Assembly: GCA_033764315.1 (NCBI GenBank)
Contig: JANRJA010000049.1
Location: 1 to 60,525 of the forward strand
DNA from: Oculatellaceae cyanobacterium bins.114
Lineage (GTDB): Bacteria > Cyanobacteriota > Cyanobacteriia > Elainellales > Elainellaceae
DNA: 60,525 nt
Direction: 5' to 3'
The notes under the pieces were generated by a model. It had not been told where the DNA came from, made no database searches, and saw only the letters and a list, made by a program, of their open reading frames with translations. Positions within the stretch are counted from its first letter, which is position 1. Each line of letters opens with the position of its first letter. The position numbers were made by a program, and so were the translations under genes. Positions 1-60,525 of the stretch are shown piece after piece.

Positions 1-128
1 GTCACATTTTTGGAAGTTCGCTATAAAGACTAATCTCATCCAGTAACTTGGATGACTGGTTTCGTTCGACTAAATTGCAGAACTCCCTCACGCACAAATC
101 CCCACACCCGCTTGACATCCCCACGGCT

Positions 129-215
129 TCATAGTCGTTCCTGGTCAGCGGTTTTAGGTGTCTTTGCTACACAACAAGCGGTTTGGGAAAATCCGCTGCA
201 CCAGGGTTGTTATGA
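129..215 (-). other. Integron attC-like recombination site (R' box degenerate)
   Basis: Minus strand reads TCATAAC-AACC-CTGGT(G)CAGCGG...CCGCTGACCAG-GAAC-GACTATGA: paired arms with one extrahelical G, and the R''-like TAAC overlaps the stop codon of ORF 210..980. Confidence 0.6.
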
Positions 216-980
216 CGCTACCCGCTCTGGAATAGGAAGCATATTTCGCCAATAAAATGTTTCTTTAGGTAAGACTAAAGCATCAACTCGCTCAAAGTCT
301 AACCGAACTGGATAGAAATCAGAATCGGAGCGTGAGTAGTTAAGAGGGGTCTCCTTGCAATCGGGAAGATAAGCTTCATAGTGTTGAAGAGTTGCCTGAA
401 GAAACCCAAATTTACCTGTTCCAGATTTAAGCATTGATTTCATCTCAGATTCGGTGACTTTTCGCATTGCGCTACTGAGCAAATGTCGAGTCTGTATTGG
501 AAAAGTAGAATCTTGAGATGCGAAATATTCATAGGTTACTTCAAGATCCCAGTAGCCAACGCCCCAGCCGCGATCGCCAATCTTTTCGTTGGGATCATCA
601 TAGTCATCCCAACCGAAATGATAATGCTCAACCCATTTGTCCTGATCAAAAATCTTCAGAGTACTCCACTCACTCACCCCTTGATGAGTAATAACCATAG
701 CCTTAGTTTCTAAAAGAAGAGCAAGGGCAAACGCTACCTCTTCAGACGAGAATGCCCACCAGATTGTCCAGGTATGTCCAGCATACTGCCAAAGAACATG
801 CTTCTCCTGCTCATCTAATGATGCAGGAAAAATGTCAGCATCATATTCCGCTCGAAAGTGGTTAGAAAGAGTAGAAGTAACAAGGTGAATTGGAGCTTCG
901 ATGAGAACTACACCAAAGCGATTCCAGAACCCGCCAGTAAGACCAAATCCTCGCTTTTCTGCAAGATTCCAACTAGACAT
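210..980 (-). CDS. Hypothetical protein, possible integron-type gene cassette
   Basis: 256-aa ORF, no family recognised; ends in the attC-like site. Confidence 0.75.
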   Translation of the reverse strand: MSSWNLAEKRGFGLTGGFWNRFGVVLIEAPIHLVTSTLSNHFRAEYDADIFPASLDEQEKHVLWQYAGHTWTIWWAFSSEEVAFALALLLETKAMVITHQGVSEWSTLKIFDQDKWVEHYHFGWDDYDDPNEKIGDRGWGVGYWDLEVTYEYFASQDSTFPIQTRHLLSSAMRKVTESEMKSMLKSGTGKFGFLQATLQHYEAYLPDCKETPLNYSRSDSDFYPVRLDFERVDALVLPKETFYWRNMLPIPERVAS

Positions 981-1116
981 AGAAATTTGAGTAATTGCCC
1001 CACCAGTAATCTCAATCTAACCTACCCACTCGTAACCCAATGGTAATTTGCTGCTTGACGTTGGCAGACAACTTTAAGGTACTGCCCCAACCGAGGATTC
1101 AGCGGCATAACTATTA

Positions 1117-1237
1117 ATAGACGGAAAGTTTCCGTCTAAGATCTTAATTTAGGGTGGATAGGCAGAAAATTTCTATCTAACATTCAGAATTAGGTGAATC
1201 GGTAGAAAGTTTCCACATATCATCCGAAATTGGTTGA
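1117..1237. repeat. Three degenerate ~40-bp tandem repeats with a palindromic core
   Basis: Units start at 1117, 1158 and 1198; the first core is TAGACGGAAA-G-TTTCCGTCTA. Confidence 0.75.
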
Positions 1238-1373
1238 ATAAGCTGACAACTTCATAGATATGTTGTACGTAAATACGTTGATATTTGCTCTTTTATGCAT
1301 GAGTTGCCGATGAAAGCGCAAATTTCTTGTGATGTGATTTAAGTTCATATCGGTAGCGCATCAGCCCATTTCC

Positions 1374-1705
1374 TTATCCAACAGCAAAATCGGTATAGTG
1401 TCGCATCATCGGAGGGTCAAATCTAAGGACGTGTCCTGTTTAGGCACTCCAAGCTCAACGAGCTTATTGGCGATTCCAACTTCAGTTCCGTCTTGTTGAA
1501 TCCAGATTTTGTTATCAATAACGTCCACATGAAGGACAACACCATAGACCCGTTTTGCTCCACGTCAACCAACGTAGACAAGCTGATAGTGATCACGTTC
1601 GGTGTCAAAAATAGTTTCAGCCTGAATTCGCTCATCCCACACTAGTTTTGCGTGTTCGATCATGAGTTGTTGAATGTATTGACGATAGATATCTATGGAT
1701 GCCAT
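1374..1705 (-). pseudogene. xisI: XisI-family pseudogene (nonsense mutation plus frameshift)
   Basis: Manual translation MASIDIYRQYIQQL...IFDTERDHYQLVYVG*RGAKRVYGVVLHVDVIDNKIWIQQDGTEVGIANKLVELGVPKQD; TGA at 1565-1567 where Trp is expected; the C-terminus VLRFDPPMMRHYTDFAVG* lies in another frame. Confidence 0.85.
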
Positions 1706-1749
1706 TGATCAACTACCTCCTGTTCGATGTCATAGACCAATAAAGCAAG
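1693..1749 (-). pseudogene. xisH: C-terminal remnant of an XisH-family gene
   Basis: LALLVYDIEQEVVDQWHP* overlaps the xisI start, as in intact xisHI pairs. Confidence 0.65.
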
Positions 1750-1832
1750 CTAATTGCCTTATGCTAGCCTCTACTATTCTCGCTTCATGTTGTGATGAAT
1801 TTGATTCCATATAACCTTCTAGAAACGCTGTG

Positions 1833-3008
1833 ATGAACAACTATGAATCGGTGCGGATGCAGGCGGTGCAATCGCCTATTATTCCTGTGATTGGGGAGTT
1901 GATTCAGCGTCACCCCGGCACAATTTCGCTGGGGCAAGGAGTGGCTTATTATGGTCCTCCCCCAGAGGCGATCGCCCAACTCACCCAGTTTCTAGCTGAC
2001 CCAGACAACCACAAATACAAACCCGTTCAAGGGATTGTGCCCTTGCAGGAGGCGATCGCCCACAAGCTTCAGACGGAGAACGGCATTCCCATCACCGAGC
2101 AAAACTGTGTCGTCGTCACTGCGGGCAGCAACATGGGTTTTATGAATGCGCTACTGGCGATCACATCACCCGGTGATGAGATTATTTTGCAAACCCCGTA
2201 TTACTTCAATCACGAGATGGCCGTGGCGATCGCCAGTTGCCGTCCGGTGTTGGTTGAAACGGATGAAAACTATCAGCTTCGTCCTGATGCAATTCGCGCA
2301 GCAATTACCCCTCGCACTAGGGCGATCGTCACGATTTCGCCCAATAACCCTACGGGGGCGGTCTATTCTCAAACGACCCTGCAACAGGTCAATGAGATGT
2401 GCCGCGAACATGGCATCTATCACATCAGTGACGAGGCATACGAGTACTTCACCTACGATGGTGTGCCCCACATCTCCCCCGGATCGTTTTTTGACAGTGC
2501 CGATTACACCATTTCGCTCTACAGCCTGTCTAAAGCTTATGGGTTTGCCAGTTGGCGGATCGGCTATATGGTGATCCCCAGACACTTGCTCAATGCCGTC
2601 AAGAAAATTCAAGATACGGTGTTGATTTGCCCGCCTGTTGTTTCCCAATTTGCAGCGTTAGGGGCACTCCAGGCGGGGATCGGTTATTGCAAAACGAAAC
2701 TAGAGGCGATCGCCCAGATACGGCAGACCGTATTGGCAGAACTCAACACCATTCCCCATTTGTGTACTGTGCCTGTCAGTCAGGGGGCTTTTTATTGTCT
2801 GGTGCGGGTTCACTTAGAGCGTGATGCCCTGGAGTTGGCTGAGCAACTGATTCGAGAGCATCACATCGCGGTGATTCCAGGGAATGCGTTTGGCATCGAG
2901 TCGGGTTGTTATTTGCGGGTGGCGTATGGTGCCTTGCAACACGACTCAGCGATCGAGGGGATCGGGCGATTGGTGCATGGCCTGAAGGCGATCGCCTCAA
3001 AGCGATAG
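1833..3008 (+). CDS. PLP-dependent aminotransferase class I/II
   Basis: ISLGQG, SPNNPTG, SDEAY and SLSKAYGFASWRIG motifs. Confidence 0.93.
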   Translation: MNNYESVRMQAVQSPIIPVIGELIQRHPGTISLGQGVAYYGPPPEAIAQLTQFLADPDNHKYKPVQGIVPLQEAIAHKLQTENGIPITEQNCVVVTAGSNMGFMNALLAITSPGDEIILQTPYYFNHEMAVAIASCRPVLVETDENYQLRPDAIRAAITPRTRAIVTISPNNPTGAVYSQTTLQQVNEMCREHGIYHISDEAYEYFTYDGVPHISPGSFFDSADYTISLYSLSKAYGFASWRIGYMVIPRHLLNAVKKIQDTVLICPPVVSQFAALGALQAGIGYCKTKLEAIAQIRQTVLAELNTIPHLCTVPVSQGAFYCLVRVHLERDALELAEQLIREHHIAVIPGNAFGIESGCYLRVAYGALQHDSAIEGIGRLVHGLKAIASKR

Positions 3009-3047
3009 AGAGATCGAGACCTTGGCAATAGACCCAGGACTAGCAGA

Positions 3048-3317
3048 TTACTGGCAAACCGCCTGAGCCGTTTGATAAGTGGTTAGATAAAAATCCAATA
3101 GTTTCTTGGCCTCATCTTCTGAGGGAAAGCGTTGTCGAACCATATACAAGAAAGGCTTCACGCGTGTCCCATCCATCGGGGCAGGCTCCCAAAGGCAGAG
3201 GATCACTCCATCTTCTCTGGGAAGAATATTGTATTTGATCACGAGTTGAGAGGCATCTGGGGGCTGCATAGATGGAGATTGGAGAAGAGTCATCCTAGCG
3301 ATACCATCTACAAACAA
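3048..3317 (-). CDS. Small hypothetical protein (start uncertain)
   Basis: 89-aa ORF with protein-like composition, convergent on the aminotransferase. Confidence 0.55.
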   Translation of the reverse strand: MFVDGIARMTLLQSPSMQPPDASQLVIKYNILPREDGVILCLWEPAPMDGTRVKPFLYMVRQRFPSEDEAKKLLDFYLTTYQTAQAVCQ

Positions 3318-3671
3318 ACTGTGGATTGTAAACGTTAAGACCTACCCTTCTCATTCTCTGTTCAGTCATGCGACCCTACAACAGATCAATCAGGGCATTT
3401 CTCAAGATTCTGACTCACTCAACTCTAAGATTTTATGGGTTGGTCTTAACCACCTGCTGCAAACACAACCATCAGCAAGACTGAGAGGAGCAGCCCTGGA
3501 CTGAGGAGCAATATCAGAGTCAGCAATTCATTCATTTCCATGATAGCTACCTAATGAAGTCTAAAGATCAGACGAGATTCAAGTTGGCATCCGTTGCCTA
3601 AATCCATCATGCCTGATGTTTCCAGGAAGTAGATGCCTCTAATTCTTAAGGAAAGCCGAAAAAACAGAGGT

Positions 3672-4907
3672 CTATTCGCGTAACAGCAGGTAATACAATT
3701 GCCCTGTCGTGTTGACCAGTCCGGCGCGATCGCCTGCTATGGCTCCAGTGCCCATGAACACGTCCACTCGTCCGGCTCCCTGAATGGCTCCCCCTGTGTC
3801 TTGATCGAGTACAAAGCGGCTAACCAGACGTTGCTCTAAGCCGTCGCTGTCGATATAGGGCAGTTGGGTATAAATCAGAGCCAAAGCACCAGGAGGCATG
3901 ATGGTTTTGTCAGTCGCGATCGAGCGTTCGGCAGTGACAGGTACATTTAAACTGCCGAGGGGAGGGGCACCTCCGGTTTCTCGAAAAAAGACAAATCGGT
4001 TGTTGCGCGGCAGATATTCATTTAATGCGGCGGGATGTTGCTGAAAGTAGGTTATGACTCTGGGCAGCGTCAGCCCTTCTAGCGGCAATTTGCCATCGCG
4101 GACTAATTCCCGTCCAATGCCAACATAAGGATACTCGGTGCGTCCGGCATAACCCACGGTCATCACTGTGCCATCCACTAATTGCAGACGGGCTGATCCC
4201 TGAACTTGAATCAAAAAAGCTTCCAGGCGATCGCGTAACCAGACTAGCTCTAGTCCCCGCAATCGACCCTGTGATCCCTGGAGTCCATCTCTGCCCTCAA
4301 GTTGGGTGCGAGTGGGGTGGGGCTGTGCCCATTGCGCCAGATCAGCGGGTTCGCGATAGAGAGGATAGCGAAACTCAGCCGTGGGAACGCGACTGGCAAC
4401 ATAGGTTGGCTCAAAGTAGCCTGTAAAACTGACCGTGCCCAAACCATCTTGTCCGACTGATTGATACAGCACAAACTCTTGCATCACAGCTGTTTGTAAG
4501 GCAACAGGCGATCGCGTCGTTCGGACTAATTCTTGAAATCGTTGCAAGCTGCGGCGAACCTGGTCGCGCGTAAAGGCCGGAACCGGATAGTTTTGATAAG
4601 CTGCTTGTGCGGCAGGGGTTTGCAAATAGGCGAGTGAATGGGCGATCGCGATCAGCAATGCCTGACGGGATGACTGATCCCAAAGCTGTTCATCTAGCCC
4701 CACCAATGTGGGATAACGCTCAAGCGACAACTCGGTTAGATCGCGTTGCTGGAGCGGCAGTGGCGGTGTGCTGAATGGATGGGGCGGGCTTACCTGAGCA
4801 TGGGCAGGGGCAATCAGAGTGACAATGCTCACCCAAAACCCAATCGCGATGCGAAGCCGTTTCCCCAGTGGGGTCATTGCCCGTTTCATGATCTGGCAAT
4901 GACCCAT
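3672..4907 (-). CDS. mltA: Lytic murein transglycosylase A (MltA plus 3D domain)
   Basis: FTGYFEP, FLIQVQGS, SIATD and DQDTGGAIQGAGRVDVFMG motifs; N-terminal signal-like segment. Confidence 0.92.
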   Translation of the reverse strand: MGHCQIMKRAMTPLGKRLRIAIGFWVSIVTLIAPAHAQVSPPHPFSTPPLPLQQRDLTELSLERYPTLVGLDEQLWDQSSRQALLIAIAHSLAYLQTPAAQAAYQNYPVPAFTRDQVRRSLQRFQELVRTTRSPVALQTAVMQEFVLYQSVGQDGLGTVSFTGYFEPTYVASRVPTAEFRYPLYREPADLAQWAQPHPTRTQLEGRDGLQGSQGRLRGLELVWLRDRLEAFLIQVQGSARLQLVDGTVMTVGYAGRTEYPYVGIGRELVRDGKLPLEGLTLPRVITYFQQHPAALNEYLPRNNRFVFFRETGGAPPLGSLNVPVTAERSIATDKTIMPPGALALIYTQLPYIDSDGLEQRLVSRFVLDQDTGGAIQGAGRVDVFMGTGAIAGDRAGLVNTTGQLYYLLLRE

Positions 4908-5161
4908 TAGAAGTCTCGATCAACACTGCCGAAATAGACAGGTTCCACCCGAATCGCCAACACTCTAGAGGGACGTACAACCATGTATTCCCCCTGCAAA
5001 TTTTTCATGGGAACACTGATAAAATCATCAGACGCTGATTTTGGTACTAACTCACCGCTATACCACTTCTGAAAATCTTGAATCGTTGTAAAACGGACTT
5101 CCTCACGGTGTCCCCCTTCTAGCATCAGGTGGACAGCAAATTCGCTAGGAGTTCTGGGCAT
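4907..5161 (-). CDS. Conserved cyanobacterial small protein
   Basis: 84-aa ORF whose stop overlaps the mltA start (TAATG). Confidence 0.8.
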   Translation of the reverse strand: MPRTPSEFAVHLMLEGGHREEVRFTTIQDFQKWYSGELVPKSASDDFISVPMKNLQGEYMVVRPSRVLAIRVEPVYFGSVDRDF

Positions 5162-5302
5162 AATAAATAGCGTTCCTCAAACCTCAACAAACAATACTCT
5201 ATAGCAGTCCTATCTTGATTCGCGTATTGATCTGCAAGTTTTTAACAGGGTGCTATGAATGATTTTGAGGTCAATATTCCCAAAAAAGTGGAAAAAGCGA
5301 AA

Positions 5303-6070
5303 CTAAGGTATTAAATTAAATCGTTGCAGTTGTGTTTCAAGCATGGGCATCAGTTGTTTGCGGAGGTCAGTTTTGTTGCGAAAGGGGAGTCGGTTGCGAT
5401 TGGGCAGATCAAATGGAAATTGCCCCGGCAGGTCTGACCGCTCCATCTGCGCCAGAATTAACTGTTCCGATCGCTTAGATTGCAACGCATAACCGACTTC
5501 AACGCAGACTTTAGGGCTAGGCACCAGTTGGGGCGGGCTGCTATCAATGGTCAAAATGGGTGTTCCATCGGCAATAAACAGCAAGCTTTTGCGAATCTTC
5601 CGCATGAGGTTGCTGCTGAGTCTGACTGGCCCTTCGGTAAGCCGATGGGATTCTTCGAGGGTCAGTGGCAGGCGCGATCGCCCATTAATTTTGTCTAGAC
5701 AAGCTTGCAACTCGTCTCTCAGCAAATCGCTCGACTCTGAATACTCAGTTTGATAACACAAGAAAATCGTTGGCTCTAGCAACGCCATGACATCTTGTTT
5801 GGTGAAATACATTTCATGGCTAATCAGGTCGATGTTGGCGATCGTGTAACCCCCGCTGCCTTCGATGTAAAACTCGACTGTGTCACCTTCCAAATATCGC
5901 TGAAACCACTCTGCCTGCTTGACATCAGCACTATCTTCGAGAAAATCAGCCCGGAGAGCAGACTTCAGCAAACTATTTTTGCTGAGTCGAAGATCGTGGG
6001 GACGTTTCTCCAAATCTCGAATTGGCTCGTACTCTTTGAGATACCAGGCTTTTAGAGCAATGATTGCCAT
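5303..6070 (-). CDS. Conserved cyanobacterial hypothetical protein
   Basis: 255-aa ORF; the C-terminal half (FIADGTPI...SPKVCVEVGYAL...FPFDL) resembles a TIR/nucleoside-deoxyribosyltransferase-like fold. Confidence 0.8.
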   Translation of the reverse strand: MAIIALKAWYLKEYEPIRDLEKRPHDLRLSKNSLLKSALRADFLEDSADVKQAEWFQRYLEGDTVEFYIEGSGGYTIANIDLISHEMYFTKQDVMALLEPTIFLCYQTEYSESSDLLRDELQACLDKINGRSRLPLTLEESHRLTEGPVRLSSNLMRKIRKSLLFIADGTPILTIDSSPPQLVPSPKVCVEVGYALQSKRSEQLILAQMERSDLPGQFPFDLPNRNRLPFRNKTDLRKQLMPMLETQLQRFNLIP

Positions 6071-6161
6071 GACACGCTTTGGCTCTGCTGTTGATTAGTA
6101 GATCATTTGTACTATTTTAGCAGCTATTTTTTGGTATTGGAGCTTAAATCTTCCCACAAAT

Positions 6162-6221
6162 GCCTTTAAAGCAACAGCCTTTAAAGCAGCAGCCTTTAAA
6201 ACAACAGCCTTTAAAACAACA
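6162..6221. repeat. 15-bp tandem repeat x4 (GCCTTTAAARCARCA)
   Basis: Read directly from sequence. Confidence 0.9.
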
Positions 6222-7019
6222 ACAGCATCCAAGCCTCGACTCATTGAGTAATTTTCCCTGGATTGTCATGCTATACGGAGTAAAGCTGATTCAAAATTGG
6301 TTCAAAAACCAATCTTATTCAGTTTTATAACTCCCTAATCACTACGTGGGAAAATATCAACCTTCGGGTTGAATGCTGTTGTGTTTTGGACGAGACAGAT
6401 TCAAATAAAACAGCTCTTTACTCCTTAAACTAACGTGAACTTGGCTGTTAAATCTGCCAGGGAAGTTTGTTAACTTCAATTCCTACAATAGCACTTTGAC
6501 TGATTGACACAAGGGGATGATATTAAAGTTTACTTTGTTGAGAATTCATCAATCTTGCACCGAAAATCCCTTATTAATAAAGGGTTTCATCGATTTGAGT
6601 CAAGATGTTTCTTGTCTCTCAATCAGGATCTTGAGGATGAAATTCTATTTATAAATAGGGGTTGGATATTAATATTAAGGAACGGTTAAAAAATAGAAAT
6701 AGAAATTCATAATATTTTTGATTGAAATGGGTACTGATTAATATTGAGTTAATATTGAGTAAATCTATCGCAATCCTATCTAAATTGTGAGCAAGACAAG
6801 GAACTTAAATTCTGTGTTCTATATTTGTGTTCTATATTGTTGTAGTCGTGGTTTTAACTACCAAAATTTTTTAGACATCCGCTAATAGAAATCTGAAGAC
6901 CCGATCGGCTGTGGAGAACGTGCTCAATAACAGCCTTGCGCCCTTCACAAATGACGGTTGACGAATGACCCTTGACTACACATGTGAGAATAGGGTGAGT
7001 GTGATGTTGGGTTGAGCTT

Positions 7020-8135
7020 GTGGCAAGGGTTTGTTTAGAAGACATTACGCGACGGTTTAACGCAGTTACGGCGATCGACCAGATTACCTTTGAGGTGCCC
7101 GATGGTCAGTTTTGGGTGCTGGTGGGGCCATCGGGGTGCGGCAAATCTACCATCCTCCGCACGATCGCTGGGTTAGATACGGCAACTTCTGGCAAGCTTT
7201 ACATTGGCGATCGCCTGGTAAATCAGGTGCCTGCTCGTCAGCGAGACGTGGCAATGGTCTTTCAAAACTATGCGCTCTATCCTCATATGACTGTGGCGGA
7301 GAATCTGGCATTTGGGTTAAAGATGCGAGGGAGCGATGCCAAAATGGTGCGATCGCGCATTGAGACAGTTGCTCGGTCGCTAGACATTGCTCATTTGCTC
7401 GATCGCAAACCCCGTCAACTCTCTGGGGGACAACAGCAACGAGTGGCACTAGGTCGGGCGATCGCCCGCGAACCTCAGGTTTTTTTATTAGATGAGCCGT
7501 TGTCTAACCTAGATGCTCAATTGCGAGATGATACGCGTGCTGAGTTAAAGCAACTGCATCAACGGTTAGGAATCACAACGATCTACGTGACGCATGATCA
7601 GGTTGAGGCGATGACTCTGGCTGACCAGATTGTGGTGCTCAATCGAGGGCGGATTCAACAGATTGGCGACCCTCAAACTATTTATGCCCAACCTGCTCAT
7701 CAGATGGTGGCAACATTCTTAGGCAGCCCACCCATGAACATTTTGCCTGCAACCTATGATGGTGCTCAGTTTCAGATGGCTGGAGGGCAAACCATTTCCT
7801 GTCCAGAACGGCTCCAATACGTGTTGCGATCGGCTCAAGGGCAACGCTTTAACTTAGGCATTCGCCCAGAGCATCTGAAAGTGGTCTCTGAACCTGCCCA
7901 TATGCCTGGTTTTGCCCATCTAAGTTTGGTGACAACCGTAGTGGAACCCTTGGGACGCGAGATTTTGATCCGCACAGTACTGCCAGAACAAGACCCAATG
8001 CAGTCACCTGTGATCAACATTCAAGTTGATCCAACAATTCGTCCAGTGGTAGGAGAGCGGCTTCAGATTCAGCTTGAGTTAGACTACCTATTTGTGTTTG
8101 ATCCGGCTACAGGCGATCGCATTACAGAGTCCTAA
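7020..8135 (+). CDS. Carbohydrate ABC transporter ATP-binding protein (MalK/UgpC type)
   Basis: GPSGCGKS, VFQNYALYPH, LSGGQQQR, LLDEPLSNLD and a C-terminal TOBE-like region. Confidence 0.95.
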   Translation: MARVCLEDITRRFNAVTAIDQITFEVPDGQFWVLVGPSGCGKSTILRTIAGLDTATSGKLYIGDRLVNQVPARQRDVAMVFQNYALYPHMTVAENLAFGLKMRGSDAKMVRSRIETVARSLDIAHLLDRKPRQLSGGQQQRVALGRAIAREPQVFLLDEPLSNLDAQLRDDTRAELKQLHQRLGITTIYVTHDQVEAMTLADQIVVLNRGRIQQIGDPQTIYAQPAHQMVATFLGSPPMNILPATYDGAQFQMAGGQTISCPERLQYVLRSAQGQRFNLGIRPEHLKVVSEPAHMPGFAHLSLVTTVVEPLGREILIRTVLPEQDPMQSPVINIQVDPTIRPVVGERLQIQLELDYLFVFDPATGDRITES

Positions 8136-8144
8136 CCTTCTAAC

Positions 8145-8612
8145 CTAGCCTTCCTGAATGACAGTTTGGTAAGCCTGATTGATCTCAGCCTCACTCCAAC
8201 CCTGATGGCTTAATTGATTGAAAATTCGTTCGTAACTGTGATCTAAACGACGTGCTCGATAAATGTAGTCTTTGATCGCCAAGCGGTTGTTCGTTTCGAG
8301 GGTTTGTGCCAGGGTATCTGTGATGCTAGAAGAACTCTGTGGGGGTTGTCCTGTTCTGGGGCGATCGCTGGAGTCAGTGAGAGGTGCGTTTTGACTGGAT
8401 GCCCCAATGGAACGGGCGATCGCACGAGCCACCATTAATCCGAGTTTGCCAACGCCAATGCAAAGTGGGATCCATAAGACAAGGGCGATCCCAGCGGTGC
8501 AGATGACCGAAAAGACAAGAATCATCGCCGCATTAGCAAATCCACCGGTCATCACTGCCAGCGCAATATAGATAACAAAGACTCCAACGGTCAATTCTTG
8601 AAAGGTTTTCAT
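8145..8612 (-). CDS. Small membrane protein
   Basis: Two N-terminal hydrophobic segments; C-terminal L..QGWSEAEINQA motif. Confidence 0.75.
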   Translation of the reverse strand: MKTFQELTVGVFVIYIALAVMTGGFANAAMILVFSVICTAGIALVLWIPLCIGVGKLGLMVARAIARSIGASSQNAPLTDSSDRPRTGQPPQSSSSITDTLAQTLETNNRLAIKDYIYRARRLDHSYERIFNQLSHQGWSEAEINQAYQTVIQEG

Positions 8613-8632
8613 AGCTCACTCCCGATGCTGGT

Positions 8633-9682
8633 TTAGAGTTGGTTATCGAGTAGCGTTTCCCAATAACGAATGAACCCAATCACCAGTGCCATATAGCAAG
8701 GGATAGCAAACGCCACCTCAACGGGCACTTGAGTAATGGGGGTCGTAAAGCCGGTGAAGTTAGCAACGGCACTAGGGCCATAGACGCGATAGCCGTGGAT
8801 GATGAACCAGGATTCTAACGGTAGGGCGATCGCCCCAATCACTAATAATGTCACCAGAAATTTTTGAGCGACGGAGTAGTGGATGAGTAAGCGATTCATC
8901 AACTCGGTGGTGAGCCAAATAACCACAATCCAAACGCCTGTCATGATGATGCTAATGTCATGAAACCAATAAGACCATTGGGGAAAGTTTTGATTATCGA
9001 CCATTGGCTCAATCATCATTTCAAACAAAAATACCCCTAAAAATGCAATACAAAAATCTCGTAACCAGTGCGATCGCTTCACAGGAACTAACAGTGTTTG
9101 ATCGAGCGCAAAGCTCCAATATTTATAGAAACTAATAACTAATGTGGTAAAAACGGGTGTGTAATATATTAATTCGATGGGAACGTTTAATAGGGTGATA
9201 TTAGATGTAGAAGCTAATACTTCAGGGCTGTAACTGCGAATACCAATGTTAACTACAACTGTTTCAAAGAAACTGACTAAAACTGTCAAAGTGGCGAGAT
9301 AGAGAATAAAGCGTTTCCACTCTTTCCAGTGCTTAAAAATCCGATCAACAATCAGCACTACTGAGAGCATCATGGCTGACCAGCCGAGAGTTAAAATCCA
9401 ACTGACATCTCGATAAATATAGGCCCACCAACCCATTTTAAAGTTGTGCCACATAGGAGCTGTAAACAGCTCAAAAATTAAAACCCCAATACTCATCAAA
9501 AGGAAGCGTTTGGGAATTTGGTCTTTGAGCCGGGGTAAGACCAACAATGCAGCTACAACTCCACATAAGACAAATAACTCAAATGCCAAAATTGCAGGAG
9601 TAGGGCTCTTATCAAAGTTGCAGAGGGTTGAATTGACACAGCGGCTAATGAAGTCAAGCATACATATTGATTTATTGGTCAA
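8633..9682 (-). CDS. Polytopic membrane protein with an internal duplication
   Basis: Many TM segments; paired motifs FELFTAPM/FEMMIEPM, GIRSYSP/GYRVYGP and NVPIEL/QVPVEV. Confidence 0.85.
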   Translation of the reverse strand: MTNKSICMLDFISRCVNSTLCNFDKSPTPAILAFELFVLCGVVAALLVLPRLKDQIPKRFLLMSIGVLIFELFTAPMWHNFKMGWWAYIYRDVSWILTLGWSAMMLSVVLIVDRIFKHWKEWKRFILYLATLTVLVSFFETVVVNIGIRSYSPEVLASTSNITLLNVPIELIYYTPVFTTLVISFYKYWSFALDQTLLVPVKRSHWLRDFCIAFLGVFLFEMMIEPMVDNQNFPQWSYWFHDISIIMTGVWIVVIWLTTELMNRLLIHYSVAQKFLVTLLVIGAIALPLESWFIIHGYRVYGPSAVANFTGFTTPITQVPVEVAFAIPCYMALVIGFIRYWETLLDNQL

Positions 9683-9755
9683 GGGTCAATTGTTAATAGT
9701 AGAGAATAGATGAGAGAGCAACTGATTTATCCACTCACCTACTCCGACATGCTCA

Positions 9756-9826
9756 TATAGCTATCCTAAATCAGTTGTAATATGAGCGGGTTGTAAGGCT
9801 CCCACAACCCATTTGGGATTGCTATA
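9756..9826. mobile_element. Small MITE-like element with TATAGC...GCTATA termini
   Basis: Imperfect inverted ends TATAGCTATCCTAAAT / ATTTGGGATTGCTATA. Confidence 0.6.
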
Positions 9827-9833
9827 CCTCTCG

Positions 9834-11000
9834 CTATTGAAGATTGATTGAACTCTTAGAGAGCGTTCCTGTTACTGTTTCTTGCGATCGCTGATGAGCA
9901 TCTTTGATCTTGCATCCTCCCCATTTTGATTGACAAAATTCGGGCAATGTTGTTAACCGCTCCCATAGTTTCCAGAGAGGTTCATCGAGTACATTGCCAA
10001 ACTTGCGATGGTTGAAATCACAAGACATTAAATCTCCATAGGGAGATACATAAAAATAACTGGTGCCACAAGAACAGCCCACACTTTTGTGACTGGTGAA
10101 ATACGCAAAAAAGGTCATCCCAGGATAAGTGGGGTCTTGATTGTAAGGATGAGCTGTTTGAATCATCTCATCAACCCAATCTGAGTTATTGACTAAATCT
10201 TCTCGGTGATTGTAGCGTCCAGTGGGTAATGCATCAAAAACCAGGATTTCATGAATGCCAATTTGTTTACCTAATTCGGCGATCGCTTTTAGTTCTCCGC
10301 GTTCATAGGTTTCTGGAGTCATTGTGGTTGAAATGCCAACTGAAAAACCTAATTTCTTAGCGACTTGAATGCCTCGCAGGGCTTTTTCAAACAAACCGCT
10401 TTGGTGGCGAAAGCGATCGTGATCTGCGGCATTGGCAGCATCAATACTAATATAAATACTGTCTAATCCGGCTTGTTTTAATTCTTTGACTCGGTCTTCT
10501 AAAAACCACCCATTTGTAAAGAGAACCGTGGTAGATAAAGATTTGTCAACAGAGCGAATGATGTCAGGTAGATCTTGCCGCATTAACGGCTCACCCCCGA
10601 CGATGTTAATTACTGATACTCCCAATTCTTGAGCGTTCCGAATTAATTTTTGAGCTTCTTTCAACGAGAGCAGTGGACGATCTGGCTCCTCAACCGCTGT
10701 AAAAAAGCTGCAATGGTCGCAAGCAGCGTTGCAGGCGTCGTTGACAGCAAAACTCATCAAGTTTGGCAGGTTTTTATTCTGGATGGTGCGATAAAGGGCA
10801 CGAGCAATAAAGTGAGAGGCAGGTTTACTGAACAGGGCTGGGGTTGAGAGGGAATAAACCGGATATCCATCTCGAAAATGAATGACTTTGTTGTGATTGA
10901 GATAGATGCGATAAAGAATGTCAACAAAATCGAGGCTACAATTCATCGCTTTGGTAGCGAGAAACCACTTTAATCGCAGGTTTGTCAATAGAGAATTCAT
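9834..11000 (-). CDS. Radical SAM protein with a SPASM/Twitch-like C-terminal domain
   Basis: CNAACDHC (CxxxCxxC), GGEP, FTNG, SID and CSCGTSYFYVSPYGDLMSC. Confidence 0.92.
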   Translation of the reverse strand: MNSLLTNLRLKWFLATKAMNCSLDFVDILYRIYLNHNKVIHFRDGYPVYSLSTPALFSKPASHFIARALYRTIQNKNLPNLMSFAVNDACNAACDHCSFFTAVEEPDRPLLSLKEAQKLIRNAQELGVSVINIVGGEPLMRQDLPDIIRSVDKSLSTTVLFTNGWFLEDRVKELKQAGLDSIYISIDAANAADHDRFRHQSGLFEKALRGIQVAKKLGFSVGISTTMTPETYERGELKAIAELGKQIGIHEILVFDALPTGRYNHREDLVNNSDWVDEMIQTAHPYNQDPTYPGMTFFAYFTSHKSVGCSCGTSYFYVSPYGDLMSCDFNHRKFGNVLDEPLWKLWERLTTLPEFCQSKWGGCKIKDAHQRSQETVTGTLSKSSINLQ

Positions 11001-11675
11001 ATGCAGCGATTTCTCCAGGGTGAGATAAGAAAGATGTCAAGCCAGTTAGCAGACCTAGTGTAGATCGATACTTTGTAGCCTAGATTACTAAAGTATCTAG
11101 AGACATGGGTATGAAAACAGTCAAGACAGGTGATGCAAGGGTGCAAGAGTGAAGCCTCTAAACCTCGTCTTAACTCAGTGGCTATGCGGTCTGGAGCTGA
11201 TGCTTACGAAGATAGACCTTGCCACCGCCAACCATTGTGCTCAATATCAACCCATCCTGCTTGCCGCTAAGCGATCGCCCGTTGTATTGCCCGTTGTAGC
11301 GTATCTGGTCTTAAAGCTCTCTAGCTCAAGAGGTGACCCATAACGGGTGACCCAAATCCACCAACAGTCGCTTGCGTTGTCAAACACCTGGCAACTCCTT
11401 ACGGTCTCCTCTACCAAGGTAGGGCTGATTCCACGGAATGCTTGAGCGATATTATTTTTTCTTAACTTGAATAATCGGGTTTCTGCTTGTTCTCGGCTTC
11501 CAGTTGCATAGAAGATAACTGTTGCTACATAAATTACTGTAATGGGGTGGAGGTTGCTATCATCCTTAATTCTCGATTTTTGCTACTTTGCCCAGATCGG
11601 GAATGGATGAAGTAGGCTTAGACGTAACTCTATTTGGAATTAGCTTAAGGTTGCAAACCTGTGGAAGTTCAATCA

Positions 11676-11930
11676 ATGCAACTGGAGTCAATTGTCCAGC
11701 AAATCGGTGAAGCGATGGTCGTGACAACTGAGACAGTCGATCAACTGGCTCAGCAGGTAGATGAGTTGGCTAAACAGGTGCAGCAGCAAGGATATCAAAT
11801 CTTTGCTTTGAGCGATGCGGTTCAAACTTTAGCAGAAAATCAGGATAGTGCTTTAGAACGGTTAGACCGATTAACGACAACGCTAGAACGTCTGGTCAAG
11901 GCGATCGAGGCGACGGATGAGGTCAGTTGA
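11676..11930 (+). CDS. Small coiled-coil protein
   Basis: Heptad-rich ORF upstream of the HetZ-related gene. Confidence 0.75.
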   Translation: MQLESIVQQIGEAMVVTTETVDQLAQQVDELAKQVQQQGYQIFALSDAVQTLAENQDSALERLDRLTTTLERLVKAIEATDEVS

Positions 11931-12044
11931 AATGCTAAACCCCCCATCTGGGGGAGTGTTTCAAACTCAGGGTGTGAGAACAATTTTTATCAGTACGATA
12001 GATAGGTACTCGTTGGGACAATTTGATTGTAAGGACTATTGTTA

Positions 12045-13178
12045 ATGGCACTCGCTGAGGAACTAACGCGAGATTGGCGATCGCGACTTCAAATAGACTG
12101 CTCTGATCAATCTGCCGACGCGCAGGATGCAATTGTCGGATGGCTTATTGGAGAAGATCTAGAAAGGTTTGATGCGCTGACGCCGACTCAGTTAGCTGTA
12201 GCACAGCAAGCGATGGATTATCGCTATCGCATCTTACGGCAACGATATTTGGGAGTGCACCCCGAAAAGGCATATAGCAAGTTGATTCAACGGCTGAGTA
12301 GCCTATTCCTGATTCGTAGCAAGATTCGGACGTGGGTGGCGTTGTCGCGCGATCGCCAGCGGTCGGTGACAGATGTGCTCAAAGAGGTGATTCAGGAACT
12401 CATTCAGAGCGACAGTTACATTCGGCAACAAATGACGTGGATCTCCCAATGTACGCCCAATCCGCGCTTACGAAATGCACTCCTGTTAACCAGCATTGAG
12501 GAATATTGTCTGCGTCCTATTCGCAATCAACCCCTGCTGGTGTATCGATTTGTCAATCACCTGCGACGCACCTCACGGGGGGGGATGACTCAGGTGCCCA
12601 CGGGGGAGTTGGTGCGACTGGTGTCAGAAGAAATTACGCCGGATGAAGCTGATAATCCGGTGAGTTTGTTAGACAACCAAGCTGTTACTAAATATCAAGA
12701 AGAGCAGATATTAGAAGAGCAGCAAGGACTACGAAGCACAGTTAAGGACAACTTTGTTGCCTATTTGACTGAAAAAGTTGGCCCTGAGGCGGCTGAATGG
12801 TTGCTTTTGCACCTGCAAGGAAAATCTCAAGAGGCGATCGCTCAAACCCTCAACATGCCCATCAAACAGGTCTATCGTTTACGGGAGAAAATTAGCTATC
12901 ACGCGATCAATGTATTTGCATCAAAGCATCCTAAATCTAGTTTGGTGACGTCTTGGTTGGGGACTTCGCTCCAGGAGCATAGCTTAGGTTTAACTCCAGA
13001 GCAATGGCAGCAATTTGTAGGGAATTGCACCCCAATTCAGCAGCAATTAATTACAGAAATGAAAGCCGGAAAAACCGTGGAGGTGATTGCCCAGGAGCTA
13101 AATATGAAAGCGAATCAGATCGCAGGTGAATGGAGTAAACTTTATCTATCTGCTCAAGAGTTGCGGAATACACCCTAA
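12045..13178 (+). CDS. HetZ-related protein (putative DNA-binding regulator)
   Basis: Resembles the cyanobacterial HetZ-like family; two C-terminal HTH-like segments (GKSQEAIAQTL, GKTVEVIAQEL). Confidence 0.75.
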   Translation: MALAEELTRDWRSRLQIDCSDQSADAQDAIVGWLIGEDLERFDALTPTQLAVAQQAMDYRYRILRQRYLGVHPEKAYSKLIQRLSSLFLIRSKIRTWVALSRDRQRSVTDVLKEVIQELIQSDSYIRQQMTWISQCTPNPRLRNALLLTSIEEYCLRPIRNQPLLVYRFVNHLRRTSRGGMTQVPTGELVRLVSEEITPDEADNPVSLLDNQAVTKYQEEQILEEQQGLRSTVKDNFVAYLTEKVGPEAAEWLLLHLQGKSQEAIAQTLNMPIKQVYRLREKISYHAINVFASKHPKSSLVTSWLGTSLQEHSLGLTPEQWQQFVGNCTPIQQQLITEMKAGKTVEVIAQELNMKANQIAGEWSKLYLSAQELRNTP

Positions 13179-13408
13179 ATCTTTTGAGATCAGTGAATGA
13201 GCAGTCCTGCATTCAATTTAGTCATGTTGCGCTATTGATATTGCCTAATTTCGACTCAGTAATCTCCTGCAAAGTTCAACATCCTTTGATGTAATTATTC
13301 ATAGAATCAGGGTGGGTAGATGCTGAACGATATGGTTCCATTGCTGAGCGTGCTCAGCAACCTAGATGCATTGGTTCACTTCAGCACATTCTCATCAAGT
13401 TACCCCAT

Positions 13409-14752
13409 ATGCTATCTCCCTTGGGCGATCGCGCTCAACCAAACTCCACCAATTCAGCCTATGAATTAGTGTTATCTCAGTTTCAGGGCGACCTGGTTGA
13501 ACGTCTCAATGTTGAGCAGATGTTCATCCTGATTGATGGTGTTTTGCCGTTTGAAGCGTGCCTTTACTATCAGGTATTACCGCTATTTATTGAAGGGAGT
13601 CGGCTCAACTTAGGGATGGTTTTTCCTAATGACACGTCGGCAGCTGATTACGTTCGTCGAATTGTTTCTTATCACAATTATTCTCTTGTACCTCGACCCA
13701 TCTCGTCTGAGGCGTTGCAGGGGGCACTCACGGCCTATCTCAATTACTCTGGTAAAAAACAAGCAGACAATCAGCGGAAAACTGCGTCTAATAACCGCCC
13801 CAATCGCTATTCAGCGCGATCGCGATCAGAACAGCGTGTTGATCCAGATATGCAAAAAACCTTCGTGGTCGATAGCCCTGAAGATTTAGACGATGTCATC
13901 CCTAATCCACTTTCTAACCCAGCCGCAACCCCACCTCCACAGATTCCCTTTACCCCGACTGCTGCTCAACCCAGTACCACGTTACAGGTAGAGGAAGTAG
14001 AGGAAGAGAATGCTCCCTCATTTGAATCGTTGTTACAGCCAGAAGGGTTGGAGCCAGCAGAATCACAGGACTTGCGACACTGGGATGATTTAGGGGCTGA
14101 TCTGCCTCCTGAGCCTCCTCAACTGCTCAACCCGTTGCCGGAGATCGAGATTCAAACAAACTACTTGACTGAGCCTGTAGAAGTATTGGCAACGTTGCCT
14201 CCTAGAGAGATGTTGCAAGAGCTGCTGGGGCGAGTGTTGTATGCCGGGATTGGGCGTCTGTATTTTGAACGGCAGATGCATTATGGGCGTGTGCTTTGGA
14301 GCCAAAATGGAGTCTTGCAATCTGTGCTAGACCGTTTGGAGCCTGAGATCTTTCAAGGGGTGCTAAATGAGCTGAAGCACATGACACATATGCCAAGAGG
14401 CGTTGTGCAAAAAGCGAAACAGGTTGAGATTGAACGGCTTTATCAACAGACTCGCTTGCTCTTGCGGTTTAAGTTGATGCTTACTGAGAATGGTGAAGAG
14501 GCAACCCTGCAAGTGTTGCGTGGGGCTGCTTTAAAGTTTCATCAACAGCAACAATTGGCAAACCTAGAGCGAGATGCTTTGACGATCGCTAAGCAATTAC
14601 AAACAAAAGTCAGTGAAATTCGCGATCGCGCCCGTTTAGAACCAGGGTTGGGTGGAGCCAAGCTGGATGCTTTGCCCGCTTTAAATCAGCTATTGAAGCA
14701 CATTGAGGCACAACTGGGTGCCTTAGCCGATGAAGAAGTGACTGAGGAATAA
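13409..14752 (+). CDS. PilB/GspE N-terminal-domain-like protein lacking an ATPase domain
   Basis: LPFEACLYYQVLPL...LNLGMV (T2SSE_N-like), a Pro-rich linker and a GEEATLQVL motif; no Walker A. Confidence 0.6.
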   Translation: MLSPLGDRAQPNSTNSAYELVLSQFQGDLVERLNVEQMFILIDGVLPFEACLYYQVLPLFIEGSRLNLGMVFPNDTSAADYVRRIVSYHNYSLVPRPISSEALQGALTAYLNYSGKKQADNQRKTASNNRPNRYSARSRSEQRVDPDMQKTFVVDSPEDLDDVIPNPLSNPAATPPPQIPFTPTAAQPSTTLQVEEVEEENAPSFESLLQPEGLEPAESQDLRHWDDLGADLPPEPPQLLNPLPEIEIQTNYLTEPVEVLATLPPREMLQELLGRVLYAGIGRLYFERQMHYGRVLWSQNGVLQSVLDRLEPEIFQGVLNELKHMTHMPRGVVQKAKQVEIERLYQQTRLLLRFKLMLTENGEEATLQVLRGAALKFHQQQQLANLERDALTIAKQLQTKVSEIRDRARLEPGLGGAKLDALPALNQLLKHIEAQLGALADEEVTEE

Positions 14753-14807
14753 CGCCAAGACTCATTGTGATGGGTCATGGGTTATTGACGCGATGTGCAA
14801 TTAATTT

Positions 14808-15065
14808 AACGTCAGTTCGGTTTAAGAGCCTAGCGAATAAATTCGCAGCTATCAGAGCGAAGTTCGCCTTCGCGAACTACGGAGAATCAAGGGTTAAGTG
14901 AACCGACTCCTATAAAATCCGGCTAGTTGCTTACGAATTACTTTCCTACAGGCAAAGGTTTTAGCCTAGCCTTACAACAGGGAAGCAGCCAGATTTCATA
15001 TCAGGTCGGTTTTGCTCCTGTAGTTGCGGTTTCAACCGCCAAAATCCTTATCCCGAATTCACGTT
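14808..15065 (+). mobile_element. MITE family A, copy 1, with a nested ~94-bp insert
   Basis: Inverted ends AACGTCAGTTCGG / CCGAATTCACGTT; homologous to 48489-48653 and 25399-25535. Confidence 0.8.
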
Positions 15066-15077
15066 AATTAGGGGTTT

Positions 15078-15141
15078 AGATCCCCGGTTTCTCGTTGGAG
15101 CGGACTGCAAGGTGCTTCGTTCCATCCCTAGACGGGGATCT
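15078..15141. repeat. Dispersed hairpin repeat AGATCCCCG...CGGGGATCT
   Basis: A second copy lies at 59904-59969. Confidence 0.65.
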
Positions 15142-15364
15142 GGAATAGTCGCACATAGGGACATGGGTCATCGGTTATGGGTGACAAGCTTAAGGGTCTG
15201 CCTGTGCTTTTAAGGTCTGTTGTTGATGGGCGGGGTTGTCATAGCTTGTGACTTTAGCTACTCAGTAGAAAAGCTATGCAGTGCTCCAATCAATATTGGT
15301 TGATGATCACTAGCGACTGACAAATGGCAATTGAACCCATAGCGATTGATCAAAACGATTTTTT

Positions 15365-15406
15365 GTAACTCTAAATACTTTTCTGTTAGCGCGTCCTCAT
15401 TACTCT
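15365..15406 (+). promoter_or_regulatory. NtcA-activated promoter of the guanidine operon
   Basis: GTA-actctaaa-TAC (15365-15378), exactly 22 nt, then TActcT (15401-15406): matches GTAN8TAC-N22-TAN3T. Confidence 0.75.
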
Positions 15407-15551
15407 GGTCACATTAATGGAGGGGCGATCGCTACGTCAAAACGAACCAATTTACTCTAGTAAATTTACTCCTAGTAAATAATTATTTTGAGAGGGTTGC
15501 GATTGACTTAAGATTTAGTTCTTTTGCCTTCATAACAATTGAATTGCAAAT

Positions 15552-15690
15552 GTGCTTCTAGGGTTCCGGCTGGGGTTGTAATGCTCTAAGCGACTGGTCC
15601 GAGAGAAGCCAGCTAGTGATAAGTGCCTTTACCAACGTGTTGGGGATGGTTTACTAGCCACACGGCGGGAGAAAAGCCCGGGAGAAGCGG
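15552..15690 (+). ncRNA. Guanidine-I (ykkC-yxkD) riboswitch
   Basis: CTAGGGTTCCG...CTGGTCCGAGAG...CACGGCGGGAGAAAAGCCCGGGAG, upstream of guanidine hydrolase. Confidence 0.93.
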
Positions 15691-15725
15691 CAGCACCATC
15701 TGCGGTCGTGTCCTTGGGCTTTTTT
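15674..15725 (+). terminator. Intrinsic terminator forming the riboswitch expression platform
   Basis: AAGCCCGGG of the aptamer 3' end can pair with CTTGGGCTT, followed by a T run. Confidence 0.7.
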
Positions 15726-15804
15726 GCTGAGTTCCTTCCGGAGGTGCTAATGGATCAATCACATCTGTCCTATTGTTTAACGTCCCTATTGGTGGGTGCT
15801 TGTA

Positions 15805-16995
15805 ATGACTGACAATCCTTTGTTTCAAAATCCTGGTAACGGTTCACCTCAAACGGAGGCGCAACGTGCTTTAGAGCGTGAGGCGCACTTGTCATTAACA
15901 GGTTGGCAGCAGGAAGTATCTCAAGGGTTAGAGTATGGGTTAGAGGCGGCAGAGAGTATTCGCGATCGCTCTATTCCCACTTTCTCACGTGGCGAGTTGC
16001 CCCATTACGCGGGCATCAACACGTTTATGAAAGCACCTTATCTCGAAGATGTGCGCAAGGTGGGCAACTATGATGTGGCGATCGTTGGGGTGCCGCATGA
16101 TTCTGGTACTACTTATCGCCCTGGCACGCGCTTTGGTCCTCAAGGTATTCGTCGCATTTCGGCACTCTATACCCCTTACAACTTTGAGCTTGGAATAGAC
16201 CTGAGAGAGCAAATTAAACTGTGTGACGTAGGTGATATTTTCACTATTCCTGCCAACAATGAAAAATCCTTTGACCAAATTTCTAAAGGGATCGCTCATA
16301 TTTTCAGTTCAGGCGCATTTCCTATCATTTTGGGGGGAGATCACTCAATCGGCTTCCCAACAGTGCGGGGGGTTTGTCGGCATTTAGGAGACAAAAAAGT
16401 CGGCATCATTCACTTCGATCGCCACGTTGATACTCAAGAGACTGACCTGGATGAGCGGATGCACACCTGTCCTTGGTTTCATGCCACTAACATGGCAAAT
16501 GCCCCTGCCAAGAACCTGGTGCAACTGGGTATTGGCGGATGGCAAGTGCCGCGTCAGGGAGTCAAGGTTTGCCGAGAAAGGGCAACTAATATTTTGACCG
16601 TTACCGACATTACGGAAATGGGGTTGGATGCCGCCGTAAATTTTGCCCTAGAAAGGGCATTGGATGGCACCGATTGCGTCTACATCAGCTTTGACATTGA
16701 CTGCATTGATGCCGGTTTTGTCCCTGGTACAGGGTGGCCCGAACCCGGTGGCTTGTTGCCTCGTGAGGCACTCTACTTGCTTGGCAAAATTATTCAAAAG
16801 GCTCCTGTTTGTGGTTTAGAAGTAGTCGAGGTTTCTCCGCCTTATGATGTCAGCGATATGACTGCCCTGATGGCAACTCGTGTCATTTGTGATGCGATGG
16901 CAAGCCTTGTCCTGTCAGGGCAATTGCCTCGTTCAGAGAAACCTGCCTATATTCACGATGAATGCAACATGAATGTGGATCAGGTATGGGCTTGA
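15805..16995 (+). CDS. gdmH: Ni-dependent guanidine hydrolase (arginase/ureohydrolase family)
   Basis: GGDHS, FDRHVD, SFDIDCID and PGTGWPEPGG motifs; riboswitch, hypA/hypB and ABC context as in Synechocystis sll1077-sll1082. Confidence 0.9.
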   Translation: MTDNPLFQNPGNGSPQTEAQRALEREAHLSLTGWQQEVSQGLEYGLEAAESIRDRSIPTFSRGELPHYAGINTFMKAPYLEDVRKVGNYDVAIVGVPHDSGTTYRPGTRFGPQGIRRISALYTPYNFELGIDLREQIKLCDVGDIFTIPANNEKSFDQISKGIAHIFSSGAFPIILGGDHSIGFPTVRGVCRHLGDKKVGIIHFDRHVDTQETDLDERMHTCPWFHATNMANAPAKNLVQLGIGGWQVPRQGVKVCRERATNILTVTDITEMGLDAAVNFALERALDGTDCVYISFDIDCIDAGFVPGTGWPEPGGLLPREALYLLGKIIQKAPVCGLEVVEVSPPYDVSDMTALMATRVICDAMASLVLSGQLPRSEKPAYIHDECNMNVDQVWA

Positions 16996-17004
16996 GGTGG
17001 TGCG

Positions 17005-17445
17005 ATGCATGAAACAGACATGACCAAGGCATTAATTCTCACTGTCAAAGACTGGTGGGAATCTCAGCCACACCGCCCTCAAATTTCTCAGGTGCATTTG
17101 ACGGTGGGCAAGTTTACTTGTGTTGAGCCAGCCAGTTTGCAGTTTGCCTATACTGTCCAGACTCAAAACACATTTCTAGAGGGAACAGAGTTGGTGATTC
17201 GAGAAACCCCCCTAATTGCCTTTTGTCACCCCTGTCAGCAAGACTATGAACCTGACATCGGCACCCAATATGCCTGTCCTACTTGTCAGGCTCCGATGGA
17301 TGACATTCGCTCTGGACGTGAACTCAAAATCGATCGCCTTGAACTCATTACAGACGCGATCAATCCAATCCCTGCCAATACAGACGCGATTCACCAAATC
17401 TCTACTAATACAGACGCGATTCATCGCGTCTCTGCAACCGCTTAA
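17005..17445 (+). CDS. hypA: HypA-like nickel chaperone (GhaA) with a repeat-derived C-terminal extension
   Basis: MHE start, CHPC...CPTC and SGREL. Confidence 0.92.
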   Translation: MHETDMTKALILTVKDWWESQPHRPQISQVHLTVGKFTCVEPASLQFAYTVQTQNTFLEGTELVIRETPLIAFCHPCQQDYEPDIGTQYACPTCQAPMDDIRSGRELKIDRLELITDAINPIPANTDAIHQISTNTDAIHRVSATA

Positions 17446-17476
17446 TACAGACGCGATCAATCGCGTCTCTGCAACC
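17349..17476. repeat. Four REP-like units TACAGACGCGATY(M)ATCGCGTCTCT at the hypA 3' end
   Basis: CAGACGCGAT at 17351, 17381, 17411 and 17448; a related copy lies at about 54923-54949. Confidence 0.85.
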
Positions 17477-17530
17477 CTTTAACCTGCTTTTTTCTTTCTT
17501 CTCTCTTCTTTGTTTTTATTTCTTCCTCCC

Positions 17531-18250
17531 ATGCACCAAACTGTTGACGTTGCTCTTGGAATCAATTTGCTTCATGCCAATCAAGCAGGAGCCGACCACA
17601 ATCGATCGCATTTTGATCAATGGGGTATCACCTGCCTCAACATCATGAGCAGCCCTGGTGCTGGCAAAACGGTGTTGCTAGAACGCACCTTGGCGGCACT
17701 CAACCCTGATCTCAACATCGTCGTGATTGAAGGTGACATGACCACAGAGCTAGATGCCGATCGCCTACGACAATATGGTGTTCCTGTGATTGCCATCAAC
17801 ACCGGGCGTTCCTGTCATCTCGATTCCAAAATGGTGGCGGGTGGGCTGCATCAACTGGAACGCAACTATGACCCCACCTCCTTTGATTTACTCCTGGTTG
17901 AAAACGTGGGTAATCTCGTCTGCCCTGCAGAGTTTGAGGTCGGTGAACACTTTAAAGTGGCACTTTTGAGTGTCACTGAAGGTGCTGATAAACCCTTGAA
18001 ATATCCTGTGATGTTTCAAGAGGCAGATTGTCTGTTGATTACCAAGACTGACCTGGTTCCCTATCTTGATGTTGATGTGAATCAAATTGCTGCCAATGTG
18101 CGCCAGATGAACCCCCATGTCGCCATTATTCCGGTATCTGCCAAAACGGGTGAAGGGCTAGAAGCCTGGTTTGAATGGATCAAATTGAAGGTAACTGAAT
18201 CAAACAGCAAACCAACTATTCTCCCTGTGGCAGACCTAGTGCAGACCTAG
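17531..18250 (+). CDS. hypB: HypB-like GTPase nickel chaperone (GhaB)
   Basis: [33 protein letters not shown] and SAKTGEG. Confidence 0.95.
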
Positions 18251-18341
18251 TCACTATCTCTTTGAAATCTTTATTGAAATCCTTGTCTACCCCTCAAAGT
18301 CCAGTCGATTTCGAGTTCAGCCCAACCTTGGAGGACACTCA

Positions 18342-19382
18342 ATGAACATTCGCAAACTTGTTTCGTGGATTGCCATATTTTTGGTTGGAGTCTCGGTTGC
18401 TGTGAGTTGCACACCGTCGCCGACTGCAACCTCAGATCCAGGTGCATCAACAGCGGCTAGCCCTGCCGGAGAGCCAGTCACGATCGGATTTAGTGCATGG
18501 CCTGGTTGGATTCCCTGGCAAGTTACCCAAGACAAGGGCATTTTTGAGCAAAACAACGTCAAGGTTGACCTGAAATGGTTTGATGGTTACCTCGACTCGA
18601 TTAATGCCTTGGCTGCTGGACAGTTAGATGGCAATAGCCAAACCCTCAATGACACGATTAGCTCGATGTCAGGGGGTGCCGATTTAGTCATTGTTTTGAC
18701 TAACGATAACTCTACTGGAAATGACCAAATTATTGCTGCTGAAGGAATTAACTCGATTGAAGATTTGCGGGGCAAAAAAGTTGCAGCAGAAGAGGGAACG
18801 GTTGATCACTTCCTCTTGTTGTTAGGGCTTGAGCAAGCAGGCATGACTCAGGCAGACATCGAGTTTCAACCCTTGGAAACAGGGGCGGCAGCGGCAGCCT
18901 TTGCGGCAGGTCAGTTAGATGCGGTAGGAGTATTTGCTCCCTTTACAACAAAAGCTTTGGAGCGTCCAGGTAGCAAAGCATTGTTTACCTCAAAGGATTT
19001 TCCGGGAGCGATTTCTGATCATTTGGTTGTTTCCCGACAAATGGTAGACGATCGCCCAGAAGAAGTGCAGGCATTGGTGAATAGCTGGTTTGCCACGCTG
19101 AAGTATATCGACGACAACAAAGATGAAACGTTGACCATCATGGCAAAGCGGGGAGGCGTCACTGAAGACGAGTATAAGGACTACGAAACAGGCACGACGA
19201 TCTTTGATATTCAAGAGAACTTGAAGGCAATGGAAGCGGGGTCTGATATGACGTCTTTGCCCTATGCGGCCGATGAGATTAGCAAATTCTTAGTTGAAGC
19301 TGGGTTAGCCCAAGAAGCCCCCGATTTGAGCAAGTTATTTGACGATCGCTTCATTAAAGCGTATGCCGCAACCGCAAGTTAG
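18342..19382 (+). CDS. ABC transporter substrate-binding lipoprotein (NMT1/SsuA type), likely for guanidine
   Basis: Lipobox AVSC, FSAWPGW and DNSTGND; operon context. Confidence 0.9.
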   Translation: MNIRKLVSWIAIFLVGVSVAVSCTPSPTATSDPGASTAASPAGEPVTIGFSAWPGWIPWQVTQDKGIFEQNNVKVDLKWFDGYLDSINALAAGQLDGNSQTLNDTISSMSGGADLVIVLTNDNSTGNDQIIAAEGINSIEDLRGKKVAAEEGTVDHFLLLLGLEQAGMTQADIEFQPLETGAAAAAFAAGQLDAVGVFAPFTTKALERPGSKALFTSKDFPGAISDHLVVSRQMVDDRPEEVQALVNSWFATLKYIDDNKDETLTIMAKRGGVTEDEYKDYETGTTIFDIQENLKAMEAGSDMTSLPYAADEISKFLVEAGLAQEAPDLSKLFDDRFIKAYAATAS

Positions 19383-19525
19383 GGGAAAAGATAAAAGGAT
19401 GAAGGATGAAGGATAAAAAAGTAATCCAGTGATTAGACCTGAATCAGTAGTTAATCGATCATCCTCCCTTTAGCCTTTAGCCCTCAGCCTTTTCTTTTTT
19501 CTCTCTTCTCTCTTCTTTCCTTCTT

Positions 19526-20383
19526 ATGAGCCAATCCACCGAGTCATTCCCTAGCCCGATTCTCTCGCGTCCGTCGGAAATGTTACCCCCAACTACGTTT
19601 TGGCGAATTGCGGAAGACATTCCTCGACGGTTGGTGATCGTTCTCGTGACTTTGTCGATTGCGGTACCGCTGTTGTTGTGGTGGGTGATTTCGAGTTGGA
19701 TGGCAGCGGGTGGGGGAACGGCAGCGATCTTCTTGCCAACGCCAACTCAAGTGATTGCGGCCTTTTGGGGACTGTGGAGTGACGGCACACTGCCTAAAGA
19801 CATCCTCTTTAGCTTATTTCGGGTGTTGAGTGGTTTTTTCCTAGCAGCGGTGATTTCAATTCCCTTAGGGGGCGTGATGGGCAGCTTTGCCAGTTTGCGA
19901 TCGCTCTTAGAACCCATCATTGGCATCATTCGCTACATGCCTGCTCCTGCTTTTATTCCACTATTGATCTTGTACTTTGGTTTAGGAGAAATTCCCAAGA
20001 TCCTGCTGATTTTCATTGGTACCCTCTTCTTCAACACGTTGATGATTATGGATGCGGTGAAGTTTGTGCCCAAAGAACTGATTGAAACCACCTATACCTT
20101 AGGAGGCAAACGATGGCAGGTGTTGCTGCAAGTGATTTATCCCTTCATTTACCCCAACATCATTGATGCCTGTCGAGTCAACATGGCAGCGTCTTGGAAC
20201 CTCGTTATTGTTGCCGAACTGGTTGCTGCGACCGAGGGCTTGGGCAAACGGATTAGTATTGCTCAACGCTTTCTCAGAACCGATGAAATCTTTGCAGGGT
20301 TGATTGTCATCGGGCTGATCGGCTTAGCGATCGACCTCCTGTTTCGGTTCTGGTTGCGGTTTGCTTGTCGGTGGTCAAGGTAG
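19526..20383 (+). CDS. ABC transporter permease (TauC/SsuC type)
   Basis: FLPTP, RYMPAPAFIPL, an EAA-like loop and VAELV..TEGLG. Confidence 0.93.
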   Translation: MSQSTESFPSPILSRPSEMLPPTTFWRIAEDIPRRLVIVLVTLSIAVPLLLWWVISSWMAAGGGTAAIFLPTPTQVIAAFWGLWSDGTLPKDILFSLFRVLSGFFLAAVISIPLGGVMGSFASLRSLLEPIIGIIRYMPAPAFIPLLILYFGLGEIPKILLIFIGTLFFNTLMIMDAVKFVPKELIETTYTLGGKRWQVLLQVIYPFIYPNIIDACRVNMAASWNLVIVAELVAATEGLGKRISIAQRFLRTDEIFAGLIVIGLIGLAIDLLFRFWLRFACRWSR

Positions 20384-20450
20384 TGTCAATTGTTAATAGT
20401 GCTGAATTTTGAGGTGCTCTCCACTGCCTTCCTAACTCCCCACTCAGAAT

Positions 20451-20536
20451 TCAAAACTCAAAACTCAAAACTCAAAACTCAAAACTCAAAACTCAAAACT
20501 CAAAACTCAAAACTCAAAACTCAAAACTCAAAACTC
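20451..20536. repeat. Heptamer tandem repeat (TCAAAAC)x12, STRR type
   Basis: 12 perfect units at 20451-20534. Confidence 0.97.
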
Positions 20537-20575
20537 GTACCCATCGACTTTCCCATCCTCCCACCCCTCTCTCCT

Positions 20576-21346
20576 ATGCACCTCGAAGTTAACCACCTCT
20601 ACAAACAGTTTCCGACTCGCAGTGGGTCAGTCTTGGCACTCAAAGACATCAACATGCACATCGAAGAAGGTGAGTTTGTCTGTGCGGTGGGGGCGTCGGG
20701 TTCTGGAAAATCGACGCTGCTACGGTTAATTGCGGGTTTGGAGACACCAACCACAGGTGAGGTGCTGGTGGATGGGGTGCGGGTGACAGGCCCAGGCAGC
20801 GATCGCGGCTTGGTATTTCAAAGCTACACCCTCTATCCCTGGATGACGGTGGCAGACAATGTCGGGTTTGGGTTGAAATTGCGCGGCATCTCGACGACCG
20901 AGCGACGGCAACTGGTGTCTTATTATCTCGATGTGGTGGGCCTAACCAAGTTTGCCAAGGCGTTGCCCAAGGAATTGTCAGGGGGGATGAAACAGCGAGT
21001 GGCGATCGCTCGTGCCCTTGCCTCTTGTCCCAAGATTTTGTTAATGGATGGACCCTTTGGGGCACTGGATGTGCAAACCAAAGAAACGATGCAGCAGTTC
21101 TTGCTAGAGATTTGGCGACGGACTCAAACCAGCATTTTTATGATTACCCACGATGTCGAAGAGGCTGTTTTTCTCTCCCAACGGATTTATGTGTTGACGG
21201 CTCATCCGGGTAGCATTCAGCGAGAAATCACCCTCGATCTTCCTGACGAGCGAGATTATCACATCAAGCGCAACTTCAAGTTCCAGGATTACAAAGACGA
21301 AATTATGGGGCTGCTGCGGGGAGAGGAGGCGGTGTTAGTAGGATGA
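20576..21346 (+). CDS. ABC transporter ATP-binding protein (TauB/SsuB type) with Walker B E->G
   Basis: GASGSGKS, LSGGMKQR, LLMDGPFGALD and ITHDVEEA; ATG at 20576 preferred over the repeat-containing upstream extension. Confidence 0.92.
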   Translation: MHLEVNHLYKQFPTRSGSVLALKDINMHIEEGEFVCAVGASGSGKSTLLRLIAGLETPTTGEVLVDGVRVTGPGSDRGLVFQSYTLYPWMTVADNVGFGLKLRGISTTERRQLVSYYLDVVGLTKFAKALPKELSGGMKQRVAIARALASCPKILLMDGPFGALDVQTKETMQQFLLEIWRRTQTSIFMITHDVEEAVFLSQRIYVLTAHPGSIQREITLDLPDERDYHIKRNFKFQDYKDEIMGLLRGEEAVLVG

Positions 21347-21475
21347 TAGGATGCTGAGTGAAAGAGTTGTGAGTGATGAGTTGCTTCACGACTTATCCCT
21401 GCTCTCCATTCTTGGCTCAAGGGTGTATCTTTAAGACAACTGACCGCAGGCTGATCTGTCTAAGTGTCCCTCCCT

Positions 21476-23389
21476 ATGAGCTACTGTCTCAACCTGGAGT
21501 GTCCTGCCCCGCACCAGCAAAAAACGCCGAATCCCTTAGAAGCAAAGTTTTGCTCAAACTGTGGTGCAAAGCTGTTATTGAACGATCGCTATCGTGCTCT
21601 TGAGGCGATCGGGCAGGGTGGCTTTGGGCGCACATTTTTGGCAGTGGATGAGTTAAAACCCTCCAAGCCGTCTTGTGTCATCAAACAATTGTTTCGACAA
21701 GAGCCGATTGAGCCGCCCGAAAAGGCGATCGAGCTATTTCGGTTAGAAGCGGTGCGCCTGGATGAGTTGGGGCAGCATCCTCAAATTCCCACGTTGCTGG
21801 CTTACGTTGAGCAAGACCAGCAAAAGTATCTGGTGCAGGAGTTTGTTAACGGGTGGAATTTAGAACAGGAACTGCGCGAGACAGGAGGATTTAACGAAGC
21901 CCAAGTGCGGCAGTTGTTAACCGACCTAGTGCCCGTCTTGCACTATATTCACACCCATCAGGTGATTCACCGCGATATCAAGCCAGAAAATATTATTCGT
22001 CGATCGAGCGATCGCCAGTTTGTCTTGGTTGATTTTGGAGCCTCAAAATTGGTGGGTGAGACGCCTTCAGAACTGGGTACTAAAATTGGCAGTCCGGGAT
22101 ATATCGCCCCCGAACAAGCCGAAGGCAATGCAGTCTTTGCCAGTGATTTGTATAGTTTGGGGGCAACCTGCATTCATTTGCTGACTGAGTTATCACCCAG
22201 TGAGGTGCTGAATCCGCAACGCCCCAACGCATGGAAACTCCATCTCAAGCAGCCGATCACAAAGCTCTTTGAGACGATGTTAGAGCGGATGTTGCAGGTC
22301 GATCTGCGGCAACGATATGCGTCAGCAGAGGCAATTTTAAAGGATCTAGAGCAAGCTCCTGTGGAGGATGACTTACCGCGATCGCCCCTTTGGGATATCA
22401 ATAGTGTGGGCACCTTGCCTACCTCCCCACGCACCCCCAAGGTTGCTCCAGCCGCAATCACCGCCAGCCCTTCCCCATCGGGATGGGAGTGCATTCACAG
22501 CTTTATGGCGCATGAATCGTGGATTCGGGCGATCGCCTTTAGCCCTGACGGAGAACTTTTGGTGAGTGGCAGTGGCGACAAAACTGTAAAGCTCTGGTCG
22601 GTCGAAACGGCTGAATTGCAGCGAACCTTGGATCAACACAACAGTTGGGTACGGGCGATCGCACTGAGTCCGGATGGCACAATCCTGGCTACGGCGGCTA
22701 ATGACAAAACAGTGCACCTGTGGGATCTAAAAACAGGTAAATTGCGAAATCAACTGGCTGGACACACCGACTGGGTCAGAGCCGTTGCCTTTGCTGCCGA
22801 TGGCAAAACCTTGATTACTGCTAGCCAAGACAAAACGGCCAAAGTGTGGGATTGGGAAGTGGGGCTTGCCATACAAACCTTGAGCGGGCACAACCATTGG
22901 GTCGTGGCGATCGCCATCAGCCCTGATAGTCAGACCATCGCCACAGCCAGTCGAGATGGCACCGTCAAACTCTGGAACTGGCAAACCGGAGCCTGTCGTC
23001 ATACCTTGATGGGACACAGTGCCGAAGTATTAGCGGTCGCCATTAGCCCCGATAACAACATGGTGGTGAGCAGCAGTGCTGACCATACGGTGCAACTGTG
23101 GGCATTAAAAACGGGCAAACATTTACACACCATTGCCGATCACACCAACTCTGTGAATTGCATTGCTTTTAGCCCCGATGGCAAGATATTAACCACGGGT
23201 AGCAACGACCAAACTATTCGTCTGTGGAAAGCCAATAGTGGAAAAGCGATCGCCACTTTAACAGGGCATAACGGTTGGATCTGGTCAATCGCCTTTAGCC
23301 CTGATGGTCAAACCCTGGCCAGCAGCAGTTGGGATGGGGTGATCAAACTCTGGCGACGTTCACTGCCGCAAGAACTGCCAGGCCGTTAA
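21476..23389 (+). CDS. Ser/Thr protein kinase with C-terminal WD40 repeats
   Basis: N-terminal 4-Cys motif, GQGGFG, HRDIKPEN, DFG, APE and seven WD40 repeats. Confidence 0.95.
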   Translation: MSYCLNLECPAPHQQKTPNPLEAKFCSNCGAKLLLNDRYRALEAIGQGGFGRTFLAVDELKPSKPSCVIKQLFRQEPIEPPEKAIELFRLEAVRLDELGQHPQIPTLLAYVEQDQQKYLVQEFVNGWNLEQELRETGGFNEAQVRQLLTDLVPVLHYIHTHQVIHRDIKPENIIRRSSDRQFVLVDFGASKLVGETPSELGTKIGSPGYIAPEQAEGNAVFASDLYSLGATCIHLLTELSPSEVLNPQRPNAWKLHLKQPITKLFETMLERMLQVDLRQRYASAEAILKDLEQAPVEDDLPRSPLWDINSVGTLPTSPRTPKVAPAAITASPSPSGWECIHSFMAHESWIRAIAFSPDGELLVSGSGDKTVKLWSVETAELQRTLDQHNSWVRAIALSPDGTILATAANDKTVHLWDLKTGKLRNQLAGHTDWVRAVAFAADGKTLITASQDKTAKVWDWEVGLAIQTLSGHNHWVVAIAISPDSQTIATASRDGTVKLWNWQTGACRHTLMGHSAEVLAVAISPDNNMVVSSSADHTVQLWALKTGKHLHTIADHTNSVNCIAFSPDGKILTTGSNDQTIRLWKANSGKAIATLTGHNGWIWSIAFSPDGQTLASSSWDGVIKLWRRSLPQELPGR

Positions 23390-23467
23390 CAGTTAACCTT
23401 TCTCACAAATCAAAGAGGATTGCTATACAATCTGTAACTGTATTTGAGATGGATGAAATAGAATTCT

Positions 23468-23905
23468 ATGCCTCTCTCAGTTGGTACACAAGCTCCAGAT
23501 TTCACAGTCAAAGATACAAATGGCAACACCGTTAAGCTCTCAGACTATTCTGGTAGAACGGTGGTGCTCTATTTCTATCCCAAAGATGACACCCCCGGTT
23601 GCACCAAAGAAGCCTGTAGCTTCCGCGATTATTACGCCGACTATCAAGGCAAAGAAATCACCGTGTTTGGGGTCAGCATGGATGATGAAGCCTCTCACCA
23701 GCAATTTACCGAAAAGTTTAATCTGCCATTTCCGTTATTGGCAGATGTCAACGGTGAACTAACCAAAGCCTACGATGTCGATGGTGGCGGCTATTCTAAG
23801 CGAGTGACTTATGTGATTGGCGGCAGCGGCAGCATTGTTAAGGTTTACGACTCCGTTAAAACCGATACCCACGCTACCGATATTTTGTCGGATCTTAAGG
23901 TTTAA
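23468..23905 (+). CDS. bcp: Peroxiredoxin of the BCP/PrxQ family
   Basis: YFYPKDDTPGCTKEAC. Confidence 0.93.
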   Translation: MPLSVGTQAPDFTVKDTNGNTVKLSDYSGRTVVLYFYPKDDTPGCTKEACSFRDYYADYQGKEITVFGVSMDDEASHQQFTEKFNLPFPLLADVNGELTKAYDVDGGGYSKRVTYVIGGSGSIVKVYDSVKTDTHATDILSDLKV

Positions 23906-23951
23906 GGTTCTCTTTCTGATCCCCCCTTGCCTCCGGCATCTCCCTTGATAA

Positions 23952-24116
23952 GCTACGGTGTACACACAAATCTTCTGATTTAGCCTCGGTTGGGTTTGAT
24001 CCTCCCTAACCCTCCTTAAAAAGGAGGGGATCGGAGTCAAGGTCCTTTTTAAGGGAGATCGAAGGGGATCGAGTCAGGTTTTGAACTCTTAACCCGAGAT
24101 CTGTGTACACGGTAGC
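23952..24116. mobile_element. MITE family D with an 8-bp target-site duplication
   Basis: Ends GCTACGGTGTACACA / TGTGTACACGGTAGC, flanked on both sides by CTTGATAA. Confidence 0.8.
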
Positions 24117-24242
24117 CTTGATAAGGGGACTGAGAGTTCGGGACGATGTCTGTCGTAAAGCCTGTTTCAATGGGTATGACAAAGTGGTTTGATTCTCATA
24201 GCTCCCAGGTCAACCCTGGGAGTGTTTGTATATAAACCGTTT

Positions 24243-25298
24243 ATGAAACTTCGAGTCACAACTTTTACGGTCAACAAGCGATTTCCTCTGACGATTAGCC
24301 GGGGTACCACGGCTCAAACCACTAATGTTTGGTTGACGATCGCCCATGATGGCATTGAGGGCTGGGGCGAAGCCTCCCCTTTTTCGGTCAGAGGGGAACG
24401 ACAGACAACAGAGGCGATCGCCCAGACTCTACAAACCCTTGCCCCCCAACTTGAAGCCTTTACCCCCTTTGACCAGCAAGCGATCGAACAACGACTACTG
24501 GAGTTACACATTCCCTCGGCGGCTCGGACGGCCATCGATCTGGCGTTGCACGATTGGGTGGGCAAACGAGTTGGCTTACCCCTGTGGCAACTGTGGGGGT
24601 TAGAGCGCGATCGCATCGTGCCCACCTCTGCCACCATCGGCATTAGTTCTCCTGAGGCGGCTCAAGCGCGAACTCGTCGTTGGCTAGAGTTTGCCCCTTT
24701 TCAGGCTATTAAAGTCAAGCTGGGCAACCCTGATGGCATTGCTGCCGATCAAGCCATGCTCAAAGCGGTGCTCACAGAAGTCCCCAAAGGGGCTAAAGTC
24801 AGCATTGATGCCAATGGAGGTTGGAGCTTAAACGATTCCATCTGGATGTCGCACTGGTTAGCCGATCAGGGTGTGACCTACATTGAGCAACCCCTCCCTG
24901 AAGGCCAGGAAGCTGAGTTGCCGTCCCTTTATCGAGAGTCGCCTTTGCCAATTTTTGTGGATGAAAGTTGCTTCAACAGTGATGACATTCCTAAATTGGC
25001 GGATCGGGTACATGGCATTAATATCAAACTGATGAAATCGGGCGGGCTAACTGAGGCAAGGCGAATGATTGCCACTGCCCGCGCTCATGGGTTACAAATC
25101 ATGTTTGGTTGCTACTCTGACAGTGCCTTGTCTAACACGGCGGCGGCGCATCTCGCCCCCTTTGCCGATCACCTCGATTTAGATAGTCATCTCAACCTCA
25201 TAGATGATCCCTTTGTTGGCGCGACCTTAGAGAATGGGAGCCTAGTGCCGACTGATTTACCAGGGTTGGGAGTGGTCAGAGGAAAGGCTGAAGGATAA
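24243..25298 (+). CDS. Dipeptide epimerase, enolase superfamily (L-Ala-D/L-Glu epimerase / DgcA-like)
   Basis: GWGEA, KVKLG, IDANGGW, IEQP, DES, NIKLMKSGG and DLD. Confidence 0.9.
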   Translation: MKLRVTTFTVNKRFPLTISRGTTAQTTNVWLTIAHDGIEGWGEASPFSVRGERQTTEAIAQTLQTLAPQLEAFTPFDQQAIEQRLLELHIPSAARTAIDLALHDWVGKRVGLPLWQLWGLERDRIVPTSATIGISSPEAAQARTRRWLEFAPFQAIKVKLGNPDGIAADQAMLKAVLTEVPKGAKVSIDANGGWSLNDSIWMSHWLADQGVTYIEQPLPEGQEAELPSLYRESPLPIFVDESCFNSDDIPKLADRVHGINIKLMKSGGLTEARRMIATARAHGLQIMFGCYSDSALSNTAAAHLAPFADHLDLDSHLNLIDDPFVGATLENGSLVPTDLPGLGVVRGKAEG

Positions 25299-25398
25299 AG
25301 GATAAGAAGGAAGAGTGAAAAATGAAGAACGAAATAAAGAAAAGAATGAACTGATTCAAATGTCTTATACCATTTCTACAGCTTCAGACTATGCATAC

Positions 25399-25535
25399 AA
25401 CCTGAGCTTAGAATCAAAATCTTGGCGGTTGAAACCGCGGCGATAGGAGCAAAACCGACCTGCGTTGGTTCGTCAAATTTTTATCTTCCGTAGTCCGCAC
25501 ATTAATTCGTTAGGGGCTTAACCCGAATTGACGTT
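25399..25535 (-). mobile_element. MITE family A, copy 3 (inverted, internally deleted)
   Basis: Reverse complement of the 48489-48653 element, including TTGGCGGTTGAAACCGC and CCGAATTGACGTT. Confidence 0.75.
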
Positions 25536-25665
25536 GTATAAACGCTGTCTCAACCCATTACACAAAGTTCCCTGATTCACTTTTCTTTTTATTTCATCCT
25601 TTAGCCTTTATCGTTCATCCTTATCTTTTCTCTCTCTTCTTTTTTCCTTCTTCCTTCTTCTTTTT

Positions 25666-26712
25666 ATGCTAACTGCCAATGATCGGGTTGCCATTCTGCT
25701 GCATGAGGGACTGCAAAACTCTAAGGGTAAAACAGGAATTTCGTTGCTGCGCTATAGCGATATTCCAATTGTGGCGGTAGTCGATCGAGAGTCGGTGGGG
25801 CGATCGCTCAAGGAACTGACAGGTATCGATCGCAATGTGCCGATTGTGGCTTCTGTGGCAGATGCTTTTCCCTATCAACCGACGGTGTTGAGTATTGGCA
25901 TTGCGCCTTCTGGAGGGGCATTGCCAGAGGCATGGCGACAAGAGGTAAAACAGGGCATTGCTGCCGGACTGTCGGTGGTCAATGGATTGCACACGCCAAT
26001 GGCGATCGCCCCTGATCTGGCTCCGCTGTTGCAGCCAGGGCAATGGATCTGGGATGTACGTCAAGAACCGACCGGGTTAACGGTGGGCAGTGCTAAGGCG
26101 CGATCGCTCTCGTGTCTGCGGGTGTTGACCGTGGGCACGGATATGAGTGTCGGCAAAATGTCTACTAGCCTGGAGCTAAATCGGGCTGCCAAAAAACGAG
26201 GGTTGCGATCGCAGTTCATCGCTACAGGACAAACTGGACTCATGTTAGGACATGACGGCATTCCCCTCGATGCGGTGCGGGTAGACTTTGCCGCTGGTGC
26301 TGTGGAACAGGTGGTGATGCGCCACGGCGAGACCCACGACATTCTCTTTGTTGAGGGACAGGGTTCCCTGATGAATCCTGCTTCCACCGCCACCCTGCCG
26401 CTGATCCGGGGCAGTCAGCCTACCCATCTCGTATTGGTGCATCGCGCCGGACAAGCCCACATTTACAACTGTCCCGATGTCCCGATTCCGCCGCTGCCCA
26501 AGGTGGTTCAAGTCTACGAAACCGTCGCCGAAGCGGGCGGTGCTTTTGCTCCTACTAAAGTTGCGGCGATCGCCCTTAACACCTTTCACCTCAGTGAAGC
26601 GGATGCCCAAGCGGCGATCGAGCGAGTGCAACTAGAAACTGGGTTGCCTTGCACCGATCCCATTCGCTTTGATGCTGAACCTATCCTGAATGCTCTATTG
26701 GGAGTTCTCTAG
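25666..26712 (+). CDS. DUF1611 P-loop protein (DgcN-like)
   Basis: GKTG, VGTDMSVGKMST, ATGQTG, DFAAGAVE and VEGQGSL. Confidence 0.9.
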   Translation: MLTANDRVAILLHEGLQNSKGKTGISLLRYSDIPIVAVVDRESVGRSLKELTGIDRNVPIVASVADAFPYQPTVLSIGIAPSGGALPEAWRQEVKQGIAAGLSVVNGLHTPMAIAPDLAPLLQPGQWIWDVRQEPTGLTVGSAKARSLSCLRVLTVGTDMSVGKMSTSLELNRAAKKRGLRSQFIATGQTGLMLGHDGIPLDAVRVDFAAGAVEQVVMRHGETHDILFVEGQGSLMNPASTATLPLIRGSQPTHLVLVHRAGQAHIYNCPDVPIPPLPKVVQVYETVAEAGGAFAPTKVAAIALNTFHLSEADAQAAIERVQLETGLPCTDPIRFDAEPILNALLGVL

Positions 26713-26820
26713 AGTGGGTTATGAGGGTTTAATGTTAATTTCTGTTTGAGTTTTTGGGCATTCTGGTTGCAAGTCAGTAAATCTAATTGAAATCTTGCTT
26801 CAACTAGAAATAAAAGAGCT

Positions 26821-28782
26821 ATGACAGAGCTAGATAAGCATATTCAAGAGCTGTTTGCTGCGATCCAAAACGCTGATGTTGACCAAGTAAAACGACTCTT
26901 AGCATCAGGTGTCACACTTGATCAAAAAAATGCCAACGGACAAACTCCCCTGACTTTGGCTTCTAGTATGAGTCATGCAGAAATTATCCAGTTGCTCATT
27001 TCAGCGGGTGCTCAAGTCAATTTAGCATCAGAACCTTTGGTCTTTAACCCTCAGATCACAGGCACAGACCTTCCAGGTGGACGAAACCTGAGTGACCTGA
27101 TTGCTCAAGCCACCGCTGAGGCACCTGAAGAGGTCAAAAATTTCTATGCTGGGTTTATGTCTGTTGTAGATGCCCTCTCTGGTCAGTCAAGTCAGTCTCC
27201 GATCGATGCAATGAATGATGCAGATCGAGTGATAGATGCAGATGACAGTGACGACGATCAGGAGAATTATGACGAAGATGAAGAAGCAAGCACCCCCCTT
27301 GGGGCAGCTGTTTTGAAGGGAGATGCCAACACCGTTAGAACGTTATTGCAAGCGGGAGCTAATCCTAATCCATCAGCCTGGTATGAACCCCCGGTATTGG
27401 TCATTGCTGCTCGTAAGGGCGATGTTGAAATTGTTCAAGCGTTAATTGCAGCAGGGGCAAACGTGAACCGTGGATTTGATGAATTGCCCCTTCATACGGC
27501 GGCTGAAGAGGGACATCTTGAGGTCGTTCGTTTGCTGTTGGAGGCGGGTGCAGATGTCGAGGGTTATGAAGAAGATGAGTGGACTGCACTGATGGCAGCT
27601 TCTTTTGCGGGCTATTTAGCGATCGCTCAACTTTTGGTGGAACGAGGTGCTGATGTCAATGCTTGGAGTCAGGGAGAAACTCCGCTCATGTTGGCTGCGA
27701 GGGGAGCTCATCGAGAGGTTTATCAGTTTCTTTATCCACTCGTGTCGGATGAGATTCGTGCCATTGGCGATCGTGATGCCGAAAATGAAATGGCAAAGAC
27801 CCTGAAACACAGAAGCAGAAAACAGAACAAATCTGTTGAAAAGCTCATTGATGCTGCTATGTATGGGGATTTAAAGAAGGTTCAACAACTGATTGCTGAT
27901 GGGGTAGATGTGAATGCGATCGCCTCTTGTAATCGTACGGCTCTATCTCTAGCTATCCAGGGAGGACATATCCCCGTCATTCAAGCATTGTTGGATGCAG
28001 GTGCAGATCCAAATTTGCCCGATGAAACCGATGATGGTTTGGTCGCAAACACTCCCTTAATGGAAGCGGCCAGCACTTTTTTTGCGCCCAATCGCAGTGA
28101 CATGGTGCGTTTGCTCATCCAAAAAGGGGCAAATGTCAATCAACAGGGTGCTCAAGGTCAAACCGCTTTAATGTCTGCTTTGGCTCACTCAGACATGGAT
28201 GTCATCGAAACCCTAATTAAGGCGGGTGCAAATTTAGACATTCGAGACAGCAACGGTAACACAGCATTAATGCAGGCTGAGAGTGGAAGATTAACTAAAG
28301 TCGCTAGTGTTTTACGACAAGCAGGAGCCTCTCAACAGGGGTTGAAAGAGGTTGAACTATTCAAAGCCGTTAGACAGGGTGATGTTGAGAAAGTGAAAGC
28401 CTTGCTTCAAGATGGGGTTGATATCAATCTTCGGGTCGGAGGCACTGCATTGTGCCAAGCCGCGCAAAAGGGAAACCTTGAGATTGTCAAACTGCTGATT
28501 GCTGCTGGTGCAGACGTGGATCAACGAGCGAGTGAGGGTTATTTTAATCCACTGCTGTATGCTGCCTATGATGGCAATTTAGAGGTTGTGCGAGCCTTGC
28601 TAGAAGCGGGTGCAGATGTGCATGTCAGAGTGAAGGATTATCTCAATCCACTGGAGTATGCCGAGTTGGGTCAGTGGGAAGGTAATAGAAAGGGGCAACC
28701 CTTTGATGAGGTCATTGCCCTTTTAAAGAGTTACGGTGCCACTAAATCTGCGTCACTCACCCAAGACAATGAGTTGAGTTAA
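26821..28782 (+). CDS. Ankyrin repeat protein
   Basis: Many TPL..A...G...V..LL..GA.VN repeats. Confidence 0.95.
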   Translation: MTELDKHIQELFAAIQNADVDQVKRLLASGVTLDQKNANGQTPLTLASSMSHAEIIQLLISAGAQVNLASEPLVFNPQITGTDLPGGRNLSDLIAQATAEAPEEVKNFYAGFMSVVDALSGQSSQSPIDAMNDADRVIDADDSDDDQENYDEDEEASTPLGAAVLKGDANTVRTLLQAGANPNPSAWYEPPVLVIAARKGDVEIVQALIAAGANVNRGFDELPLHTAAEEGHLEVVRLLLEAGADVEGYEEDEWTALMAASFAGYLAIAQLLVERGADVNAWSQGETPLMLAARGAHREVYQFLYPLVSDEIRAIGDRDAENEMAKTLKHRSRKQNKSVEKLIDAAMYGDLKKVQQLIADGVDVNAIASCNRTALSLAIQGGHIPVIQALLDAGADPNLPDETDDGLVANTPLMEAASTFFAPNRSDMVRLLIQKGANVNQQGAQGQTALMSALAHSDMDVIETLIKAGANLDIRDSNGNTALMQAESGRLTKVASVLRQAGASQQGLKEVELFKAVRQGDVEKVKALLQDGVDINLRVGGTALCQAAQKGNLEIVKLLIAAGADVDQRASEGYFNPLLYAAYDGNLEVVRALLEAGADVHVRVKDYLNPLEYAELGQWEGNRKGQPFDEVIALLKSYGATKSASLTQDNELS

Positions 28783-29378
28783 AAACCGTCAGGAATTTCT
28801 AAATCCAACGGTGGATAGTCATTTGCTCTCCATCGAATCAACTGTTGATCTAACTCCCATTGAATCGTCGCATCACTTGGACAAGCACCGCCATAACGTG
28901 GCGAAAACTCAGTTACATACTGTTGAATGATGAAGTGATTGGAGTAGATTCTGTAACTGCATGTATCTGAAGTGCTTACTTCTACAACCGCAAATTTTCC
29001 ACTTGGAGAAGCAAACTCAGGACGGATTACTTTTGTTTGTGGACTTCCTATCCAATAAATACCTAAAATCCCAAGAAATACCAAGATTAGAAGCCTGGTT
29101 GCTGGAATCAGAAAAATGTAGATAGGAAGTTTGACCAATCGATGCATTTGAAGATAGGGCAAAAGGTGAAGAACCCACCAGGAGAGACGAAAGGTCAGCA
29201 GAAGAATGGCAAGCCATAAGATAGGTTCTGCAAATTCCCACCCCCATTGCAATCGGTACAGCGGACGTTCAAAGAATCCTCCTACCTTGCCTGACCAAAT
29301 TAACCAATGCAGTCCTAGACTAAGGAACAAGCCAACATAAACTAGTTCTATCCAAACGACTCGTTGCTGTGTTTTCAC
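28779..29378 (-). CDS. Hypothetical membrane protein
   Basis: Three hydrophobic segments followed by a soluble domain; GTG start. Confidence 0.7.
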   Translation of the reverse strand: MKTQQRVVWIELVYVGLFLSLGLHWLIWSGKVGGFFERPLYRLQWGWEFAEPILWLAILLLTFRLSWWVLHLLPYLQMHRLVKLPIYIFLIPATRLLILVFLGILGIYWIGSPQTKVIRPEFASPSGKFAVVEVSTSDTCSYRIYSNHFIIQQYVTEFSPRYGGACPSDATIQWELDQQLIRWRANDYPPLDLEIPDGF

Positions 29379-29442
29379 TTGCCGATCTCACATCTGAATG
29401 ATGGATTTACTAATTCCATTGATTAACAATTTTCTGGCTTGC

Positions 29443-29586
29443 TTAGGATCGTGGATTTAATAACTCCAAATTCTTGCGTAGGATAGGTTAGCGCAGCGTA
29501 ATCCATGCGGTTCAGGGGATTGATGCGTTACGGCTAACGCCTAACACATTCTACAAAAGCCGATGTTATTTAATTCTCATTCCTTA
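29443..29586. mobile_element. MITE-like element enclosing a GTAG-type REP pair
   Basis: Imperfect ends TTAGGATCGTGGATTTAATAAC / GTTATTTAATTCTCATTCCTTA; internal GTAGGATAGGTTAGCG...CTAACACATTCTAC. Confidence 0.55.
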
Positions 29587-29866
29587 ATGGTCTGTTGAGA
29601 CAATTCTTGCAGTTTTTTTGCTGCGAGTTTGAGGTTTGATAGGTCTTTTGCGGGGGAGCGATCGCCCCAATTGAAGGCTGAGTCAGTCCAGTTTTCCATC
29701 TCAATGAAGGGTTCAGAGAGGTCTACTGCTTCAGGGAATGGTTGAGGTGACCAGGGTATTCAGTTTTAGTGGCAGGTGAAGCAAGGTGGTAAGGGCGATC
29801 GCAGGTGATTGATAACGCAACTGCCATAATAGAATACAGACACTACCAGAGTCATATCGTAGCCCT

Positions 29867-30094
29867 ATGTCTCTCCAAGAACTCAAAGAGCAGGTTTTCA
29901 AGCTATCTGTGAGCGATCGTCTCTCATTGATCAGTGCCATTATTGAGTCTTTGCAAGAAAATCCCAGTTTTGCCCCTGACCGAGCTAGAGCTATCAGACG
30001 GATGCGAGGTTTACTGAAAATAAACCAACCAGCACCAACCGATGAAGAAGTAGCTGCAATGTTAGAAGAGCGGCGAACGGAGAAATATCTTTAG
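29867..30094 (+). CDS. Putative antitoxin
   Basis: 75-aa ORF whose stop overlaps the start of the PIN gene. Confidence 0.8.
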   Translation: MSLQELKEQVFKLSVSDRLSLISAIIESLQENPSFAPDRARAIRRMRGLLKINQPAPTDEEVAAMLEERRTEKYL

Positions 30095-30495
30095 TGAGAG
30101 TTTTAATTGATACAAATATCATTCTAGATTTTCTGTTGCAGAGAGAGCCATTTTTTCAAAACGCCGATTTGTTATTTCAAGCCATTGATTCTGGTCGAGT
30201 TGTGGGATGTGTCACAGCGACCAGTCTCACGGATGTCTTTTATATTGCTCGTAAACATACAGGTAGCATTGAGCAAGCACGACAAGCCATTTTAGAAATA
30301 CTGACGGCTCTAGAGATTTGTCCTGTTAATCGAGTTATTTTGGAATCAGCATTTGTTTCTGGGTTAGCTGATTTTGAGGATGCCGTTCAGATAGCATGTG
30401 CTGTTGCTCAAAGATTGGATGCAATCACTACTCGTGATGTTAATTTTTCGAGCACATTGATTCCTGTTTTAACTATTGAAAAAGTTCTGGAATGA
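30094..30495 (+). CDS. PIN domain protein (VapC-like toxin)
   Basis: LIDTNIILD, DFEDAVQ and TTRD. Confidence 0.9.
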   Translation: MRVLIDTNIILDFLLQREPFFQNADLLFQAIDSGRVVGCVTATSLTDVFYIARKHTGSIEQARQAILEILTALEICPVNRVILESAFVSGLADFEDAVQIACAVAQRLDAITTRDVNFSSTLIPVLTIEKVLE

Positions 30496-30543
30496 ATCGA
30501 GTTGGATGGATAGATCAACTCAGTTTCAATCCAAAGAACATCG

Positions 30544-30617
30544 GGTAGTACTCTAAAAGTAATGATTTTTGAGCAAGGATGTGCCGCGCGCTACATCCCT
30601 ACTTGTTTAGGACTACC
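30544..30617 (+). mobile_element. MITE family B copy
   Basis: GGTAGTACTCTAAAAGTAATGATTTT...AGGACTACC; flanks GAACATCG / GAAAATCG. Confidence 0.8.
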
Positions 30618-30839
30618 GAAAATCGTTTGTTTGCTGATAAACAACGCCCCTACTTTTGCTTTGATAAATCGAGATACTCACATCCGATTGTTTCTAGATG
30701 AGTGATGAGTTGAGGAACAGATCGGGAATAAATCACAGCTCACATGAATCCAGGAACAGCGATGCACCGAAGTGTATTGATTAATACTGCTTGCTCGATT
30801 GGTTCAATGGTTTAAACTCCTTTAACTAGATTGGATGCC

Positions 30840-31424
30840 ATGCCTAAAGTTTTAACCTCTAACTTCTTCTGGCTGTTTTATACCGCATGCCTCGTATCTT
30901 TTGCTTTCACCTTGTTCTTTGGATGGGGCTTAATGGTGGGCACCTTATTCTTGATCTTTTGGGTGTTTCGATGCACAGGTATGGAAGCTAAACTGAGCGA
31001 TCGCGAACGGCGACTTTACTGGTTGGCGTTGCTTTTCTATCCACCGATTGAAACATCGGTGCAATGGTTGGGAAGACAAGGGATGATTCCTAATGACTTC
31101 AACTGGGTCAATCGACTAGAGCACGGTTGTTGGGCGGCGGTTTTATCGATTTTATTTCTACCTATCATTTCAGATGTTTGGAAACGTTTGACCCGTTGGC
31201 AAAGCTTGTTATTTGTGGTGGGCTTTGTGTGTTTGTTGGGCAACTTAAACGAGTTTTTTGAGTTTTCCACCCGAGTTCAACCACCGATTGATGAAGCCCG
31301 ATTTGCTCGATTTTATAGTGACACCATCTATGACATGATGATGAATTTGATCGGTAGCGTAGTTGGATTTGGAATTTACTTCGCCTTTGCTTCTAAAGAT
31401 CCGAAGCTGCCTTTGAAGTCTTAA
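30840..31424 (+). CDS. Hypothetical membrane protein (VanZ/DUF2238-like motifs)
   Basis: Multiple TM segments with NRLEH, NEFFEF and DTIYDMMMNLIG. Confidence 0.75.
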   Translation: MPKVLTSNFFWLFYTACLVSFAFTLFFGWGLMVGTLFLIFWVFRCTGMEAKLSDRERRLYWLALLFYPPIETSVQWLGRQGMIPNDFNWVNRLEHGCWAAVLSILFLPIISDVWKRLTRWQSLLFVVGFVCLLGNLNEFFEFSTRVQPPIDEARFARFYSDTIYDMMMNLIGSVVGFGIYFAFASKDPKLPLKS

Positions 31425-31448
31425 TTTTCTCGCTTCCTGTTCAACACG

Positions 31449-31583
31449 ATCATTGTGTTTAGAAACCCTCAATCGGGTCAGTATATTGAAGAACTAACGC
31501 TCAAAGAGGAAATGATAACGCCACTCGTATTTGCAGATATTTCAGTGTCTGTCCAACGATTATTTTCATCAGATTCTGAATAG
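31449..31583 (+). pseudogene. C-terminal remnant of a Uma2/DUF820 endonuclease
   Basis: Manual translation IIVFRNPQSGQYIEELTLKEEMITPLVFADISVSVQRLF; no N-terminal part upstream. Confidence 0.65.
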
Positions 31584-31630
31584 CTAAAAGCTCTTCTTTT
31601 AAGGGTTGAGATGAGGGGCAATGGGTTGAC

Positions 31631-33994
31631 CTACCGATAACACGCTAACCGTTGCAACAGTTGGTTTCGAGTGGTCGCGTTTTGAAGCGATCGCGCCACT
31701 TGCACCGCTTGATTGTATTGCCTTGCCTGGGCATAGGTCAGTGCGATCGCTTCTAACAAACTGCCGCGATCGTTGTCATCGTCTACCGTTAGTCCGGGAA
31801 TAGGGTTGCCTTGCGGATCTTGATCCATTCGCACAACGATCGTCTTCGACTCAGACCCCGGAATGCGTTTAGCGATGTCAAAGGCTTGGGCTAACAGTTG
31901 AGTAGCTCTGGTAGGTTGAGCCGTTTGCAAGTAGCGATCGGCAAGGGTGATCAAAAAGCGGGTTTGGATCTCAGGGATATCGAGCGTGGTGGTTGCCTGG
32001 AGTGCGGCTTCATAAGACCCAGCTTGAATGGCTCGGTTGATGATATGACTTAAGGTGTTGATGCGATCGCTCGATTCTCGTATGGCTTCTGCGGCTTCGA
32101 CTGCTGCGGTGTATTGCCCCGCGTTGAGATATTGACCCACGATTTCGCGCAACACAGAGCTATTGGTAGAGGAATCTGAGAGGGTTGCTGCTAATCGCAA
32201 CACTTCACGGTGCAGTGCGGCGACTCGGTCGATTTGTCCAGCGTTGGCATATTGAATCGCGATCGCTGCTAATCCATCGGCTTGGGTACTGGGGTCATCT
32301 AACGGTTGCACTTGAGCGATCGCCTGAGTGAGCACCCCTTCAGCCGCAGCGGTTTGTCGGTCTTGGAGATATTCCCCAGCGATCGCCGCCAGGGTGCGAA
32401 TGCGGTAGGGATACGCTCCATCATTCGTGATGGATTCTGCAACCTGCAATGCCTGATCAACTTGCTCTGCTTTGGCATACTCTAGGGCGATCGCCTGGTA
32501 TGCCTGGTTTCTGTAGTCTGTAAATTGTGGATCGATCGCTTCAGCCGCTTGTCGAGCCACGTCAAAGTTGCCAGCAGTGGCGGCTTCACGGGCGACTCGT
32601 CCGATCAACTCAGGTTTGTCAAAAGGAGCGATTGCCACCTCCGTTGGAAGTGTCTGTGTTACCTGCAACGCCAGGTCATAATGACCCTGCCGCAGATGGT
32701 CTTCAATCACAGACTGAAACACACTGCTCTGTTGAGAGGCATCATGGATGTTTTGGATGGCTTGAATGGCTTCTTTGAGGGTGTCAGTGGCTGCATCGGT
32801 TTGATTGGCAGTGCTGTAATAGTGGGCGATCGCCATCAGGGTTTGGGCTTGAATGGCGGCATCTGGAATTCTCTGAGCAACATCACGGGCGGCATCGCGT
32901 TGTCCAGATTGGGCATAGTGCTGTACGACTTGTGACATGACGTAAGCACTGCTGTCTCCTGTGGTGCGGCTCTGAGCGATCGCCTCTGCAAATACCTGGT
33001 TGGCCTGGGCAGCTTGTCCGGCTTGCGCCAACCCACCGGCAATATTTGCAAATGCCAAGGCTCTTAGCTCAGTTGTTTGAATGGTTTCAGCAATCAGCAA
33101 GGCGCGATCAAATTGGCTCACCTGCACCAGGCGATCGCTAATTGCACGCAGAGCAGAGCTTTGCGAATAGACCGCCGTTTGAATGCTCTGTGTAGTTTGT
33201 AAGGCTGGCTCGATCTCTCCAGCGGTGGCATAGGCCGTGGCGATCGCGGCTAGAGCATTGGCTTTGCGATTGGGGTCACGGTGGTCAATGGTGTTAGCCA
33301 TCTGACGTGATTGGTTGAGCAATGGTAGTGCGGTGTCAATCTGCCCAATGGCGATGTAACCCTGAGCAATGTTGGTGAGGGCAACGGTTTTAAACTCTCC
33401 TCCTCGAATCGAGTTGGAGGCTTCTAACGCTTGTCTTAAGCTGGTGAGGGTCTGTTCGAGTTGCCCTGTTTGTTGATGCAGAGTGGCGATCGCCAGAAAC
33501 GCCCTGACTTTGGCGGCACTATAGCCCGTGGGTAGGCTTTGCACGAGTTGCCGTGCGGGAGTCAACACCTCTCGAACGATATCCAACCGTTCTACGGCTT
33601 GTGCCTGAGTAGTGATTTGACTTAGCAAACTGGCTTGGGCTGGGGGGCTGACGATCAGTTCTTCGGTCAGGTTGGCGCGAACCGTGGCATTGCTAAGGGC
33701 TTGCACGACTCGCAGGGCTTGCATCATCGTCAGTGCGGCTTCTTCGATCGGACGATCTCTTTGAGATACCCGTGAGGGGTCGCGCAGGGTTTGGCGCACC
33801 TGCTCACTTAATTCTCTGACGGTGGCTTCTGCCAAAGCATCTTGATCCACCGCACATGAGTTGGGTGTAGCTTGGGCTAGCAAACGTGTTGTAGGGCGAT
33901 CGCCCGACATCGCCAGAGATGCCAGATTAAAAGAAGAAACAATCCATAAAATGCCGAAGCATTCTGCAAAACCGTGCCATCCTGATTTATTCAT
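31631..33994 (-). CDS. Secreted TPR-like alpha-solenoid repeat protein
   Basis: Signal-like N-terminus; repeated AL..IA..YA..GQ...A motif. Confidence 0.85.
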   Translation of the reverse strand: MNKSGWHGFAECFGILWIVSSFNLASLAMSGDRPTTRLLAQATPNSCAVDQDALAEATVRELSEQVRQTLRDPSRVSQRDRPIEEAALTMMQALRVVQALSNATVRANLTEELIVSPPAQASLLSQITTQAQAVERLDIVREVLTPARQLVQSLPTGYSAAKVRAFLAIATLHQQTGQLEQTLTSLRQALEASNSIRGGEFKTVALTNIAQGYIAIGQIDTALPLLNQSRQMANTIDHRDPNRKANALAAIATAYATAGEIEPALQTTQSIQTAVYSQSSALRAISDRLVQVSQFDRALLIAETIQTTELRALAFANIAGGLAQAGQAAQANQVFAEAIAQSRTTGDSSAYVMSQVVQHYAQSGQRDAARDVAQRIPDAAIQAQTLMAIAHYYSTANQTDAATDTLKEAIQAIQNIHDASQQSSVFQSVIEDHLRQGHYDLALQVTQTLPTEVAIAPFDKPELIGRVAREAATAGNFDVARQAAEAIDPQFTDYRNQAYQAIALEYAKAEQVDQALQVAESITNDGAYPYRIRTLAAIAGEYLQDRQTAAAEGVLTQAIAQVQPLDDPSTQADGLAAIAIQYANAGQIDRVAALHREVLRLAATLSDSSTNSSVLREIVGQYLNAGQYTAAVEAAEAIRESSDRINTLSHIINRAIQAGSYEAALQATTTLDIPEIQTRFLITLADRYLQTAQPTRATQLLAQAFDIAKRIPGSESKTIVVRMDQDPQGNPIPGLTVDDDNDRGSLLEAIALTYAQARQYNQAVQVARSLQNATTRNQLLQRLACYR

Positions 33995-34202
33995 AGCCTC
34001 TCAAACGGTTCCCTTAGCGGCTGAAGACATCTGACAGGGGAGGTATCAGAGAACCCCTGACAAGATTGTCAGACACTAATAAAACACAAGCCTGTTTTTA
34101 GTAGTGAAATTACTCCAAATATTTTAGGGAGCTAACCCCAAGGGGCAATCGCCCAAGCGTCTATAATCAAGATAGGAATATAAAGTTATGTAAATAAATT
34201 TC

Positions 34203-34877
34203 ATGATTCAACCCAGTTTAGAACAACTCTCCGCTCAACTTGAGAGCCAAGACTCCAAAGATCGGATGTTGGCTTTGGCGGCACTGCGACATGTCAGTGC
34301 TGAAGATGCGGTGCCCTTAATCAAAAAAGTACTCGACGACACCAGCTTACAAATTCGCTCAATGGCCGTGTTTGCCCTGGGCATCAAACAAACTGATGAG
34401 TGTTACGCCATTTTGGTTAAGTTGTTAGAAAATGACCCTGACTATGGCATTCGGGCTGATGCGGCGGGCGCATTGGGATATTTGGAAGACCCCAGAGCAC
34501 TGGAACCCCTGATACGGTCATTTTATGAAGACACTGATTGGTTAGTGCGCTTTAGTGCTGCGGTGTCATTAGGCAATCTGAAAGATTTACGGGCTCGCGA
34601 TGCTCTCATTCAAGCCTTGGATAGCGAGGAAGTGGTGTTGCATCAGGCTGCGATCGCCGCTTTGGGAGAGCTGAAAGCTGTGGATGCAGTGGATCACATT
34701 CTGCGGTTTGCCCAATCCGAAGATTGGTTAGTGCGGCAACGATTGGCAGAGGCATTGGCAAATATGCCTTCTCCTAAAAGCATCTCGGCATTGAAGTACC
34801 TGGAGAAAGACAGCAACTCTAATGTGGCAACCTCTGCAACACTGTCGCTCAAACGGTTGGAGGAACAGGCCGTATAG
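34203..34877 (+). CDS. nblB: HEAT-repeat phycobilisome degradation protein NblB
   Basis: PBS-lyase HEAT repeats (DYGIRADAAGALG, DWLVRFSAAVSLG). Confidence 0.8.
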   Translation: MIQPSLEQLSAQLESQDSKDRMLALAALRHVSAEDAVPLIKKVLDDTSLQIRSMAVFALGIKQTDECYAILVKLLENDPDYGIRADAAGALGYLEDPRALEPLIRSFYEDTDWLVRFSAAVSLGNLKDLRARDALIQALDSEEVVLHQAAIAALGELKAVDAVDHILRFAQSEDWLVRQRLAEALANMPSPKSISALKYLEKDSNSNVATSATLSLKRLEEQAV

Positions 34878-35061
34878 GGAAGAGGCACCTGACCTTGTAG
34901 TCTGACTTTGCAGTGACGGGTGGGGTAGCTGCATGACCCCCCCCCTTAAACCAACCTGGTACTGCTAAAGCGCGATCGCTTATTCTAAAGTATGGGATTT
35001 CAAGACTGGTTTGTCAGAATGGGGAGCATCGGTTGTAGTTGACGAATAAACGATTCCACCC

Positions 35062-37470
35062 ATGAAACAAGAACCTGCTCCTGGTTCTACCCGTATTGCT
35101 CAATCTGGCGATCGCTCTCAACCCAACGACACTGAGGGAGCGATCGCAAAACGGTGGTTTAAAGACGCCGATTGGGGGCGAATCGTTGGCTGGATTTGGG
35201 TGTTAGCCGCCACGGCAGCTACAGGTCTAAATATTGGGTTGGTGCAACTCCTGGAGCGGCAGGTGCAGACCGTTTTTTTTGAATTGCGGGGGCTCGTCAC
35301 TCCACCGCCAGATGTGGTCATTTTGGCGATTGATGAGGAGTCTCTGGCTCAGGGAGAGTTTTTTCGATCTGATCCTCAACAGTATGCAGCACTAGAGCCG
35401 ATTCAAAGTTGGCCGTGGCAGCGAACAGCCTATGCCACAGTGATTGATAAACTCATGGCATCTGGGGCAAGGGCTGTAGGCGTTGATGTGATTTTTTCGA
35501 CGCCTAGCATCTATGGTGAAGCTGACGACCAGCGGTTGGCTCAGAGCTTACAGCATTATGCCGGACGAGTCGTATTGGCCGCTCAATATGTTGAAACAGA
35601 AACGCCGCAAGGCATCACAACCCAACTGACAAGCCCACTACCAGAGTTTTGTGGTGCTTCAGAATGTGCGGGCTTTATTAACTTTTTGGTAGAACCAGAT
35701 GGGCGGATTCATCGATTTGGCGATCGCTTTTTAACCCAACTCATAGAAAATGCACCGCTTGCACAAGTCTCTGTTTTAGAGCAGTTGCCATCGTTTGCAT
35801 CAGCTGTTTTGCAATCTGCTCAGGTGCCGGTTGCTGTTCCCCGCGACAGCTCTATTTTTTTCTATGGGTCAGCTCAAAGCTTTGAGCATGTGCCCTTTTG
35901 GTACGTTTTGGATGCAACAACCTGGAAAAATTATTTGCAATCAGGTGAGTATTTCAGAGACAAAATTGTTCTCATTGGTTCCACGGCTGCTATCCATCAA
36001 GATTTTCAGGCCGCTCCGTTTTCCAAAAGTGTGTTCTATCCCCAGGCTATGACTGGGGTTGAAGTTCACGCGAATGCGATCGCCAGTTTGCTAGAGGATA
36101 AATCTGTTCGAGAAGCCGTTCCACAAATTCAGTTGCGCAGCGTGTTGGTGCTGGTCGGTCTAGTGCTGGCAACGTGGCTATTGACTCGCCCCCAAGCTCC
36201 CTTCCGTCGGTTAGGATGGGCAGTTGCGATCGCGGCAGTCTGGTTGGGACTGAGCTACGGTCTCTTTGTGCACGCACGATTGATTGTGCCCACGGCTGTT
36301 CCAGTGGGGGCGATCGCGCTAAGTGGGTCGTCGCAGCTTGTAGTGGGTACTATTCGAGAGCAAATTAGAAAACAGCAGCTCCGAGCAACTCTCAAACTAT
36401 ATGTGACCTCACCAGTCGTGCAGGAGATTATTAGCCAGCAAGCGGATTTGCAAGATCTTTTACATCATCGAGAATCAATTCTGGCGGGAAAAGTCTTAGG
36501 CGGACGCTATGAAATTGCCAGGGTGTTGGGGTCAGGCGGATTTAGCGAAACCTACGTTGCCAAAGATTTACAGCGTCCTGGCAACCCGCTCTGCGTGGTT
36601 AAACAGTTGCGTGTAGTAAGCGATAACCCAAAAACCTTGAGGCTAGCTCGACGCCTGTTTATTACCGAAGCAGAAACGCTGGAACGTCTGGGGCGACATG
36701 ACCAAATTCCCCAACTGCTAGCCACCTTTGAAGAAAATCACGAATTTTATCTAGTACAAGAATTTATTGCAGGGAACCCCCTAATCAGTGAAATTGGACG
36801 ACGACGATTGCTCCCTGAAATGCAAGTTTTGCAAATCCTCTACGACTTGCTAGAGGTATTGGAATTTGTCCACAGCCAGGGTGTGATTCACCGTGACCTC
36901 AAACCAACCAATATCATTCGACGACAGGCAGATGGCAGACTCGTTTTGATTGACTTTGGCATTGCCAAAAAAATTACAACTCAATTGGCAGCAAGCAACG
37001 GAAAATACACTCAGTTTACGGTTTCGGTTGGCACACCTGGCTATATGCCGGGAGAACAATCTGCTGGATATCCTCAATTCAACAGCGACATTTATGCCTT
37101 GGGAATGATTTGCATCGAAGCCTTTACAGGTCGTCATCCCCATACCCTCAACCAAGACGTCAGGACTGGAACTATCTCCTGGATCACCCCAAATCTGGTT
37201 ATTTCTTCTGAGTTAGAAGCGGTGCTGACCCGGATGATACACCACGACTTTACCCAACGATATCAATCGGTGCAGGCTGTAAAAGCTGACCTTGCTCCAC
37301 TGCTTAGTGCTGTAGTGATTCCTCAAAAAATTGCTGAACAAGGAGATGACCTGCTTGCAGACGAAGGCTCCTTGACCGATATTGGGTTATCCGATACTGT
37401 CGCGTTATCCAACACTATCGCGTTACCCGAAGACTGGGTTGATCTCGATCATGAAGGTTTAGAGAAATAA
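35062..37470 (+). CDS. CHASE2-domain membrane Ser/Thr kinase
   Basis: VVILAIDE, WPWQR, KIVLIG and GVEVHANAI (CHASE2), three TM segments, then GSGGFS/HRDLKP/DFG kinase motifs. Confidence 0.93.
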   Translation: MKQEPAPGSTRIAQSGDRSQPNDTEGAIAKRWFKDADWGRIVGWIWVLAATAATGLNIGLVQLLERQVQTVFFELRGLVTPPPDVVILAIDEESLAQGEFFRSDPQQYAALEPIQSWPWQRTAYATVIDKLMASGARAVGVDVIFSTPSIYGEADDQRLAQSLQHYAGRVVLAAQYVETETPQGITTQLTSPLPEFCGASECAGFINFLVEPDGRIHRFGDRFLTQLIENAPLAQVSVLEQLPSFASAVLQSAQVPVAVPRDSSIFFYGSAQSFEHVPFWYVLDATTWKNYLQSGEYFRDKIVLIGSTAAIHQDFQAAPFSKSVFYPQAMTGVEVHANAIASLLEDKSVREAVPQIQLRSVLVLVGLVLATWLLTRPQAPFRRLGWAVAIAAVWLGLSYGLFVHARLIVPTAVPVGAIALSGSSQLVVGTIREQIRKQQLRATLKLYVTSPVVQEIISQQADLQDLLHHRESILAGKVLGGRYEIARVLGSGGFSETYVAKDLQRPGNPLCVVKQLRVVSDNPKTLRLARRLFITEAETLERLGRHDQIPQLLATFEENHEFYLVQEFIAGNPLISEIGRRRLLPEMQVLQILYDLLEVLEFVHSQGVIHRDLKPTNIIRRQADGRLVLIDFGIAKKITTQLAASNGKYTQFTVSVGTPGYMPGEQSAGYPQFNSDIYALGMICIEAFTGRHPHTLNQDVRTGTISWITPNLVISSELEAVLTRMIHHDFTQRYQSVQAVKADLAPLLSAVVIPQKIAEQGDDLLADEGSLTDIGLSDTVALSNTIALPEDWVDLDHEGLEK

Positions 37471-37785
37471 TCCACCATACGGTTGCGTTTGACTTTTCGG
37501 TTGAGCCAATATACGTGATGTTGAGTGTCATGCTGCTGACTTCAACAGCCATCATTATCCATTTGTAGGAGTGAATTGTGGGTTGCTCCTACTGTGTCTA
37601 TACATGCCTGCAAATTTTGATGGGTATTGCTGAATAGATTGGCAGCTAGTTGAGTCAGGACTCTAGCATCTAAAAATCGACGGGAAATTTTGAGATTTTT
37701 TGTGCCGGACCATAATCCGGATTGCTCAATCGAGTCTCGTAAGAGCGGTTAATCTAGATTTTCACTGATTCTAATTACAGCCTTT

Positions 37786-39348
37786 ATGTTGCGTCAGATC
37801 ACTGCCCTCATCACGACAGCTTTGTTAAGTACAGTGCTACTTGCTCAAGATGCGTACGCTCAAACTGTATTAAATCGTGCTGTGGTTGAGTCGTTGCGCA
37901 ATCGAGTGCAGGTGTTACGGGAAAATCAATCCCCTCGCTTAGCCCAGCGTTTGGATGTGTTAACACCGGGACATGGGGTAGCTACTGCTCGCAATTCTTT
38001 TGCCGAATTGCGCTTTAACGATGGGTCTCTGGGTCGTTTGGGTGAACAAGTTGTTTTTTGGTTTACCGCCAGTAGTCGCAATTTTCGGCTCTCAAATGGC
38101 ACAGTGTTGCTGCTTATTCCTCCGGGGCAGGGTAGGACTCACATTCGCACACCCAATGCGACGGCTGGCATTCAAGGTTCAGCACTGTTTGTGCGCTATA
38201 TTCCTGAAACTGATACCACAGTCATCGGGGCACTGACCGACAGCGGTATTGAAATGATTAACCGTGATGGTACGCAACGACAGCCACTGAGAGGTGGACA
38301 AATGGCTGTGGCGGTTGGCGATCGCATTGAACGCATCTACGATTTTGACTTAAACACTTTCTACGAAACGAGCCAGCTTGTTCGAGGACTGGCTCCTACC
38401 GATGCGTCCCAACCTGCTCTATCGCCTGCAGTGGATGGTCAAACGGACGAAGCGATCGCTCAAGTACAAGCTGAAATGCAGGTAGCACTTCAGCAACAGG
38501 AATCCCTAGTCATTAGCGATGGTCTTGAAAATCCGACATTTGTCCGGCTGCCTGAGGCTTCCTCTGATGACTTTCCAGATACAACATTTACCGCCTTCCC
38601 AGATAACGACCCAGCCCCCAATCCAGCTCTCACTGATTCTGCTTCACGTCGTGGTGAGGATGAGCGAAATGCAGCCATCGAAAATCGTCAAGATGCTATA
38701 GGTGTGCAGTCAGGGTCGCAAAATCGTCTCGATCAAACCATTAATCGTGGCAATGGCAACACTAACGGACGCATTAACCGACCTGGAAATGGCAACGGTA
38801 ATGGGAACGGTAACGGTAATGGGAACGGTAACGGTAATGGGAACGGCAACGGCAACGGCAACGGTAACGGACGACCTGTTGTAGATCGTGACAATGATCG
38901 ACCGGGGAACGGTAACGGCAATGGGAACGGTAACGGCAATGGGAATGGGAACGGCAACGGCAACGGTAATGGTAACGGACGACCTGTTGTAGGTCGTGAT
39001 GACGATGACGATCGCCCAGACAACGGTAACGGTAACGGTAATGGTAACGGACGACCTGTTGTAGGTCGTGATGATGATCGACCGGGTAACGGCAATGGGA
39101 ATGGGAATGGGAACGGTAACGGCAACGGTAATGGTAATGGTAATGGGAACGGTAACGGCAACGGTAATGGACGACCTGTGATAGGTCGTGATGACGATGA
39201 CGATCGCCCAGACAATGGTAACGGTAACGGTAACGGCAATGGACGACCTGTGATAGGTCGTGATGATGACGATCGCCCAGATAATGGCGACAGCAATGGC
39301 AACGGTAACGGTAACAGACGACCCGTTGTAAGGCGTAATGATGATTGA
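37786..39348 (+). CDS. Exported FecR-domain protein with a (Gly-Asn)n repeat tail
   Basis: Signal peptide ending AYA; AELRFNDGS..RLG and IRTPNATAGIQGS (FecR); GN tracts. Confidence 0.88.
   Translation: MLRQITALITTALLSTVLLAQDAYAQTVLNRAVVESLRNRVQVLRENQSPRLAQRLDVLTPGHGVATARNSFAELRFNDGSLGRLGEQVVFWFTASSRNFRLSNGTVLLLIPPGQGRTHIRTPNATAGIQGSALFVRYIPETDTTVIGALTDSGIEMINRDGTQRQPLRGGQMAVAVGDRIERIYDFDLNTFYETSQLVRGLAPTDASQPALSPAVDGQTDEAIAQVQAEMQVALQQQESLVISDGLENPTFVRLPEASSDDFPDTTFTAFPDNDPAPNPALTDSASRRGEDERNAAIENRQDAIGVQSGSQNRLDQTINRGNGNTNGRINRPGNGNGNGNGNGNGNGNGNGNGNGNGNGNGRPVVDRDNDRPGNGNGNGNGNGNGNGNGNGNGNGNGRPVVGRDDDDDRPDNGNGNGNGNGRPVVGRDDDRPGNGNGNGNGNGNGNGNGNGNGNGNGNGNGRPVIGRDDDDDRPDNGNGNGNGNGRPVIGRDDDDRPDNGDSNGNGNGNRRPVVRRNDD
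38787..39345 (+). repeat. Coding low-complexity repeat: (GGN AAY)n tracts alternating with six RPV(V/I)xRxD modules
   Basis: Read directly from sequence and translation. Confidence 0.9.
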
Positions 39349-39465
39349 CCCAACGCTGGCATGAGCAATGGGAATAGCAACGCCAACGGGCAGGTGGCTA
39401 ATCATCTTTGAATGTAGATAGCGGCAGGCACAAGCAGAAACTTTCCCTTCTACCCTGAATGAAAC

Positions 39466-40647
39466 GTGAATTGTACGAAAGGTTTGGTTGGTTATTCAAT
39501 TCTCTGGATGGGTTTGCTATTCAGCGTTTCTAAAAATGCTGTTGCCAACCCGGTTACTCCCCTTAAGGTTGGGTCTGTTGAGGTTGAGTCTCTCAATGTA
39601 ACGGCATCTCAACCCAGTACCGATCGCCCCTCAATCTCTCCGGTAGTGATGGCGATCGCCCCTGGTGAGATCCTTGCTATGCCTCTAGAGCAGCAGAGTT
39701 TATCTGCTTCATCACCCAAGGCAACGGTATCTTCAAAAGATGTTCCTGCGGCTCCTTATCCTGAGACTCCTGCTTTACCCTCTGGTTATCCTCAAACGAT
39801 GCCGCTTGAAGACGAAACTTCTCCCAACCCCACTAGCGAACCGGATGTAAATACAGATGATTTAACTGAGGGCGACCCAGAACTGGGCATTTTGAGATTA
39901 CGCGAACGGGAAATCGTAACCGAACAATCCAATGAACCCAATGAAACTGTTTTTTTGCTGGGTGGCGTTAACTATTTAAGAAGTAACAACATTTTGTTGG
40001 ATGACTTTGATCCAGTGGATGATCAGCTGTTTAGTGTTAGCACAACGTTGTTAGCGATTCCTAATTTGGGGCCACAAACCCAACTGATTGCAGCCATCAA
40101 CGGCAACCTGACACGCTATAGCAGCTTGTCCGAGCTAGATTACAATAACTTTGGTGTGCAAATTGGTGTTCAACAGGAGTTGTTACCAAACACCTACGGT
40201 GAAATCAGTCTGAGCAATCAACAGTTTATTGATGCGAACTCAGGCGATCGCTTTTTGAACGATTATTCTGCTTGGCTCACACTATCGCGGCGCGATCGCC
40301 TAAACTCTAAACTGACTCTCGATAGCTTCTATCAATTACGTTTGAGTTTCACTGATCCAAGCGATCGCAGTCGTGTTGGCAACGCTTTAGGAGTGTCACT
40401 CGATTATGATCTGCCGCTCAATTTTAGTATTGGATTAGGCTATCAAGTTGCTCTAACAGACTTTACACGTCAAGACCGCAATGATGTCTATCATCAGCTA
40501 ACGACAGAACTCAACTACTACTTGTCTTCTAACACCCGCGCCAGTGTGTTTGGTGGGTTTAGCTTTGGTGACTCGTCTGATCCAGATATCAATTTCAACA
40601 GTTTTATTTTTGGGGCTTCTATCAATTTCAATGTGTCTCTTTTTTAG
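39466..40647 (+). CDS. Putative outer-membrane beta-barrel protein
   Basis: Signal peptide, Pro-rich linker, alternating amphipathic strands and a C-terminal Phe (INFNVSLF). Confidence 0.8.
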   Translation: MNCTKGLVGYSILWMGLLFSVSKNAVANPVTPLKVGSVEVESLNVTASQPSTDRPSISPVVMAIAPGEILAMPLEQQSLSASSPKATVSSKDVPAAPYPETPALPSGYPQTMPLEDETSPNPTSEPDVNTDDLTEGDPELGILRLREREIVTEQSNEPNETVFLLGGVNYLRSNNILLDDFDPVDDQLFSVSTTLLAIPNLGPQTQLIAAINGNLTRYSSLSELDYNNFGVQIGVQQELLPNTYGEISLSNQQFIDANSGDRFLNDYSAWLTLSRRDRLNSKLTLDSFYQLRLSFTDPSDRSRVGNALGVSLDYDLPLNFSIGLGYQVALTDFTRQDRNDVYHQLTTELNYYLSSNTRASVFGGFSFGDSSDPDINFNSFIFGASINFNVSLF

Positions 40648-40687
40648 GTAGTCCTCTAAAAGTAATGATTTTTGAGTAAGGACTACC
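40647..40687 (+). mobile_element. MITE family B, minimal 41-bp copy
   Basis: GGTAGTCCT...AGGACTACC flanked by a perfect CTTTTTTA duplication. Confidence 0.85.
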
Positions 40688-40727
40688 CTTTTTTAGAGCC
40701 GTAGAAAAAACTTGCTGTGTTGGATAT

Positions 40728-41627
40728 TTAGGGAAAGGTGATTGCCCCTAATGTACCGCGATCGCCATCCAACTCCACAGGCACACCCACAGGTAACGCC
40801 GCATTCACTCCATCATGACCAAACGGTAAATCGGAGACAACCGGGATGCCTAAATCAGAGAGGCGATCGCGCAACACCTCCTCAGCCGTAAAACTGGGGA
40901 GGTTGGGCGGTGGATCACACTGGCTAAACCGTCCCACTGCAATGCCCCGCACTTTGCTAAAAGCACCTGTCATCCGCCATTGGGTCAACATGCGGTCAAT
41001 GCGATAGGGAGCTTCTGAAACATCCTCAAACGCCAGAATTGCGCCATCCATGTCAGGCTGCACCGCTGTGTGGAGGAGATGTGTTGCCACCGTCAGATTG
41101 GCAGGCAATAACAACCCCTGAGCTATGCCCCTGCCCCATCCCACTCCTTGTAGTGCTGGCAGCGATCGCCCCTGTACCCAGTCCAACAACCGCTGCACCG
41201 ACCAATCCGGTTCTGTTGCCAATGTCGTCAATAAAGGGGCATGGAGTCCGGAGATGCCTTGCTGAGATAAGTCCCACAACAAACTGGTGATGTCAGAGAA
41301 GCCAATTAGCCACTTGGGGGTTGTCTCTGCCCAATGCCACTTCTCCAGCAATCGTGCTCCACCATAGCCACCTCTAGCACAGAGAATACCCCGACACTCA
41401 GGATTGGTCAGAGCTTCGTGCAACTGCTGACGGCGATCATCATCCTTGCCTGCTAGATAGCCCCAACGGTCGTCATAGCCCTGACATAGCTCAACCCGAT
41501 AACCGTGCGATCGCCAAACCTCAACTCCTTTAGCAAAAGCAGTTTGTTCACGTAGCGTGCCGCTAGGGGCAACGACACACAGCAAATCACCGAGTTGGAG
41601 CGGAGCAGGAGGTTTGCAAGGAAGCAT
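40728..41627 (-). CDS. ldcA: LD-carboxypeptidase (peptidase S66)
   Basis: VAPSG, RGGYG, GFSDIT, FEDVSE and FGHD; ATG overlaps the trpE stop. Confidence 0.9.
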   Translation of the reverse strand: MLPCKPPAPLQLGDLLCVVAPSGTLREQTAFAKGVEVWRSHGYRVELCQGYDDRWGYLAGKDDDRRQQLHEALTNPECRGILCARGGYGGARLLEKWHWAETTPKWLIGFSDITSLLWDLSQQGISGLHAPLLTTLATEPDWSVQRLLDWVQGRSLPALQGVGWGRGIAQGLLLPANLTVATHLLHTAVQPDMDGAILAFEDVSEAPYRIDRMLTQWRMTGAFSKVRGIAVGRFSQCDPPPNLPSFTAEEVLRDRLSDLGIPVVSDLPFGHDGVNAALPVGVPVELDGDRGTLGAITFP

Positions 41628-43195
41628 TAACGATTCCCCTGCGATCGCAAACACCGAATGGCCTCTAACATGCCTCTGGCTTTGTTGAGCGTTTCTTCGT
41701 ATTCCCGTTCTGGTTCCGAGTCTGCCACTAAGCCTGCCCCTGCCTGAACTCTGACGGTGTGTTTGCCGTTCAGCTGATCGCGAACGACCATTGTGCGAAT
41801 GGCGATCGCCGTATTTAACTGTCCCTCAAAGTCGTAGTAGCCATAGGCACCGGAATAAGGCCCGCGACGACAGGGTTCTAGGGCATGAATGATTTCCATT
41901 GCCCGAATTTTAGGAGCACCGCTTACCGTCCCTGCGGGGAAACAAGCTTTTAGCAGATCCCAGGCGGTTTTGCTAGGGGCAAGTTCGCCCACCACATTGC
42001 TGACGATGTGCATGACGTGAGAATAGCGTTCAATCACCATTAACTCGTCAACACGAACAGAACCCATCGTGCAGACCCGCCCCAGGTCATTGCGCCCCAA
42101 ATCGACCAACATCACGTGTTCTGCCAGTTCTTTAGGGTCTTGCAACAACTCCTCTGCAAATGTGGCATCTTGTTGCGGAGTTTTGCCCCGTGGACGAGTT
42201 CCGGCGATTGGGCGGACCGTCGCAACACGACTCGTTTTATCTGCCGAGTTTTCGACCTTGACCATTACCTCTGGACTGGAGCCAATAATTTGCCAATCCT
42301 GGAAATGAAAGTATGCCATGTAGGGCGATGGGTTGATCAGCCGCAGCGACCGATAGAGCGCAAAGGGGTCGCCCTCATATTCGGCTGAGAGCCGCTGTGA
42401 GATCACGACCTGGAAGATATCTCCGGCGTGAATGTGCGCTTTTGCCCGTTCAACATTGGCGCAAAACTGCTCTTTTGTGGTGTTGCTCTGATAGAGCGGA
42501 GTAGAGGATGGATGACCTGTTTTTTGCTCTTGCGCGATCGAAGTGGGTGAACTCCACTCCAACACGGTATCTTTGCTGACTAGCGGCAGTTGTAGTTTTT
42601 CGACTATTTGGGTGACGCGATCGCACGCTTGTTGATAAGCCGTTGCCAAATCGGTTTGAGGATCCCGCAGATCGGCATAGGCGATCGCCCAAATTTTGCG
42701 TTGCACTTGGTCAAACACCAATAGTTGATCGATCTGCATCCACAACCCATCTGGCAAATCGTCTTCGCCAGCAGGATAAATGGGCACACGCGGCTCAATC
42801 CACGAGATCAACTCATATCCCCAAAACCCAAACAAGCCCCCAATTCCAGGTGGCAGTTGGGGCAATTTTACCGGAACGTAGGGTTGCAGACAGGCTTCTA
42901 ACGCCTCAAAGGGATCGCCCTCAAATAAGCGTCGAGATCCATCCCGGTGAACTTGAGTCGTTTGGCTCCCCTTCGCTTCTAAGATCCACACGGGGTCACA
43001 GCCCAGCAAGCTATAGCGAGCTAAGTTCTCACCACCTTCGACAGACTCTAACAAAAAGCTGTAGGGCTGTCCGGCACACACCTTATACCAGGCAGATACT
43101 GGAGTTTCAAGATCGGCAACCCATTCCTGGTAGACCGGGACAAAGTTGCCGTGTTGAGCAAATTCTGAAAATCGGGCAAAATCTGGGAAAATCAT
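41627..43195 (-). CDS. trpE: Anthranilate synthase component I
   Basis: LLESVEGGE, GDIFQVV, NPSPYM, PIAGT, EHVMLVDLGRND and GTVSGAPK. Confidence 0.95.
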   Translation of the reverse strand: MIFPDFARFSEFAQHGNFVPVYQEWVADLETPVSAWYKVCAGQPYSFLLESVEGGENLARYSLLGCDPVWILEAKGSQTTQVHRDGSRRLFEGDPFEALEACLQPYVPVKLPQLPPGIGGLFGFWGYELISWIEPRVPIYPAGEDDLPDGLWMQIDQLLVFDQVQRKIWAIAYADLRDPQTDLATAYQQACDRVTQIVEKLQLPLVSKDTVLEWSSPTSIAQEQKTGHPSSTPLYQSNTTKEQFCANVERAKAHIHAGDIFQVVISQRLSAEYEGDPFALYRSLRLINPSPYMAYFHFQDWQIIGSSPEVMVKVENSADKTSRVATVRPIAGTRPRGKTPQQDATFAEELLQDPKELAEHVMLVDLGRNDLGRVCTMGSVRVDELMVIERYSHVMHIVSNVVGELAPSKTAWDLLKACFPAGTVSGAPKIRAMEIIHALEPCRRGPYSGAYGYYDFEGQLNTAIAIRTMVVRDQLNGKHTVRVQAGAGLVADSEPEREYEETLNKARGMLEAIRCLRSQGNR

Positions 43196-43346
43196 GCCCT
43201 CCATTTTAAGGGGCATCAGGGCATCCGGACTAGAGGCTAACGGGTGCGATCGCAACAAAAATTGGAGACAGGAAACCTATCTCCAAAATTAAGTTGCTAT
43301 AGAAGGTCAAGAGCGTTAGCAAACTTCAGGGGTGACCTGAACCTGC

Positions 43347-43778
43347 TTAGGGGTCAAACGTCTTTTTGCCGCTGAACTTAACCGTGGCAGGGTCAGGGTT
43401 GCTGCCAATGTTACGTTCAACTTTGTTGACATAAGGACGACCTTGATTCACCTTCTCAGGGAAGGTTCCATCTTTAGGATGGAGGTATTGAATTTCCCCG
43501 CTGGGATAAACCCGATAGATCTTATAGTTTTCGATTTTGGGCTTGAACTTGGTACGGAATTGAGCACCCAGAGCGATGCATTGTTCTTTGCGTGCTAAGT
43601 AAAGGAGATTTTCTCCTTGACGCATGACCGCTGCTCCACCCGTGGGCATCTCAAACACCTGTTCTTTAGGGCTAGTCCAGGTAATAGCGTATTTTTCTTC
43701 AACTTCAGCTTTGCTTAGTAAACCGCCGGTGCTGCCACCAAACAAGGGAGTTTGTCCAGTAAGAGTTTCTGTTGACAT
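43347..43778 (-). CDS. psaD: Photosystem I subunit II
   Basis: [37 protein letters not shown] and HPKDG. Confidence 0.98.
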
Positions 43779-43908
43779 GAAAGTTTCTCTGAACTTTTTT
43801 AGGAATCCTATCATCGCCCCTTGTACACATCTCAACTTCTTGAGGATCTGTTACAGTTCTTGAGAAAAAACGTAACGGTGTCTGTAGATGCTTTTGGAAC
43901 CTATTTAT

Positions 43909-44038
43909 GCTTAGTACTGCTTTTCACAGATAGGGTTCGGAAATAAAACCAAGGGCGGTGTGGGGGCTGCGCCCCCAGCCAGGGGTGAAACCCCTGCACC
44001 CCAAATTCCCACTCCTATTTACGACGAGTTGTGCTTAG
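43909..44038. repeat. Degenerate MITE-like element with GC-rich hairpins
   Basis: GGGGGC-TGC-GCCCCC and CAGGGG-TGAAA-CCCCTG hairpins; TGCTTAG at both ends. Confidence 0.5.
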
Positions 44039-44110
44039 GGATGGAGAGAAGAAGGATGAACCACGAAACGGGAAGAAATAACACGACTCGCCATTCCCAG
44101 TTCTCACGCT

Positions 44111-44191
44111 GGTAGTGCTCTAAAAGTAATGATTTTGGAGTAAGGATGTGCCCCACGCAGCGGAGCACATCCTTACTTGTTTAGAACCACC
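44111..44191 (+). mobile_element. MITE family B, longest copy
   Basis: GGTAGTGCTCTAAAAGTAATGATTTT...AGAACCACC; flanks CTCACGCT / CTTAAGCT. Confidence 0.8.
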
Positions 44192-44240
44192 CTTAAGCTT
44201 TGGGTAGCGAGCAGAACCGAGATTCTCCGTTTTCGACTCC

Positions 44241-45869
44241 TTACTCAAACTGGAGTGACAACTCCAAAGGCCCTAACCCTAGTTCTTTGGCAGAGAGCGA
44301 TCGCACTTCAAACAGAGCCATCATGTCATTCAAACTAGGATTACCTCGATTTGAGCCTTTAAAGCCTTTGGCAATTACCAATCCGCAATAGCCATTAGTT
44401 CGTTTACAGCGTTGATCCCATTTTTTTCGGGCTTCGATGTGAATCGGGTCGTCTTCAATGAACTCCCCAAATAAATGGAAGTCACTATTGTGGGTTTGCA
44501 AAATCCCTAAATCATAGTGTTGCTCAGCATAGGGGTCTTCTCCGGGATTAAAGCAGATGGCTTTGACTCCTCCAGATGCCTGGAGTTCTTCAATCAGGGC
44601 GATCGCCTTAGGTCGCGAGGTCTGAATCAAGATAACTGGAAACCCATCGCCATTCGGGGGAATCTCAGCCTCCGCAGATTGATAATATTTTGCGGTCGAG
44701 CGGAGTGTATCTGCGATTTCCCAGGCCATTGCGCCCAAGCTATAAAAGGCATCTCTGGGAATCAAGTCAACCCGCAAGATGGGCATATTTGCTAAGTCAA
44801 AGTCAGCGTCATTGAGGGCGATGTTACTTGACATCTCAAACAACTCTTCTGCCAGAGCGGTCATGGTCTCAACTTTAACCGCTACTTTTTTCTTGGGGTC
44901 AGTTGGGTTATTGATGCGATAACGACCCACTGTTTGAGGAAACTCTTCGGCGGTTAACTCTGCCAAGTGTTGCTCAAAAAAGCGATGCATCGCTTCTAAA
45001 GCAATTAAAACAGCGAGTGCCTCCTCTTCGTACAACATAGGGCGCATGCCCTCTAGTGGATGTAAATTGCCAAAGGTTGGCACGACACCTGTTTCAACTT
45101 CAAAAACGTTGAGATCAGGGGAGGCATCTTCGGGTAACTCTGCTTCTTGCTCAAAGGTGAGAAAAAAGCAATCTTGCTCTAAAAACGCTCCTTCTAGATC
45201 TTCTGGCGAATCATCTGCCATTAACACCCGCTCGCGAAACTTTCGGAGTGACTCGACCGAGCGATACATTAACAGTCCATATTCCATGCCCAACATCCCT
45301 AAGATAGAGACATAGAGGGTTTCAACATCGTTGTAGTTGACCTCAACTGAGATGATCTTTTCTTCGTCTAAGACATCCCAAGGAGCATCTTGCCAGATTT
45401 TGTAAGCCGCTTTGAGCAAGGCTTCTTCTTGTTCTGGAGGCAATTGTGGAGGGCGGTTGTTGGCAACATCTTGCAAGCCTCGAAAGATCTCGTCAATCAG
45501 GGGCAGTTCGGGCACATAGTCCACTACGATGTCTAACTCTTGCAGCACCCCCCGCAGAAAAAACTGAATTTCGCGATCGCACACGACAATTTTTTGAGGT
45601 CGAGCCGGACGGGTCGAACTGTGGGGATATTCCATTGCCCGCAACAACGTGCGCACGATCGCCTCAGGGCCAGTGTCAGAGGGCACAACATCCATTGCTC
45701 GCACTAACCCTTCTGAACCGTCTACCCAGATAATGCATTCCCCTCGCATTGAGCTGTCCGGCTCCATGTTGAGATGCGTTGCAAGAACACGGCGATCGCC
45801 TTCCCACACACTAGGAATCTGACGAAGCTGTTGGAGCCGACGGCGGGTAGAGCGATTTAGGGCTGTCAT
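44241..45869 (-). CDS. Conserved cyanobacterial hypothetical protein
   Basis: 542-aa acidic ORF directly upstream of the psaD region. Confidence 0.85.
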   Translation of the reverse strand: MTALNRSTRRRLQQLRQIPSVWEGDRRVLATHLNMEPDSSMRGECIIWVDGSEGLVRAMDVVPSDTGPEAIVRTLLRAMEYPHSSTRPARPQKIVVCDREIQFFLRGVLQELDIVVDYVPELPLIDEIFRGLQDVANNRPPQLPPEQEEALLKAAYKIWQDAPWDVLDEEKIISVEVNYNDVETLYVSILGMLGMEYGLLMYRSVESLRKFRERVLMADDSPEDLEGAFLEQDCFFLTFEQEAELPEDASPDLNVFEVETGVVPTFGNLHPLEGMRPMLYEEEALAVLIALEAMHRFFEQHLAELTAEEFPQTVGRYRINNPTDPKKKVAVKVETMTALAEELFEMSSNIALNDADFDLANMPILRVDLIPRDAFYSLGAMAWEIADTLRSTAKYYQSAEAEIPPNGDGFPVILIQTSRPKAIALIEELQASGGVKAICFNPGEDPYAEQHYDLGILQTHNSDFHLFGEFIEDDPIHIEARKKWDQRCKRTNGYCGLVIAKGFKGSNRGNPSLNDMMALFEVRSLSAKELGLGPLELSLQFE

Positions 45870-46381
45870 ATACTCAGCAAAAATAATCCGAACGCTAACA
45901 AATTACCAAGAAAACCAGAATGCACTCCTGGGCAACCAGGTGCTCACTATTCATCTTAAACATTGGCTTCCCTCCCTCAACGTTTAATTGACAGATGGCA
46001 ACAGTCATCAAGGACGTTGCTCTATAGAGTGGCTTATGATTCTACTGCCTTTTAACAATTCATCAATATAATTACAAGTACCAACGGGTTCAAATTCAGC
46101 CATGTTCAAAGGCTGTAAAGGATTTGATACAATTTAGCTAGCTTAGATGAGCCAGCTTAGATTAACCTACTTAAAACCTATGGCACTTGTGTCCAAGACT
46201 GGGGTAAGGTTATCGTCTCAATAGCTTTTGGTGTAGACATCTTTGGTGAAGACACCCTTGAAGATTGCTACCATCATGCTATGAGGATAAACGATCTATC
46301 CTGATTTACTGATATTACTCTGGTAGCACCAGAATTACAGATCCATAGACAGATCTCTATTTAAGGAGTCATTTTATACCG

Positions 46382-46738
46382 ATGACGCAAGCAATTCAGT
46401 CTCAACAGCGTGGCATTCAAATGACTGACGCCGCCCTTCGTCAAGTTCTGTCCTTACGTGAAAAACAGGGCAACCAAGACCTGTGTTTGCGGGTCGGGGT
46501 TCGCCAGGGCGGTTGTTCTGGCATGTCTTACATCATGGACTTTGAAGACTTTAGCAATGTCCGCGAGAATGATGAAGTCTTTGATTATGAAGGCTTTAAA
46601 GTGGTGTGTGACCCCAAAAGCATCCTTTACCTCTATGGTTTAGTGTTGGACTTTAGTGATGCCATGATTGGGGGTGGGTTTCAATTTACCAATCCCAATG
46701 CTAACCAAACCTGTGGTTGTGGCAAGTCGTTCTCTTAA
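46382..46738 (+). CDS. iscA: Iron-sulfur cluster assembly A-type carrier (HesB/IscA/SufA family)
   Basis: GGCSGMSY and [14 protein letters not shown]. Confidence 0.92.
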
Positions 46739-46761
46739 GTCATCTATCTAGATTTTGTTTC

Positions 46762-46797
46762 AAGGGTGAGAGCGCGATCGCTTGTCACCCTTAATTT
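46762..46797 (+). terminator. Hairpin after iscA, possible terminator
   Basis: AAGGGTGA...TCACCCTT followed by an AT-rich tail. Confidence 0.5.
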
Positions 46798-46975
46798 ATG
46801 GGCGGCTACCTGCTAAACCCGTGAAAACGAGGAAATTAAACCCCTTGTTGCTGTTGGGGGTTGTTGCCCTCATCAAACTGTCTATGGCGATAACTGCCTT
46901 TAAAGGAACCAGAATTCGCTAAAATTCAAGTTCTTTAATGTCTAACTCCTACTTGTAATTGACTGCTATTCACCT

Positions 46976-47398
46976 ATGACTGAGACTGTTGAAGCCCTAT
47001 TTGATCAAGGTATTGAACGTTATCAAGCCGGAGAATCGCCTGAGACGTTGATTCCTGTGTTTAAGGAAGTGTGTGAGCGATCGCCCAAGAGTAGCCCTGC
47101 CTGGACCTGTCTAGCATGGCTTTATTTGCTTGATAACAAGCCCAGCCAAGCCCTCAAAGCAGCCCAAAAAGCAGTTAAGCTCAATCCTCAAGATCCGCAA
47201 GCTCGAATTAACCTGGCGGTCGCCATGTTAGAAACAGCTAAAACTGGAGTTCGGGAGCACGTTGAGATTGCTGAACAGTTGATCATGGCTGTGCCAGAGC
47301 TACGGGAAGAAGTTAAGAAGAACTGTGAAGATGGGTTAAGCCGTAAACCCAACTGGAAGGGTTTAATTCGAGTTCAGGATTGGCTATTTGGAAACTAG
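46976..47398 (+). CDS. Small TPR protein
   Basis: AWTCLAWLYL...A.KAAQKAVKLNPQD TPR motif. Confidence 0.88.
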   Translation: MTETVEALFDQGIERYQAGESPETLIPVFKEVCERSPKSSPAWTCLAWLYLLDNKPSQALKAAQKAVKLNPQDPQARINLAVAMLETAKTGVREHVEIAEQLIMAVPELREEVKKNCEDGLSRKPNWKGLIRVQDWLFGN

Positions 47399-47592
47399 GA
47401 TCAAAAATTTACATTTTTAAGGCTTTTTCAGTTATTAAACTCCCTAGTTATTGAGGAATCGCAATGATTACTAACGATTTTTAATGATGCAGCCGAAAAT
47501 CTAATGATAAGATTCAGTGAAGTTAGCGATTAGCTATGTTTATAGCTCTTCGCTTCTTCACTTTCTTTTAAAACAAATAAGGATTGGGAATC

Positions 47593-47775
47593 ATGCTCTC
47601 ACACGTCGAAATCAAACCCGAAACCCGCAATCACAAAGGCTTTTTTGTACAAGAAGGTTCATACAAGTTTATTGGAATCGACCAATCTGGTTGGGCACTC
47701 ATTTGTGTTGATGATGCAACTTGCCACTACGTTGATCCCGACAATTTAATGGTAGAAGCACAAGCTGAAAAGTAA
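47593..47775 (+). CDS. Small hypothetical protein (60 aa)
   Basis: ATG preceded by a purine-rich RBS-like stretch and followed by a strong terminator. Confidence 0.65.
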   Translation: MLSHVEIKPETRNHKGFFVQEGSYKFIGIDQSGWALICVDDATCHYVDPDNLMVEAQAEK

Positions 47776-47819
47776 GTTGCAGAATTTGAATAACCCAATT
47801 ATGGTTTTGCTTGAATAAT

Positions 47820-47854
47820 ATGGCTGTCCTTCCGAAAGGGCAGCCATGTTTTTT
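47820..47854 (+). terminator. Rho-independent terminator
   Basis: ATGGCTGTCCTT-loop-AAGGGCAGCCAT followed by GTTTTTT. Confidence 0.8.
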
Positions 47855-48158
47855 CTCAGAAAACTGAAATTAGATATTAAGTTTCATCAACTCATTCTTG
47901 TTGAGTTGTTTCCACCGTTATTCAACGTAGCTTCGCTCACTTGGCATTGTAAGATCAACAATTAATACTCGGTTAAACGAAATAAATCTAAGTCAATTGT
48001 TATGTTGAAATGCCCGCTGTGTTGATAGGTTGATCTGAGTTTAAACAACAGAACTGATTCCTTGTACCCGGTTTAAATGAGCCACAAAGGTCTTAGGTTG
48101 GGCAACCATTAGCCGCCGATGTGTAAATTGATTTGCATTATCATTTTGAGGCAAGAAA

Positions 48159-48410
48159 ATGAAAGACAAATTGTTGGAATGGCTCAACTTAGCACTGGTG
48201 GCAAACCTGTTTTTGGTGCTATTGAGTTTTTTTTGGTTGGCGATCGCTGTTATAGGTCATGCCTTTAAGGTTCCATTGGGCTTAGACCTCTGGTACAAGC
48301 TGTGGGAGCCTGTTTTTACACCAGCCATTGGGATTTTGATGGCAGGTGCGCTGTTGAGCGGCATTATCAGTTGGGTCAACAAACGTCTGCAATCGATGTC
48401 TGAGGGCTGA
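48159..48410 (+). CDS. Small two-TM membrane protein
   Basis: 83-aa ORF with two hydrophobic segments. Confidence 0.8.
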   Translation: MKDKLLEWLNLALVANLFLVLLSFFWLAIAVIGHAFKVPLGLDLWYKLWEPVFTPAIGILMAGALLSGIISWVNKRLQSMSEG

Positions 48411-48488
48411 GTCAAGCCTCAATGGTTAACCTGAGCAGCTTGGTTAACAGGGTCAACAGTGATCTTGCCCCTCCTGTGATTTCTGCCT

Positions 48489-48653
48489 AACGTCAGTTCG
48501 GTTTAAGCAGCCCAGCGAATAAATTCGCGGCTACCAGAACGAAGTCCGCCTTCGCGGACTACCAAAATCGAAGGTTTGCTGAACCGACGCAGGTCGTTTT
48601 TGCTCGTATAGCAGCGGTTTCAACCGCCAAAATCCTGATCTCGAACTCAGGTT
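48489..48653 (+). mobile_element. MITE family A, copy 2 (no nested insert)
   Basis: AACGTCAGTTCGG...CGAACTCAGGTT with several internal hairpins; GCCT on both flanks. Confidence 0.8.
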
Positions 48654-48655
48654 GC

Positions 48656-49582
48656 CTATTGTTTAGCAAGCACTTGTTGCAGGGCAGGCTTGATGGTCTC
48701 GTATTGATAGGTAAATCCGGTTGCCAGGGTTTGTTTGGGAAGCACCTGTTGACCTTCTAAAACAACTTTGGCCGCATCTCCTAGCAACGTCTCGATCACA
48801 AAATCAGGAACGGGCAACCACGATGGACGATGTAAGACTTGTCCCATGACTGTGCAGAACTCCGCCATTCGCACTGGCTTAGGAGCAGTTGCGTTGAAGG
48901 TGCCCTCTAGCGACGGATCGGTCAAGGCTTTGAGAATCAGGTTCACTAGATCGTCGATGTGAATCCAGGAGAACCACTGCCGTCCGCTGCCAATGGGGCC
49001 TCCCGCAAACAGTTGAAACGGAGGCAACATTTTGGCGATCGCCCCACCCATGCCCAAGACGATTCCCGTTCTTAAGATCACGAGTCGAGTGCTAGAGGTC
49101 TTGACGGCTTGCGCCTCAGCTTCCCATGCCTGACACACCTCGGCTAAAAAGTCAGATCCGGCAGCACTGGTTTCGTCAAAGGTTGCGGTTTCACTTGTGC
49201 CGTAATAGCCAATCGCCGAGGAATTGATCAACACGCTGGGCTTTGGATTTGCCTGGGCGATCGCCTCCACAATTTTGCGCGTGCCAATGATTCGGCTGTC
49301 GAGAATCTCTTGCTTGCGTTCTGGTGTCCAGCGGCTTTCAGCGATCGGTGCACCTGCCAGATTAACCACGCCATCACATCCGGCGATCGCGCCTTGCCAC
49401 TCCCCCGATTCCAGAGGAGTATATGTCACCCCCTCAACTCCCGGAAACTGGGCTATTGGAAACAATGACTTACTTTTTTGGGCATCGCGAGTCAACACAA
49501 CAACCGTGTGTCCTTCTTGCTGCAATCGCTGAACCAAATGGCTCCCAACGAACCCAGTTGCCCCTGTCACCGCTACTTTCAT
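48656..49582 (-). CDS. TIGR01777-family NAD(P)-dependent epimerase/oxidoreductase
   Basis: TGATGFVG, VNLAGAPI, SSAIGYYG and GSGRQWFSWIH. Confidence 0.92.
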   Translation of the reverse strand: MKVAVTGATGFVGSHLVQRLQQEGHTVVVLTRDAQKSKSLFPIAQFPGVEGVTYTPLESGEWQGAIAGCDGVVNLAGAPIAESRWTPERKQEILDSRIIGTRKIVEAIAQANPKPSVLINSSAIGYYGTSETATFDETSAAGSDFLAEVCQAWEAEAQAVKTSSTRLVILRTGIVLGMGGAIAKMLPPFQLFAGGPIGSGRQWFSWIHIDDLVNLILKALTDPSLEGTFNATAPKPVRMAEFCTVMGQVLHRPSWLPVPDFVIETLLGDAAKVVLEGQQVLPKQTLATGFTYQYETIKPALQQVLAKQ

Positions 49583-49756
49583 CTCAACTCCTTCCCATTT
49601 TTTGTAAAGCACCTTTGATTCTGTCATCAGGGCATAGCATTCAGATCTCAGTCATCAAACGCTTAAGTCAGCTTCTAAGTTAGCTTCCCAAATCCTGCGC
49701 TTTTATATCTCTTTGCCTAAATGACGATGAACGATTGACCACTAACCCATGATTCA

Positions 49757-50134
49757 TCACGAATCAGACTTCCGTTCTCCATATTCCATGCCGTTGGCTT
49801 CAGCATAGCGATTCATAAAGCGCATAAACCGCTCCCAATGATCGTCCTGCTGGATCTCAAACTTGCACTCAACCCGCACTAACTCATCGCCTTCTGGGCC
49901 ACCAAAGACAAATTGCACGGAGTCTGGCTCAATGCTGATTTCCCCTTCGCTATCGACCAGGCGCAACCCTTGAGCAAAGCGTTTGGTGTAGCTGTTAAAC
50001 CGCTCAATCGACTTTAGTTGTCTAAACATCAACAGCACAGAGCGAGTTCCGGTCGAGCGATTGCGCCGCAAACTAACATCGCTGAGTTCTTCAGGAATAC
50101 CTTCAAAAAAATAAATAAATGGAGTAGATGTCAT
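49757..50134 (-). CDS. psb28: Photosystem II Psb28-family protein (Psb28-2-like)
   Basis: WERFMRFMNRYAEANG motif. Confidence 0.88.
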   Translation of the reverse strand: MTSTPFIYFFEGIPEELSDVSLRRNRSTGTRSVLLMFRQLKSIERFNSYTKRFAQGLRLVDSEGEISIEPDSVQFVFGGPEGDELVRVECKFEIQQDDHWERFMRFMNRYAEANGMEYGERKSDS

Positions 50135-50309
50135 GAAAAATTAAAAAACTTAAAATTTAGTATACAAAATTACGAGACAAGGCAGAAGGAGAAACTGAAT
50201 GGGAACGTGCATAGGAGGGAGTGAGGAGACTCACGATATGAGAGGTGGGCTGTTAGCAATTGACGATTAGAACGTTAACACTCCTGATCAGCCGTCACCG
50301 AAAACCTGG

Positions 50310-51167
50310 TCATAAACATTGCAGAATGGTCCATGTTTCATCAAATTTCCTTTGTTGAAGTGAAGATTCACGAATCCAAAAATAGACCATTCCAACATCT
50401 CCCCACATAGAACCGATATCATCGTCAGAATCAACTTGAAATAACAATCTCCATTCTGATGCTCCCCCCTCTAATGCTTTTGCTAATGGATCTGCATATC
50501 CGCTTTCATCGCCGCAATATAATCCATGTGAAACAAGTTGGCATTTCATCTGCATGTCACCTTGTATGGCGTTAGCATGACCCAAAAGCTGATGCAAAGG
50601 CTTAGTTTGTGTAAACCTTTCTCTTACTTCATCAAATAGTTCTAAATAATTATCGACTTCTTGGTCAGCAAGACCCATTTGCTTGAATGCGGTAGAACCG
50701 TAAGCAGGTAGGGAGGGAACTCTATTGAACTCTAGGTAAAAAGGGTTAAGACATAACTCATCCATCTCCCAGTCTGCGGGCAAAACAGCTTGGGTCAGTG
50801 CGTCAGTCGTTGGGATATAAATAACTGCCGAACTACCTTGATGTTTGGGATCAAACCCCCAGGGTTGTTCAGTTATATCGTAGAAAAAATAGAGCATTCC
50901 AGAGTTAGGTAAAGTATGCTCCAAGTCACAAGCTGACAGCTCTGCACAGCTAATTTGAGCTAAGAAACCAAGAGGTTTACCCTGCCATTGCAACCAATTA
51001 AACTCTAATGGAACATCAGGTAAACCCCCTATTCGAGAAGCTCCAAGAATAGGGCTATCTGACCCTGATTTAGATATGTGAATAGCCGGGAGTGAGGCTT
51101 CTTCTATTTGGCTAGAGACATGCTCCAACCTATGCTTGGTTATCAACTGTTGAATTTGTTCTCTCAT
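50310..51167 (-). CDS. YwqG/DUF1963 family protein
   Basis: SRIGGLP, LAQI, GMLYFF, HQLLGH...Q and LLFQVDSD...WGDVG. Confidence 0.88.
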   Translation of the reverse strand: MREQIQQLITKHRLEHVSSQIEEASLPAIHISKSGSDSPILGASRIGGLPDVPLEFNWLQWQGKPLGFLAQISCAELSACDLEHTLPNSGMLYFFYDITEQPWGFDPKHQGSSAVIYIPTTDALTQAVLPADWEMDELCLNPFYLEFNRVPSLPAYGSTAFKQMGLADQEVDNYLELFDEVRERFTQTKPLHQLLGHANAIQGDMQMKCQLVSHGLYCGDESGYADPLAKALEGGASEWRLLFQVDSDDDIGSMWGDVGMVYFWIRESSLQQRKFDETWTILQCL

Positions 51168-51374
51168 TAATTATCTTTGTTCCGTTTGCCTTAAGAAACT
51201 ATGCTTTTATCACTTGCATAGTAGTCAATATTGAACTCTAAACAGCAACCTTGAAACTATGTTTTACCCAACAATGAAGCATTCAGAACTTTGCAATTTA
51301 ACCCTCCTCCCTATTATCTAACTCAACCCGCTCAGTTCAAACTCTTGTAAAGTGAGAGAAAACCGCTTTTACAT

Positions 51375-52094
51375 ATGTTGTCCTTGCTCCTTGCTTTTCC
51401 CTGGCTAGAGTCAGTGCCGCCCTTGTGGATGCAATTGCTGGTGGTTGCCATTTGGTTGGCAATTGTGGTGCTGTCAGCGGAAATCTTGCATCGGTTGCAG
51501 TGGGGTGATGGTGAACTCGTGCGAAAAGTGGTTCACATTGGTGTGGGTAATATTATTTTGCTGGCGTGGTGGTTACAGATACCAACCTGGTTGGGGGTGA
51601 GTGCGTCGGTGTTGTTTAGTACGATCGCTCTCTTGTCTTACCGAATTCCCATTCTGCCCAGTTTCAATAGCGTGGGGCGTAAGAGCTTGGGCACTTTCTT
51701 CTACGCAGTCAGTTTTGGCATTCTGATCGCTTGTTTTTGGCAGACTCAACCTCACTTTGCAATGTTAGGAATCCTGGTGATGACCTGGGGCGATGGGTTA
51801 GCTGCGCTGGTTGGGCGTCGCTGGGGACGGCATCTCTATAAGTTGTGGGACATGCAAAAAAGCTGGGAAGGCTCGCTGACAATGGGGGTTGCCAGTTTTG
51901 TAGTGAGTGGGCTGTTGTTGAGCATCCAGGGAGGGGGTTGGCTAGCTTGGGCGATCGCAGGCGTGATTGCGATCGCTGCAATGGGCTTAGAAGCTTTCTC
52001 TAAATATGGCATTGATAATTTGACCGTCCCGGTTGGCAGTGCGGCTCTCGCGTTTTGGCTTAGCACTATTTTTCAAATTGGGCTGTTAAGCTGA
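51375..52094 (+). CDS. Phytol/dolichol kinase family membrane protein
   Basis: RKVVHIG, GDGLAALVG, KSWEGS and DNLTVP. Confidence 0.88.
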   Translation: MLSLLLAFPWLESVPPLWMQLLVVAIWLAIVVLSAEILHRLQWGDGELVRKVVHIGVGNIILLAWWLQIPTWLGVSASVLFSTIALLSYRIPILPSFNSVGRKSLGTFFYAVSFGILIACFWQTQPHFAMLGILVMTWGDGLAALVGRRWGRHLYKLWDMQKSWEGSLTMGVASFVVSGLLLSIQGGGWLAWAIAGVIAIAAMGLEAFSKYGIDNLTVPVGSAALAFWLSTIFQIGLLS

Positions 52095-52126
52095 GAAGCG
52101 ATAATCTCAGCCAAACAGTTGTTGCT

Positions 52127-52708
52127 ATGTCCGCAGGGTCATTTGACAAGAACAGCATTTCGTGGCAATTCCAGCAAATGGGGCGATGGCTGCAAGAGTG
52201 GTTTGAGTTGCAGTTTGCCGATGCACCCGATTTGCCGACGACTACACCCCCCTCAGAGCGTCTGTTAGAAACTATTTTTTGGATTTTGGCAAGCGCGATC
52301 GCGGCTTGGCTGTTGTGGTATCTGGTGTTGTTTGTGCGAGCACTGATCCAAAGGATGCAGGTGCCGCAACCCCGGGTTGCAAGCCAGCGCACTAAACCTC
52401 CAGAGAGCCAGCCCGTGTCGGGTTGGTTACGGCAGGCGCAAGTGTTGCAACGGCAAGGGAATTATGCCCAGGCGTGTCGTGCGCTCTATATGGCGATGTT
52501 GCAGCGGTTAGAAGACACCAAACAACTGCCGCAACAAGCTAGCCGCACCGATGGAGAATATCTGCAAGTTGTGCAAACGTTTGCGAAACCCAATCCTTAT
52601 CAGGTGTTAATTTCCACGCATGAGCGGGTGTGTTTTGATAATGCGGCGATCTCATCAGAGACGTTTGACTATTGTCAACAAGCTTATCGGGAGATTGAAG
52701 CTCAATGA
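52127..52708 (+). CDS. DUF4129 domain protein
   Basis: A.RALY.A.L..L and SRTDGEY; MoxR cluster context. Confidence 0.82.
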   Translation: MSAGSFDKNSISWQFQQMGRWLQEWFELQFADAPDLPTTTPPSERLLETIFWILASAIAAWLLWYLVLFVRALIQRMQVPQPRVASQRTKPPESQPVSGWLRQAQVLQRQGNYAQACRALYMAMLQRLEDTKQLPQQASRTDGEYLQVVQTFAKPNPYQVLISTHERVCFDNAAISSETFDYCQQAYREIEAQ

Positions 52709-53841
52709 TTGCAAATCGTTCGCTCACAGCCTGGCTCAAAAATCGGTGGGTGATTTTAGGGGCGATCGCCCTTGTTGCCCTCATCTTGCTGACCGTGTTT
52801 GCAGCACCCAATAGCCCCCAAGCCAGTGGCTCTAGCTTTAGCCGTGCTCCTGATGGGTATGGTGCCTGGTATGCTTACCTGCAACAACAAGGCGTTCAAG
52901 TTGAGCGGTGGGAACGTCCCTATAAAGAGTTAGATACGGAGCTGCAAAAGCGAGGATTGCCTCCCGGCTCAGTCACCCTCATCCAAGTCACAACGGATGA
53001 CGTGTTGGCTCCGGAGTTAGATGTCAAAGCGTGGACGCAGCAAGGCAATCGCCTGATCATCTTGGGGTTTCGTGAACCAGCCACCCCGGTAAACTTTAGA
53101 ACGGTGCAAACCAGTCCAGGGGGAGCCGTTAAAGTTGAAACTCGTCGTCGTCGCAAACTTGAACAAGACGAACATCAACAGTTAGGTGACTCTTTTGGGG
53201 CAGTAGTTTGGCAAACCACGGCTGACAAGGGAGAGATTATCTTGACAACAACTCCTTTTTTAGCTGCAAATGCCTATCAAGACGAACCGGGCAACTTTAA
53301 GTTTTTGGCCGATCTGGCAACCGCTAAAGGAAACACAACCCTGTGGATTGATGAATACCTGCATGGTTACAAAGAAGCCGATGTCATTGTTGAAGAAATC
53401 GGGCAAACTTGGGGGGCATATCTAGCAAATACATCCCTTTTACCGCTGTTATTTCAGGCGATCGTATTACTGATGGTTTTGATTTGGGCAGGCAACCAAC
53501 GATTTGGCTTGCCTCTGCGTTTGACAACCCCCACTATGAACAACAGTCGGGCTTACATTGAGGCACTTGCAGAAGTGCTGCAAAAAGCCGAAAGTAGTGA
53601 ATTTATTGTGGATGTCATTGGCAAAGAAGAACAACTGCGGGTGCAAAAGGCTCTTGGCTTAGGCAATACGCTGCTCGATCCAACTAGTTTAATGGATGCC
53701 TGGACTACGCAAACAGGTCGCCCTGCCCATGAACTGCAACAAGCCTTGCACCCCTATTGGCAAAAGCGTCGTCTGCGCGAACCTGACCTCAAAATCTGGC
53801 TGAGTAAACTGCAAACGCTTCGGCAACATCTACCAACCTGA
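52705..53841 (+). CDS. DUF4350 domain membrane protein
   Basis: N-terminal TM, PDGYGAWY, IDEYLHG and QRFG; cluster context. Confidence 0.82.
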   Translation: MIANRSLTAWLKNRWVILGAIALVALILLTVFAAPNSPQASGSSFSRAPDGYGAWYAYLQQQGVQVERWERPYKELDTELQKRGLPPGSVTLIQVTTDDVLAPELDVKAWTQQGNRLIILGFREPATPVNFRTVQTSPGGAVKVETRRRRKLEQDEHQQLGDSFGAVVWQTTADKGEIILTTTPFLAANAYQDEPGNFKFLADLATAKGNTTLWIDEYLHGYKEADVIVEEIGQTWGAYLANTSLLPLLFQAIVLLMVLIWAGNQRFGLPLRLTTPTMNNSRAYIEALAEVLQKAESSEFIVDVIGKEEQLRVQKALGLGNTLLDPTSLMDAWTTQTGRPAHELQQALHPYWQKRRLREPDLKIWLSKLQTLRQHLPT

Positions 53842-53962
53842 CCGGCCACCTTAAAGTAAGGATACAGATTTAAATAGGGTGGCTAAAAAGCAGTGAAATA
53901 GATGAAGGTGTAAGTACTCCCTGACTGAATCATTAAACCCCATTCTTTCTCACCCCCCCTTT

Positions 53963-54910
53963 ATGACCGATAACGCTCTTTTTTCTCACCTCAGTCAAGC
54001 CCTCAATCAGGTTGTGGTTGGTCAATCGGGCTTGGTAAAGCAACTACTCGTTGCCCTGTTAACGGGGGGACACGTCATCTTAGAAGGTGTGCCTGGCACT
54101 GGAAAGACGCTGCTGGTCAAGGTAATGGCGCGACTGGTGCAAGCAGATTTTCGACGAATTCAATTAACCCCTGATATCTTGCCGGCTGATATTTTGGGAA
54201 CCAACATCTTTGATCTGAATACTCGTAATTTCACCTTAAAAAAGGGTCCCGTTTTTACTGAAATTCTCTTGGCGGATGAAATCAATCGTACCCCTCCAAA
54301 AACTCAAGCGGCGTTGCTAGAGGCGATGGAAGAGCAGCAAGTCACTCTAGATGGAGAAAGTCTGACCTTGCCTCCCCTGTTTTGGGTGATTGCTACGCAA
54401 AACTCTCTGGAATTTGAGGGCACCTATCCCTTACCTGAGGCACAACTCGATCGCTTCCTATTTAAGTTGTTTGTAGACTATCCCGATACTGCTGCTGAAA
54501 AGCAAATGCTCTTAAACAGTCAGGCTGGGTTTCAGGCAAAGCGGCTCGACCTGTCTCAGCTTAGACCTCTGGCAACCGTGGAGGAGATTTTGCAAGCTCG
54601 GCGTGCGATTCAAACGGTGCGAGTGCAAGATAATGTGTTGGATTATGTGTTGGCATTGGTACAGCGCACTCGTCACCATCAAGACTTGGCGTTGGGTGCC
54701 TCACCGCGATCGGCAGTGGCATGGTTGCAAACTAGTAAAGCCCACGCGTGGCTCTCTAATCGCGACTATGTGACTCCAGATGACGTTAAAGCCGTAGCTT
54801 CTCCCTTGTTACGACACCGTTTGATCTTACGGCCCGAAGCCCAACTTGACGGTTTAAAAATTGATGCCATTGTGGAGTCATTATTGACCCAGGTGCCAGT
54901 ACCTCGGTAG
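53963..54910 (+). CDS. moxR: MoxR family AAA+ ATPase
   Basis: EGVPGTGKT, LADEINR, EGTYPLPEAQLDRF and GASPR. Confidence 0.95.
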   Translation: MTDNALFSHLSQALNQVVVGQSGLVKQLLVALLTGGHVILEGVPGTGKTLLVKVMARLVQADFRRIQLTPDILPADILGTNIFDLNTRNFTLKKGPVFTEILLADEINRTPPKTQAALLEAMEEQQVTLDGESLTLPPLFWVIATQNSLEFEGTYPLPEAQLDRFLFKLFVDYPDTAAEKQMLLNSQAGFQAKRLDLSQLRPLATVEEILQARRAIQTVRVQDNVLDYVLALVQRTRHHQDLALGASPRSAVAWLQTSKAHAWLSNRDYVTPDDVKAVASPLLRHRLILRPEAQLDGLKIDAIVESLLTQVPVPR

Positions 54911-55142
54911 GCAAGAGTGAGGGAGAGACGCGATTAATCGCATCTGTACCCTTTGAAGGAGTAGTGAGCCGATAGTCAATGGTGAGTGATCAATGGGATG
55001 TAGTCTGTTGTTGGCTCACGATTAACGATTGACGATTAACCTTTCACCCTTTCACGCTTGGTTCTTTCCTTTTCATCCTTTACCCTTCTCTTTTCTTTTT
55101 TCTCTTTTCTTTTTTCCCTCTTCTCTCTTCCCTCTTCCCCCT

Positions 55143-56462
55143 ATGCTCCCTTCTCGACGTGCTTACGGTTTGTTGTTGCTGGGCATGGCGATCGCCCCCC
55201 TGATGACCTTGTTTTGGCAAGCAGAGACGCGCATGATGGCGTCGGTGTTGGGCATGGTGGTGTTTGATGGAGTAGTGTTGGCATTAGTGGCGATTGACGC
55301 CAGTCGAGTGAAAGGGCGACAGGTGCAGGTCAGCCGTCAACCCTTGCAACGGTTGTCGATTGGTCGAGACAATCCGGTGGTGTTATCGGTGCGATCGGGC
55401 GATCGCTCAGCACAGATCCAAATTCGCGACTATCATCCCCTGACTATTGCAGCGTCTACTTCGCAGTTACAAGCCCGGTTAGAGCCAAAGAGCACCGCAG
55501 AACTGACCTACAGTGTGCATCCAACCAAACGGGGTGAATATCAGTGGGGAGATATTCAAATTCGTCAGATGAGCCCGTGGCAGTTGGCATGGCATGACTG
55601 GAAAGTGCCCCAAGCTCAAACTGTGGCGGTTTATCCTGATTTGATTGGGTTGCGCGCCTTGTCGATTCGCCTGACGCTGCAATCAGCCGGAGCCATGCGA
55701 CAAGCTCGCCGATTAGGGATTGGAACTGAGTTTGCTGAATTGCGAGAATATGCAACTGGTGACGATCCCCGCATGATTGACTGGAAGGCAACGGCTCGTC
55801 GCAGTCGTCCTCTGATTCGAGTGTTAGAGCCAGAACAAGAACAAACGCTGATTATTCTTCTCGATCGGGGGCGATTGATGACGGCTCAAGTACAAGGCTT
55901 ATCGCGATTTGACTGGGGGTTAAATGCCACGCTGTCATTGGCAATGGCAGGGCTAAACCGGGGCGATCGCGTTGGGGTTGCGGTCTTTGATCGACAAATT
56001 CATACCTGGCTGCCACCCGAACGGGGACAACTGCAACTCTCTAAATTAATCGAACGGTTGACCCCTATTCAGCCTGAGTTGGTGGAACCCGACTACTTTG
56101 GAGCCGTGACCTCGTTGGTCAATCAACAAACTCGACGAGCATTAGTGGTGATGATTACCGATATTGTCGATGTCACCGCCTCTGCTGAATTGTTATCTGC
56201 TCTAGGACGGCTCACGCCGCGCTATTTACCATTTTGTGTAACCCTGCGCGACCCTGAGGTTGATCGGCAGGCACAGGCATTGACTCAAGATATTCCGTCA
56301 ACTTATGCCCGTGCAGTTGCCCTCGATCTGATTAACCAACGGCAAACCGCCTTTGCCCTGTTAAAACAGCGAGGAGCATTGGTGCTTGATGCTCCAGCGA
56401 GTCAAATCTCCGAGCAACTGGTAGATCGTTACTTGCAGATTAAGGCAAAGAGTCAGTTGTGA
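55143..56462 (+). CDS. DUF58 (VWA-like) protein
   Basis: EFAELREY..GDDPR.IDWKATAR; ATG at 55143 preferred over the pyrimidine-tract extension. Confidence 0.92.
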   Translation: MLPSRRAYGLLLLGMAIAPLMTLFWQAETRMMASVLGMVVFDGVVLALVAIDASRVKGRQVQVSRQPLQRLSIGRDNPVVLSVRSGDRSAQIQIRDYHPLTIAASTSQLQARLEPKSTAELTYSVHPTKRGEYQWGDIQIRQMSPWQLAWHDWKVPQAQTVAVYPDLIGLRALSIRLTLQSAGAMRQARRLGIGTEFAELREYATGDDPRMIDWKATARRSRPLIRVLEPEQEQTLIILLDRGRLMTAQVQGLSRFDWGLNATLSLAMAGLNRGDRVGVAVFDRQIHTWLPPERGQLQLSKLIERLTPIQPELVEPDYFGAVTSLVNQQTRRALVVMITDIVDVTASAELLSALGRLTPRYLPFCVTLRDPEVDRQAQALTQDIPSTYARAVALDLINQRQTAFALLKQRGALVLDAPASQISEQLVDRYLQIKAKSQL

Positions 56463-56561
56463 TAAAAGTGCTAATTGGGTGAGTGGGTGGAAACATGGGT
56501 GAATGTGATGATCATGTCATCCCATTCCCTACTCCCTAGGTGCTTTGTTGTAGTGTGAGAT

Positions 56562-57368
56562 TTAGTTTAACTCGTGAGGGCGTTGTGGCGATTGCTGTTG
56601 ATAGGCCAGATATACCCCCTCTAAAAATGTGTCAGGTGTGGTGTTTTCGGGCAGCTTTTCGAGGGTTAAGAGGGTTTTAACCTGACGCGCCAATTTTAGA
56701 CTCAGGCTCGATCGCCCCTGATCATGCATCGACGATCGGCGTTTCAAATATTCCCGCACTACGGCGAAGTCATCTGGCAACAAGAGCGACACATTCGCGT
56801 ACTGCAACAGGTAATCGGCAATGTCTTGAGCTTTGTCGGATGTGACCAGAGTGGTGGCAGCAACCGTTCTTTCTTCTTGAACGACAATAGTGCCTGCGAC
56901 CCAATCGCCCAAGCGTTTTTCTTGAGAACTCAGGATAATCATCCACACGCCAATCGAGAGAGCATCATCAACAGGACGCAACAGTGCCCGCAAGATGGCT
57001 TGTGGTAGCCGTGCTGGACGGCCATCATCTCGAATCACTCGAATTTTAGCCATTCGTTTGCCTGGGGTTTGTCCACGCCACGCTGTCTCAAACCCAACAA
57101 AATAACCAACCCAGACAAAGAAAACGAGCAAAGCCGCGATCGCCAGTAACCAGTTGGCTAAACCACTGTAATCAATTCTGAGGGTGTCTAAATATTTGAA
57201 TAACTGGTCTGAAAAGACCCACCACAGCAACAGTGATAGACCTAAAAAACACGACATGACCAGGTAATCGATCGCCAGTGCCAGTGCTCGATTGCCGATG
57301 CCTGCCAATGTAAACTCCAATTCAACGCTTTCTGGAGTCTGCAAAGTAATTCGGTTGAAGAAGCGCAT
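56562..57368 (-). CDS. RDD family membrane protein
   Basis: TPESVEL, R.LA..ID, GQTPGKR and KRLGD..AGT.V. Confidence 0.92.
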   Translation of the reverse strand: MRFFNRITLQTPESVELEFTLAGIGNRALALAIDYLVMSCFLGLSLLLWWVFSDQLFKYLDTLRIDYSGLANWLLAIAALLVFFVWVGYFVGFETAWRGQTPGKRMAKIRVIRDDGRPARLPQAILRALLRPVDDALSIGVWMIILSSQEKRLGDWVAGTIVVQEERTVAATTLVTSDKAQDIADYLLQYANVSLLLPDDFAVVREYLKRRSSMHDQGRSSLSLKLARQVKTLLTLEKLPENTTPDTFLEGVYLAYQQQSPQRPHELN

Positions 57369-57466
57369 AGGCTTAAGACGGGCGATTACAAAGACGAGTA
57401 AAACAACAGTCCCAACGTTCTATACTACGCTGACACTAACTCACCATCCTGCTAAATTCAAGAGCT

Positions 57467-58648
57467 ATGCGTCCGATCGTTGACATCATTCCCCTGCAAT
57501 ACCTTGCCTCTGGCGATCGCCTATCCCTGCAAGTCTATAAGTTTATAGGTGAGCATCCCGGTAAAAAGGTGTATATCCAATCCAATTTGCATGGCAATGA
57601 GTTGGCGGGCAATGCTGTGATTCATCAAGTGATGGAGTGGTTATCGCAACTAAAGGCAACGCAAGTTGAAGGAGAGATCTGGTTGGTGCCTGTGTGCAAC
57701 CCGGTGGGGGTCAATCAGCGATCGCTGCATTATGCCAGTGGTCGGTTTAGCCCCTATGATGGCGACAACTGGAACCGTATCTTTTGGAGTTATAAACCGT
57801 CTGAGACAGATCTGGTGGCGTTTGCTAAAGCCCATGCCGATCAAGACACTGCCACGATTGAACAGCACTATCGGCAACAGATTCAAGCCGCGTTTGCCAG
57901 GTTAAAAGACGAAGTTTATGCGGCGTCGGGTGTGCCCTTCTCTGAAAAATATCGCTACATCCTGCAATCGCTCTGTTTAGATGCCAACTATGTGATTGAC
58001 TTGCACACCTCTGTTGATTTTGGGGTGAGTTATGTCTACTACTTTCGCGATCGCCAACACCATGCGGCTCGGTTTGGCTTAGAGTGGTCAATCTTGCTCG
58101 ATTGGTATGATGGAGATGCCTTTGATGAGGCTTTTATTAAACCCTGGTTGGCGTTAGAGGCGTGTTTTGCTCAGTTAAATCAACCCCTGCATCTGGATGT
58201 TGAAGCTTATACCTGTGAGTTAGGGTCTGGAATGCAAATGGACTCCGACGCGATCGCCAGAGGGGTGAATGGCATCCAGCACTATTTAATTGATAAGGGA
58301 ATTGTGACTGAGGTAACTCCAGTGCGATCGCTGCCTCCGACTCAGTTTGCCAACCGCACTCAGATGCTACGCTATTACGCGCCTACAGGGGGCATCGTGC
58401 AAACACGAGTTGCTTTGGGTAGTCTGGTGCAAGCAGGCGATATTCTATATGAACTGCTGACCTTTAACAAAACAGGTGAACCTCCTCAAGCGATCGCCGT
58501 GCGAGCTGAACGAAAGGGATGGGTGTTTGACGTGGCAATCAATCACGCTGTCAACGAAGGGGAATATGTCTTGGGACTTGTTTTGCAGCCCACTGTGCAA
58601 AGCGATCGCCCAGATGCCACAACCCTACTCACATTCCCAACGGCATAA
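57467..58648 (+). CDS. Succinylglutamate desuccinylase/aspartoacylase (M14-like) family protein
   Basis: HGNE, VPVCNP.G, NWNR, IDLH and ELG. Confidence 0.88.
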   Translation: MRPIVDIIPLQYLASGDRLSLQVYKFIGEHPGKKVYIQSNLHGNELAGNAVIHQVMEWLSQLKATQVEGEIWLVPVCNPVGVNQRSLHYASGRFSPYDGDNWNRIFWSYKPSETDLVAFAKAHADQDTATIEQHYRQQIQAAFARLKDEVYAASGVPFSEKYRYILQSLCLDANYVIDLHTSVDFGVSYVYYFRDRQHHAARFGLEWSILLDWYDGDAFDEAFIKPWLALEACFAQLNQPLHLDVEAYTCELGSGMQMDSDAIARGVNGIQHYLIDKGIVTEVTPVRSLPPTQFANRTQMLRYYAPTGGIVQTRVALGSLVQAGDILYELLTFNKTGEPPQAIAVRAERKGWVFDVAINHAVNEGEYVLGLVLQPTVQSDRPDATTLLTFPTA

Positions 58649-58687
58649 TTAACTTATATGGACTACCCCCACTTCACCATTCCCATC

Positions 58688-59662
58688 ATGACCGATGATT
58701 TGCAATCTGATATTGATCTTGAGCGATCGCTCCTAGAGGGGTTAGAGCCGCTCATTCCTGTTGCCCCTCCCGGCTTTAAGTCGGGCTTTGTGGGGATCAT
58801 TGGTCGCCCCAATGTTGGCAAATCAACCTTGATGAACCAGTTAATTGGGCAAAAGATTGCTATTACTTCTCCGGTGGCTCAAACCACCCGCAATCGCCTG
58901 CAAGGAATTCTCACAACCCCAGAGGCCCAAATCATTTTTGTTGATACTCCTGGCATTCATAAGCCCCACCACCAACTCGGACAAGTTCTAGTCAAAAATG
59001 CTCAAATTGCCATTGATTCAGTGGATTTGGTGCTGTTTGTGGTGGATGGCTCAGTTGAAGCTGGAGGAGGCGATCGCTATGTGGCTGATTTGCTAATTCA
59101 AGCTCAAACCCCGGTGATTTTAGGGATCAATAAAGCCGATCAACAAACAGGTGAGGCTCAACTGCTTGATCACAGCTATGCAGTGTTGTCCGGCTCTCAC
59201 CAATGGACCACAATCAAATTCTCAGCACTCACCGGGACAGGATTAGACACCTTGCAAACGGCTCTGGTCGATCGCCTAGAACCCGGCCCCTATTACTATC
59301 CTCCCAATCTCGTTACCGACCAACCCGAACGCTTCATCATGGGCGAGCTAATCCGAGAGCAGATTTTGTTGCTGACCCGCGAAGAAGTACCGCATTCAGT
59401 GGCGATCGCCATTGATCGAGTCGATGAAGAGCCGGAGATCACTCGCATTCTCGCCACGATTCACGTTGAGCGTGACTCTCAAAAAGGCATTGTGATTGGC
59501 AAAGGTGGCAGCATGTTAAAGGCGATCGGCACTGCTGCCCGTCAGCAAATTCAAAAGCTAGTCATGGGAAAAGTCTATTTAGAACTGTTTGTCAAAGTGC
59601 AACCCAAATGGCGACAATCTCGCACTCGTCTAGCAGAGTTTGGCTATCGAGTGGAGCCGTAA
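58688..59662 (+). CDS. era: GTPase Era (start 58658 or 58688)
   Basis: GRPNVGKST, QTTR, DTPG, NKAD, EEVPH and a KH domain (VIGKGG). Confidence 0.97.
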   Translation: MTDDLQSDIDLERSLLEGLEPLIPVAPPGFKSGFVGIIGRPNVGKSTLMNQLIGQKIAITSPVAQTTRNRLQGILTTPEAQIIFVDTPGIHKPHHQLGQVLVKNAQIAIDSVDLVLFVVDGSVEAGGGDRYVADLLIQAQTPVILGINKADQQTGEAQLLDHSYAVLSGSHQWTTIKFSALTGTGLDTLQTALVDRLEPGPYYYPPNLVTDQPERFIMGELIREQILLLTREEVPHSVAIAIDRVDEEPEITRILATIHVERDSQKGIVIGKGGSMLKAIGTAARQQIQKLVMGKVYLELFVKVQPKWRQSRTRLAEFGYRVEP

Positions 59663-59767
59663 TATAGCTTTGGTCAGAAAGCTTACGGCAAAGGCAATGG
59701 CTCAAACCCTGATGCTGGGAAAGCTTTCTGACTCGCCTCCGCCTCATCGAATGTGGCTACGGCTATA
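59663..59767. repeat. TATAGC...GCTATA-bounded element with an internal palindrome
   Basis: GTCAGAAAGCTT...AAGCTTTCTGAC inverted repeat just after the era stop. Confidence 0.5.
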
Positions 59768-59828
59768 CCAACGTCAATATTGCGTCCTAAAGGGTTTACA
59801 AAAGTATCATTGAACGCGATGTACAACT

Positions 59829-59886
59829 GGTAGTCCTAAACAAGTAAGGATTCTTACTCAAAAATCATTACTTTTAGAGGGCTACC
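59829..59886 (-). mobile_element. MITE family B copy (inverted)
   Basis: Flanked by a perfect GTACAACT duplication (59821-59828 and 59887-59894). Confidence 0.88.
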
Positions 59887-59903
59887 GTACAACTTAGAGG
59901 GTT

Positions 59904-59969
59904 AGATCCCCGGTTGCTCGTTCAGCATCCTCAAAGTAATCTGATTTGCGTCACAGCAACCGGGGATCT
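59904..59969. repeat. Dispersed hairpin repeat, second copy
   Basis: AGATCCCCGGTTGCT...AGCAACCGGGGATCT. Confidence 0.7.
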
Positions 59970-60229
59970 GGGGAAAGTCCACATGAGGTTAGGGGAGGAA
60001 TATGCACAGAGATGCGACCCAAGAGACAAATATCTCGCTCAAAGGGACACTGTGCAGGAATAGTTTGGCAAATGAAGTGAGCGATCGCCCCATTGTTAAT
60101 CTCTATGCCGTTTAACCATTGACGGATAGGACGCAACCCATCGAATACAGGGATTCGAGACGGAGAAGGTTGAGTTAGAAGAAGAACAGGTTTGAGCAGG
60201 TGCAACATCGCTTCACCAGAAATATGCAT
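59951..60229 (-). pseudogene. Truncated 'Mo-dependent nitrogenase C-terminal domain' family gene
   Basis: LRPIRQWLNGIEI...IPAQCPFERDI...HIPPL then runs into the hairpin repeat and lacks the usual CKLNPLY continuation. Confidence 0.7.
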
Positions 60230-60390
60230 CGCTAAAGGTCGCTGTTCTATAGCTTAGTGATAAATTCAGCAAATTGAAATATAGTAATAACATAAATAAT
60301 CTTTATGTTATGTGATCTCTGCTTAACCCCTTTCCTCTGACTCTGCTGCTCCACTATGCACAACTTCTTGGGTTTACAGAGATGCTTTAT

Positions 60391-60525
60391 AGAGTCCATT
60401 TGACATCTTTATAATGGAGGGTGAAAGCATCTACCCCCTTGACTTCAGTTGCTATGGCATATTCCAGCAGTCTCACCGATGCAGAATGGGAAATTCTTGA
60501 ACCCCTGTTGCCTCAGATATTACCG
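60391..60525 (+). mobile_element. Left end of an IS5-family insertion sequence; transposase starts at 60454 and runs off the window
   Basis: MAYSSSLTDAEWEILEPLLP is the typical IS5/DUF4096 N-terminus; candidate left inverted repeat GAGTCCATTTGACATC at about 60392. Confidence 0.8.

Follow-up and report, generated by a model that had tools for sequence, protein, structure and literature searches.

What is a single integron-type cassette doing in a cyanobacterial contig on which no integrase is in view, and why is one box of its recombination site so odd? These questions are raised by a 60,525-nt stretch of DNA from Oculatellaceae cyanobacterium bins.114 (contig C251), referred to here as the window. 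In the terms of Cury et al. 2016 (PMC4889954), Cyanobacteria encode integrons, and a CALIN has two or more attC sites but no integrase. A sequence-only reading had proposed an IntI-type cassette with an attC site, lying either at the end of a CALIN-like array or as a relic of capture. We consider it very probable that positions 1-1246, read on the minus strand, are the decayed front end of a chromosomal integron, with an orphan attI, a first cassette and an attC that has been split by an insertion sequence (IS).

Table 1. Features at the left end of the window
Feature	Positions	Strand	Basis or remark
Right end of IS1111-type (IS110-family) IS	1..135	+	95.6% identical to C136:680-546
attC site of the cassette	136..215	-	Model R1 match, DNA fold and family alignment A1; last own base G136
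attC R'' box, TCATAAC	215-209	-	
attC spacer	208-206	-	Unpaired
attC L'' arm	205-188	-	
attC variable loop	187-156	-	
attC L' arm	155-140	-	
attC spacer	139-137	-	Followed by G136
Whole mobile cassette, 975 nt	136..1110	-	From TT (1110-1109) to G136; contig from run X1 leaves the flanks at both crossovers
Cassette ORF, 256 aa	210..980	-	Stop TAA 212-210 inside R''
Cassette 5' untranslated part	981..1104	-	Leader motif CGCTGAATCCTCGGTTGGGGCAGT at 1104-1081
attI R box, GTTATGC	1105..1111	-	Crossover G1111/T1110 (bottom strand AA^C, a1110/c1111); five platform copies alike up to it
attI remnant without intI	1112..1246	-	blastn against 22 intI-upstream regions of relatives

Results

An attC hairpin behind the ORF

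The pairing of L' with L'', the AAC box and a covariance-model score far above chance together argue that the hairpin at the end of the ORF is a genuine attC site. The sequence-only reading had seen the stop codon of the ORF inside TCATAAC and had paired the arms CTGGT(G)CAGCGG (204 to 193) and CCGCTGACCAG (151 to 141) around one bulged G. Both observations hold, and the DNA fold pairs 205-188 with 155-140, giving four pairs beyond those arms and a second bulge, top-strand A192. The minus strand of 129-216 folds with a z of -3.3 (equalled by 0 of 200 shuffles) and the plus strand with a z of -3.0 (equalled by 3 of 200). The AAC of R'' is invariant in all 13 of 13 family members, and letters 1 and 3 of the box depart from RYYY. 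Two top-strand bases, G199 and A192, are extrahelical with six pairs between them (in the fold and in columns 17 and 25 of A1); read on the bottom strand, these are C and T. In the description by Nivina 2016 (PMC5027507), the extrahelical bases lie on the arm opposite the bottom-strand AAC and span 6 bp from first to last. The window site agrees in arm and spacing, and its T is the conserved T, whereas its first extrahelical bottom-strand base is C where G is usual.

The covariance model, R1, was made from 13 intact attC sites of the same genome (alignment A1), with the window site left out. RNAalifold finds 20 pairs in A1, 10 of them with compensatory changes; the L stem contributes 16 pairs, 10 with such changes, and columns 8-9 and 81-82 are unpaired. 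R1, which had never been shown the window site, matches 128-216 on the minus strand with 42.9 bits (E 4.9e-8, 60.5-kb window searched), a call that rests on sites from the same genome, R1 being the lineage's own model. The next seven matches score 8.7-10.8 bits (E 2.9-9.7), and the window thus has one attC-model match only; the array may extend past the contig end. An Rfam search of window positions 1-3000 at E <= 10 returned three chance-level matches, none near the attC, and no family at threshold.

The family is widespread in this genome and among its relatives. R1 finds 38 sites at E <= 0.01 in the genome, contrary to the objection that no further sites exist, with clusters on C183 (5), C155 (4), C199 (4), C55 (3) and C99 (3) and co-oriented arrays whose sites are spaced at 0.4-1.3 kb. 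An IntI-type recombinase is also encoded: the intact intI frame at C16:183-1124 scores 482 bits with TIGR02249 (cut-off 265). C16 is the only contig of the genome with an intact IntI, and the attI beside it is of another type, matching relative G038 at E 5e-16 and not the platform of the window described below. In relatives, 9 pairs have an attC-model match in divergent orientation to intI, at 1-2.5 kb upstream of the gene. Of 41 genomes (40 relatives and this one), 40 have such matches and 20 have an IntI that scores above cut-off, which makes co-occurrence across the relatives non-discriminating as a test; genomes without an IntI match at E <= 1e-20 can yet be rich in attC-model matches (57 in G008, 30 each in G010 and G020). 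A permissive genome scan for AAC...GTT with a duplex gave 3870 candidates in proportion to contig size, was uninformative, and was replaced by a motif-plus-stem scan and then by the covariance model.

An IS end at the integrase crossover

The R' box of the window site reads GACTATGA, G-ACTATGA at 136 to 129, and the GTTRRRY complementary to R'' is absent from the window. The box is odd because an IS1111-type element has its right end precisely where IntI crosses over, at the bottom-strand AA^C of R', as comparison with other copies of the element indicates; the TTRRRY part has been pushed off by the IS. The suspicion that this aberrant box marks a possibly inactive site is thus probably right as to inactivity, and decay as its cause gives way to insertion.

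The right end carries the subterminal inverted repeat CCCACGGCTTCAT at 120-132 and the terminal extension AGT at 133-135. On contig C136 the same IS end is followed, uninterrupted, by 425 nt of non-coding sequence and then by the gene of an IS110-family transposase (PF02371 at E 1.5e-29, PF01548, and NF033542 at 220.9 bits against a cut-off of 140). The transposase gene of the window copy would be expected to the left of position 1, past the end of contig C251. Position 1 of the window is itself the end of that contig. The IS right end adjoins an attC in C136, in C99 and in the relatives G003 and G001. Three attC sites of the genome (the window, C136:464 and C99:1863) read ...GGAACG and continue identically as ACTATGAAGCC...

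Related copies in G003, G010, G013 and G001 have transposases 92, 85, 86 and 66% identical, respectively, and left flanks GCCCAA, GCATAA, ACATAA and GCATAA. Their left end is AGAATCT followed by ATGTAAGCCGTGGG, and their right end CCCACGGCTTCAT followed by AGT. Between the right end and the L' arm stands CGTTCC in G003 and CGGTTC in G001, and the interrupted attC scores 35.9 bits in G003 and 24.1 bits in G001. In its account of IS1111, PMC11187229 gives as traits subterminal inverted repeats of 11-13 bp with extensions of 7 nt on the left and 3 nt on the right, and a long non-coding region downstream of tnp; the window-type IS has all of these, its repeat being 13 bp long. A group II intron as the shared element was considered and rejected: the gene next to it encodes an IS110-family transposase, and the element has neither a reverse transcriptase nor, by eye, a domain V/VI, which also sets it apart from the group IIC-attC introns described in PMC3001079.

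An open frame that had been taken to start at 118 and run off the window is in fact closed, ending at TGA 4-2 after 40 codons from GTG 124 or 38 from ATG 118. It lies in the non-coding end of the IS, and in the copies on C136 and C99 it meets an earlier TGA, by eye.

The uninterrupted site and a second context for the cassette

An uninterrupted allele of the same attC exists in public sequencing runs, and the site was formerly canonical and is now interrupted. A 2631-nt contig from run X1 is 98% identical to the window over 136-1095, and to the left of 136 it reads ...GCGGCATAA, with an intact R' box, GTTATGC. The contigs from runs X3 and X5 read GTATAA and GGCTAA at this place; in all three runs the IS end is missing and RYYYAA stands just left of 136. 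At its other side, past the GCATAAC box (1105-1111), the X1 contig continues into an attC-like body, GTCGCAGTTGAGCGG, and not into the attI platform. The same cassette is thus found in two contexts with breakpoints at G/TT. The X1 evidence consists of 30-letter loose ends of assembled contigs, and coverage of the ORF by runs X2 and X3 is limited to parts of it. Two joints from X5 (211 to 1153 and 214 to 1180) were set aside for their short sides (22 and 36 letters) and 85% likeness.

An attI remnant upstream of the cassette

The string GTTATGC-CGCTGAATCCTCG-GTTGGGGC is present on the minus strand at 1111 to 1084, as the sequence-only reading had reported, and had been taken for the right half of a second attC. 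Comparison with relatives instead points to the R box of an attI remnant. When 1246-1105/1065 was compared by blastn with 22 regions adjacent to intI in relatives, seven matched (E 2e-17 to 2e-4), all co-oriented with the window platform and at the same distance from intI; G035:C8 is 72% identical over 142 nt (E 2e-17) and G015:C254 78% over 103 nt (E 8e-17). Since homologues of the platform adjoin intI in these 7 of 22 loci, we assign 1105-1246 by homology to an attI remnant, even though no intI lies beside it. On contig C251 there is no IntI match at E <= 0.01, fragments included, in line with the earlier statement that no integrase is in view.

The remnant contains three direct copies of an imperfect palindrome of about 20 bp (1119-1137, 1158-1178 and 1198-1218), 39-40 nt apart, which are presumably IntI binding sites. 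They precede the simple site GTCTATTAATA/GTTATGC, which ends at G/TTRRRY. Relatives show a like repeat architecture ending ...TCTAnTAATA/GTTA..., the same junction beside intI. The genome has five copies of the platform (the window, C77, C31, C199 and C97), alike up to the R box and divergent after it; they lie in unrelated contexts, none has intI as a neighbour, and their upstream regions have no proteins in common. The copies on C31 and C199 reach the expected intI start codon, and all copies end in a simple site, RYYYAAR-spacer-GTTRRRY, beyond which the cassette sequences are unrelated. The idea that the platform might be the left end belonging to this IS was rejected, as the true left end, known from relatives, differs and the platforms share no upstream proteins.

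With the upstream string as the R box of an attI, the cassette is the first of an integron that has lost intI, and neither the end of an array nor a CALIN.

The cassette and its ORF

GTTGGGG (1091 to 1085) was considered as R' of an upstream site and rejected: comparison across 35 sites identifies GTTATGC as the R box and assigns the remainder to the cassette leader. The leader motif also opens other cassettes of this genome; it occurs in 8 of 35 attC-downstream 30-mers against 2.3% of random 30-mers, and the same leader stands behind an intact attC in the Stenomitos MAG that holds a homologue of the ORF. In a promoter scan of 1-1500 the stretch from the attI remnant to the ORF is empty, with counts at shuffle level.

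The 256-aa ORF is a member of a small family without a Pfam domain or a match among solved structures. Its homologues form 15 clusters, and the two with an organism name are cyanobacterial. Both copies examined, on C100 and in the Stenomitos MAG, have attC-model matches upstream, in keeping with the idea that the ORF travels in cassette arrays. It is found in 0 of the 40 relatives, which speaks against conserved synteny as an ordinary chromosomal gene. It has no match in Pfam or NCBIfam, a profile search of PDB sequences was empty, and the ESM Atlas gave unnamed clusters only, plus DUF6461 and DUF6928 at 0.86, below the threshold for a lead. Among 55 remote homologues scanned, five have a Pfam match at E <= 0.001; in four these are unrelated extra domains outside the matched part (Ank twice, WGR and GUN4_N), and the fifth has a sub-threshold DUF4926 match. 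AlphaFold2 gave a poor model with 15 sequences (pLDDT 43) and one of pLDDT 89.3 with 70 sequences; compared with solved structures, it has no clear match (best Foldseek E 0.027, best VIA-align Z 4.7).

Discussion

The arrangement can be read as a sequence of two events. An integron integrase would have recombined the folded bottom strand of an attC with the attI at G/TT, placing one complete 975-nt cassette (1110 to 136), made up of the leader, the ORF and an 80-nt attC hairpin, behind the attI remnant. Later, presumably, an IS1111-type element of the IS110 family entered the bottom-strand AA^C of R', in the orientation opposite to that of the cassette. This is the point at which the integrase itself cuts; the insertion has displaced the TTRRRY half of R' and put GTC in place of the AAC triplet. 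An attC altered in this way could not form the R box, IntI should be unable to cleave it, and the cassette would be locked in place unless the IS is excised precisely.

Other explanations differ in which part of the locus they reinterpret. It is hardly credible that an ordinary intrinsic terminator, or some generic palindromic repeat of cyanobacteria with no relation to integron recombination, accounts for the hairpin. Its place directly after a stop codon and the presence of the family in genomes with no detected IntI would fit such a view; however, a terminator scan finds none at the hairpin, the loop has a length of about 32 nt and there is no T-run behind the stem. The family conserves the AAC and GTT boxes, along with an unpaired spacer and two bulged bases 6 bp apart. 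Its sites form co-oriented arrays and, in relatives, lie divergent from intI, and identical cassettes switch context exactly at G/TT. It is also improbable, if somewhat less so, that the platform at 1112-1246 is no attI and represents the end of a small mobile element or a repeat family abutting GTT, with the cassette in a secondary site. The five copies without common upstream proteins or an adjacent intI could be understood in this way, and their tandem palindromic repeats resemble transposon ends. Yet homologues keep a fixed distance and orientation to intact intI in 7 of 22 loci of relatives, two of the copies in the genome extend to the putative start position of intI, and every copy ends in the simple site before unrelated cassette sequence begins.

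The state of the IS itself leaves more room. Positions 1-135 may be a dead right-end footprint as on C99, with no transposase to the left and the attC permanently destroyed, a possibility to which we give appreciable though lesser weight. Footprints do occur in this genome, one of about 107 nt from the right end at C99:1944-2050 and one from the left end at C133:14351-14503, with an internal deletion and an in-frame stop, and the transposase gene is found on one contig only (C136). The window copy, however, reaches the contig end, past window position 29 where the C99 footprint stops, and a second full copy of the IS, nearly identical to the first, would make a contig end within the repeat.

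Much of this resembles sedentary chromosomal integrons and the remnants that lack an integrase (CALIN, degraded integrons) as described in Cury et al. (PMC4889954): an IntI-type recombinase in the genome, hairpins with R'', L'', L' and R', a spacer and extrahelical bases, a promoterless cassette whose ORF ends in R'', many attC sites far from intI, and IS elements frequent in or near arrays. Unlike the CALIN of that description, the window has a single attC plus a recognisable attI, for which IntegronFinder usually cannot search. The attC family of this genome further differs in being lineage-specific, in the bottom-strand C for the usual G, and in the five orphan attI platforms that accompany it.

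The closest known parallels to the insertion are the IS1111-attC group (ISPst6, ISPa21, ISKpn4 and ISPa25), IS1111 elements that target attC (PMC11187229, PMC3001079). As far as these sources describe the group, the window-type IS shares its DEDD/IS110-family transposase and long non-coding region downstream of tnp (PMC11187229), its subterminal inverted repeat of 13 bp, extended by 7 nt on the left and 3 nt on the right, and its one fixed position and orientation in attC, antisense to the cassettes. The host differs, being a cyanobacterium and not Pseudomonas or an enterobacterial class 1 integron. In PMC3001079 the group is placed 'near the 5'-end' of attC motifs, and the window IS at the R' crossover, AA^C, a comparison that is by description only.

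It is already in print that Cyanobacteria have integrons, that remnants lacking an integrase occur and that IS1111 elements target attC, and the locus does not overturn current knowledge; the arrangement is newly seen in a cyanobacterium. It joins three layers of site-specific DNA mobility, namely an orphan attI, a cassette that recurs in another context with G/TT breakpoints, and a presumably RNA-guided IS on the IntI cleavage point. The IS-filled and empty alleles could serve as a natural test of cassette silencing by an IS1111-type element and of site restoration by precise excision. In addition, the platforms make recognisable the attI sites of a cyanobacterial integron lineage, and standard tools do not look for such sites.

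Simple decay leaves five intI-less attI-like platforms in one genome unexplained. It is conceivable, though we regard it as unlikely, that a cyanobacterial RNA-guided IS1111 lineage has converged on the phosphodiester cleaved by IntI and acts as a reversible cassette lock and a driver of integron decay; the five platforms and the IS footprints would then reflect a recurrent IS-driven 'beheading' cycle and not independent accidents. Guidance of the window IS by an RNA would be expected by analogy, and for the work on IS110/IS1111 'bridge/seek RNA' the element represents a family that targets a recombination site both structured and conserved. As a sequence match only, with about 0.03 expected per strand by chance, a 9-mer at C136:694-702 in the non-coding region equals the junction between the IS right end and its target.

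The attC site

In the window a genuine integron cassette occupies an orphan attI, and an IS1111-type element has split the attC of this cassette at the crossover. Both kinds, chromosomal integron remnants and IS1111 elements that target attC, are already known; the novelty lies in the host lineage and in clean alleles of both states, filled and empty. The genome under study is a draft of 6.64 Mb in 251 contigs, with a Stenomitos MAG as the nearest named relative seen. The window spans contig C251 from end to end, so that its position 1 is the contig end, and the sequence further left is unreadable.

The sequence-only reading had described an ORF that stops inside TCATAAC, followed by two arms that pair except for one bulged G, and both are present as claimed; the ORF encodes 256 aa, and its stop inside TCATAAC is TAA. 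The open frame described as starting at 118 and leaving the window is instead closed, whether begun at 118 or at 124, by a TGA at 4-2, within the window. Folding 129-216 as DNA gave z -3.3 for the minus strand and z -3.0 for the plus strand, with a second bulge at top-strand A192 and a stem of 205-188 against 155-140. About 15 sites of the same build, 86-89 nt long, were found in the genome by a motif-plus-stem scan. An alignment of 13 intact sites, from which the window site and two others with the same odd 3' end were excluded, yielded 20 pairs in RNAalifold, 10 of them showing compensatory changes. The structure consists of an R''/R' helix on invariant AAC and GTT, an unpaired spacer of two columns, and an L stem of 16 pairs, from whose top strand two bases (G, A) bulge out 6 bp apart. 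This placement agrees with the description of attC extrahelical bases given by Nivina et al. 2016 (PMC5027507): they sit on the top-strand arm that holds AAC, with a 6-bp stem between them, and on the bottom strand the last one is a conserved T. The sole difference is that the first extrahelical base here is a bottom-strand C, where it is usually G according to that paper.

The covariance model made from this alignment, a check of the kind that the sequence-only reading had proposed, matches the window site at 42.9 bits (E 4.9e-8) although that site was absent from its training set, while the seven other matches in the 60.5 kb score 8.7-10.8 bits. In the whole genome it finds 38 sites at E <= 0.01, including the 13 training sites, clustered on small contigs and on C155, C199 and C55. 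C183 carries a cassette array; two of its ORF pairs have, by eye, the look of toxin-antitoxin modules, and one of the two is in reverse orientation.

Locations of features (window coordinates unless a contig is named)
Feature	Location	Remark
IS right end	1-135	
Cassette (leader, ORF, attC)	136-1110 (-)	
Covariance-model match	128-216 (-)	
Cassette ORF	210-980 (-)	256 aa
Octamer GCGATCGC	570-577	within ORF
R box GTTATGC	1111->1105	
Platform	1112-1246 (-)	attI remnant
Platform copy	C77 ~42250-42318	no integrase; different cassette start
Platform copy	C31 ~7855-8010	no integrase; different cassette start
Platform copy	C199 ~60880-61012	no integrase; different cassette start
Platform copy	C97 ~90700-90734	no integrase; different cassette start
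xisI-like frames	1406-1528 + 1565-1705 (-)	
IS direct repeat	C136:781-838 and 902-959	58 nt, 86% identical
Intact intI	C16:183-1124	contig edge
IntI N-terminal fragment	C155:33299-33418 (-)	TAA stop
Cassette array	C183:1-6189	attC-model matches at 678, 1197, 1985, 3312, 4498
ORF paralogue	C100:3646-4413	84% identical
Leader examples	1104-1081; C183:1283-; C155:41644-	

An insertion sequence at the R' box

Window 1-141 shares 95.7% identity with C136:680-540, and window 29-151 shares 90% with C99:2050-1928. At all three loci different attC bodies end in GGAACG and then run into a common ACTATGAAGCCGTGGGG, at the position where the 13 intact sites carry GTTRRSY. On C136 the shared sequence continues via 425 non-coding nt into an opposite-strand gene matching Transposase_20 (E 1.5e-29), DEDD_Tnp_IS110 and NF033542, 'IS110 family RNA-guided transposase' (220.9 bits, cut-off 140). 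The same element is found in relatives, with transposase identities of 92% (G003), 85% (G010), 86% (G013) and 66% (G001). When the relatives' copies are aligned, the left flanks read GCCCAA, GCATAA, ACATAA and GCATAA, the left end is AGAATCT followed by ATGTAAGCCGTGGG, and the right end is CCCACGGCTTCAT, then AGT, then CGTTCC (CGGTTC in G001) and the L' arm. In G003 and G001 a covariance-model match lies next to this right end, at 35.9 and 24.1 bits respectively. The aligned flanks and ends therefore place the insertion point at RYYYAA^C on the bottom strand. This point is the G|TT crossover; the conserved AAC of the bottom strand is part of R' (PMC5027507).

By the account of Siddiquee et al. 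2024 (PMC11187229), IS1111 hallmarks are subterminal repeats of 13 bp, extensions of 7 nt and 3 nt to these repeats, and a non-coding region downstream of tnp; the element here has them all. León et al. 2010 (PMC3001079), where they describe IS1111-attC elements, place them antisense to cassettes and 'near the 5'-end' of attC motifs. The junction of right end and target recurs as one 9-mer in the non-coding region on C136, which is suggestive only. C99 retains a right-end footprint of ~107 nt. The left-end footprint on C133 has AGCTAA as its flank and carries both an internal deletion and an in-frame stop. Downstream of the transposase gene, the non-coding region of the IS also contains a direct repeat, likewise present in the G003, G010 and G013 copies.

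Empty and filled alleles

Contigs, rather than reads, from three other public sequencing runs (X1, X3, X5) were compared with the window. The X1 contig (2631 nt) spans window 136-1095 with 20 differences. Directly left of 136 it reads ...GCGGCATAA, an uninterrupted R' (top strand GTTATGC) with the IS absent; right of 1095 it has a variant leader, then GCATAAC, then GTCGCAGTTGAGCGG, which looks like an attC spacer and L' arm, unlike the window's platform. The same cassette thus exists without the IS between two attC sites, and both context changes fall at the crossover points. Directly left of 136, the X3 and X5 contigs read GTATAA and GGCTAA, respectively.

The orphan attI platform

The string beginning with GTTATGC (1111->1084), taken in the sequence-only reading for half of a second attC, is present, but an attC body upstream of it is ruled out: that part of the minus strand is a conserved platform with five copies in the genome, in the window and on C77, C31, C199 and C97. 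All copies end in TCTAAnAATA, followed by GTTA and then unrelated cassette sequence, and the proteins upstream of the five copies have none in common. Seven of 22 intI-upstream regions taken from relatives match window 1246-1105/1065; their orientation agrees, and so does their distance of 210-350 nt from intI (for example G035:C8, 72% over 142 nt, E 2e-17; G015:C254, 78% over 103 nt, E 8e-17). The common attI architecture comprises three to four repeats of ~20 bp each, ~40 nt apart, with the simple site at the end. The region upstream of the intact intI on C16 matches another attI type (G038, E 5e-16), and this integrase therefore belongs to another attI lineage.

The platforms on C31 and C199 keep attI as far as the expected intI start codon. 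Directly beyond the attI remnant in the window, two short frames match different parts of XisI (PF08869), 1406-1528 at profile positions 61-93 (E 7e-12) and 1565-1705 at profile positions 1-47 (E 1.6e-9), a split xisI pseudogene that is probably frameshifted.

Integrases in the genome and its relatives

The genome search for an IntI-type recombinase, also proposed earlier, returned the C16 protein, whose frame is intact and which scores 482 bits against the TIGR02249 (integron integrase) cut-off of 265. C16 begins inside a palindrome (GACAGAATTCTGTC) ~180 nt upstream of intI (C16:1-182), and the assembly has therefore cut away the live integron's attI and array. C155 carries a second decayed integron that retains a piece of integrase; between this piece and the nearest of the four co-oriented attC matches on the contig lie 1.9 kb. 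No IntI fragment was found in a search of C251.

Integrons have already been reported in Cyanobacteria by Cury et al. 2016 (PMC4889954), where a CALIN is defined as at least two attC sites with the integrase absent. Among 41 genomes (40 relatives and the one under study), covariance-model matches at E <= 1e-4 occur in 40 (1 to 81 each) versus IntI above cut-off in 20, and several IntI-negative genomes are rich in sites (57 in G008, 30 each in G010 and G020), so that co-occurrence of attC and IntI is non-discriminating. Position is informative: in nine pairs (G001:C11, G001:C12, G038:C25, G030:C5, G021:C53, G021:C369, G035:C47 and two in G003) a match is found on the strand opposite to intI, 1.0-2.5 kb upstream of the gene, as in the canonical integron layout. 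In the three site-rich genomes and in G016 and G006, the search for IntI gives nothing at E <= 1e-20, yet each carries 24-57 covariance-model matches; this cyanobacterial family seems unusually rich in attC sites that lack an integrase.

The cassette ORF and its leader

The ORF family forms 15 clusters at 90% identity, only two of which bear an organism name (Geitlerinema sp. FC II and Nostoc sp. MBR 210), and the ORF was found in none of the 40 relatives. In the Stenomitos MAG, a full attC with GTTATGC at its end and the same leader come before the ORF; there and at the paralogue on C100 the cassette's own attC is cut down to an R'' stub. A profile search gave 85 representatives at E <= 1e-3, and none of the 55 scanned had a Pfam domain above cut-off over the matched part. 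AlphaFold2 with 70 sequences confidently predicted a mixed alpha/beta fold (pLDDT 89.3, pTM 0.89), for which comparison with solved structures gave no clear match (best Foldseek E 0.027, best VIA-align Z 4.7). The octamer within the ORF is presumably the cyanobacterial HIP1 repeat.

A conserved leader (...YYGGTNRRR..., then often AGGTTATCTG) occupies the first 30 nt after R' in many cassettes, following 8 of 35 attC sites and two of the five attI platforms, compared with 2.3% of random 30-mers. On visual inspection the leader looks similar to the 3' part of the attC loop.
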